A stretch of 64,000 nucleotides of DNA from Candidatus Scatovivens sp. (GTDB lineage Bacteria; Bacillota; Clostridia; TANB77; CAG-508), in the NCBI GenBank assembly GCA_045646345.1, contig JAZRKN010000003.1, forward strand, positions 2,898-66,897. The letters run 5' to 3'. Below are positions 1-64,000 of the stretch, in pieces (the stretch's first letter is position 1; each line of letters starts with the position of its first letter). The notes under the pieces are model-generated. The model made no database searches, was not told where the DNA came from, and was given only the letters and a program-made list of their open reading frames with translations. A program made the position numbers and the translations under genes.

Positions 1-19095: not shown

Positions 19096-19229
19096 TGATG
19101 TCTCCATTTTATAAATGTAAGTAGTAAATTTTAAATTTAAAAAATACTATATAATAACTTATTATATTATCTTTAGTATAGATTTATATAAAAAAAGCAC
19201 TTCTTAAATTTAGAAGCACCTCTTTTTGT

Positions 19230-19361
19230 TTATTTTTTTGCATATTTACCGCAATCACAATCATCATTATATTTTTTATATCTTCCTGTTTTATCACAGT
19301 CAGCTTTTGTTGTTGAGTGATCGCCTTTCCACCAGTAACAATATTGACATTCTTGTGCCAT
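19230..19361 (-). CDS. Unannotated 43-aa Cys-rich small protein
   Basis: SD ggaggtg sits 7 nt before the ATG. Hand-translated product: MAQECQYCYWWKGDHSTTKADCDKTGRYKKYNDDCDCGKYAKK. An AT hairpin plus T run lies downstream. Confidence 0.5.
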   Translation of the reverse strand: MAQECQYCYWWKGDHSTTKADCDKTGRYKKYNDDCDCGKYAKK

Positions 19362-19425
19362 ATTAAATCACCTCCGATATTTTGAATCTATATATATTTT
19401 AACAAAAAAATACTTAAAAGTCAAT

Positions 19426-20130
19426 TTAGAGATATTCGCCTCTTAAAATTTTTTCTGCATTTGTTGTTGTTAATTTTTGTAATTCATCATTTGATATATA
19501 ATCAGAAATTAGTGAAATTGCCTTTGGTATTTCTAAATAAATTGATTTTTCTTTGTGTGCATCTGAGCCTAGTAATGATATTAAGTTATTTTTTAACATT
19601 TTCTTGGCTGTTTGCTTTGCAGCAAAACCATACATTCCTAAAATACTGCCATAGTTTACTTGGAATAATACTCCCATATCTTTCAATTCTTCTAAAAGCT
19701 TAAAGTTCTTTTGAATAACTAAATATCTTTCTGGATGTGCAAGTATAGGTCTATAATTATTTTCTTTTAAACGATTTATAACATCTTTTAAATTTGGAAA
19801 TTGCTGTCTTAATGGTAATTCAAATAGAACATAGTTTGTTCCATTTATAGTTGAAGCTTTAAATTCTTTTAAAAGTTCTACTATATTGTATGTTAAGAAT
19901 ACTTCACTTCCCAACAAAATTTTTGGAACATTTGGTTCTAAATTTAAGTCATCGATTAATTCTTTTCTTTTATATTCTGGTGCTTCATAGCAATCAATTG
20001 CATAATGTGAGGTTGAAATTACTGTATCAAACCCCACATTATAGGCTTCTTCTAACATTGCTATAGATTCTTCGTATGACTTTGATCCATCATCTATATT
20101 TGGCAACACGTGCGAGTGAAAATCAATCAT
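19426..20130 (-). CDS. Tyrosine-protein phosphatase, PHP family (CpsB/YwqE-like)
   Basis: MIDFHSHVLPNIDDGS and later His-rich PHP motifs. Confidence 0.8.
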   Translation of the reverse strand: MIDFHSHVLPNIDDGSKSYEESIAMLEEAYNVGFDTVISTSHYAIDCYEAPEYKRKELIDDLNLEPNVPKILLGSEVFLTYNIVELLKEFKASTINGTNYVLFELPLRQQFPNLKDVINRLKENNYRPILAHPERYLVIQKNFKLLEELKDMGVLFQVNYGSILGMYGFAAKQTAKKMLKNNLISLLGSDAHKEKSIYLEIPKAISLISDYISNDELQKLTTTNAEKILRGEYL

Positions 20131-20144
20131 TTTTGAATCCTTTT

Positions 20145-20873
20145 CTATCTTCTTTGTTTTGGTTTTATATTTGAAATTGTTTCGCCGTAATAATAAGTAT
20201 TTTCATAACTTTTAGTATTAACTTGAACTTTGTTCAATACAACTCCGGCTACTTTTCCACCAACATTCTCTATTGCTAATTTTGCTCTTTTTAAATTCTC
20301 TATTTTTGTTGTATTTTGTGCTGAAACTATAATTGTAAAATCTACTAATCTAGCTAATATTAATGCGTCTGTTACAATTAAACATGGTGGTACGTCAAAA
20401 ATTATTATGTCGAAAGCTTGAACTAAATCGTCTATTATAGCTTTCATTTTTGTTGAAACAAGTAATTCTGACGGATTTGGTGGAACATTTCCTGCTGGTA
20501 TTAAGTAAAGATTTTCTATATCTGTTTCTTGAATATAGTTTCTAATATCTTCTTTTTCACCAACAAAATCTTGTTCTACAACTCCTGATAAAAAGTTTGA
20601 TATTCCTGGTCTTGGTTTTAAATTAAATATTGTATATTGACGACCTTTTCTCATATCTGTATCAATTATTAAAACTTTTTTATCAAGTTGAGCGAATGCT
20701 GCTGCTAAGTTTGCTGAAACATAACTTTTTCCTTCACCAGGAATTGTGCTTGTTACAAGCATAACCTTTTTTTCTGAATCAGCATTCATAAATTGTATAT
20801 TTGTTCTTAAATTTCTAAACATCTCTGCTTCAGGAGATTTTGGATTTTCAACTACTATTATTTCTTTTCCCAT
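20145..20873 (-). CDS. BY-kinase (CpsD/YwqD-like tyrosine-protein kinase)
   Basis: Walker A GEGKSYVSANLA and a DTDMRK motif. Confidence 0.8.
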   Translation of the reverse strand: MGKEIIVVENPKSPEAEMFRNLRTNIQFMNADSEKKVMLVTSTIPGEGKSYVSANLAAAFAQLDKKVLIIDTDMRKGRQYTIFNLKPRPGISNFLSGVVEQDFVGEKEDIRNYIQETDIENLYLIPAGNVPPNPSELLVSTKMKAIIDDLVQAFDIIIFDVPPCLIVTDALILARLVDFTIIVSAQNTTKIENLKRAKLAIENVGGKVAGVVLNKVQVNTKSYENTYYYGETISNIKPKQRR

Positions 20874-20875
20874 TC

Positions 20876-21784
20876 TTATCTTCCGCCCTTCTTGTTATTG
20901 TTATTTTCTAAATTTGATTTGTTTTCATAAGAAAATAAGCTAACATTTTTTTCTTCAGTTGACTCTTCTGAATCATTATCATAAAAGAATTGCACATTAT
21001 TTGAAAATGGTATATTAGAATCTGAAACAGATTTCTTTGTAGTCTTTTTCTTATTTTTAGATTTTTTTGATTTTTTACTTCTTTTAGCTTTCTTTTTATT
21101 TCCATCACCTGTTAACACAATAGATGCAAGTACTGGAACGCATAACGCTCTTTCTATATCTGAATCTGTTTTTACTGTTGTGTCTAACATATTGATTAAT
21201 AAAATATAACCAGCAACTAAAACGCCACCAACAAATGCAAATATTATTATATTTTTAATCAAATTAATATTAAATGGTTCGTGTTGGATTTCTGCAACAT
21301 CTAAAACGTAAAGGTTTTCTACTTTATAAATCTCAGTAACTTTATCTTTAAATACATTTGCAAGTTCGTTAGCTATTTTACAAGCTTCTTGTGGAACAGT
21401 GCTTTTTACAGTTATTATTAATTCTGCTTCAGAATTTGAACTAACAGAAACTGCTTCTTGTAATTCTTCTGTTTTCATTTCTAATTTTAGATTTTTAATA
21501 ACAGTGTTTGCTACTACTTTACTATTAGCAATAACTTTATAAGCATCAATTAACTTTGAATTAAGAGTTAAGTCTGTTGTTGTAATAGAATCAGAATCCT
21601 CTGTTTTATTTCTTTCACTTCCAGTTTGAACTAGGACTAAACTAGTTGAAGATTGATACATTGGAGTTATAAATTCAGTTGTATAAACTGCTCCAAGAAT
21701 TGCAAATAATGCAACAATAAAAATTATTAAAAATTTCTTTTCTAAGAACATTTCTATAAGTTCTTTTAGGTCGATTTCTTCCAT
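20876..21784 (-). CDS. Polysaccharide chain-length/tyrosine-kinase modulator (CpsC/YwqC, Wzz family)
   Basis: Two TM helices flank a periplasmic-type domain. The C-terminus is a Lys-rich tail. The gene lies adjacent to the BY-kinase gene. Confidence 0.7.
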   Translation of the reverse strand: MEEIDLKELIEMFLEKKFLIIFIVALFAILGAVYTTEFITPMYQSSTSLVLVQTGSERNKTEDSDSITTTDLTLNSKLIDAYKVIANSKVVANTVIKNLKLEMKTEELQEAVSVSSNSEAELIITVKSTVPQEACKIANELANVFKDKVTEIYKVENLYVLDVAEIQHEPFNINLIKNIIIFAFVGGVLVAGYILLINMLDTTVKTDSDIERALCVPVLASIVLTGDGNKKKAKRSKKSKKSKNKKKTTKKSVSDSNIPFSNNVQFFYDNDSEESTEEKNVSLFSYENKSNLENNNNKKGGR

Positions 21785-22038
21785 ATTTCCTCCGTTTAAT
21801 TTATTAGATAGTTTAATTTATAAATAGCTTTTGCTTGGTATACTTTATTAATATTTCCAAACAAAAAAACAACCACTAATCAATTAATAGTTGTTTTTGA
21901 ATACTAATTAAAATTTATAGTAAAACCATCTATTACTGATTATCTTTAGTTCAGTAGAATTATATTATATAAGCCCTGTTTTTGCAATATCTTTTTACTA
22001 TTTTTAGTAAGTTATTTTTAATTAAAAAATTATCAAAA

Positions 22039-23145
22039 TCATTTCGAAATTAACATTTTTAAATAAGCCTTCATAAAGTCATTCAAATCTCCATCCATTA
22101 CTCCTTGAACATTTCCGACTTCGTAATTTGTTCTATGATCTTTTACAAGTGTATATGGACAAAATACATAAGAACGAATTTGGCTCCCCCAAGCAATATC
22201 TCTTTGTTCTCCTTTAAGTTCTGCAATTGTTTCTTTATTTTCTTTTTCTTTTAAATCTAATAATTTTGATTTTAACATTCTCATTGCAGTTTCTTTATTC
22301 ATAGTTTGAGAACGTTCAGATTGACAAGCAACAACTATATTGGTTGGTAAATGTGTTATACGTACAGCAGAATCAGTTTTATTGATATGTTGTCCTCCAG
22401 CACCAGATGCTCTATAAGTATCTATTCTTAAGTCTTCTTGATTTATTTCTATTTCTACATCATCTGTGATTTCAGGTAAAACTTCTAAAGATGCAAAGGA
22501 TGTATGACGTCTGCCGCCACTATCAAAAGGAGAAATTCTAACTAGTCTGTGTACACCCATCTCACCCTTTAAATAACCATATGCGTTTTCTCCAGAAACT
22601 AATGCTGTAACACTTTTAATTCCTGCTTCATCGCCATCTAAGTAATCTAATTCTTTTATAGAAAAACCATTTGCATTTGCCCATCTAGAATACATTCTGT
22701 ATAACATTTCTGCCCAATCTTGGGATTCTGTCCCTCCTGCTCCTGGATGTAATGTTATTATTGCATTATTAGAATCATATTTACCAGCGAACAAAGTTTG
22801 AATCTCTAAATTATCTATTCTTTCAACTATTGAATTGCTATTTTTTAATAGTTCTTTTAGTAGGTCTGTGTCAGGTTCGACCTCTAGTAATCGATTCATT
22901 TCTATTAGATTATTTAATTCAGAGTTTAAATCTTCATAAGAATTTATTTTTCTTTGTAATATTTTTATTTTTGAGAAAACCTTATTAGAATTTTCTTGGT
23001 TATTCCAAAACCCTTCTTTTGAAGATTCTTCTTCTAATGCTTGCAAATCATTTTTTAAATTATCTATTTTCATAGAATCTTTTATTTGCTCTATTTTTTC
23101 TTTAAGGCTTTCTAATAATCTTAAATTTTCTTCTAATTCAAACAT
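22039..23145 (-). CDS. prfB: Peptide chain release factor 2
   Basis: SPF and GGQ motifs. Start at MFELEEN with SD aggag. The reading frame is uninterrupted, so there is no CUUUGA programmed frameshift. Confidence 0.85.
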   Translation of the reverse strand: MFELEENLRLLESLKEKIEQIKDSMKIDNLKNDLQALEEESSKEGFWNNQENSNKVFSKIKILQRKINSYEDLNSELNNLIEMNRLLEVEPDTDLLKELLKNSNSIVERIDNLEIQTLFAGKYDSNNAIITLHPGAGGTESQDWAEMLYRMYSRWANANGFSIKELDYLDGDEAGIKSVTALVSGENAYGYLKGEMGVHRLVRISPFDSGGRRHTSFASLEVLPEITDDVEIEINQEDLRIDTYRASGAGGQHINKTDSAVRITHLPTNIVVACQSERSQTMNKETAMRMLKSKLLDLKEKENKETIAELKGEQRDIAWGSQIRSYVFCPYTLVKDHRTNYEVGNVQGVMDGDLNDFMKAYLKMLISK

Positions 23146-23225
23146 TTTTACTCCTAAACATTTATATTGCATGTATTATATACTACTGTATTTAAAATAT
23201 CAAGCAAACAATATGTATAAAAAGT

Positions 23226-23262
23226 GAAAAAGATGTGCGCAAATTCTGCGCACATCTTTTGA
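23226..23262. terminator. Bidirectional rho-independent terminator
   Basis: 12-bp perfect stem aagatgtgcgca/tgcgcacatctt with T/A runs on both sides. Confidence 0.75.
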
Positions 23263-23276
23263 AAAAAATACTTTAA

Positions 23277-24620
23277 TTAAATTTTTGCATAGCCAAAACG
23301 TGCTCTTGCTGAATTGATGTCTTTCTTTATTGCAATGGTAAGTCCTTTCATCTGTTCTGCTCTGTCTTCTGAAAGTTCCAAAAGATCTCTTAGAGTATTA
23401 ACACAGTTTCTTCTTAAAACAGTTAGCGTTTTTTCACTTAAAGTTAAGTCATCAATAGTCCAGTCAGAAGAAAAAGAATCGATAAAAGCCTGTTTTGCAT
23501 TTAAAATTTCTTCTTTAATATCTTTTCTGGTATAAGGTCTTTCGGTAACTTTTTCTACGGTAAGCGACAAAAAATCACTTGCTGTGTATATATGGAGTCG
23601 TCGCAAAAGTTCCTCTGCCTTGTGGTTTAAATTAAAGCTTTTTAAATTTTTATTGAAGATAGCTGATAATTTTAAATATCTTCCGAAATCGAATTTTCTT
23701 GCACAAATGCACAAGATTTCAGACTGTTCAAGAGTTAATCCAAGTTCTTGAGCAATTTCTTCAGGATTAGAAGCTGCTACCTGATGGATATAATAAAAGT
23801 TTTCATTAGCACGTCTTATTGCATCAGTAATCATGTAAGAAAATTCATTTTGCTCTTCTAAACAAGAAAGCGGAATATATCTTTCAGGGTGTTTTTCTTT
23901 TTCGATTCTTTCAAGTTTCTCCTGTTCAAGTTTTTGATTGTAAGAATTGGTTAGATAAACAGATATCTTTCTTCTAACTTCTGGATGTCTGAAATGTTTC
24001 CCAACTTTGTATTCAAGTGCTCTTGTGAATTCAGAACTCTTATAACCAGCTCGTTCTGCAGTATCAAGCTGAGTATGAGTTTCCCCGTCAGCAGAAATAC
24101 CAAATCTATAAAAGATTGCAGAAACTTCTTTTACAGTCAACCCTTTGAATTCTTTTAAAATTTCTTCTCCCAGAAGATCTCTGTTTCTTTCTGCGATTTC
24201 AATCGCATATGCAAAACGACCGAGTCCAATAGCAAAATTTTTGTTAAATTTTTCAGGATCAGCAAGAACTAAAAGATATTTTATTTCTTCGAGTTCTTTA
24301 ATTGCTGTTTCTAACGCTTCTTGGGAATTGTCGATTCCTAAAATAGCATTAAGATCTTTGAATGATTGGCAAGGTTTGGTATCTCCAAGTAAACCAAATT
24401 TGCTTTCGATAACTTTTCTGGAAAATTCGCTTATATTATTCATCCAAAGCATCAAGGTTTCTTCAGTTACCTGGTGCTTAAAATAAGCTTGTAATTCACA
24501 AAAGTTTTGATTGTAAGGTGTTACCTTGTTGATAGTTGATTGATTAAAAAAATTTGTAGTACTTGTCATATTGTTCGTCCTCCCAACCAGCTTCGACATT
24601 CTGGCTTGTATGTTTTTCAA
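23277..24620 (-). CDS. Hypothetical protein with a C-terminal RpoA-alphaCTD-like helix-hairpin-helix
   Basis: 447 aa. C-terminus LTLSEKTLTVLRRNCVNTLRDLLELSEDRAEQMKGLTIAIKKDI resembles the RNA polymerase alpha C-terminal domain. The gene is visibly GC-richer than its neighbours. Confidence 0.4.
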   Translation of the reverse strand: MKNIQARMSKLVGRTNNMTSTTNFFNQSTINKVTPYNQNFCELQAYFKHQVTEETLMLWMNNISEFSRKVIESKFGLLGDTKPCQSFKDLNAILGIDNSQEALETAIKELEEIKYLLVLADPEKFNKNFAIGLGRFAYAIEIAERNRDLLGEEILKEFKGLTVKEVSAIFYRFGISADGETHTQLDTAERAGYKSSEFTRALEYKVGKHFRHPEVRRKISVYLTNSYNQKLEQEKLERIEKEKHPERYIPLSCLEEQNEFSYMITDAIRRANENFYYIHQVAASNPEEIAQELGLTLEQSEILCICARKFDFGRYLKLSAIFNKNLKSFNLNHKAEELLRRLHIYTASDFLSLTVEKVTERPYTRKDIKEEILNAKQAFIDSFSSDWTIDDLTLSEKTLTVLRRNCVNTLRDLLELSEDRAEQMKGLTIAIKKDINSARARFGYAKI

Positions 24621-24742
24621 TGTGCTTTCTATTTAACAATAGAATTTTTAAAAAGTATCTTTTTCATTATAGCATACTTAACATAACATTACAAGTGTTC
24701 AACAAAAAAGCGAATGTAACAAACATTCGCCTCTTAAATATT

Positions 24743-27523
24743 TTACGCGTTTTTACCGCAACATTGTTTATATTTTTTACCGCTGCCGCATGGACAAGGA
24801 TCGTTTCTTCCAACTTTTGGTCCATCATTAACAATTGGTTGCGCTTTTACAGCTTGATTTGTTTTTGGAACATTAGATTCTCCTTCAACATGCATACTAT
24901 TTACTACAGAATTATCCAAGCTTGCATTAGTAATACTTACTCTTGACTCTCTTGTTGTAGTAGAAGTTTTTGCAATATGAAGCATTATTTTTGCTACTTC
25001 TAATTTGATTTGAGATATCATTTCATCGAACATCTCTCCTCCCTCAAATCTGTATTGAATAACAGGATCTTTTTGAGCGTAAGCACGAAGTCCAATACTA
25101 TTTTTTAAAGCATCCATATTATCAATGTGTTCCATCCATTTTGAATCTACAACTTTTAATAATACAACTCTTTCAAGTTCTCTTATATCATTTGCATATT
25201 CTTTTTCTTTTTCTTCATAATTTGCTAAAGCTTTTTCTTTAATTTCATCTAATAATTTATCAGCTTTTATTTTGCTATCTTTTAATATTTCAACTTCTGG
25301 AATATTTAAAGATACTCTAATTTCGTTTAATAGTGCTTCTCTGTTGACTTTATTATCTTCTATCTCTGCTCTGTAAGTATCAACTACCATTTCGCAAGCA
25401 GATTCAATCATATCTACAATGTTATCTCTTACGTTATGCCCATCTAAAACTTTTCTTCTTTCAGTATAGATAATATCTCTTTGAACATTCATAACATCGT
25501 CATAACTTAATACATGTTTTCTCATAGAAAAGTTTCTACCCTCTACTTTACTTTGAGCATTTTCAATTGTTTTTGATAATATTTTTGCTTCAATTGGTAA
25601 GTCTTCAGGTATATTTCCTTTTTCAAATATTGTTGTAATCATATCTCCACCAAATATTTTCAAAAGGTCATCATCTAATCCTAGATAAAATCTACTTTCA
25701 CCAGGATCTCCTTGACGTCCACTACGTCCACGAAGCTGATTATCAATTCTTCTTGATTCATGTCTTTCAGTACCAATAATTTTTAATCCGCCAGCTTCTC
25801 TAACTTTTTCTTTTTCTTCTTTAATTTCGTTATTATATTTTTCTTCTAATTCTTTGAATTTTGCTCTAGCTTCTAAAATTTCTTTATCATCTGTTTCATT
25901 AAAAGCAGTAGCTTGAGCGATTAAACTTTCTTCGTATTTTAATTTTCTCATTTCTTGTTTTGCAAGATATTCGCTATTTCCACCAAGCATAATGTCAGTA
26001 CCACGACCAGCCATGTTTGTAGCTATAGTAACTGCGCCAAATTTACCAGCTTGAGCAATGATTTCAGCTTCTTTTTCATGATTCTTAGCGTTTAATACTT
26101 CGTGCTTAATTCCTTCTTTGCTTAATAAATTGCTTAATTTTTCAGAATTTTCAATTGTAACTGTACCAACTAAAACTGGTTGTCCTTTTTGAATTGATTC
26201 TTTAATATCTGCAATTACTGCTCTAAATTTTGCAGCTTCGTTTTTATAAATAATATCTGAATGATCAATTCTGGCTAATGGTCTGTTAGTAGGAATTTCA
26301 ATAACATCTAAGTTATAGATTTCTTTAAATTCTCCCTCTTCTGTCATAGCAGTACCAGTCATACCTGATAATTTTTCATACATTCTAAAGTAATTTTGGA
26401 ATGTTATTGTTGCTAATGTTTTTGATTCATCAGCTATTTTTACATTTTCTTTTGCTTCAATTGCTTGGTGTAATCCATCATTGTATCTTCTACCATACAT
26501 GATACGACCTGTACCTTCATCAACAATTAAAACTTCTCCATCTTTTACGATATAATCTTGGTCGCGTTTCATAATTCCGTGAGCTCTTAAAGCAACATTT
26601 ATATTATGAACTAAATCAGTATTTTGAACATCATTTAAATTCTCTAAGTTAAATTCTCTTTCTGCTTTTTCGATACCTTTTTGAGTAAGTGTTGCAGATT
26701 TTGCTTTTAAATCTACTATATAATCATATTTTTCGTTATCTTCAATTTGATTTTCATCTTTAACATCTTCTTCTATTATTTCTTTTTTATTTAACTTACG
26801 AACAAATCTGTCTGCTAATTTATAATAATCAGAAGATTTATTTGCTCTACCAGAAATAATAAGTGGTGTTCTTGCTTCATCAATTAAAATACTATCGATT
26901 TCGTCTACGATTGCGTAATTTAATTCTCTTTGAACCATTTCTTCTTTATGGATAACCATATTATCTCTTAAATAGTCAAATCCAAATTCGTTATTTGTAC
27001 CATAAGTGATATCCGCTTTATAAGCTTTTTGTTTTTCTTTATGGTCCATTCTTCCATAAATAAGTCCTACAGATAATCCTAAAAATCTGTATACTTTTCC
27101 CATCCATTCACTATCTCTTTTAGCAAGGTATTCGTTAACTGTAATTACGTGAACACCTTTTCCTGTAAGTGCATTTAAATATACTGGTAATGTAGCAACT
27201 AATGTTTTTCCTTCACCAGTTTTCATTTCAGAGATTCTACCTTGATGTAAAATAATACCTCCTATTAATTGAACATCAAAATGTCTCATTCCTAAAACTC
27301 TTTTTGAAGCCTCTCTAACAACCGCAAATGCTTCTGGTAATATATCATCTAAAGTTTTACCTTTAGCTAATTCCTCTTTAAAATATTGTGTTTTTGCTGT
27401 TAATTCTTTATCTGATAATTTAGAGATTTCCTCTTCTAAACTATTGATTTTATCAACTATTGGTCTTATTCTTTTTACTTCTTTTTCACTGTAGTTTCCA
27501 AAGATTTTGTCAAAAAGTCCCAT
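24743..27523 (-). CDS. secA: Preprotein translocase ATPase SecA
   Basis: 926 aa. DEAD-like motor domain and a C-terminal zinc finger [14 protein letters not shown]. Confidence 0.9.
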
Positions 27524-27678
27524 TTGTATTCCTCCTAATAATTTAAAATGTACTTCACAACTATATCACTATTTCGTATTTTTTGCAAGGCAAATAGACT
27601 TTATTAAACTTCTTAATTTTTTGGAATAAATAAAAAACACCTTCATAAAATTAAACAAATCATTTTAAGGAGTTTTGT

Positions 27679-28227
27679 ATGATAATTTGTAATATAAGCT
27701 TTAATAAAAAAGCTATTTTTAAAACTTGTTTAATAATAATGTTTGTAATAGCAATATCACTTGGTGTTATAGCTATAAGAAATTTTTTAGTTTCTATGAA
27801 AAATAGTAAAAATTTAATTTATGATACTATTCCCTCTTCAGAAATTGCAACTATAAAACCTGAGAATTATACTAATATTTTAAAAGCAGTACATGAAAAT
27901 TTAGATACTTATATAGGTCAGAAAATAACTTTTTCTGGTTATATTTATAGATTAAGTGGTTTTACTGAAAATCAATTTGTTTTAGCAAGAGATATGGATA
28001 TTGGAAATAAACAGACATTAATAGTAGGATTTTTGTGTTCTTATGATAAAGCAAATGAATTTGAAAATTATACTTGGGTAACAGTAACTGGTGAAATAAT
28101 AAAAGGAAATTATAACGGAGAAATTCCTCTTCTAAATATTTTATCAATTGAAAAGACTAATAGGCCTGAAAATTCTAATGTACCTATGCCAGATAGTAGT
28201 TTTGTTCCAACAGCAGTAATATATTAA
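27679..28227 (+). CDS. Hypothetical membrane-anchored protein
   Basis: 182 aa with an N-terminal TM helix and an extracytoplasmic domain. Confidence 0.4.
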   Translation: MIICNISFNKKAIFKTCLIIMFVIAISLGVIAIRNFLVSMKNSKNLIYDTIPSSEIATIKPENYTNILKAVHENLDTYIGQKITFSGYIYRLSGFTENQFVLARDMDIGNKQTLIVGFLCSYDKANEFENYTWVTVTGEIIKGNYNGEIPLLNILSIEKTNRPENSNVPMPDSSFVPTAVIY

Positions 28228-29303
28228 TCTTCTACCAATGAATTTATAATTCCCTTATCTAAAGTTTCTGAGAATATATTTTTTAGAATAATAAGGATAA
28301 TTGGACCGATTAATAATCCAATTATTCCTATTATTTTAAAGCTAGTATACATAGCAATCAAAGTAAATATTGGATGTACTCCTATATTGTTACTTACAAG
28401 TTTCGGTTCAATAAATTGTTTCTGAGCTAACGTAAATATATATAAGCCTAGTATAGAAAAACCTAAATTTATATTACTATTTAAAAACAATATAATTGCC
28501 CAAGGAATCATAATAGCACCGGCACCAAGTATTGGAAGTGCATCAACAAATCCAATTAATATCGCCATTAATATTGGATATTCAACCTTCATACCTATTA
28601 AATAGAAAATGTTAAGACCCGTTAGGACAACTAAAAAAGTAATAATGCTAAGTGTTATTTCTGCTTTTAGATATGAACCTAATGATTTTGTTATTTCTTT
28701 GGCGTGAGTGATTATTTTCCCAACCATCTTTTTAGATAAATGATGTTCCATGCGATCTAAAATATAAAACTTATCAGAAGTAATAAAATATGTTGCAAGA
28801 ATTGTGATTATAATATTTATCAATATATTTGGAATCGAGGTTATATATTTTAAGATTTTAGTTAAAATACTTTTTATATATTCTGCAATACTATTTATGA
28901 AGTCAGTAGCAGATTTTTCAAAAACAGTAATTACTTCTTCTGATAGATTAAGATTATATATGTTTATTTTGTTTTTTATAGCATCTAAAAAAGTCATTGA
29001 CTTGTCTAGATAACTATTTAATCCACCAAGTAAATTTGTTGTTTCAGAAACAAATTTTATTCCACCCCAAACAATAATTCCTATTAATAAAGAAAAGATT
29101 GTAGCCAGTACAATAATACTGCTTGCTTTTCTATTTAAAATTGTTTTCTTGTTTATCCACTTAATAATTGGATCTACTAACAAAAATATAATATAAGCTA
29201 TTATAAATGGAATGTAAAAAATACTTAATTTGCATATTATAAAAAATAAAGCAATTAATGATCCAATTATAATAGCTTTTTTTAATATAAAAAAATAACC
29301 CAT
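28224..29303 (-). CDS. AI-2E family transporter (PerM/YtvI-like)
   Basis: 359-aa polytopic membrane protein with UPF0118-type topology. Confidence 0.6.
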   Translation of the reverse strand: MGYFFILKKAIIIGSLIALFFIICKLSIFYIPFIIAYIIFLLVDPIIKWINKKTILNRKASSIIVLATIFSLLIGIIVWGGIKFVSETTNLLGGLNSYLDKSMTFLDAIKNKINIYNLNLSEEVITVFEKSATDFINSIAEYIKSILTKILKYITSIPNILINIIITILATYFITSDKFYILDRMEHHLSKKMVGKIITHAKEITKSLGSYLKAEITLSIITFLVVLTGLNIFYLIGMKVEYPILMAILIGFVDALPILGAGAIMIPWAIILFLNSNINLGFSILGLYIFTLAQKQFIEPKLVSNNIGVHPIFTLIAMYTSFKIIGIIGLLIGPIILIILKNIFSETLDKGIINSLVED

Positions 29304-29413
29304 ATATCACCTCTATAGTTTTTAATTAAATTATATTCAAAAAACATAGTATTATTCTTGGTTTTCAAATAATTAATTAAAATCTAAAGTATATATGGAT
29401 TATTAATATTATT

Positions 29414-31504
29414 CTATTTTGTATATTCGTTATCTTTTGATATATGAGATGTTGTTGTTTGGCTTGGTTGTTGTGCTTCATATTTTCCAGATACATTTAC
29501 GTGAATTCTATCATTAAAATTTGTAGAAATTGTTTTTGGAACACTTGTTTCTCCTATAGGTTTAGATTCTTTATTTGTTTTATTGTTAAAAAATGAATCT
29601 TTAAATTTTGAAAACTTTTCTATTATATTCTTAAAGAATCCCTTAATTGGGTTTGTTTTAACAGGCAGTAATTCTGTTTGTTTTGTATTGCTTTCCTCTA
29701 AGACTTGTGGAGCTTCAGATTCAGTCAATTCGACATTGTCTGTATCAGCTATTGTTAACGCTTCAGGATTAACGGTGTGTTTTTTTATATTATCAAATGA
29801 TATTTGTTCTTTAGGTCTTTCGTTTTGAGGAACTAATTCTCTTGCTTGAGCTGGAACTATTTTATTATTATCTAGCATATAAAATTGTACTTGACCTTGT
29901 TCGTCTGTTGTAATTATAACGTCATCTATAATATCTATTTGGGTGTTTGGAGATTTTCTTTTTATTTCTTCTTTTAAACTAATAAAATTTTTTACTATTT
30001 CTTGAACTTCTTGTAAGTTACCTAATGTTATATCAAATATTCTATCATTTTCTGGAATATCATCATTAGCCTTCATAGTTTTTTTGCTACCATATGGTCT
30101 TACAAATGTACTCTCTCCTTTGGAATCTAAGAATAACATTTTGCTAGTGCCATTTTCAGAAGATAATTTTATTATTTTATAATCAAAAAGTTTGGGTAAT
30201 TGATTTTTATCTGTAAGATTGTGCAATAAAGTATGGTATGCACTTGGATTATCAGGCAACATTATATTAGATGTTGTTTCTATAAAACTAATTGAATCTC
30301 TATAATCTCCTTCTCTAAAAAACTTTTGATATGTTTCGATTTTCTCTGTTGTTAAAGTACCATTAAGAAGAGATTTTTTTATATCTTCAATCGCTGCATT
30401 GCAAACATTCGATCTTAATTGATCATATCTTGAATTAAAATTTTGTATTATTTCATTTGTATAATCAGCATGTTCTCCAAGCAAGATTGAAATTTTATAA
30501 AATTTTTTGTACTTTTCTATGTCACAACCATCATTTTTTAATACTTTATTTAATTCTTTAGAAAAATATGTAGAAATCATTGTTGTATGAATTTCTCCAG
30601 TTAATTCATGTATTCTATCATTATTCTTCTTAATCATTTTTTCAAAAAATTCTTTTTTGGTTTCGTCAGATTTTGGATCTAAGCCTTGTTCGTTTGCAAA
30701 ATCTAAATACTGAGTATTTTTTCCAATTTTTTTATATAAATTATTACTTCCAAGTTTTTGTATACTATCTTTTATATATGTTGGAATTTCCTCTGTAGAT
30801 TTATCTTTATATTCTAATTTATCCTTAAGTGATACTAGTACTTCTGAATAATCACGTGATATTTCTTCTAAATTATATATTGTATCTGTTTTTGCTAAAA
30901 GCAAACAACACTCTACTCTTGGTAATTGAAGAAGTTTTGTTAAATTATCTTCAATATTTCCTTTTCCAAAATGAATTACTTTATCTTCTCCAATTGCTTG
31001 TTCTAATAATTTTACAATTCTTGTTAGTCTTTCATAAGACTTTGGTTTTAAACCAGCTTTTTCACAAAGCCAATTAGTAAAGCCTTCATTTAGACCTCTA
31101 CCAATTTCACCACTTGCACCATTAAAAATAAAATGTAAACCACTTCCCATTTTTATTCCTAAAACAGCACATTCTTCTGGAGTCTTATTAAATATGGCAT
31201 GGATGCCTTCGTGTAATACTGTTGCTTGTAAATCAACATCTTCTTCAATATCTTCTGCTGACAACATATGGCCATCTGTTCCTTTTGCATATAATGTCAT
31301 TACTCCAGAATCACCTAAAGAATATTCTCCAGCATATCTCGGATTAGTTTCCTCTGTATAAAGTCTTTTAAAGTTTTCATATAATCGCTGTTTTATAAAA
31401 CCGGTTCCATAAGTTTTTACAAAAACATCACAATTTTCAAGTTTTTCAATTAAAAATTGTTCTATATATGGTATTAGCTTTGGATTTTCTCTTTTTCTTT
31501 CCAT
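29414..31504 (-). CDS. Hypothetical protein with an N-terminal HExxH zincin-like motif and a disordered C-terminal half
   Basis: VLHEGIHAIF (HExxH) with a downstream NEGF Glu. The C-terminal about 300 aa is low-complexity. Confidence 0.4.
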   Translation of the reverse strand: MERKRENPKLIPYIEQFLIEKLENCDVFVKTYGTGFIKQRLYENFKRLYTEETNPRYAGEYSLGDSGVMTLYAKGTDGHMLSAEDIEEDVDLQATVLHEGIHAIFNKTPEECAVLGIKMGSGLHFIFNGASGEIGRGLNEGFTNWLCEKAGLKPKSYERLTRIVKLLEQAIGEDKVIHFGKGNIEDNLTKLLQLPRVECCLLLAKTDTIYNLEEISRDYSEVLVSLKDKLEYKDKSTEEIPTYIKDSIQKLGSNNLYKKIGKNTQYLDFANEQGLDPKSDETKKEFFEKMIKKNNDRIHELTGEIHTTMISTYFSKELNKVLKNDGCDIEKYKKFYKISILLGEHADYTNEIIQNFNSRYDQLRSNVCNAAIEDIKKSLLNGTLTTEKIETYQKFFREGDYRDSISFIETTSNIMLPDNPSAYHTLLHNLTDKNQLPKLFDYKIIKLSSENGTSKMLFLDSKGESTFVRPYGSKKTMKANDDIPENDRIFDITLGNLQEVQEIVKNFISLKEEIKRKSPNTQIDIIDDVIITTDEQGQVQFYMLDNNKIVPAQARELVPQNERPKEQISFDNIKKHTVNPEALTIADTDNVELTESEAPQVLEESNTKQTELLPVKTNPIKGFFKNIIEKFSKFKDSFFNNKTNKESKPIGETSVPKTISTNFNDRIHVNVSGKYEAQQPSQTTTSHISKDNEYTK

Positions 31505-31532
31505 TTAATTTCTCCATTGATCTATATAAATA

Positions 31533-31772
31533 TTAATAAACTATATTTCCATAATCTTTACTAAAGAATTGACTTATTTCATCTTGTTCATCATCTTCTA
31601 ATTCTTTTATATTACCATTCGTTACATCATAATATTTGTTTGCTATTTTAAATTCGCTTTCATCTAACAAAATTATTGCTTTAGCATAATATTTAGAACC
31701 AATTTCAAAAATGTCTATTAATCTTGCGTTTTTCTCAATTAATAATTTTTCTGCTATTACTTCTTTATTCAT
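31533..31772 (-). CDS. Hypothetical small protein
   Basis: 79-aa ORF directly upstream of, and co-oriented with, the HExxH protein. Confidence 0.35.
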   Translation of the reverse strand: MNKEVIAEKLLIEKNARLIDIFEIGSKYYAKAIILLDESEFKIANKYYDVTNGNIKELEDDEQDEISQFFSKDYGNIVY

Positions 31773-31862
31773 TAAAATTCACCTCATTTGTAAAACAAAA
31801 TGTTGTTTTTTGCTAATTATATATGTAATTTTATCATATGTATCTTTTTTTTCAATTAAATT

Positions 31863-32528
31863 TTAAAAATTTCCTGGATTAAAATATGGATTATACGTAT
31901 TTGGCATTCCTTGTGATTGCAAACTCACCATTTTTAAATGATTTTTAAGAAATATTTCTTTTATTATAAGAATTTTAATAAGATCTTTAAGTAAAGAATC
32001 GCATCTAGGATTCCTATTATTAGTGTTTGATTGTCTGTTTGTATCACTTGTTCTAGAGTTAGAATTTATACCAGAACCTGTGTTCGCTGTTTGATTTTGA
32101 TTGATTTGATTTTCATTTATAGTAGCTCTTGAAGATTGATTTTCTTCTTCTAAGTTAATTTGACCTTCTACAATATTAAATACAGTATCCACCATATTGT
32201 TCAAACCTTCTTCATTAATCATTTGATTATTTCCATTAGAAACAACTTTTGATACTACAGGATTAATTATTCTATATATGCTAGGATATAAATTATTTAA
32301 ATTTTGTATTGGCATTCCGTTATTTATCATTTGACCTGGCATAAACATATTGGGATTTCCAAAATTTACTCCTCCCGGATTTGTTTGATACATATTGCCT
32401 ACCCCTGCAAAGTTTGGCATCATCTGATTGTTCATTACACTATTTCCTGGATTATTTATATATTGACCATTGGGAATCTGATTGTAAAAATATAAATCTT
32501 CCATATAACTGTTATTTGGATAAAACAT
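31863..32528 (-). CDS. N/Q/M/G/P-rich low-complexity protein, possibly spore-coat or prion-like
   Basis: 221 aa with a strongly biased composition (NNQMMPNFAGVGNMYQTNPGG…). Confidence 0.35.
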   Translation of the reverse strand: MFYPNNSYMEDLYFYNQIPNGQYINNPGNSVMNNQMMPNFAGVGNMYQTNPGGVNFGNPNMFMPGQMINNGMPIQNLNNLYPSIYRIINPVVSKVVSNGNNQMINEEGLNNMVDTVFNIVEGQINLEEENQSSRATINENQINQNQTANTGSGINSNSRTSDTNRQSNTNNRNPRCDSLLKDLIKILIIKEIFLKNHLKMVSLQSQGMPNTYNPYFNPGNF

Positions 32529-32642
32529 AAAAAACCTCCTTTTTAAAAAAGTATATGTATTTATGTTAGATATATTCCGTCATTTTAAATATTTAAAAGA
32601 AAAAATAAAGACCGAATAAATTTCGGTCTTTACTAATATTTT

Positions 32643-34064
32643 TTATTTTACTATTTCTTTTACATATTTTTTAAATAGTTCTCCTCTTTCAGCGAAGTTT
32701 TTGAACATATCAAAACTTGCGCTTGCTGGAGAGAATAATACGATATCTCCTTTTATTGCAATTTCATTTGCCTTTTCTACTGTTTTAATTAATGATTCGC
32801 ATCTATATATTGGAAAATCATCTCTTCTTGATTTCTTTAACTCTGATTTAACTGCTTTTTCGATTTTATCTGCTGTTTGTCCAAGCAATATCAAAGCTTT
32901 GCAGTTATCTAAAATTGGTTTTGCAATAACATTATAATCTAGATTTTTATCATATCCACCAGCAATTAAAATTAAATTCTTAAATGAAAAAGCCTTTAAA
33001 CCTGCAATGGTTCTAGTAGGACTTGAACTTACAGAATCATTATACCATTTGATTCTTGTCTTTGTTTCTTTTACAAGTTCTAATCTATGTTCAACTCCTT
33101 TGAATTCTGTTAAAACTTTATCTACTGATTCTTTTTGAACTAATTCTTTTGTTGCAATTATAGCACATGATGCATTTTCGAAATTATGAACTCCACGTAA
33201 TTTCATATATTTTGTATCAAAAACATGCTTTCTTAATCCATTTTCAGATACTTTTATTTTTCCATCATCTGTATCTACTAAATAACCATTTACATTTTTG
33301 TCTTTACTACTAAAGAATATTACTTTCCCTGGAGCTTCTTTTGCACACTCTCTTGTTATCTCATTATCATAATTTAATATTAATAATCCATTTTCATCTT
33401 GGTGTTTAAAAATATTTTTCTTTGCTTCTACATATTCTTCCATATCTGCATGAACATTTAAATGATTTGGAGTTATGTTTGTTATAATAGAAATTTGAGG
33501 ACTTATTTTCATATTCATTAATTGAAAGCTACTTAGCTCTAAAACAACAATGTCTTCAGGTTGCATTTCTGCAATTCTTGTAAAAAGTGGTGTTCCTATA
33601 TTTCCACCTAAGAAACATGTTTTTCCATCTTGTTTTAAAATTTCATGAACTAATGTTGTTGTAGTTGTTTTTCCGTCACTTCCTGTAATTCCTATTACTA
33701 AGCCAGGACAAAGTTCTATAACCATTTCTATTTCAGTAGTTACTATTGCGCCTCTTTCAGCTTCTTTTAAAAGTTCTGGTACAGTTGGAAGACAACTTGG
33801 AGAACGGAAAATAATATCAAATCCTACTAATTTATCTAAGTATCCTTTTCCAAAAGAAAAACTCATTCCATAGTCTACAAGTTTGTCTAATAAGTTTTTA
33901 TCTATATCATCTATTTCTTTTCCATCAAATACAGTAACATCTGATTTTAAATCATGAAGATAATCTATTAAAGGAATGTTGCTAACACCTAATCCTATTA
34001 CAGCAACTTTTCTCCCTTTTAAATAATTATTAAATTCTACTAATTTCTCATTAATATAATCCAT
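32643..34064 (-). CDS. murD: UDP-N-acetylmuramoylalanine--D-glutamate ligase
   Basis: N-terminal Rossmann motif VAVIGLGVSN and Mur-ligase P-loop GITGSDGKTTTT. Confidence 0.75.
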   Translation of the reverse strand: MDYINEKLVEFNNYLKGRKVAVIGLGVSNIPLIDYLHDLKSDVTVFDGKEIDDIDKNLLDKLVDYGMSFSFGKGYLDKLVGFDIIFRSPSCLPTVPELLKEAERGAIVTTEIEMVIELCPGLVIGITGSDGKTTTTTLVHEILKQDGKTCFLGGNIGTPLFTRIAEMQPEDIVVLELSSFQLMNMKISPQISIITNITPNHLNVHADMEEYVEAKKNIFKHQDENGLLILNYDNEITRECAKEAPGKVIFFSSKDKNVNGYLVDTDDGKIKVSENGLRKHVFDTKYMKLRGVHNFENASCAIIATKELVQKESVDKVLTEFKGVEHRLELVKETKTRIKWYNDSVSSSPTRTIAGLKAFSFKNLILIAGGYDKNLDYNVIAKPILDNCKALILLGQTADKIEKAVKSELKKSRRDDFPIYRCESLIKTVEKANEIAIKGDIVLFSPASASFDMFKNFAERGELFKKYVKEIVK

Positions 34065-34091
34065 TCTTCCTCCTAAAATATTTATTTTATA

Positions 34092-34784
34092 TTAAACTTT
34101 CAATGGTAATTTTATTTTTGTCATTACAAGAAGTGTTGATTCCTCCACTGATTTACAATCTGTAACATCTATTTCCTCTGTAATTGGACTAAACTCATAA
34201 AAGCCAGCAGCTTTTTGAAGCTCATCTCGTTTGGTTATATTTTCTCTTATTTCCTCTTCAGTTTCTTTGTTATTGTATTGACTACATTTTCTCTTTACTC
34301 TTTCATCTAGACTTGCTGTAATAAAGAAATGGTAATCACAATCTGGATATATTTTCATTACACCTCTTCCAGATACAATAACATTATAATTTTCTTTTAA
34401 ATCATTTATTAGTTTTTTGGCAAATATGAATAAATTTTTATTATCCGCACCTCCAGCAACTGAAGAAACAGCCATTGATGCTTCTTTTGATTGAATTGCT
34501 TCTTCATCTATTTTTTCGCCATCCATATATAATATTGTCTCATTGTTTTCTATCATTATTTGAATTTTAAACAAATCCATCATTTCTTTTATATCCAAGT
34601 TTTTGCCTTGTTTTTTTAATTCTTCAAGTTTTGAACCATTTTTCATCATAGCATATACAACTGCTCTATAAATATTTCCGCCATTTACAAGTACTGTATT
34701 TGATATTTTTTCAATTAGTTTTCTACATATGCTAGTTTTTCCGGCGCCAACTAATCCTTCGATTCCAATTACTAAATTTGCCAT
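34092..34784 (-). CDS. cmk: Cytidylate kinase-like P-loop kinase
   Basis: Start MANLVIGIEGLVGAGKTS with SD aagggga. Motifs GGNIYRA and VVSGRG…ITASLDERVKRK. Confidence 0.6.
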   Translation of the reverse strand: MANLVIGIEGLVGAGKTSICRKLIEKISNTVLVNGGNIYRAVVYAMMKNGSKLEELKKQGKNLDIKEMMDLFKIQIMIENNETILYMDGEKIDEEAIQSKEASMAVSSVAGGADNKNLFIFAKKLINDLKENYNVIVSGRGVMKIYPDCDYHFFITASLDERVKRKCSQYNNKETEEEIRENITKRDELQKAAGFYEFSPITEEIDVTDCKSVEESTLLVMTKIKLPLKV

Positions 34785-34914
34785 TATTTTCCCCTTACAT
34801 TTCATTTGTTATTATTACGGTATGTATTATATCAAAAACTTGCTATTTCTTCAATAAGTTGAATAATTAAATTTTTTCTGTGAATACTAGTTATAGTCAA
34901 AGGAGGTGCATACT

Positions 34915-35004
34915 CATGTCAAATAAAAATAATAATAAAAACAAATCAAATAATAACAATAATAATCAAAATCCAAACAATAATAACAACAATAATAATA
35001 AATA
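34915..35004 (+). CDS. Unannotated 29-aa Asn-rich small ORF
   Basis: SD aaggaggtg sits 7 nt before the ATG. Hand-translated product: MSNKNNNKNKSNNNNNNQNPNNNNNNNNK. It has its own terminator at 35130-35166. Confidence 0.4.
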
Positions 35005-35129
35005 AGTAAATGCTAATTTATTTTAAAGAGTTGCTTTTAAAGCGTCTAATTATATAATAACAAAGATACTTAAGAATATTTTATTTAGGTATTTTTATAA
35101 ATATAGTTTTATTAGCTACTTTTTAAGAG

Positions 35130-35166
35130 AACTCCTTTTCAAAAATATGAAGAGGAGTTTTTATTA
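35130..35166 (+). terminator. Rho-independent terminator
   Basis: Stem aactcct/aggagtt followed by a T7 run. Confidence 0.55.
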
Positions 35167-35246
35167 TATTTGTCTTTTATATTGAATTAAAACATATTAT
35201 TGATATATAATAATTCCAATAATTATTGTTTTACAAGGAGATAAAA

Positions 35247-37193
35247 ATGAACAAATTAATTAAAGTGAAAGAAATTGTCGATAAGATACTTGATTTTATT
35301 TACAAGTATCGTTTTATTATTGCAATAATACTTATAGCTGTTGGAGTTTTATTTAACTTGCATGGTTCTTCTATAAGTCTTTGGAATGCAATCTACAACA
35401 CTGGTATTACTGATAGTTCGATTCTTTTTGGTAGTTGGAGACCAATTAGAAGCGACGAATGGGCTGTTACTACTCCACTTATTTTTTCACAATTTCATAA
35501 TGGATTTAAAGTTTGTACAGATATAATAAGAGCTATTCCAAATACAGAAGTATTTTCTCTTTATGGATTGCCAGTTTTAAATATTTTAGAAATATTCAGA
35601 CCTTTTCATTTGGGATATATTTTGTTAGGTCTTGAGAAAGGATTATCTTTCTTTTGGGTAGCACGATTTATTTGTTTATTCTTAGTTACTTTTGAATTCA
35701 CAATGATAATCACTGATAAAAACAAAAGACTTTCTGTTATTAGTGCATTTATGGTTTCTTTATCACCAAATGTACAATGGTGGTTTGCTACAAATGGCGT
35801 TGTTGAATTATTTGTTTTTGGACAACTTGCTTTAATTTTGTTATACAATTACATGAATACAGAAAACTTTAAATCTAGACTTGCAATGTTATTCTTTATG
35901 ATGATTTGTGCAGGCGGCTACATATTTATTTTATACCCTGCATATCAAATTCCAATGTTCTATGTATTCTTAGCTTTAGCTATTTATATAATTATAGATA
36001 ATAGAAAAAATTGTAAAATTACTAAAAAAGATATTATATCCATAATAGTTATGTTATTAGTCTTTATAAGTTTAATGACTTATGCTTTCTTTATTGCTAA
36101 AGATACAATTATAACAACACTAAACACTGTTTACCCTGGTTCTAGAACAGAAAATGGTGGCGGTGCATTTAGAAAATTTATAAGTTATCCTGGTAATATC
36201 TTTTTACCATATAAAGAATTAGGACTTCAAAGGCCTACTGTTGAAGAGGCTGCTGTATTTGGACTTTTCCCAATGGGACTTATATTATCAATAATTCATA
36301 TTGTTAAAACAAAGAAAAAAGATTGGTTTGCTATATTGCTATACATCCCATATGTAATACTTTTAACATTTGGCTTTATAGGATTCCCAGATTTTTTAGC
36401 AAAACTAACACTTTTGAGTAATTCAATACCTGAAAGAGTTCTTTTAGCAACAGGATTTATAGATATATTATTATTAGTTAGATACCTTTCAATAAATAAA
36501 GATACTATTAAACTTTGGAAAGCTATCGTCAGTACTTTAGTGATAAGTGCACTTTTAATTTTAGCTTGTCACCTTTATAATCAAGCTTACATAGGAATTT
36601 ATTCATGTATGTTATTATTTGCAATGTGTTGTTGGTTATTCTTCTTTGCATTTGAATATAATACTAAATTCGGAAAATATTTATTTACATTAGGAATGAT
36701 TGGTACAATGATTATTGCTGGTTTCACTGTTAACCCTATTGTTTCTGGAACAGATATGATTACTGATAGTAAAATATTAAAAGCTGTTGAAAAATATAAT
36801 TCTGAAGATGAAGGTTTATGGCTTGCAGAAGCAATTGGTTTCCCTGGTCCAAACTATTTAGTAATAGCAGGAGCTCCTACAGTAAATAGTACTCATGCAT
36901 ACCCTGATTTAGAATTTTGCAGGAAATTAGATCCGGAAGGAAAATACGAAGATGTATATAATAGATATGCTCATATTTATATCGAAGTTGTTGAAGAGCC
37001 AGCACCACAAAAATTTGTTCTAGTCTCACCTGATACCTATAGAATTTATATTACTGCTGAAGAATTAGAATTATTAAATATAAAATACATATTTACAGTT
37101 AGAATAATGGAAAACTTTGAAAATGAAAATGTATCATTTGATCTTTTATATGATGTAGATACTTATCGTATATATAAAACAATTTATAATTAA
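35247..37193 (+). CDS. Polytopic membrane protein, GT-C-like (paralog 1)
   Basis: At least 12 TM helices. First-loop motif RSDEW. SD aaggaga. Confidence 0.45.
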   Translation: MNKLIKVKEIVDKILDFIYKYRFIIAIILIAVGVLFNLHGSSISLWNAIYNTGITDSSILFGSWRPIRSDEWAVTTPLIFSQFHNGFKVCTDIIRAIPNTEVFSLYGLPVLNILEIFRPFHLGYILLGLEKGLSFFWVARFICLFLVTFEFTMIITDKNKRLSVISAFMVSLSPNVQWWFATNGVVELFVFGQLALILLYNYMNTENFKSRLAMLFFMMICAGGYIFILYPAYQIPMFYVFLALAIYIIIDNRKNCKITKKDIISIIVMLLVFISLMTYAFFIAKDTIITTLNTVYPGSRTENGGGAFRKFISYPGNIFLPYKELGLQRPTVEEAAVFGLFPMGLILSIIHIVKTKKKDWFAILLYIPYVILLTFGFIGFPDFLAKLTLLSNSIPERVLLATGFIDILLLVRYLSINKDTIKLWKAIVSTLVISALLILACHLYNQAYIGIYSCMLLFAMCCWLFFFAFEYNTKFGKYLFTLGMIGTMIIAGFTVNPIVSGTDMITDSKILKAVEKYNSEDEGLWLAEAIGFPGPNYLVIAGAPTVNSTHAYPDLEFCRKLDPEGKYEDVYNRYAHIYIEVVEEPAPQKFVLVSPDTYRIYITAEELELLNIKYIFTVRIMENFENENVSFDLLYDVDTYRIYKTIYN

Positions 37194-37202
37194 AACCATA
37201 TT

Positions 37203-37239
37203 AAAAACCATCCCCTATTTAATTCGAGGATGGTTTTTT
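37203..37239. terminator. Bidirectional terminator between convergent genes
   Basis: 11-bp stem aaaaaccatcc/ggatggttttt. Confidence 0.7.
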
Positions 37240-37302
37240 AGTTATTATTTTTATATCACTTATTAATTTAATAAAATGTTTTTAAATTTAATTCTTTTAC
37301 GT

Positions 37303-38733
37303 TTAATACATTTTTTGTTTACTATAAATATATATCAAGCAATTAATAAATTGAATTGCAGCTGAAAATTTTATTATAGTCTCTGTCACTTTAAATACTT
37401 TTGATTCTCTTTCTGATTTAGTCTCTGTATCTAGCTTATTCCAAATAATATAACTTATTGCTATCATAGCAAAATCTAAGAATATCATTGTTCTTGTTTT
37501 TGATACAAATACTGTTGGTGAAAAAGCAACTATTATTCTAGAAGCAAGTCCTGCTAAATAAATTAAAAACGCAACATTATTTTTTAAGTTTTTAAATAGT
37601 AATAATAATGACATTCCAATACAAATGAAATTACCAAAAGCAAAAACAATTGGAAATGCATAATATATATTATTACAATTTGCTGCTGTTAACAAAATAT
37701 CATGATGTACAACTAAATCTTTAAACACTTTTAAATATGGAAACATTCCATTGAAGATTGGTAATAGTGTTCCTAACATTAGAACTGATAAGACTGGTAT
37801 GCTTGCAATTACTCTATATAATTTTTCGTTATAATTAAAATATATGTACATAGCAAGTAATGAAGTCATTAATAAATATGTTGTATTTTGACTTGAAATT
37901 ATATTGCCAAATGTTGATGTAAATCCTAAGACAAATTTCTCTAAAACAGTTAGCATCTCATATCCTTTAAATCTATATAACTCATCGGCTTGTCTTACAC
38001 TATTTCCAGGACAAGTTAAAATAAATGTAATTGATAAAATAGCAATTAATGTTTGGATAAACATATAAAATTTAGCTTTTTTATCTTTATTTACAATCAT
38101 TAAAATAGTAAATACTAAATAAAATCCAAGTAATAATGATCCTACTTGTTCTTGGTTTGCTGCAAAAATTAAACTTATTGTATAAAGTGGATATTGCCAC
38201 CATTTAATTTTCTCACCATCCCAAATCTTTCTAATTGGAATTAAAGCAAATAATCCTGCTCCCAAAGGCCATAAATAATTTATACTTGTTGATGCCCATC
38301 CTGTTTGATGCATTGTATAATATGGATATATTAAAATCATACACATCAGCATAAATGTACTTTTATTCTTGTTTTCTTTTATAAAAAGTTTAGACAAAGA
38401 ATAACATGCAATAACAGCCATTAATGATTGTATTAAAATCCATAAATATTTTGATGTTTTTAATACTGAACAAAGTACAAATTCAATTATCACTCTTGAA
38501 GACCAATTATGATATCTTCCTTCTATAAATTCTGGTATTGTACGTTCTATTATTTCTCCAGTTTCTACATTTAATTCGTCTGTTATTTGTTTTATAAACC
38601 ATTCATCATCATAAGTGTTTGGAGTGATAAATATTGTTAATGCAATTTGCAATACAAATAATAATATTAATGCTCCCCTACCATTTTCAAAGAATTTTTC
38701 TATAATTCCTTTAAATTTTTCCTTCATTTTCAA
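37303..38733 (-). CDS. Polytopic membrane protein, GT-C-like (paralog 2)
   Basis: First-loop motif NTYDDEWF, as in GT-C/ArnT/PMT-type enzymes, then multiple TM helices. Confidence 0.45.
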   Translation of the reverse strand: MKMKEKFKGIIEKFFENGRGALILLFVLQIALTIFITPNTYDDEWFIKQITDELNVETGEIIERTIPEFIEGRYHNWSSRVIIEFVLCSVLKTSKYLWILIQSLMAVIACYSLSKLFIKENKNKSTFMLMCMILIYPYYTMHQTGWASTSINYLWPLGAGLFALIPIRKIWDGEKIKWWQYPLYTISLIFAANQEQVGSLLLGFYLVFTILMIVNKDKKAKFYMFIQTLIAILSITFILTCPGNSVRQADELYRFKGYEMLTVLEKFVLGFTSTFGNIISSQNTTYLLMTSLLAMYIYFNYNEKLYRVIASIPVLSVLMLGTLLPIFNGMFPYLKVFKDLVVHHDILLTAANCNNIYYAFPIVFAFGNFICIGMSLLLLFKNLKNNVAFLIYLAGLASRIIVAFSPTVFVSKTRTMIFLDFAMIAISYIIWNKLDTETKSERESKVFKVTETIIKFSAAIQFINCLIYIYSKQKMY

Positions 38734-38747
38734 AATCCCCTATTTTT

Positions 38748-39233
38748 TTAAATATCTACTCTTATTCCAGTGTCTTTTAAGAAATCATTATGATCATTTC
38801 TATATAAAACACAAATTTCATAATTTCCATTTTCAATTCCTAAAGTCATGAATCTTGTATGCATCCCAGCGTATGGATAAACTTCTGGTACATTTATATT
38901 TTTCTCATGTCTTGTTTTTAATAAGTACATTTTTCCTGAAGAGGCATTTCTTAAAACATAACTACAATTAACTGTATCTACACTCTCATCTTCTCTATAT
39001 GCATATCCTACTATTTCGACTTTTTTACCTTGTGGTGCTAAAATGTCGATATGTACAATTAAATCTTTTTCTTCTTCAAATTTAACTACTTTGGTAGTTT
39101 CATCTAAATTAAATTCTTTTGGAATTAATAGTTGTGCAAAATTCCAAACAAGAATTAAAGCAACTACAAAAATACAAAAAGCAAGTATTTTAATATAGTT
39201 TTTTTGATTGATTTCTAAATCTAAAAAATTCAT
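38748..39233 (-). CDS. Membrane-anchored hypothetical protein
   Basis: 161 aa with an N-terminal TM helix and an extracytoplasmic beta-rich domain. Confidence 0.4.
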   Translation of the reverse strand: MNFLDLEINQKNYIKILAFCIFVVALILVWNFAQLLIPKEFNLDETTKVVKFEEEKDLIVHIDILAPQGKKVEIVGYAYREDESVDTVNCSYVLRNASSGKMYLLKTRHEKNINVPEVYPYAGMHTRFMTLGIENGNYEICVLYRNDHNDFLKDTGIRVDI

Positions 39234-39250
39234 AATATCTTATTCCTTTT

Positions 39251-41122
39251 CTATCTATTAATTTTTGCAACAAATCCACTTTCGTTTGAATAAAGAACTT
39301 CAACATTTGAATATTCTTTTAAACTTTCTAATGCATCTTTTCCTTCTTGTAACTTTCCTTGTTCTGGTGGATCTAATCTTATCATATATTTAATCTTTGA
39401 ATTTTTTACTGAATCTTTTATATTATATTGATTTGTTGTATGTAAAATATCTCTAAAATCATTTTCTACTCCAGTATATTCTAGTGTTGCTATAGTCCAT
39501 ATTGTTCTATAAGAACTTTCTGTAAATAACACTGTATTATCTGCAGTCATATCCTCTAGATTTTCTCTTGCATATTCTGAAATTTTGATGTTATCTGCAG
39601 TGAAATTGTAGAACATGTCATAAGCTTTTCTGTGTTCACAATTTTCTAAATAGTACATTCCAACATAATTTGGAAGAGCGTGTTTTTCTTCTTCGCTTAT
39701 GATGTGCCCCGCTTTTATCCAAACCCAACCACATACAAAACTTGTCCAAACAAAAACATATAATGGAATAATCCATTTTAATATTTTTGTATCAATGTAT
39801 CTATTTAATAAGTCTATTGATATTGCAAAAATAACCATCCAGAATATGAAATAAATCTTAATCATATAATACCAAGAAACTTTTCCTGTCAAAGCGCCTA
39901 TATAAAATAATCCTAAAAATCCAACTATGCAAATTGAGAAAATATCTAAATATTGGATATCTTTATTTTTTAATCTCTTAAGGAAATCTACTGCATATAT
40001 TATTGCAAAAGGAATGTATGCAACAAAATCTCTAAATTTTTCTGGATATATTCCGCCCTCATCTTTTAAAGCTGATACTAAATCTTTTTGCCCCTCAATA
40101 ATAAAAGATGGTATAAATAAATATCCAATTCCAAAAGCTGTTACTAATAAAAGTATCCCAGTTATAATTAGTGTATTTTTCCCAAAAATCTTTAAATATT
40201 TTTTTGAATCTTTATCTTTAAGTTCCATTATAAATGAATAAATGCAAATTGAAGCAAACAAAGCAGGAACATATAAGCAATATGAGAACATTAATCCCAT
40301 ACCAGCAAATATAATTAATGTAATTAGAAATTTCTTGCTAATATTATCTTCTGAAAATAGCATATCTGTAAGTGTTAATATTAATGCAGTAATTGCGATA
40401 CCAACAGATAGATATGAGAATCCGTATAACCATGAATTATAGGGATAACCATATAAATATAATCCCAACAACATTAAAGTGAATATAGCTCCCCTTTTTG
40501 TTTGTATTTTATCTGTACATGCAGCATAAAGGCCTAATACTCCTAAAAACAATGTCATTGTTTCAAAAAGTTGATATACATATATTTTATCTAATCCTGT
40601 TATTTCGTTTATAACATTCATTAAAATTCCGTCATTGATATATGCTCCTGTTTGCATTATATTAAAATCAAAAAACGTTTTATCTTCTGCATAAATGAAT
40701 AACTCTAGTGTTTCTGAATAATGTTTTGCGGCTCTATAATGAACTGCTGAATCTATCGCAACATGAGTTACATCTCCTTTGTGGATATATAAGTCTTTAA
40801 AGAACATTACTCCAAACATTATTAAAATAATTATAATTATAAAAATATCCAATTTTGAACATTTATATTTTTGACATTCTTTATGTTTTATTGGCTTATA
40901 TAAAAGTATTCCTCCAATAGCTGTATTAATTATTGATAAAAGCCATATATTTTGTTTAATATTTAAAATACCAAGTGTCATACATAAAGTAATATTGTAA
41001 ACTAACATTCCTACTAAAAAAATGCATAACCATTTTACAAAATTTAATTCTTTTTCTGATTTTTTAAATATTATAAAACCTATTCCTAAAAGAATAACAC
41101 TTAAAATATATACGTATCCCAT
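39251..41122 (-). CDS. Polytopic membrane protein with a C-terminal soluble domain (paralog 3)
   Basis: About 12 TM helices plus a roughly 170-aa C-terminal domain. Architecture resembles YfhO/GT-C proteins. Confidence 0.4.
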   Translation of the reverse strand: MGYVYILSVILLGIGFIIFKKSEKELNFVKWLCIFLVGMLVYNITLCMTLGILNIKQNIWLLSIINTAIGGILLYKPIKHKECQKYKCSKLDIFIIIIILIMFGVMFFKDLYIHKGDVTHVAIDSAVHYRAAKHYSETLELFIYAEDKTFFDFNIMQTGAYINDGILMNVINEITGLDKIYVYQLFETMTLFLGVLGLYAACTDKIQTKRGAIFTLMLLGLYLYGYPYNSWLYGFSYLSVGIAITALILTLTDMLFSEDNISKKFLITLIIFAGMGLMFSYCLYVPALFASICIYSFIMELKDKDSKKYLKIFGKNTLIITGILLLVTAFGIGYLFIPSFIIEGQKDLVSALKDEGGIYPEKFRDFVAYIPFAIIYAVDFLKRLKNKDIQYLDIFSICIVGFLGLFYIGALTGKVSWYYMIKIYFIFWMVIFAISIDLLNRYIDTKILKWIIPLYVFVWTSFVCGWVWIKAGHIISEEEKHALPNYVGMYYLENCEHRKAYDMFYNFTADNIKISEYARENLEDMTADNTVLFTESSYRTIWTIATLEYTGVENDFRDILHTTNQYNIKDSVKNSKIKYMIRLDPPEQGKLQEGKDALESLKEYSNVEVLYSNESGFVAKINR

Positions 41123-41224
41123 TTTCTTTTGTCCTCTTTTCGTTATAAATTAATCATCCAAATTATATAATAAAAGAAAGTAGAAAACAATCTACTTTCT
41201 TATTTTTTTAGTATTTTATTGTTA

Positions 41225-44050
41225 TTAATTTAAGTATTTTTCTAAGAATTTTCCTGTGTGAGATTTTTCGTTTTTGCAAATTTGTTCTGGTGTTCCTATT
41301 GCAATTACTTCTCCACCTTTTTCTCCGCCTTCAGGTCCCAAGTCGATTAGATGATCGGCAGTTTTTATTAAATCCAAATTATGTTCGATTACTAAAATTG
41401 TATTTCCTGTATCTACTAATCTTTGTAAAATATCCACTAATCTATGAACATCTGCAATATGAAGACCCGTTGTTGGTTCATCTAAAATATAAAGTGTTTT
41501 TCCAGTAGCTCTTTTTGAAAGTTCTGTTGCAAGTTTAACTCTTTGAGCTTCACCACCAGATAATGTTGTTGATGGTTGTCCTAATTTAATATATCCTAAA
41601 CCAACATCTGATAATGTTTGAATTTTTTGTTTGATTCTAGGAATGTTGTTAAAGAATTCTAAACCTTCTTCAACTGTCATATCTAAAACATCTGAAATTG
41701 ATTTTCCTTTATATCTTACTTCTAGTGTTTCTCTGTTATATCTTTTTCCATGGCATACTTCGCAAGGAACATAGATATCAGGTAAGAAATTCATTTCTAT
41801 TTTTAACACACCATCACCTTGGCAAGCCTCACATCTACCGCCTTCAACATTAAAGCTAAATCTACCTTTTTGGTATCCTTTCATTTTAGCTTCATTTGTT
41901 CCGGCATAGATATCTCTAATAACATCAAATACACCAGTATAAGTTGCTGGGTTTGAACGAGGACTTCTTCCTATTGGAGATTGGTCAATATTAATAATTT
42001 TATCTATATTTTCTATACCTTTTATTTTTTCGCATTTTCCTGGTTTGTCTGTAGCTTTATTAATTTCTTTAGCTAAGTTTTTGTATAAAACTTCATTCAC
42101 TAAAGTTGATTTTCCAGAACCAGAAACTCCTGTAACACAGTTAAATACTCCAAGTGGAATTTTTACTGTTACATCTTTTAGATTGTTTTCTGAAGCTTTA
42201 ACAATTTCTATTGATTTTCCGTTTGACTTTCTTCTTTTCTTTGGAATAGCAATTTTTTCTCTACCACTTAGATATTTACCAGTTATAGAATTTGAATTAT
42301 TTTTTATTTCTTCTGCTGTTCCTTGTGCGATTACATTTCCACCATGAACTCCAGCTCCTGGCCCTATATCTATAATTTGATCTGCAGCATACATTGTATC
42401 TTCATCATGTTCAACGACTATTAGTGTATTTCCTAAATCTCTTAACTTTTTAAGAGTTGAAAGTAATCTATCATTATCTCTTTGATGAAGACCTATACTT
42501 GGTTCATCTAAAATGTATAGAACTCCGGATAGTCCAGAACCAATTTGAGTAGCAAGTCTAATACGTTGAGCTTCTCCTCCAGATAAAGTTCCAGCACTTC
42601 TTGATAGTGTTAAATATTCTAACCCAACATCCATTAAAAATTGAAGTCTTGTATTTATTTCATTTAAAATAACATCAGCTATCATTCTATCTTTTTTGCT
42701 TAATTCTAATGAATTTAAATATTCTTTTAGTTTATTAATTGGAAGATCAGTGATTTCATTAATGTTCTTTTCTCCAACTTTAATAGCTAAAACTTCTTGT
42801 TTTAATCTAGCCCCATTACAAGAATAACAAGGACTATTACTCATATACATTTCATAGAAATTACGCATTCCTTCTGATTTGGTTTCTCTATATCTTCTAT
42901 CTAGAGTTGGTAATACACCTTCGAATGGTTGAGTAAAATGTCTTGTACCTGCAGCAGAAGTAAATTCAAAATCAATTTCTTCTTCTCCAGTTCCATAAAG
43001 AATTTTCTCTAAAAATTCTCTTGGTAATTTCTTGATTGGTTTTCCTTTTATATCAACACCATAATGTTTACCTATACTTTCAAAATACATTCTAGCCATT
43101 GTATCACCTTTTTTTAATGTACTAGAACCAAATGCTTTTACGCCATCATATAAAGTTTTTGTCTTATCCGGAATAATTAATTCCTCATCCATCTTCATTA
43201 AATATCCAATACCTGTACAATCTGGACATGCACCAAACGGATTGTTAAAAGAAAACATTCTTGGTGATAATTCTTCGAAACTTATATTACATTCTGGACA
43301 TGCATAATTACCACTAAATAATTTCTCTCCTTGTCCCGGTATATCTACTTTAACTAAACTGTTAGCATGCTTCATTGCAGTTTCAACAGATTCGGCTAAT
43401 CTGTTTCTGATTTCTTCTTTCACAATTAATCTATCTACTACAACGTCTATGTTATGTTTTTTATTTCTATCTATATCGATATCGTCTGAGATTTCATAAA
43501 TTTGATCATCTATTTTAACTCTTACAAAACCTTCTTTTTGCATACTTTCTAAAAGTTTTGTAAATTCTCCTTTTTTACCTCTTACAATCGGACTTAAAAT
43601 TTGAATTCTTGTACCTTCTTCTAAACTCATTACAGAATCAACTATTTGATCAATAGTTTGTTTTTCTATTTTTCTACCACATTTAGGGCAATATGGTATA
43701 CCAATTCTTGCATATAATAAACGTAAGAAATCATATATTTCTGTAACTGTTCCAACGGTAGAACGTGGATTTTTAGAAGTTGTTTTTTGATCTATTGAAA
43801 TTGCTGGTGAAAGCCCTTCTATGCTTTCTACATCTGGTTTTTCCATTAAACCTAAAAATTGTCTTGCATAAGCAGATAAGCTTTCTACATATCTTCTTTG
43901 ACCTTCAGCATAAATTGTATCGAAAGCCAATGATGATTTTCCTGATCCTGAAAGACCTGTTACAACGACTAATTTATTTTTTGGTATCTCTAAATCAATA
44001 TTTTTTAAGTTGTGCTCTTTTGCACCTTTAATAATAATTTTATCGTTCAT
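41225..44050 (-). CDS. uvrA: Excinuclease ABC subunit A
   Basis: 941 aa with two ABC ATPase modules and zinc fingers. Confidence 0.92.
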
Positions 44051-44258
44051 TTATTTCCCCTTAAATTAAATACTATGAGCAGATAATATTAGTATTATAC
44101 TTGTAGTTTTAATTTTCTGCATAAAACGGAGTTATTATATCATAGATTTTTTATGAATGGAACATTTTTTTGCTAAATTATTTAATTTTTCTTGAAAAAT
44201 ATATAGTTTGCCATAAAAACAAAAACGACACCCTAAAGGTGCCGCCATGCTCGATTGT

Positions 44259-44657
44259 TTATGATGTTTCAAGAATATATTTTACTTCTTCAGCAACACG
44301 ATCTGTTGCAGGGTGACGAGAAATTCTCTTTAAAAATTCTTTGTCATCAACTGCAGAACAGTAAAGTGCCAAACTGAGCTGAATTTCTTCACTTTTTGGA
44401 AAACGATTAAAGATACGTTCCAGATATGGGAATGGTAATTTACCAGAATAAGCCCCTAATGCTGTTGAAATTAGAACTTCATCTGTAGATGATGCAAAAA
44501 TTCTTCTGAAAATCACATCTCGCATCTTCAGAGAATCCTCATTAAATAAAAATTCTAATATTTGGCTCCATTTTTCGTTTTCGTTTCCTTGGAATTTCAA
44601 AGCATATTCTTTCTCTGTGTTTCCATCTTTGATTTTTAAAACAATCTGTCTTTCCAT
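44259..44657 (-). CDS. Hypothetical protein
   Basis: 132-aa ORF inserted between uvrA and uvrB. Visibly GC-richer than its neighbours. Confidence 0.4.
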   Translation of the reverse strand: MERQIVLKIKDGNTEKEYALKFQGNENEKWSQILEFLFNEDSLKMRDVIFRRIFASSTDEVLISTALGAYSGKLPFPYLERIFNRFPKSEEIQLSLALYCSAVDDKEFLKRISRHPATDRVAEEVKYILETS

Positions 44658-44688
44658 TCTACTATAATCTCCTTTTCAAATTATTTAC

Positions 44689-44750
44689 AAATGGAGACCT
44701 AGTAGTGGAAGTCTCCATTTGCATGAAGACTTCAAAAAAGTCTGTTTTTC
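44689..44750 (+). other. Two adjacent stem-loops: a 10-bp perfect stem, then a hairpin plus T run
   Basis: Hairpin 1: aaatggagac…gtctccattt with a 12-nt loop. Hairpin 2: agact tcaaaaa agtct followed by gttttt. Confidence 0.5.
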
Positions 44751-44761
44751 TATTTTAACAC

Positions 44762-44800
44762 AAACAAGAAAAAAGAGCAAGTAATTTTAGACTCGCTCTT
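44762..44800 (-). terminator. uvrB terminator
   Basis: Stem agagcaagt/actcgctct with a T run on the minus strand. Confidence 0.55.
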
Positions 44801-44810
44801 TCTATTATTC

Positions 44811-46769
44811 TTAATCAAGCATTTTTTCAAGTTCTTTTATTTTATCACGAAGCTCTGCTGCTTTTTCGAATTCCATGCTTTGAGCATGTTTAAGCATTTC
44901 ATCTGTAAGTCTTGAAATAATATCTTGAACAGATTCATCTTTGTTAATTCCATATTCGCTTTGTAAATCTTCTACTATAGTTGCTTTAATAACATCTCTA
45001 ACAGATTTTCTAATTGTTTGTGGTGTTATTCCATGAACTTCATTATATTCTTCTTGAATTTTTCTTCTTCTATTTGTTTCTGTAATAGCTTTTTCCATTG
45101 ATTCTGTTAGTTCATCAGCATACATTATAACTCTGCCTTCAGTATTTCTCGCAGCACGTCCAATTGTTTGTATTAAAGAACGTTCTGAACGTAAAAAACC
45201 TTCTTTATCAGCATCTAATATTGCAACTAATGATACTTCTGGGATATCTAAACCTTCTCTTAAAAGATTTATGCCGACTAAAACATCAAATTCTCCAATA
45301 CGTAAATCTCTTATAATTTCCATTCTTTCTAATGCTTTTATTTCTGAGTGCATATAACGAACTCTAATTCCTGCATTTCTTAAATATGCTGTTAAATCTT
45401 CGGCCATCTTTTTAGTTAGTGTTGTAACTAATGTTCTATCTCCTTTTGCTGTTTGCTCTGCTATTTGTTCCATTAAATCATCGATTTGATTTTCCGTTGG
45501 TTTTACAACAATCTTAGGATCTAACAAACCAGTTGGACGAATGATTTGTTCTACAACATTATCTTTACTATGCACTTTTTCATAATCAGCTGGTGTAGCA
45601 CTAACAAATATACATTGATTTACTCTTTCTTCAAATTCTTCGAATTTTAAAGGTCTATTATCAAACGCTGAAGGAAGTCTAAATCCATAATTTACAAGTG
45701 ATTCTTTTCTTGCTCTATCACCATTATACATTGCCCTTACTTGAGGTACTGTTGCATGTGATTCATCTATTAATAGTAAATAATCATCTGGAAAATAATC
45801 AAACAAAGTATACGGTGGACTACCAGCTTCTCTGCCGCTTATATGTCTTGAATAGTTTTCGATTCCTTGACAAAATCCAGTTTCTTTAAGCATTTCTATG
45901 TCAAAGTTTGTTCTTTCTTCTATTCTTTGCGCTTCTATAAGCTTCTTATTTTCTTCAAAGTATTTCTTTCTTTCTTCCATTTCTTGTTCTATTGTAACAA
46001 TAGCTCTTTCAAGTTTATCTTTACTAGTTACATAGTGAGAATTCGGATATACCATTACATGTTCACGAGTTGCTACTGCTTTCCCGGTTAATGGATTTAT
46101 TTCTGAAATTTTTTCAATTTCATCTCCCCAAAATTCTACTCTTATTGCAGTTTCTTCTTTATTTGATGGGAATATTTCTAGAATATCTCCTTTTGCTCTA
46201 AAAGTTCCTCTTTTGAAATCCATTTCATTTCTTGTATATTGCATATTTATAAGTTTTCTCATTATCTCAGTTCTATCCTTTTGCATTCCCGGACGAAGGG
46301 AAACAATCATATTTTCATAATCTATAGGATCCCCTAAACCATATATGCAAGATACTGATGCAACAACGATTACATCTCTTGTTTCAAAAAGTGATGCCGT
46401 TGCAGAATGACGTAATTTATCTATTTCGTCATTAATCGAAGCATCTTTTTCTATATAAGTGTCAGAAGAAGCAATATAAGCTTCTGGTTGATAATAATCA
46501 TAATATGAAACAAAATATTCAACCCTGTTATTAGGAAAAAATTCTTTAAATTCCGAATATAATTGTCCTGCTAAAGTTTTATTATGAGCTAATACTAATG
46601 TAGGTTTTTGAGTTTCTTTAATTATATTAGCCATAGTAAATGTTTTTCCAGAACCTGTAACACCTAAAAGTGTTTGAAATTTTTTTCCTTCATTAATACC
46701 GTTTACTAAATATTTAATTGCTTCTGGTTGATCTCCAGTTGGTTTGAATTCTGAATGTAGTTCAAACAT
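44811..46769 (-). CDS. uvrB: Excinuclease ABC subunit B
   Basis: 652 aa. Helicase motifs and a UVR domain. Confidence 0.92.
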
Positions 46770-46813
46770 TTTTATTTCCCCTTTTTTATTTTATACAAAT
46801 CTTTAGCATTATA

Positions 46814-46854
46814 TCAAAAAAAACAAGAAAAAACAAGGTATTGCTACCTTGTTT
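46814..46854 (-). terminator. Terminator closing the 53604-46899 operon
   Basis: Stem acaaggta/taccttgt with a T run on the minus strand. Confidence 0.55.
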
Positions 46855-46898
46855 ATGTAAAATTCTATTCATTAAATTTTATTATAAAATCATTTTAT

Positions 46899-47585
46899 TT
46901 AGTCAATTGACCATCTAATGTTAGACACTTTCTTATCTGCATCTAAATAAAATGTTAAACTAACGTTTTCAAATCGTTCTTCCATTGGAATATAACAATT
47001 ATATGATATATAATTTCCATCTAAATGTACAAAAGCTGTTTGTTCATATTTTTCTGGTAATTTATATTCTTGAGAATATGTATACAAGTAATCACCATAT
47101 AGAAGCAATGCCCACGGTTCATTATTTTTAAATTCATCTTCTAGTTTTCTCTCTTGATTATCATTGTAATATGCGTTTATTACTTCCTCATAAGATGACC
47201 CTATTGCTAGTTCATTAACTAATTTAACATCTTTTCCCGTAACATTTACTGTTCCTAAAGTTAAATTTCCTTTTCCTTTTGTATCAAAAAAAGTTAATAT
47301 TTTATCTTCATATACATAATCTATGTATTCACCATACATAAACTCTGACATTGTCACATGATTGATTTCAATTGGTTTTCCAAAATCTGATTGAACTTCA
47401 TCAGGTGTCATTCCAAAACGTAATCCGTCAATTACAACATCGTTTTTATCGAATTTCATTTTTTCATCACTTATAATAATCGAATTTGTAGAAACGTTAT
47501 CATTATTATTTTTTCTGCAAAAACTCATTCCTACTATTATTGCAATAATAAGTATAAATATAATTGTTATTTTCTTGTTTTTCAT
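46899..47585 (-). CDS. Hypothetical lipoprotein-like secreted protein
   Basis: Signal peptide followed by Cys (…IVGMSFC). Confidence 0.45.
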   Translation of the reverse strand: MKNKKITIIFILIIAIIVGMSFCRKNNNDNVSTNSIIISDEKMKFDKNDVVIDGLRFGMTPDEVQSDFGKPIEINHVTMSEFMYGEYIDYVYEDKILTFFDTKGKGNLTLGTVNVTGKDVKLVNELAIGSSYEEVINAYYNDNQERKLEDEFKNNEPWALLLYGDYLYTYSQEYKLPEKYEQTAFVHLDGNYISYNCYIPMEERFENVSLTFYLDADKKVSNIRWSID

Positions 47586-47623
47586 ATTTCCCTGTTGCCT
47601 CTCTTTTATTCTATATTTAATTT

Positions 47624-49438
47624 CTATTCCATTGATATCTCATCTTGTTTGATATTAGGAGTGCTGCTTTCTTTAGCAAGGTCATCGTTTTCTTTAACAG
47701 TTTCCATTGGAGTTAATTCAGATTCTTTTACCACAACTCTTTCGCTAAATTCTTTTGCACTTCTATTTATTGCATCTATTCCGTCTTTTTCTGTTTTACC
47801 ATATACTAAAATATTGTTCATATTAGGGATTCTTTTAGTTAAAAATTCCAATTGATATGCCGCATTTATAAGTCTTTTTGAAGTATTATTTACTAAATAT
47901 TTAGGATTTAAATTTACTTTGTAATTTGGAAATTTTGTATCGATTCTCACTCTGTCTAGAGCATCAGCATCTCTTACAACCGAATTTAATCTTCTAAGCA
48001 TTTCGATATTTGCGGGATCTTGTATTTTGTATTTTTTAATCATTTTTTCAATTTTATCAGGTTTACCTTCGTGTGCCTCTGCTAATGCCATAACCATTTT
48101 TTTATCTTCTTCAGGAAATGGTGTTCCATCGATATATGTTAAATCCATTTTTGAAATTTTTCTTGCACTATTTCTAGCATGAGGACCATTATCTAAAATT
48201 CTTCCCGCATCATGATACATTGCTGCAGCAGATAAAATTTCTTTTATTCTATTATCATTGTCATTTTCCAATATTCCTTCATTTCTTGCTATTAGCATTG
48301 CCGTTAACGCAACTCTATTTGAATGTTCTTTTCCATGAATTCCCCTTTTGGTTATATCATTCCCGATTTGACCAAATTTCTTTTCAAAGAATTCGCCATC
48401 TTTACTTAAATTAAAATCAGACAAAACATCTTTTAAGTCTAACTGACTTAGTCCTTGTTCACTTTGTAATTTTGCGACCGTTACTGCAAATTTTGGATCT
48501 CTATATGGATTTTTACCTTTAAATGAAAAATCTTCTAGAGTTTCTTCTGGGGATTTTCCAATCGCTTTTTTAAAAGAAAACGTTCTTTTTAATGAATCTA
48601 GCAAATTTTGTCCAACTTCTCTCCAATTTTGAGAAAAATTAATAGCAGCTTCATCAGTTTCCATTCTAAATGCATCTAGTGTAGCAACAGTTTTGGCTAC
48701 TATTTTAAATGTAGGTTCGCCCTTTTTATTTAAATAACCATATTCAATTGCTTTTTCTTTCATAAACTCTAAATAATCAGCTTTTGCATTATACGTTTTT
48801 CCATCTTCTGAAAGTTCTTCTGGATTTGCTTCTCTAAATCTCACCTCATAAGAGCCTTTTTCATTTTTTATTGGATTTCCTGCGTCATCTCTTACTAAAT
48901 CCGGGACCATTTTAACTTTTTCTACAGCATTTTCTGGCAAAATACAATATCCTTCATACATCATTGCACCATCTGTTAATGCTCGACATGTGTAATTTTT
49001 TAAATCATCCATATCCGGAGTAAATTTAATTGCAGTTGCAACTCCAGTAGGATTTATATACGGATTATATTGACTTTCCCATAAATTGTTTTTTAACAAA
49101 GCGTTATTATCCGTTAAATTTTTAGCATAATTATCTGGAGAAGGTGCACCACAAAACATAAATACAGTTTTTCTTCCATATGATGTACTGTGAGATGATG
49201 GTCTAAGATGTTGACTCTCAATTATTGCATCAGCAACACTTTCATCTCTTACAAAATGGTATAAACCTTCTTGTGCTGCCTGTTGTTTTATTTTTTCTGT
49301 TAATTCAAATCTTGGTATTTTCGCAAATAAACCTGCTACTCCACCCACCAATGTATTTACTGATGCTGTTCCAATAGATTTTAAAAATTTGTTTAAAACC
49401 GCATCAGACATTGATACTATCATATCTTCAATTTTCAT
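47624..49438 (-). CDS. Fusion protein: N-terminal unknown domain plus a C-terminal HD-domain phosphohydrolase
   Basis: 604 aa. HD motifs HGKEHSNRVALTAM…AAAMYHDAGR. N-terminus has a Gly-zipper segment GGVAGLFA. Confidence 0.5.
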   Translation of the reverse strand: MKIEDMIVSMSDAVLNKFLKSIGTASVNTLVGGVAGLFAKIPRFELTEKIKQQAAQEGLYHFVRDESVADAIIESQHLRPSSHSTSYGRKTVFMFCGAPSPDNYAKNLTDNNALLKNNLWESQYNPYINPTGVATAIKFTPDMDDLKNYTCRALTDGAMMYEGYCILPENAVEKVKMVPDLVRDDAGNPIKNEKGSYEVRFREANPEELSEDGKTYNAKADYLEFMKEKAIEYGYLNKKGEPTFKIVAKTVATLDAFRMETDEAAINFSQNWREVGQNLLDSLKRTFSFKKAIGKSPEETLEDFSFKGKNPYRDPKFAVTVAKLQSEQGLSQLDLKDVLSDFNLSKDGEFFEKKFGQIGNDITKRGIHGKEHSNRVALTAMLIARNEGILENDNDNRIKEILSAAAMYHDAGRILDNGPHARNSARKISKMDLTYIDGTPFPEEDKKMVMALAEAHEGKPDKIEKMIKKYKIQDPANIEMLRRLNSVVRDADALDRVRIDTKFPNYKVNLNPKYLVNNTSKRLINAAYQLEFLTKRIPNMNNILVYGKTEKDGIDAINRSAKEFSERVVVKESELTPMETVKENDDLAKESSTPNIKQDEISME

Positions 49439-49452
49439 ATTTTTTCCTTTTA

Positions 49453-51087
49453 TTATAAATTATATTTTTTCTTATCTTCATCTGTAAGTTCAAAATATCT
49501 AATTGTAGTATTTTTCTTTTTCCACAATTGAAGTGATTTTTCTCCAATAAAAGTTACTATTCCTTCTTGACGTCCAATTCTATACTTACATGTTTTAAAT
49601 GGAATTGACACTCCTGGTATGTTTGCTATTTGTATTTTCTTTAAATTTGGACAATCAACAATCGCAAAGTTAAAGGCTGATTGAATATTAGAAAATACAA
49701 TTTCATTTAAATTTGTCCCTCTAAAACAATTTATTATATTTTGAGGTCTATCCATTATATAAAGTTTAGGATCACTTAAAAATACTACTTTTGTTAAATT
49801 AGTACATCCTAAAAAAGCATCTTCACCTATATTAATTAATGTTTTTGGAAAAATCAGCGTAGTTAATTGTGAACAATTTTCAAAAGCTCTCTCTCCTATT
49901 AATCCAATTCTGCCAAAATCTACATGTTTTAACTTTAAGCAGTTTGCAAAAGTTTCATTTCCTATGCAATTATAACTTTTATCCGGACTCAAATTAACTC
50001 CAGCGCTCTTTTTTTCCTCAATAAATTCTATCTCTTCTAAGTTTTCCCAAACCGAATCTTTCTCAAAGTTATATTTTGAAATTCCGTTACTTGCAATTAT
50101 CAGTTTCTTAGTTTTAAATATTGTATCTTTATCTAAATATTCTTTAGCATATTTTTCTTCTTCATCAAATTCGACTTTTATTCCTGGTCCCTTATCCGTC
50201 AACCATGCAGAATGCATTCTTTTTTGATTTGTTTTTTCTCTAACATTTGCAAACCAATTTTTAAATCTTTTAATAAAAGATTCTTCATAATATAATTCCA
50301 TTTCTTTTTCTTCATCAGTATTTGGCTGATTATTAAAAATTGTTTTAGAATTATTTTTTTCTTCAATAAAATAATTCGTATTTTCCTTTTCTTGAATACT
50401 TACTATTATTTCAATATGGTCATCTCTAGACCTTATATCTTTAATCATCAAAACTTGTTGCCAAATTTTATAATCATATAAATCTTTTTCTGATGCATTT
50501 TTTGCTAAATCAATTAGCTTGTTTCTTCTAATCTGATTTTCTTCATTTTTAGCACCTTCAAATAGAACTTCTTTTATTGCATTAATTAAAGCTTCTTTTT
50601 TACAGTATTTAAAAACTTTAGAATAATTTATAATCCCTTCTGTTTGCAATTGATAGATGATTATTTCTAATGTAATTTTACCTACTTGTTTATTATATTC
50701 TACTTCTTCTATTGGATTATGAGTCGTTTCATTCCAAAATTTAATATACTCTTCTAAAGTCATCCATAGACCTTTAATTTTTTCTAATGCCGCAGCATCT
50801 ATTTTGTTTTCTATAGCGCTTTCAATAATATTGTTTGCTTTTAAAATATAGTAATCTATTTCTGTATCTAGAAAAATCAATCTAGATAAAACATCTAACG
50901 ATATTTCATCAAAACCTTCATTGTTTTCACTTAATTCGATGTTTTTAGCGTGTTCTTTGATTTGATTTAAAGTATCTTCATATTCAGTTGCTTTTTCATA
51001 ATGATTTAATATTTTTACTTCAACTATTTTATTTTCAATCTGTGAAATTTCTTTCAATAATAAATCAAATTCTTTATTACTTATCAT
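49453..51087 (-). CDS. BspA-type leucine-rich-repeat protein
   Basis: C-terminal repeats …IGNETFANCLKLKHVDFGRIGLIGERAFENCSQLTTLIFPKTLINIGEDAFLGCTNLTKVVF… No signal peptide. Confidence 0.6.
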   Translation of the reverse strand: MISNKEFDLLLKEISQIENKIVEVKILNHYEKATEYEDTLNQIKEHAKNIELSENNEGFDEISLDVLSRLIFLDTEIDYYILKANNIIESAIENKIDAAALEKIKGLWMTLEEYIKFWNETTHNPIEEVEYNKQVGKITLEIIIYQLQTEGIINYSKVFKYCKKEALINAIKEVLFEGAKNEENQIRRNKLIDLAKNASEKDLYDYKIWQQVLMIKDIRSRDDHIEIIVSIQEKENTNYFIEEKNNSKTIFNNQPNTDEEKEMELYYEESFIKRFKNWFANVREKTNQKRMHSAWLTDKGPGIKVEFDEEEKYAKEYLDKDTIFKTKKLIIASNGISKYNFEKDSVWENLEEIEFIEEKKSAGVNLSPDKSYNCIGNETFANCLKLKHVDFGRIGLIGERAFENCSQLTTLIFPKTLINIGEDAFLGCTNLTKVVFLSDPKLYIMDRPQNIINCFRGTNLNEIVFSNIQSAFNFAIVDCPNLKKIQIANIPGVSIPFKTCKYRIGRQEGIVTFIGEKSLQLWKKKNTTIRYFELTDEDKKKYNL

Positions 51088-51111
51088 ATGTATCTCCTAA
51101 AACATAGCTTT

Positions 51112-52455
51112 TTATCTTGTTTCTTCTTTTGAGAAAAAGTCATACTTTCTTCCAAATACTTTGTCAGCATTTTGAAAAGTTGTTCTATTGTATGTATAGT
51201 CATTCTGCATTCCGTCATAAACATCTGCAAGTGCTAATTTAGGTGTAAATGTGGTAAATTTTTTTGGCGTAAAAATTTCTATAATTTCATTTTCCAAAGC
51301 TCTCGCGCCCTCTTTAAATATATCTACCGCATTATTTATAAAATTAACACATGTTCCTAATATACTTCCTTTTTTAGCAAATCTTTCTGCCCAAAACGGA
51401 TCATTAAACTCTATATTTCTAGCATCTTTAATTCGGATCATTCTTTCAAAAATCCAATCAGCAGCTGCAAAAATTTCTGTAGTTATACGTTCTGGAACAA
51501 ATTTATCAATAGCTTTTGAAAAAGAACTCAATCCTTTCGAAACAATATCTTGCTTTCCTCTTTTAGCATTACCTTTATCATCAAAAAGTAAACTTTTTGT
51601 ATCATGTCTTGTTATTACTTTATATTTTATTCTTTCTTTTGGATTATCCTTGTATAATTCATCATTAATATCCAAAAACTCTGATTCTTCTCCTGGAATA
51701 TCAAAAAGCAATGTTCCTACAGCACTCCATTTGTATCTTTTAAGTTTTGGCGCAGCTTTTTTTATCTTTTCTTCATGTTCTGATATATATTCATCAGAAA
51801 CTCCTGGGCCATCAAAATTAATAGATTGATGTATTTTATTAAAAAGAGCTTCTTTTCCGTTCTGCGCAGCAGAAACTGTAAAATGAGAGGCTAAGTTTCC
51901 TCCTAAAGAATGTCCTGTAACCGCTAGAAAATTATATTTATCAATAATTCCTTTCTCTAACAAATATTCTCCATATTTTTCTGCTTCTTCTTGTTGTCTA
52001 GTTTCTCTTGAATTCAAAAGGCCAAAATCAGCCCTTGCCCAGTCATTTACTGCATTAGAAAAGTCGCGCATATTCTCACTTCCTCTGAAAGCTATTATTG
52101 CATTTTTTTCGGAAGTTTCAATGCAGCAAGAAACAAATCCATTTAAAGAATTCAAATCTGTAATATTTGCAATTTTCCAGTCGAACATTTCTGGTGAAAA
52201 TCTTTCAATGATAGATTTGTCGGAATCGCTCAAATCAGAATATTTAACTAATTCTTGTATTGTAATGTCACTTTTGTCTAATCCATCTTGAATAGCTTCG
52301 TAAAAAGCTATTTGTGTATTTATACGTTCTTGTATTAAATTTCTTAATGTATATGGTCCTTTTTTTCCATCAGCTTTTAAATTTTCAGCACTTCTTGATA
52401 AGAAACTCAAATATACTATTTGAGTTGCCTCCTTTAATTCTTTATCAGTATACAA
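51112..52455 (-). CDS. Class-3 lipase-like alpha/beta hydrolase
   Basis: IIAFRGSE… and nucleophile elbow VTGHSLGGNLA. Confidence 0.6.
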   Translation of the reverse strand: MYTDKELKEATQIVYLSFLSRSAENLKADGKKGPYTLRNLIQERINTQIAFYEAIQDGLDKSDITIQELVKYSDLSDSDKSIIERFSPEMFDWKIANITDLNSLNGFVSCCIETSEKNAIIAFRGSENMRDFSNAVNDWARADFGLLNSRETRQQEEAEKYGEYLLEKGIIDKYNFLAVTGHSLGGNLASHFTVSAAQNGKEALFNKIHQSINFDGPGVSDEYISEHEEKIKKAAPKLKRYKWSAVGTLLFDIPGEESEFLDINDELYKDNPKERIKYKVITRHDTKSLLFDDKGNAKRGKQDIVSKGLSSFSKAIDKFVPERITTEIFAAADWIFERMIRIKDARNIEFNDPFWAERFAKKGSILGTCVNFINNAVDIFKEGARALENEIIEIFTPKKFTTFTPKLALADVYDGMQNDYTYNRTTFQNADKVFGRKYDFFSKEETR

Positions 52456-52469
52456 TTTTTCTCTCCTTA

Positions 52470-53123
52470 TTATTTTATAACGATTATATTTTTTTCAAAA
52501 ATTTTAATTATTTTTTCGTTCTTTACATTATATTTATTTATAATTGTTTCCGTTACTGATGGTATTTTATTTGATAGTTCATAAAACTCTTCAAATTTGC
52601 TTTCATCAATAAAATATATTAATGTTCTTAGATTTATGTTGTTGTATAGCTTTTCAATTTCTACATAAATATCCCTTAAATCCTGATCTAAAACATTTTC
52701 AGAACAAACTATATAAGCTAAAAAGTTAGTATCTTTATATTTATCTATAAAATCTAATACATCCATATTTTCATTTAATCGATTCAATCCCATTAATTCT
52801 GCTTTTACAACAACACTTTGAGTATATTTTTTAAATTGTTTTTTAATATTTTCTTGTATCTCTGTTGTAAGTTTTTTTATATAATAATCATCTTCTAATA
52901 TCGTTTCTTCTTTATTTAATGTTGCAGTAAACAATAAGCTCTCATCATTTTTGGGAAAACAAAATGTAGTTACTGTATCATCTGTACTTGTTCCAAATCT
53001 GTTCCCTATCAATTTCACACAAAATTCTTCATTATATTTATCTTTTAATTTATCAGTAATAGACTTACTTATCTCACTATTACTAACACCATTTTCTACT
53101 ATATCAAATATAGATACATCCAT
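52470..53123 (-). CDS. Hypothetical protein
   Basis: 217-aa ORF with a 14-nt gap to the downstream gene. Confidence 0.4.
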   Translation of the reverse strand: MDVSIFDIVENGVSNSEISKSITDKLKDKYNEEFCVKLIGNRFGTSTDDTVTTFCFPKNDESLLFTATLNKEETILEDDYYIKKLTTEIQENIKKQFKKYTQSVVVKAELMGLNRLNENMDVLDFIDKYKDTNFLAYIVCSENVLDQDLRDIYVEIEKLYNNINLRTLIYFIDESKFEEFYELSNKIPSVTETIINKYNVKNEKIIKIFEKNIIVIK

Positions 53124-53136
53124 AATTTTACCTTTA

Positions 53137-53604
53137 TTAACTCCTTTTTCTTAATCCTTTTATAAAATTCAAAAGTTTTGTAAAAATAGTTTTTTTATTT
53201 TCAAATCTATCAATTTTTGCATTTTCAATAGGTAAATTTTTCTTTTCTGCATTATCTGTATTTTCATCAAAAAGATTATTTGATATTTTTCCAAATTGTA
53301 TGCTTAATTGTTTTTGAAATTTTATTTCATTTTCATTCAATTTATCATAAAATTCTTTTTTATCATTTTCATTTTCACACCAATAGTTATAAGCAATATA
53401 TAAAATTATCCCTTTAGCATCATCAGATAGTTCTAAATCCTTAAGAGCTTTGGTGTAATCTAAATTACATATATACTCTTTTTCTTCATTTTCGTTTAAA
53501 AATTCCAAAAAATTACTTGGTATTTTTTCCAGATCCTCTTTTCTAATCCCTTTTAGATATACATTTACTTCTCTAATAGCTTTAGCATATTTTATTGAAT
53601 TCAT
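53137..53604 (-). CDS. Hypothetical protein (first gene of the operon)
   Basis: 155-aa ORF. Confidence 0.4.
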   Translation of the reverse strand: MNSIKYAKAIREVNVYLKGIRKEDLEKIPSNFLEFLNENEEKEYICNLDYTKALKDLELSDDAKGIILYIAYNYWCENENDKKEFYDKLNENEIKFQKQLSIQFGKISNNLFDENTDNAEKKNLPIENAKIDRFENKKTIFTKLLNFIKGLRKRS

Positions 53605-53749
53605 TTTTTCTCCTCGTATAATAAATAAAGATTTTATCTTTTCTTTTGTATTTGCTAATCTACCTAAGTATAGATATATCTATTTTTTCATATACAGAAT
53701 TTTAAGTCAATAAAAACAAAATTAAATTAATATATCATTTTATTTACAT

Positions 53750-53806
53750 TTTCATCCCCCAAAAAATAAAAGATAAATATTAGTTTACCTCTAACATTTA
53801 TCTTTT
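53750..53806 (-). terminator. Terminator ending the adhE-kinase-HD-HD unit
   Basis: 10-bp stem aaagataaat/atttatcttt with a T run on the minus strand. Confidence 0.55.
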
Positions 53807-53832
53807 ATAAAAAAACTTAAAATTTAATTATA

Positions 53833-54600
53833 TTATCTTTCTTCTAGTTCATCTACAGTTTTAAATAAATTTTTATAGCTTGTTTCACCAGGTTCTTGTG
53901 CTAATAAATGTTCTCTTGATGAAACATGATTTACTTCGCAATATCTATTTTTAAATTTTTCTCCATCATTCAATAACATTCTCATATCATGTAAAAAGTT
54001 CTCGTATGCCTCATCAGCATAAAACATATTTTCTGGATTTTCTGTTCCATAACGTTTTCTTAATCTTTGAAGCGTAAACTCCAAAAATTCCTCTATTGAT
54101 TTATCTGCCATTTTTCTTTTTCCTACAAAGAAACTTCGTATAAATACCATTTCTATTGTTGTATTTCTATCTGCTGAAGATACCAATTTTCCATAATCAC
54201 TTCTAGGCATATCTTCTAAAGATGAACTGTGGTCTTCTATTGCCTCTTTAATTATTTTTCTATCTTCTTCGTTAAAAAAATTAGCGAATCCTATGTTGTT
54301 TGCAAATCTTCTTGCAGCTATTTTGGCATGTTTTTCACCTGTTTCATGTTCTTCATATTTTCCAACGTCATGAGATGCTGCAATAGTATAAATCATATTT
54401 GGGTCTAATCCTAAATTCAATTCTTTATTTAAAACAAATGATCTTCTAATAACCTCTAAAATATGTAAAATCCCATGTCCTTGATCATTTTTTGAATACT
54501 CTGGAAAAATTTTTTCTTCAACATATTTTTTTAATTCTATACTTACTTCTTTTGTACACTCTTCATAATTTTTTATGCTACTATCTGCAAAATTTCCCAT
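53833..54600 (-). CDS. HD-domain phosphohydrolase (paralog B)
   Basis: HILEVIRRSF…AASHDVGK…SSADRNTT. Confidence 0.6.
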   Translation of the reverse strand: MGNFADSSIKNYEECTKEVSIELKKYVEEKIFPEYSKNDQGHGILHILEVIRRSFVLNKELNLGLDPNMIYTIAASHDVGKYEEHETGEKHAKIAARRFANNIGFANFFNEEDRKIIKEAIEDHSSSLEDMPRSDYGKLVSSADRNTTIEMVFIRSFFVGKRKMADKSIEEFLEFTLQRLRKRYGTENPENMFYADEAYENFLHDMRMLLNDGEKFKNRYCEVNHVSSREHLLAQEPGETSYKNLFKTVDELEER

Positions 54601-54601
54601 A

Positions 54602-55258
54602 TTAATTTACCATACCTTCTAATTTTTTAATATAATTCGCTTGAATTTCACAAAATTCTTTTTCGTCTTTTAATATTTTTCGTATCTTAGTTAAAAACCC
54701 CTCATATTCAGAATCTTTTAAAAAGAATTTTGCATAGCCTCTTTCTCCAAATTTTTCATTCAAATGAAAAAAAGCTCTTTTATATAATTCTATATCAGTT
54801 GCATTCGGATCTAGTCTTTTACCATAGTAATAACTTCTTTCTAAACATTGTTCTACTGTATTATTTCTATCTGCTGATGAAACAATTCTTCCGTATATAC
54901 TTCTTGGTTCATGATCTGATGATGCTCTATGATCTTCAATTGCTTCTTTTATAATTATTCTCTCTTCATCTGAGAAAAACTCTTTAAGTTTTTCATCTTG
55001 ATACATAATTTCTGCCGAAACTAATTCATGCTTTTTAGGATCTATATAATGACCTATATCATGGTAAGATGCTATAACAAAAACAAAATCTTCATTTACA
55101 TTTAAATCATTCTGTTCCAGCAATTCAAAACTTCTTTTTATAACATAGTTAATGTGTCTTATATCATGTGCTTTCTCGTTTTTCTCGTACTGAGGAAATA
55201 TATTGTTTTCAATATATTTTTTCAAAATTTGATTTATTTTATCTGAATATTTTTCCAT
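54602..55258 (-). CDS. HD-domain phosphohydrolase (paralog A)
   Basis: HINYVIKRSF…ASYHDIGH…SSADRNNT. Tandem paralog of 53833-54600, separated by a 1-nt gap. Confidence 0.6.
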   Translation of the reverse strand: MEKYSDKINQILKKYIENNIFPQYEKNEKAHDIRHINYVIKRSFELLEQNDLNVNEDFVFVIASYHDIGHYIDPKKHELVSAEIMYQDEKLKEFFSDEERIIIKEAIEDHRASSDHEPRSIYGRIVSSADRNNTVEQCLERSYYYGKRLDPNATDIELYKRAFFHLNEKFGERGYAKFFLKDSEYEGFLTKIRKILKDEKEFCEIQANYIKKLEGMVN

Positions 55259-55377
55259 ATAAAATCTCCTTTTAAAACAAATTCAAACAGATTATATCAC
55301 GTTAAATATAATATGTCCAATAAAAAACGAACACAATAAAATTTGTGCTCGCCTTTATTTTATTTGATTTATTTATT

Positions 55378-56139
55378 TTATTCGTAATCTAATACATCTA
55401 TCCATTTACTCAAGAATTCTTGCTCTTCTGAAATTCCTTTTGTCATTTGAGTTGCTGCAACAATCGGAATCCATCTTTGAATATGGTTCTTTTCAATTCC
55501 GCTTTTTTCAGCAAATAAATTCAAGTATTTTTCTGCTAAAGCATCTTTCCCTTGAATTGAGAATAATAAGAATGTTCTAGCTGCATCTGCAGAAGCATTT
55601 CCTTGAGTTGCGTGTGACCAGTCTATAACAGAATATTCTCCTTTTTCATTAATAATTATATTACTTGGATTGTAATCGCCATGACAAAGTTTTGTATGAT
55701 CTTTCATACCCTCTAATCTTTGTAGTAATTCATATCTAACGTTTTCGTTAAATAGATTTGAATTCTTAATTTTTCTTCTAAATTTATCTTTTATTGGGTT
55801 TAGAAGTGGAACATGTTTAGATAATATTGTAAGTTGAATATCTACAAAAAGATTTAAATATTCATCTTCTTTTTCTGGATTTTGAACCATTAAAATATCA
55901 AGTGGAGTTCCATTAATATGTTCTGAAACTAAAGCCCATCTATTATTAATTTTTGTTACAGCCAAAAGTTTTGGCATATAAAGGTCTGTTCCTTCTTCTA
56001 CTCTAGCTTGATTTAAAGCTTCATTTAAAATATCAGCTTTTGAATAATTTTCAACAAATAGCTTTATTGTTTTACCATTGTCATTATAAACTTCTTTTGT
56101 GCTTCTTTTAGCAATTAGGTTATTTAAATTATATTCCAT
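55378..56139 (-). CDS. Small-molecule kinase of the APH/choline-kinase-like phosphotransferase fold
   Basis: Brenner motif LCHGDYNPSNIII and IDWSHA. The start overlaps the adhE stop (TAATG). Confidence 0.55.
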   Translation of the reverse strand: MEYNLNNLIAKRSTKEVYNDNGKTIKLFVENYSKADILNEALNQARVEEGTDLYMPKLLAVTKINNRWALVSEHINGTPLDILMVQNPEKEDEYLNLFVDIQLTILSKHVPLLNPIKDKFRRKIKNSNLFNENVRYELLQRLEGMKDHTKLCHGDYNPSNIIINEKGEYSVIDWSHATQGNASADAARTFLLFSIQGKDALAEKYLNLFAEKSGIEKNHIQRWIPIVAATQMTKGISEEQEFLSKWIDVLDYE

Positions 56140-58748
56140 TATTCATTACCTCCATAATATGCTCTTAAATACATTTCTTTCATCTCGCTCATTAAAGGAT
56201 ATCTTGGATTTGCTCCTGTGCATTGGTCATCAAATGCTTGTTCAACCATTTCATCAAGCCTATTTAAGAAATCTTGTTCATCAATTCCATATTCTTTGAT
56301 TGATTTTTTAATTCCAATTTTTTCTTTTAATTCATCTATTTTTTGAATTAATGCATTTAATTTTTCTTCATCGTTAGCTCCTGTAAGTCCTAAACTTTCA
56401 GCAACTTCAGCATATCTTCTTAATGTATGAGGATGATCATATTGTGAGAATGTTCCCATCTTTGTTGGAACTTCTTCTGCATTAAATTTAATTACTTCAT
56501 TAATTAATAATGCATTTGCTACACCATGAGGTAAGTGATGGAAAGCACCTAATTTATGAGCCATTGAGTGACAAATTCCTAAAAATGCATTAGCAAAAGC
56601 CATACCAGCCATTGTTGCTGCATTTGCCATTTTTTCTCTAGCAATTGGATCGTTCGCTCCATTATCATATGCTCTTGGAAGATATTCAAATATATTCTTT
56701 AACGCTTCTTTTGCTAAACCATCTGTATATTCTGTTGCTAACATTGATGCTAAAGCTTCTAAAGCATGTGTTACAGCGTCTATACCTGAAGCTGATGTTA
56801 ATCCTTTTGGTGCATTCATCATTAAGTTAGCATCAACAATTGCCATATTTGGCATTAATTCATAATCTGCTAACGGATATTTTGTTCCAGTTTGTTCATC
56901 TGTAATAACAGCAAATGGTGTTACTTCTGATCCAGTACCAGCAGATGTTGGAACTGCAATAAAGTATGCTTTCTCACCCATCTTAGGGAATCCATATACT
57001 CTTTTTCTGATATCCATAAATCTCATAGCCATGTCCATGAAATCTACTTCTGGGTGTTCGTACATAACCCACATAATTTTTGCTGCATCCATTGGTGAAC
57101 CACCACCTATTGCTAAGATACAATCTGGTTTAAAATCATTCATCATTTTTGTACCTTCTTTAGCACAAGCTAGTGTTGGATCTGGTTCTACATTAAAGAA
57201 TGTAGTGTGGGCAATTCCCATTTCATCTAATTTTTTAGTTACTTCTGATGTATATCCATTTTCATATAAGAATCTATCTGTTACAATAAATACTCTTCTT
57301 TTATTTAATACATTTTTTAGCTCATCTAAAGCTACTGGTAAACAACCTCTTTTAATATAAACCTTTTCAGGTGCTCTAAACCAAAGCATATTTTCTCTCC
57401 TCTCAGCTATTGTTTTGATATTGATTAAATGTTTAACTCCAACGTTTTCAGAAATAGAGTTATTTCCCCATGTTCCGCATCCTAAAGTTAATGATGGAGC
57501 TAATTTAAAGTTGTAAATATCACCAATACCACCTTGAGCTGATGGTGTATTTATAACAACTCTACAAGTTTTCATTTTATTATAAAACTTTTCCATTTTT
57601 TCTTGTTCAGTAATTGTATTAATATAAATTGAAGAAGTGTGTCCTATACCACCATCTAATACTAATCTATGGGCTTTTTCTACTGCATCATCAAAATCTT
57701 TTGCTCGATACATTGCTAAAACTGGAGATAATTTTTCATGTGCAAATTCTTCTTCAATTTCTACTGATTCAACTTCACCTATTAATATTTTTGTATTTTC
57801 TGGAACTTCAACATCAGCTAGCTTTGCAATTGTATGTGCTTTTTGTCCAACTATTTTTGCATTTAGTGCTCCATTTATTATGATTGTTTTTCTTACTTTT
57901 TCTGTTTCTTCAGGATTTAATATATAACATCCTCTTTTTATAAACTCATCTCTTACTTTGTCATAAATACTATCTAATATGATTACTGATTGTTCAGAAG
58001 CACAAATCATACCATTATCAAATGTTTTTGAGTGTATAATTGAGTTTACTGCCAAAATAATATCTGCAGAATCATCTATAACTGCAGGAACATTTCCAGC
58101 ACCAACTCCTAATGCAGGTTTCCCACTAGAATAAGCAGATTTAACCATACCAGGTCCACCTGTAGCTAAAATAATATCTGCTGATTGCATTAGAATATTT
58201 GTAAGTTCTAGTGATGGTACATCAATCCAAGCAATAATTCCTTCTGGAGCTCCTGCTTTTACAGCTGCTTCTAAAACAATTTTTGCTGCTGCTATTGTAG
58301 AATTTTTTGCTCTAGGGTGTGGACTTATAATAATACCATTTCTTGTTTTTAAAGATATCAATGTTTTAAATATAGCTGTTGATGTTGGGTTTGTTGTTGG
58401 AATAACCGCAGCAATTACACCAATTGGTTCAGCTATCTTTTTAATTCCATAAGCTTTATCTTCTTCAAGAACACCGCATGTTTTGGTGTCTTTATAAGCA
58501 TTGTAGATATATTCTGCTGCATAATGATTTTTTATAACTTTGTCTTCTACAACTCCCATTCCTGTTTCTTCTACTGCCATTTTTGCAAGAGGTATTCTTG
58601 CCGCATTTGCTGCCATTGCAGCAGCTTTAAAGATTTCATCTACCTTTTCTTGAGAAAATTTAGCGAATTCTTCTTGGGCTTTTTTTACATTATCAAAAGC
58701 CACTTTAAAACTTTCCACGCTGTCTACACATTTATAAGTTTCTCTCAT
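56139..58748 (-). CDS. adhE: Bifunctional aldehyde/alcohol dehydrogenase
   Basis: 869 aa. N-terminal ALDH domain plus a C-terminal Fe-ADH domain. Confidence 0.92.
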   Translation of the reverse strand: MRETYKCVDSVESFKVAFDNVKKAQEEFAKFSQEKVDEIFKAAAMAANAARIPLAKMAVEETGMGVVEDKVIKNHYAAEYIYNAYKDTKTCGVLEEDKAYGIKKIAEPIGVIAAVIPTTNPTSTAIFKTLISLKTRNGIIISPHPRAKNSTIAAAKIVLEAAVKAGAPEGIIAWIDVPSLELTNILMQSADIILATGGPGMVKSAYSSGKPALGVGAGNVPAVIDDSADIILAVNSIIHSKTFDNGMICASEQSVIILDSIYDKVRDEFIKRGCYILNPEETEKVRKTIIINGALNAKIVGQKAHTIAKLADVEVPENTKILIGEVESVEIEEEFAHEKLSPVLAMYRAKDFDDAVEKAHRLVLDGGIGHTSSIYINTITEQEKMEKFYNKMKTCRVVINTPSAQGGIGDIYNFKLAPSLTLGCGTWGNNSISENVGVKHLINIKTIAERRENMLWFRAPEKVYIKRGCLPVALDELKNVLNKRRVFIVTDRFLYENGYTSEVTKKLDEMGIAHTTFFNVEPDPTLACAKEGTKMMNDFKPDCILAIGGGSPMDAAKIMWVMYEHPEVDFMDMAMRFMDIRKRVYGFPKMGEKAYFIAVPTSAGTGSEVTPFAVITDEQTGTKYPLADYELMPNMAIVDANLMMNAPKGLTSASGIDAVTHALEALASMLATEYTDGLAKEALKNIFEYLPRAYDNGANDPIAREKMANAATMAGMAFANAFLGICHSMAHKLGAFHHLPHGVANALLINEVIKFNAEEVPTKMGTFSQYDHPHTLRRYAEVAESLGLTGANDEEKLNALIQKIDELKEKIGIKKSIKEYGIDEQDFLNRLDEMVEQAFDDQCTGANPRYPLMSEMKEMYLRAYYGGNE

Positions 58749-58794
58749 ATTGTTCTTTCCTCCTATATATATAAATTTATAATAAACTAATTAA

Positions 58795-59403
58795 TTATTT
58801 TTTCTTGTTCATTTGTCTAACAAGAATCGATAAAGATGCCGACAAATCTTCATTTTTAATAGTTATATTTTCTGGTACTTGAAGATTAACAGGCGCAAAA
58901 TTCCAGATAGCTTCAATTCCAGCTTCAATCATCTTATCACATACTTCTTGCGCAAATTCTTTTGGAACAGTAATTATGCCAATATGAATGTTGGCATCTT
59001 TTAATTGTTCTTTCATTTTGCTAATATGATAAATTTTTTTGTTGTCACATTTTGATTTATCGTTATCAAAAGCCATTGCAATTCCTACACTGTTTTCAAA
59101 ACCATTATAATTCATTAGCGCTTGACCTAATCTACCAGCTCCTACTATAATAGCATTTTTTGTATTATTTAAATCTAAAAACACTTCTATATCATTTATT
59201 AATTCATTTAAATCGAAACCAATTCCTGGTTTACCATCATTTTTGCTTACCAATGCCAAATCTTTTCTAACTTGAATCGGATTTAATTTTAATTCATTTG
59301 CGATTGTTGTAGAAGAAATATTAACATTATTTTCTTGTTGTTTTGTTTTTAATATCCTCAAATATTGAGGTAATCTTTTTAATGTTGCTATAGAAATAGA
59401 CAT
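58795..59403 (-). CDS. rex: Redox-sensing transcriptional repressor Rex
   Basis: N-terminal winged helix and a Rossmann fold GAGRLGQAL. Confidence 0.85.
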   Translation of the reverse strand: MSISIATLKRLPQYLRILKTKQQENNVNISSTTIANELKLNPIQVRKDLALVSKNDGKPGIGFDLNELINDIEVFLDLNNTKNAIIVGAGRLGQALMNYNGFENSVGIAMAFDNDKSKCDNKKIYHISKMKEQLKDANIHIGIITVPKEFAQEVCDKMIEAGIEAIWNFAPVNLQVPENITIKNEDLSASLSILVRQMNKKK

Positions 59404-59528
59404 TTCATTCTCCTTATCGATATTTTTTTATCGAATGTATTTTATCATTACTAACTTTTAAAATCAATAGTATTATTATATTTTTTTCATAATTTAAAAA
59501 ATTATTTATAAATAAAAGTCATTTTAAA

Positions 59529-59575
59529 AGAGCATATTCAATATATTCTTATGAAATATGCTCTTTTTTCTTAAA
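59529..59575. terminator. Terminator
   Basis: 10-bp stem agagcatatt/aatatgctct with a T6 run. Confidence 0.55.
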
Positions 59576-59580
59576 TTATT

Positions 59581-60792
59581 TTACAAATAATTTTTAATAT
59601 ATACAACTGGTGTTTGACGATCTCCACTTCCCGTTGTAAGATCTGCTAAAGAAGCAACTAAGTCTGTTATTTGTCTCGGTGTTGTTCCTAATGAATTTTC
59701 TGTTTCTAAATCATTTGTATTTTTTCTTTTCTCGCTTTCTTCTTTTACTATTTTTTCTATTTCTTCTGCTGTCTTTCCTTCATTTGCACTTGCAATAAAT
59801 TTTAATTTTACTTCCTTTGGTGTACCTCTAAGACCACTTGTAGCACCTAAAGTTGTTTGAGGATCAGCAAGTTCCCAAATCCCGCCAACAGGATCTTTAA
59901 AAGCTCCGTCTCCATACACCATTACTTCTACACTTTTATTATATTTGTCTTTTATTTTATTTTGAATTTCTTCTACAAATTTTTGGCAATTTCTCGGCAT
60001 TAATTTTAATCTACCACCAGACATCAAATTGCTTCCATAAACTCCAAAATCTTTATTATATCCTGAACCATTTATTGATTCTGTCATAATTTCTGACATA
60101 TCAAATATCCTATTGGCTCCTGCTTTTTCTAATATTTTTCTAGTTTGAGCTCGTCTATGAATAGAACAAATTAAAAAATCATCACATCCTGTTATTTCTT
60201 TTATTTGAGAAAAATCATTCCCTAATATTATTTCTATTTTTTCTTTCACTTCTCCTGTATTTTTATCTATAACTTTTCCTACATTCATATATTCTTCAAT
60301 ATAATTTTTTCCAGTAAATTCATGTTTTGGAACCCCTAATTTAGAATAAAACTCTTGGACAGATAGCATATCTTTATAAGGATTTACTCCGCTTTCCATA
60401 ATTGCAAGTTCTGACACGAATCTGTTTCCTACTTCATCTGTAGGATACGTCATTACTACATAAATTTTTTCCAAAGTTTTTGTAGCAACAATAGCTCTTA
60501 AAACATCAATAAATCTATTTCTACTTTGGATTGGATCAACCACAACTAAAGTTTTAGCACCTTCGTATTTTCTTTCAATATCTCTACTAATATCTTCGTG
60601 TTTTACGAAATTTGATTGACTGATTGCAACAACAGCTTCAGTTACACAAATAATATCACCATCATCAAATTCTCCTTTGTTAACTCTTTCGATTGAAGAT
60701 ATAACGATATCTTGTAAATTGTCTCCTGGCATAATAAGTGGAGTTCTGATTCCCCTTGAAATTACTCCTTCACGAACTGTTTTGTTACTCAT
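59581..60792 (-). CDS. CofE/FbiB-like gamma-glutamyl ligase family protein
   Basis: C-terminal LGTTPRQITDLVASLADLTTGSGDRQTPVVYI. Confidence 0.5.
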   Translation of the reverse strand: MSNKTVREGVISRGIRTPLIMPGDNLQDIVISSIERVNKGEFDDGDIICVTEAVVAISQSNFVKHEDISRDIERKYEGAKTLVVVDPIQSRNRFIDVLRAIVATKTLEKIYVVMTYPTDEVGNRFVSELAIMESGVNPYKDMLSVQEFYSKLGVPKHEFTGKNYIEEYMNVGKVIDKNTGEVKEKIEIILGNDFSQIKEITGCDDFLICSIHRRAQTRKILEKAGANRIFDMSEIMTESINGSGYNKDFGVYGSNLMSGGRLKLMPRNCQKFVEEIQNKIKDKYNKSVEVMVYGDGAFKDPVGGIWELADPQTTLGATSGLRGTPKEVKLKFIASANEGKTAEEIEKIVKEESEKRKNTNDLETENSLGTTPRQITDLVASLADLTTGSGDRQTPVVYIKNYL

Positions 60793-60909
60793 TTAAACAT
60801 TCCTCCTAAATCTAATAAATACTTTATATATAACAAATATTATTAAAATATTTGTAAATACCGTTTTACAACAAAAAATGTCTTAGTTTGCACTAAGACA
60901 TTTGATATT

Positions 60910-61233
60910 TTATGATACAACTGTAGTATCTGTATTATTTTCTTCATTTATTATTTCTGCTGCAGTTTCACTTGTAGTTACTTTACTTTGCCCAAAAGAG
61001 AAAGATTTTTTTGCACTTCTTTCTTTTACTTCGAATTTTTTGTAAAATTCTTCCTTTGCGTTATCTAATGTTTCTTGCATTGCTGCAAACATTTCTTCTA
61101 CATCTTCTTTTGTAAAATCGTAAGAATTGCTTCTTGCCATTGGTTCTAGTATTTGGATGTCATGCATTACATTGTTTACTCTTTTTCCTGCATTTTCCAT
61201 AAACTTTTGTCTTTTTTCTTCGTTAATTTCCAT
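60910..61233 (-). CDS. Hypothetical small protein
   Basis: Start at MEINEEK with SD aaggaga. 107 aa. Confidence 0.4.
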   Translation of the reverse strand: MEINEEKRQKFMENAGKRVNNVMHDIQILEPMARSNSYDFTKEDVEEMFAAMQETLDNAKEEFYKKFEVKERSAKKSFSFGQSKVTTSETAAEIINEENNTDTTVVS

Positions 61234-61423
61234 TTTTATCTCCTTATCCATTGTAATTTTACTACACACGAAATATATCACACTTTATTTAAAAAAGGAA
61301 GTTTTTTTACTAAATTATTTATTAATTTTTTGTTAAATAATCACTTAAAAATCTTATTAAAATTTAATATAATTGAAATATACATCCATTTATCTCTATG
61401 TTATAATTTATTCGGAGGCACAA

Positions 61424-62338
61424 ATGAAAAGAGTTGTAGATAACAAAAGAGTAAAAAATAGAAAAAGAAATTCAAAATCTATTCATTCATCTTCAAATTA
61501 TTTTGAAGATTTTAAAAAAATAGATTCTTTTAGTGCGCCAAAAATAACTTCAAAAGCCAAAAGAGTACAGCCCAAATCAAAACAAACACTTTTTATTTTT
61601 ATTTTTAGAATTATTTCAGCAATAATTATTATTGCTTGTTTAATTCGTTTACTTAGTTGGTTTAAAGAAAATAATGCTAACAAAGATATTCTTACAGATA
61701 TAAAATCACAAGTATCTCTTTCCAAAGAATCTAACACGTCTCCTTCTAATTCATCAGATATACCTGAAGAAAAAGATTATTCTTTAGATTTTATGAAATT
61801 AAAAGAATTAAATTCTGATACTGTAGGATGGTTAAAAATAAACAATACAGATATTGATTTTCCTGTTGTCCAAGGAAAAAACAATGATTATTATATGACA
61901 CATAACTTTAAAAAAGAATATAATTCAGCTGGTTGGATTTTTGCAGATTATAGAAATACATTTAATGGTACTGATAAAAATACAATAATTTATGGACATA
62001 ATCGTAGAGATGGTAGTATGTTTTCGAGTTTAAATAACGTTCTAGATCAACTTTGGTATACTTCTCAAGACAATCATATAATAACTCTTCATACTCCAAC
62101 AAAAACATTATATTATCAAGTATTTGCAGCCTACTCTGTTAACGCAGAAGAATTTGATAATTCAACAAACTTCAAACTTTCAAAAGAATATCAAGATTAT
62201 TTAGATACTGCAATAAATCGTTCAGTTTATAATTTTAATGTTGAAGTTACAACTTTAGATAAAATATTAACAATCTATACTTGTGCTAATAATAATCAAT
62301 ATAGAATTATCTTACAAGGAAAATTAATTAGTGAATAA
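61424..62338 (+). CDS. Class-B-like sortase
   Basis: SD ggagg. N-terminal Lys-rich segment and a TM helix. His motif IIYGHN and Cys motif LTIYTCAN. Confidence 0.65.
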   Translation: MKRVVDNKRVKNRKRNSKSIHSSSNYFEDFKKIDSFSAPKITSKAKRVQPKSKQTLFIFIFRIISAIIIIACLIRLLSWFKENNANKDILTDIKSQVSLSKESNTSPSNSSDIPEEKDYSLDFMKLKELNSDTVGWLKINNTDIDFPVVQGKNNDYYMTHNFKKEYNSAGWIFADYRNTFNGTDKNTIIYGHNRRDGSMFSSLNNVLDQLWYTSQDNHIITLHTPTKTLYYQVFAAYSVNAEEFDNSTNFKLSKEYQDYLDTAINRSVYNFNVEVTTLDKILTIYTCANNNQYRIILQGKLISE

Positions 62339-62354
62339 AATTAATATTATAAAT

Positions 62355-62390
62355 AAATCCCCTTAATATTAAGGGGATTTATTTTATTTT
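62355..62390. terminator. Bidirectional terminator
   Basis: Stem aaatcccctt/aaggggattt. Confidence 0.7.
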
Positions 62391-63289
62391 TTCTTTTTAT
62401 TTTTCTTTGATTCTTTTTTCTCTTCCTTTAATTTTTTCTTTTGCTCTTTCTTTTCTTCTTTTGTAAGTCTTTTCTTCCAGAATTTTCTAGCTTCTATTTC
62501 TTCTTTTTTCTTAATATGTCTTTTAATTAATATTATTAGAATAATTAACGCTAATATAATTAAGATAATATAAATAATTAAATATGTAATTTTTATTGTT
62601 GTTTCTATTGATTCAAAGTCTTCTGTCGGTTTAAATTCATAATTAATATTACATTCTGAAATATTTGATGCATCTTTATTAATAGTGAAAGGATAACTTG
62701 CAACATCAATATATGTATAAGTTCCGTATTCATCAAGCATAAATTTAATTCCAGAACAATCATATCTTTCTAAATAATCTTTTAAAATTAGTTTAAATTC
62801 ATTTTTATCGTTTAAGTGTAATTTGATTTGTATATATTTTGAATTATTGTATTCTTTATAATCAATTAGTTCAGATTTACCTAAACAAAAACAATAATGT
62901 CTTAATTCAATTTCGTTGTCATCTATTTCAAATCCTGTTTCTAAAAAATATTCTATATATCCTAAATAATCATTCTTATCCATAAACTCTTTTATTTTTC
63001 TGGCAATCCTTGCCTCGATTTCAAATGGATTTTCTAAATTATTTGATACAAACTTTTCCATATTATGTCTTAAAAGCATTTCTGGTAATAAAACATATAC
63101 TTCTGTACCTCTGGTTAAATTTTCTATTTTTAAGTTTATATTCTTTTCAGGTATAGCAATTGATGGAGGATTATGATATTTACTATTAGTTGTATTTGTT
63201 GTATTTATTTCAGTTGCAAAACAAATATTTGAAAATATAATCATCATTATTAAAAACAATACGTATAAAACATTTACTTTTCTTTTCAT
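62384..63289 (-). CDS. Secreted/surface protein with a C-terminal TM helix and a poly-Lys tail
   Basis: Signal peptide. C-terminus YLIIYIILIILALIILIILIKRH followed by KKKEE…KKKK. No LPXTG-type motif was seen. Confidence 0.45.
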   Translation of the reverse strand: MKRKVNVLYVLFLIMMIIFSNICFATEINTTNTTNSKYHNPPSIAIPEKNINLKIENLTRGTEVYVLLPEMLLRHNMEKFVSNNLENPFEIEARIARKIKEFMDKNDYLGYIEYFLETGFEIDDNEIELRHYCFCLGKSELIDYKEYNNSKYIQIKLHLNDKNEFKLILKDYLERYDCSGIKFMLDEYGTYTYIDVASYPFTINKDASNISECNINYEFKPTEDFESIETTIKITYLIIYIILIILALIILIILIKRHIKKKEEIEARKFWKKRLTKEEKKEQKKKLKEEKKESKKNKKKK

Positions 63290-63426
63290 TTTATATTAAA
63301 ATCCTTTCGATTTTTGTTTAAAATTCTTTTTCTCTATATAATTATACATATTAATTTTATTTGATTTTTTATAATTCTTCAATAACAAAAAGATTTCTTT
63401 TCTACAAAAATCATATTACAAAAGAA

Positions 63427-63455
63427 AAATCCAGGCAATTTACGCCTGGATTTCC
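63427..63455 (-). terminator. Terminator
   Basis: Stem aatccaggc/gcctggatt. Confidence 0.55.
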
Positions 63456-63490
63456 ACCTCTTAAAAAACTCTTATAATGTCATCCAAATA

Positions 63491-63988
63491 TTACCAATCC
63501 CACTCCTCGTCATCATCTTCATTCGAATTGTCATTAAGCTCTCCAGAGCGTTCATTGTTGACCATTCTTTCTACTGCATATAATTCAGAACCGAATCTAA
63601 AGCTAGTATTTTCGTTCAACTTCAAAAGTTCTTTTCCAGTTTCAATCATTTTATTATCGCAGATAAACTCCGTAATACAGTATAAAGCATCTACAGCAAT
63701 TGTAGAATCAGAAAATCTACAATCAAACATTCCATAAACCACTTCAACTAGTTCTTGTAACGGAATTCTTTCAAAGAAAAGATTTGTTCCATTCGGTAAT
63801 ATATTTATGATATTAGCCCAAATCCAAGAATCAGATTTTTCTGTGGCTATATCAGTAAGTTTCTTTCTAAATTCGTCATCAACTATTCTTAAAATTTCCG
63901 GAATGCAAGCAAAGTCTTCTAAATATCCGCTTTCTTCAATTTCATCGAACAAAACTTTAGCATATTCAGGAATATAAAGAAATGACAT
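63491..63988 (-). CDS. Hypothetical acidic protein
   Basis: 165 aa. Acidic C-terminus …NSNEDDDEEWDW. Confidence 0.4.
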   Translation of the reverse strand: MSFLYIPEYAKVLFDEIEESGYLEDFACIPEILRIVDDEFRKKLTDIATEKSDSWIWANIINILPNGTNLFFERIPLQELVEVVYGMFDCRFSDSTIAVDALYCITEFICDNKMIETGKELLKLNENTSFRFGSELYAVERMVNNERSGELNDNSNEDDDEEWDW

Positions 63989-64000
63989 AATCCATAATTG

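Follow-up and report, generated by a model that had tools for sequence, protein, structure and literature searches.

Six closely packed genes beside uvrB as a probable mosaic with a candidate lipase toxin and inhibitor cassette at its core

Six closely spaced genes for proteins of very different kinds, among them an LRR protein, a class-3 lipase and an HD-domain protein, are found in the 64-kb stretch of DNA analysed here (the window), and the question they raise is whether they act together as one system or only lie side by side. Here we analyzed the layout of the genes, the families and predicted folds of their products and their distribution over 95 related loci. The genes are numbered g1 to g6 in transcription order, and all coordinates are positions within the window (Table 1).

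Table 1. Genes and predicted transcription signals of the six-gene unit
Feature	Position	Strand	Detail
g1	53604-53137	-	155 aa
g2	53123-52470	-	217 aa
g3	52455-51112	-	447 aa, TTG start
g4	51087-49453	-	544 aa
g5	49438-47624	-	604 aa
g6	47585-46899	-	228 aa
Upstream terminator; 5' boundary of the unit, belongs to the upstream HD gene	53760..53808	-	inverted repeat I12
Downstream intrinsic terminator; closes the unit immediately ahead of the uvrB promoter region	46821..46854	-	terminator scan
Sigma-70-like promoter candidate 5' of g1	53682..53710	-	TTGACT-17-AAAAAT, extended TG; 9/12 consensus positions

All six open reading frames were found exactly where the sequence-only reading had placed them, on the minus strand, with gaps of 13, 14, 24, 14 and 38 nt from g1 to g6, and the two terminators which it had put at about 53.78 kb and 46.83 kb both fold stably as a hairpin followed by a U-run. 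The upstream hairpin (about 53808-53766) has an A+T-rich stem of 18 bp followed by AUUUUUU and a folding energy of -16.7 kcal/mol (z = -4.3; none of 200 shuffles folds as well); it was skipped by the terminator scan because it has too few G-C pairs. The downstream one (46854-46831) has a 10-bp stem and a T-run in the scan, with -13.1 kcal/mol and z = -3.9. The two gaps that were folded, g3-g4 and g5-g6, showed no structure. The spacing of the genes suggests that all six are probably co-transcribed. Promoter-like matches are rarer in the region than in shuffled sequence (44 against 65.9) and therefore carry no weight; the promoter of g1 is a candidate because it falls between the terminator and the ribosome-binding site of g1, its consensus score being not above chance.

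Close packing between two terminators speaks for what the sequence-only reading had implied, a single new pathway or defence system built on cooperation between LRR sensing, lipase and HD activities, and so does the synteny of g1 to g5 and the upstream HD255 gene between the window and locus L002. As L002 is a close relative (46-82% identity), this synteny is uninformative, and outside it the set falls apart. Only g1, g2 and g3 recur together among the 95 loci (in the window, L001, L002, L012, L013 and L019-22), at least ten loci have g1-g3 without g4-g6, g4 recurs at L002 alone, and no homologue of g6 was found in the 95 loci. Homologues of g5 (35-60% identity) stand by themselves in unrelated housekeeping neighbourhoods at nine loci, for example in the order queA-g5-tgt. 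One cooperating system of six genes is thus largely refuted by the co-occurrence data already and is very improbable. The genes are probably a mosaic with g1-g2-g3 as its functional core, and in the explanation that we favour, to which we give roughly an even chance, g4, g5 and g6 would be unrelated passengers in a variable region beside uvrB.

The six proteins and two upstream HD proteins gave no match at E <= 0.1 in PADLOC-DB v2, in agreement with the earlier remark that the combination was not recognised as a known pathway or defence system. Two findings had been named beforehand as telling against that novelty: the first holds for the genes as a set of six, which do not co-occur elsewhere, and the second, that each gene belongs to a well-characterised pathway, does not, for g1, g2, g5 and the g3 family are without experimentally established roles.

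The domain calls made earlier for g4 and g5 were borne out. The C-terminus of g4 is an LRR_5/BspA region (E 1.7e-15, 57.5 bits against a cut-off of 27.7) with PDB matches to 4fs7 (E 1.8e-22) and 4gt6 (E 1.5e-16), its N-terminal half is of no known family, and it has no signal peptide; it is a lineage-specific passenger gene. The g5 protein joins an unclassified N-domain (about 45-235) to an HD phosphohydrolase domain (about 365-545), and residues 371-496 match HD at 32.7 bits (cut-off 22) and Ppx-GppA_III at 28.3 bits (cut-off 27.3). Its 64 homologues have nearly all the same two-domain length; in the family H372 and D490/D495 are invariant and H409 is nearly so, and one subclade (P0060-64) has lost the HD dyad. 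In fold searches with the AlphaFold2 model (pLDDT 82) the HD part matched domain III of Ppx/GppA and phosphodiesterases with probability of about 1.0 but E >= 0.014. The N-domain had no significant family match and no PDB sequence match, and whole-model fold searches returned HD matches only. An ADP-ribosyltransferase fold (Tox-ART-HYD1, PF15633) was considered for it and rejected, as two of 17 members matched (E 0.012-0.016), at 16 bits against a cut-off of 25 and over profile positions 1-26 only. For g6, which had been called a lipoprotein, the hydrophobic N-terminal segment and Cys23 are present, the box G-M-S-F-C is atypical, and a signal anchor appears equally possible; no Pfam, NCBIfam or PDB match was found.

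The centre of the recurring core is g3, whose earlier reading as a GHSLG class-3 lipase is upheld by Pfam matches to Mbeg1-like/DUF2974 (PF11187; 44.7 bits against a cut-off of 21.1, E 1.4e-11) and Lipase_3 (25.5 bits against 22, E 1.3e-5). A triad of Ser183 (GHSLGGN), Asp215 (FDGPG) and His284 (RHDT) is invariant in 30 homologues, Asp and His being placed in it by conservation and not by structure. Among solved structures the family profile matched best, by sequence, the T6SS lipase effector 7ubz (E 0.017), a marginal likeness confined to the nucleophile region. The lipase domain is N-terminal and is followed by a clade-specific tail of about 125 aa; g3 lacks a signal peptide and matches neither WXG100 nor LXG in Pfam. 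An hhalign comparison of this tail with the WXG100-like tails found in T7SS-linked relatives aligned just the final 26 residues of the lipase and showed no tail homology at the level of sequence; the tail of the T7SS lipase toxin TslA is itself recognisable by structure only. We predict g3 to be a catalytically intact serine lipase or phospholipase of the Mbeg1-like family, and an effector if the favoured explanation, for and against which we are evenly divided, is right.

The g2 gene is the regular neighbour of such lipases. Of 79 lipase genes with at least 700 nt of upstream sequence, 68, that of the window included, are directly preceded by a g2-family gene in the same orientation, and 37 of these 68 partners are lipoproteins with a lipobox. 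A profile search gave 356 relatives, many of them lipoproteins; the N-terminus of g2 in the window (MDVSIFDIVENG) has neither a hydrophobic segment nor a lipobox. No Pfam family was found for g2 at E <= 0.1, and of ten remote relatives nine were likewise without family, the tenth (P0306) being a fusion-like protein of g2 and lipase. The AlphaFold2 model of g2 (pLDDT 87) matches the DUF5037 structure RUMGNA_01148 (PDB 4gl6; Foldseek E 7.9e-10, TM 0.68/0.63, 216 columns), and we call g2 DUF5037-like by this predicted fold. Its pairing with the lipase makes it a candidate cognate inhibitor, that is an immunity protein, of g3.

Strict adjacency and order on one strand would fit any obligatory partnership, and it may be asked whether g3 is an ordinary housekeeping or nutritional esterase or lipase which g1 and g2 help to fold or activate, like lipase-specific foldases. 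Mbeg1-like proteins have no proven biochemical role (PMC6867899), and genes for Zn-dependent phospholipase C adjoin the module in L012 and lie near an Mbeg1-like gene in L010. Against such helpers, the relatives sit inside T7SS toxin loci and have WXG100-like tails, the partner genes occur in tandem diverged copies (L017, L028), as is typical of immunity genes, and many partners are surface lipoproteins while the lipases have no Sec signal, whereas a foldase would need to share the compartment of its lipase during folding. We regard this possibility as improbable.

The third member, g1, had no significant match in Pfam, NCBIfam or PDB and shows no WXG100 likeness. It lies upstream of the lipase at all the loci where the three genes recur, is fused to g2 in P0221 and L021, and stands immediately upstream of a lipase without g2 in L024-26, L029 and L030. 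Paralogues are present in other contexts, so g1 is not lipase-specific. From this distribution we take it to be a small cytoplasmic accessory protein linked to the lipase.

In the explanation which we consider best, with about as much reason for it as against it, g1-g2-g3 is a cassette of lipase toxin and cognate inhibitor co-transcribed with unrelated passenger genes. The lipase or phospholipase g3 would damage membranes, g2 would bind and block it one-to-one in the cytoplasm of the producer, and g1 would be an accessory subunit of the pair, fused to g2 in some genomes and replacing it in others. The cassette would descend from cassettes of T7SS loci, where an immunity lipoprotein lies upstream of a lipase toxin of reverse arrangement; such lipase toxins are directed at rivals by Gram-positive bacteria through type VII secretion (T7SS). 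In the lineage of the window the partner would have lost its lipoprotein signal peptide and the lipase its WXG100-like tail for targeting, and the cassette would most likely still serve as toxin/immunity pair for bacterial antagonism.

The proposed descent agrees with the context of the relatives. At 27 lipoprotein-partner loci of at least 8 kb, WXG100-like genes were found in 23 and an EssC-like ATPase in 14; in L015 the order is EssC(FHA), WXG100 genes, lipoprotein, lipase::WXG100 and WXG100, and some related lipases have a C-terminal WXG100-like tail, as in the "reverse" lipase toxins TslA and TslM. The clade of the window is distinct from these, with g2 free of signal peptide, a g3 tail without sequence homology to theirs and g1 added. 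No WXG100-like ORF (by an HMM built from L015 and L016) and no EssC-like ORF was found in the window, and none of either kind in the eight g1-type loci of at least 8 kb.

These features may also be read in another way, in which g1-g2-g3 is an intracellular "armed lipase" module: g2, with g1, would hold g3 inactive until some trigger, for instance infection by a phage or the locus being lost, sets it free to destroy the membrane of its own cell, as abortive infection or addiction module. None of the three proteins has a secretion signal, the g2 clade beside g3 has specifically lost the lipobox found in many other family members, T7SS markers are present in no g1-type locus, and the g3 tail shows no sequence homology to T7SS-type tails. 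The neighbourhood is variable and includes defence-like genes, namely TIR-NB-ARC-TPR and RyR in L002, an AAA_15/23 ATPase in L001 and RhuM in L012. It also tells against the toxin and inhibitor cassette that the lipase toxins known from T7SS attack cells from the outside and meet their immunity proteins there; in that mode a purely cytoplasmic g2 would leave sister cells unprotected. T7SS effectors are, on the other hand, often encoded far from the secretion locus, which makes missing T7SS genes within 10 kb weak evidence, and partners clearly without signal peptide occur also at no fewer than five T7SS-linked loci (L032, L041, L075, L079, L081), so that a partner in the cytoplasm does not speak against export of the lipase. 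PADLOC gave no match, and neither g1 nor g2 has an evident sensor-like domain. We hold the armed lipase to be unlikely, less so than the folding helpers. Equally tentative is the view that in this clade a lipase toxin/immunity pair of type VII style has been domesticated to work wholly inside the cell, with the cytoplasmic DUF5037-like inhibitor and g1 silencing the phospholipase until infection or locus loss releases it to lyse the cell; if true, this would make the module a new abortive-infection or addiction system that relies on a lipase, an interbacterial weapon turned into self-directed defence.

The toxin and inhibitor explanation would supply two families lacking an assigned role with testable functional predictions. 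The toxins would be the Mbeg1-like/DUF2974 lipases that gut and rumen Clostridia encode, and DUF5037-like proteins, the solved structure 4gl6 among them, would be their cognate inhibitors, maybe a third immunity family for "reverse" T7SS lipase toxins beside DUF576 and DUF1433. With its three genes and no secretion signal, the variant in the window raises the question of how a lipase toxin is put to use when toxin and inhibitor are both cytoplasmic. A false lead is also removed, as the LRR, HD and membrane proteins fall outside the lipase system, and g5 represents a separate, widely conserved and independently distributed two-domain family worth a study of its own.

Among known systems, the founder of PF11187, Mbeg1 of Gemella sanguinis, shares its Pfam family with g3; all that is known of it comes from a screen of E. 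coli clones for NF-kB induction, with neither partner genes nor biochemistry described (PMC6867899). The DUF2974 domain of g3 is used as toxin module in T4SS (X-Tfe) and T6SS/Rhs effectors (PMC6536674, PMC11854122), and T6SS Tle/Tli pairs combine a lipase or phospholipase effector with an adjacent cognate inhibitor, as proposed for g3 and g2; all these differ by Gram-negative delivery and periplasmic immunity proteins. In EsxX-ExiAB/ExiCD (PMC12744356) a T7SS toxin that damages membranes is neutralised, while still unexported, by ExiAB, a soluble cytoplasmic complex of two proteins whose occurrence is strictly tied to that of the toxin gene, the same pattern as g1 and g2 show with g3. EsxX is a glycine-zipper depolariser unrelated to g3, the immunity folds are unrelated too, and where that system also has the membrane immunity proteins ExiCD, no outward-facing immunity counterpart was found in the window.

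Close parallels are TslA and TslM, phospholipase toxins that immunity proteins encoded beside them neutralise (PMC10730906, PMC13560087). In TslM-TilM-TlaM (Tsl2 family; PMC13560087) the reverse lipase toxin has a phospholipase domain and is accompanied by one WXG100 partner and by an immunity family encoded next to it, the same list of parts as in L015 (lipoprotein, lipase::WXG100, WXG100). The window has no WXG100 partner and its soluble partner is of a different family; Til2 immunity proteins are DUF1433, signal-anchored and encoded divergently from the toxin, unlike g2. From TslA-TilA-TlaA1/TlaA2 (Tsl1 family, Staphylococcus aureus T7SSb; PMC10730906) the window differs in that the immunity protein there is a DUF576 lipoprotein and g2 is cytoplasmic and DUF5037-like, that Tla-like helical genes follow downstream only there, and that the window has the extra upstream gene g1, no T7SS genes in view and a g3 tail unlike WXG100-like tails. 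Set against the published description of TslA, the likeness is one of architecture and gene order: both lipases have an N-terminal GxSxG domain with Ser-Asp-His triad and, behind it, a C-terminal region that is not catalytic, the order tilA-tslA-tlaA1-tlaA2 puts the partner (immunity) gene directly upstream on the same strand, as in g2-g3, and T7SS loci likewise hold distant g3 homologues, preceded by a lipoprotein partner and accompanied by WXG100 partners.

All six minus-strand ORFs (g1 to g6) which the sequence-only reading had joined into one operon and possibly one system were found exactly at the proposed positions, and they are separated by gaps of 13, 14, 24, 14 and 38 nt. The proposed terminators on both sides were also recovered. 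The downstream one was detected by a terminator scan and its folding beats that of shuffled sequences (z -3.9), and the upstream hairpin, an 18-bp A+T-rich stem followed by AUUUUUU (-16.7 kcal/mol, z -4.3), is the stronger of the two structures, though it fails the G-C rule of the scan. Two of the intergenic gaps, g3-g4 and g5-g6, were folded and no structure was found in them. The window is an ordinary low-GC (~27%) clostridial chromosome segment, and no distinct island was seen in its composition profile. The coordinates of all features are collected in the table.

Coordinates of the six-gene unit, its surroundings and features of related loci
Feature	Sequence	Position	Strand	Description
g1	window	53604-53137	minus	155 aa
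g2	window	53123-52470	minus	217 aa, DUF5037-like
g3	window	52455-51112	minus	447 aa, lipase
g4	window	51087-49453	minus	544 aa, LRR protein
g5	window	49438-47624	minus	604 aa, N-terminal domain and HD domain
g6	window	47585-46899	minus	228 aa
Upstream hairpin	window	~53808-53766
Downstream terminator	window	46854-46831
28-nt direct repeat	window	46874-46901 / 53719-53746		common core ATCATTTTATTTA
Tandem HD genes	window	53833-55258	minus	255 aa (HD255) and 218 aa
Kinase-like gene, adhE	window			upstream of the unit
uvrB, uvrA	window			downstream of the unit
Second small cluster	window	7137-10407	minus	contains g1 paralogue
g1 paralogue	window	9164-9676	minus	E 5e-19 to g1 HMM
257-aa protein, no known family	window		minus	start CYHTTKIKFLQSILKDGL; flanks g1 paralogue
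Pentapeptide-repeat protein	window	8502-9140	minus	flanks g1 paralogue
437-aa protein, no known family	window		minus	in the second cluster
g1 paralogue	L001	3341-3859
Genes after g5	L002	8549-13136		three genes
Phospholipase C gene and short Mbeg1-like gene	L010	1082-2833		8 kb from a g5 homologue
Phospholipase C gene	L012	6072-6767		directly upstream of g1-g2-g3
Lipoprotein-lipase pairs	L028	9986-16759		three, in tandem

The idea of a single six-gene system failed on co-occurrence. Among the 95 related loci gathered for comparison (numbered L001 onwards) the conserved unit is g1-g2-g3, because g3 homologues keep g1 and/or g2, the g5 family stands alone, and g6 is present in none and g4 in none except L002. 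The genome scan with g3 as query gave two MAG loci. L002, from a roe-deer caecum Clostridia MAG, holds HD255-g1-g2-g3-g4-g5 with the order kept at 46-82% identity and lacks g6 and uvrB, and L001, from Candidatus Scatovivens, has only g1-g2-g3 of the six. In g3 homologues of 41-54% identity, g1 and/or g2 lie directly upstream and the downstream genes are unrelated. A true six-gene system, to which the close spacing and the gene order of L002 could be referred, is thus very improbable, and the transcription unit is read as a g1-g2-g3 cassette with three unrelated genes, their co-transcription being predicted. The uvrB-adjacent region varies among close relatives such as L009 and L012, whose uvrB identity is 81-88%. 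In L002 the genes after g5 make up a neighbourhood of defence type: they encode a RyR-domain protein, a 613-aa protein of no known family and a STAND/Avs-like protein with TIR-NB-ARC-TPR domains; the equivalent variable spot holds an AAA_15/AAA_23 ATPase in L001 and RhuM in L012.

The flanking-repeat search returned short A+T-rich matches only. An imperfect direct repeat of 28 nt with 82% identity brackets the six-gene unit just inside both terminators, and it is probably due to chance, given the high A+T content, because L002 has only the left junction in common and does not have g6. A tblastn search of g3 against plasmid and phage collections gave zero matches, so a mobile-element origin is unsupported. 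The HD genes directly upstream are tandem stand-alone paralogues sharing a 129-nt stretch of 73% identity, and with g5 they make three HD proteins inside 8 kb; that the g5 HD domain is a recent duplicate of HD255 was rejected (pairwise E 0.049).

The lipase call for g3 was confirmed, as it scores above the Pfam cut-offs of both Mbeg1-like/DUF2974 and Lipase_3. Across 30 aligned homologues the motifs FRGSE, DW, GHSLGGNL (Ser183), FDGPG (Asp215) and RHDT (His284) do not vary, and the enzyme is therefore predicted to be intact. The NCBIfam and PHROGs scans gave a weak SA1320_fam match, and in sequence comparison with solved structures the best match, a marginal one, was to a lipase effector of a T6SS. 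DUF2974 domains are contained in antibacterial T4SS and T6SS/Rhs effectors (PMC6536674, PMC11854122), and the biochemistry of the founding member, Mbeg1, is not known (PMC6867899). Remoter g3 homologues of 29-37% identity (P0161, P0171) carry a C-terminal WXG100 domain and lie within type VII secretion loci. No WXG100 or LXG domain was found in g3 by Pfam, and no homology of its ~125-residue tail to the WXG100-like tails of these relatives was found by hhalign, whose alignment is limited to the final 26 lipase-domain residues. In two loci, L010 and L012, a Zn-dependent phospholipase C gene adjoins a short Mbeg1-like gene or the g1-g2-g3 cassette respectively, so that phospholipases of two different kinds are neighbours there.

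The partner g2 has no matches in Pfam, NCBIfam or PDB sequences. AlphaFold2 models it with confidence (pLDDT 87, pTM 0.83), and among solved structures the model matches one, that of RUMGNA_01148 (4gl6; E 7.9e-10, TM 0.68), a member of the DUF5037 family, for which no functional literature was found. When 1.8 billion representative proteins were searched with a g2 profile, 356 relatives were obtained; the ~30 nearest have no signal peptide, and most of the remoter ones start with a classical lipoprotein signal, e.g. ...LIGC or ...VSGC. In the first three T7SS-type loci examined, the g2 profile matched the gene directly upstream of the lipase each time (3/3), always a lipoprotein. Metagenome contigs were then scanned with the lipase alignment, which added 78 loci, and these were searched with local HMMs. 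For 79 lipase genes the contig extends 700 nt or more upstream, and 68 of these have a g2-family gene directly upstream on the same strand; the spacing ranges from -94 to +132 nt and, apart from a single case, does not exceed +41 nt. By a signal-free g2 profile, these 68 partners were classed as lipoprotein (37), no signal (24), other signal (2) and undetermined (5).

From this genomic context we infer a role for the g2 family as cognate inhibitor (immunity protein) of g3-type lipases, because the gene order equals that of tilA-tslA, in which the partner is likewise upstream and the lipase downstream (PMC10730906). The alternative that the lipase has dedicated helper proteins, which bears on the same adjacency, is decidedly unlikely. 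Three consecutive lipoprotein (g2-family) and lipase pairs stand in L028, and L017 has two tandem lipoproteins plus a lipase fragment of 135 aa; such arrays are the diversification pattern of polymorphic toxin/immunity loci. In one protein of the representative library, P0306 (448 aa), a complete lipase follows the N-terminal ~139 residues of a g2-like sequence; this may be a true fusion, or it may have arisen from a frameshift or an assembly error.

The clade of the window is set apart by its signal-less g2, by the g3 tail and by an extra upstream gene, g1, which matches no known family or structure; the g1 profile gave matches at chance level only against the PDB. This gene precedes g2-g3 in nine loci including the window, is fused to g2 in P0221 and in L021, and lies directly upstream of the lipase with g2 missing in L024-26, L029 and L030. 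Thus g1 is clearly tied to the lipase module, and its paralogues in the window and in L001 suggest that it may serve cassettes of this kind more generally as an accessory protein. The second cluster of the window could be another toxin/immunity-type cassette sharing this accessory family. By eye, the YRG...STS...QRE pattern at the C-terminus of its 437-aa protein recalls the R-S-E ADP-ribosyltransferases, a resemblance for which no database support was found. Its 257-aa protein, with a similar 'YHTT' start, was rejected as a homologue of the g5 N-terminal domain since the HMM gave no match.

The BspA-type LRR call for g4 was borne out by an LRR_5 match and by LRR PHROGs, and its N-terminal half is unmatched and signal-less. 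The g6 protein, which carries a membrane segment at its N-terminus, is an orphan. A PADLOC scan of the six proteins gave nothing useful, in line with the earlier remark that the combination was not recognised as a known defence system, and in the NCBIfam and PHROGs scans of all six the matches of g3 and g4 were the only ones.

For g5, HD and Ppx-GppA_III were matched, and the preceding N-terminal domain has no significant match, as had been proposed. Of the Gly-zipper, the segment itself exists, yet the insertion is limited to the closest relatives and has low model confidence. The family comprises 64 clusters, almost all of the same two-domain length. Homologues of 35-60% identity stand alone among housekeeping genes: queA-g5-tgt in two lineages, spoVT-g5-alaS-like, holA-x-g5-uvrB-uvrA, hemN-like-g5-hrcA-grpE and ogg-g5. 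In the two separate queA-tgt lineages (P0045 and P0060, L005-L008) the g5 homologue lies between queuosine tRNA-modification genes, and several other g5 loci adjoin aminoacyl-tRNA synthetase genes; such locations may point to a role of the family connected with RNA or nucleotides. In the AlphaFold2 model (pLDDT 82) the C-terminal half is an HD domain nearest to Ppx/GppA domain III and cyclic-nucleotide phosphodiesterases, and whole-model fold searches of PDB and BFVD gave nothing but HD-domain matches. The N-terminal domain has invariant Tyr60-His61, Tyr149, Arg152, Asp156, Gly163 and Cys165 and nearly invariant Ser86-Tyr87-Gly88 and Glu162, and its profile had no match among PDB sequences. 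An ADP-ribosyltransferase reading of it was not adopted, the Pfam match to Tox-ART-HYD1 being sub-threshold and partial and only a lead. In the subclade P0060-P0064 the HD dyad is replaced by HE or NE and the following 'GPHA..SARK' segment is deleted while the N-terminal domain is kept, so phosphohydrolase activity may be dispensable in this lineage.

Among lipoprotein-type loci that are 8 kb or longer, WXG100-like genes occur in 23 of 27 and an EssC-like ATPase in 14 of 27, and nine lipases of lipoprotein-type loci have a WXG100-like tail. L015 has an EssC-type ATPase (FHA-FtsK) and several WXG100 genes, followed by the lipase and one more WXG100 gene, and L016 has WXG100 genes, DUF4176 and a NADase toxin. 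No WXG100-like or EssC-like genes were found in the 64-kb window or in any of the g1-type loci that reach 8 kb, eight in number, and the g2 of the window has no signal peptide. A cytoplasmic g2 would not by itself exclude export of the lipase, because g2 partners clearly without signal peptide occur in at least five T7SS-linked loci and the soluble cytoplasmic immunity complex ExiAB co-occurs with the toxin EsxX (PMC12744356).

The g1-g2-g3 genes are accordingly read as accessory protein, probable inhibitor and lipase effector. We prefer, at an even balance of confidence, a toxin/immunity cassette for bacterial antagonism. The main rival, on which the signal-less g2 and the lack of secretion genes nearby also bear, is a wholly intracellular abortive-infection or addiction module, and it is considered unlikely. 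Read as a toxin/immunity cassette, g1-g2-g3 would be a new, signal-less form among the reverse T7SS lipase cassettes. In TslA and TslM the lipase is N-terminal and the targeting helices are C-terminal (PMC10730906, PMC13560087), and the T7SS-linked g3 homologues have this same architecture. Variant T7SS loci have also been noted with such lipases, and the ATPase of the clostridial subtype T7SSf bears an FHA domain, as does the one in L015 (PMC11217815).
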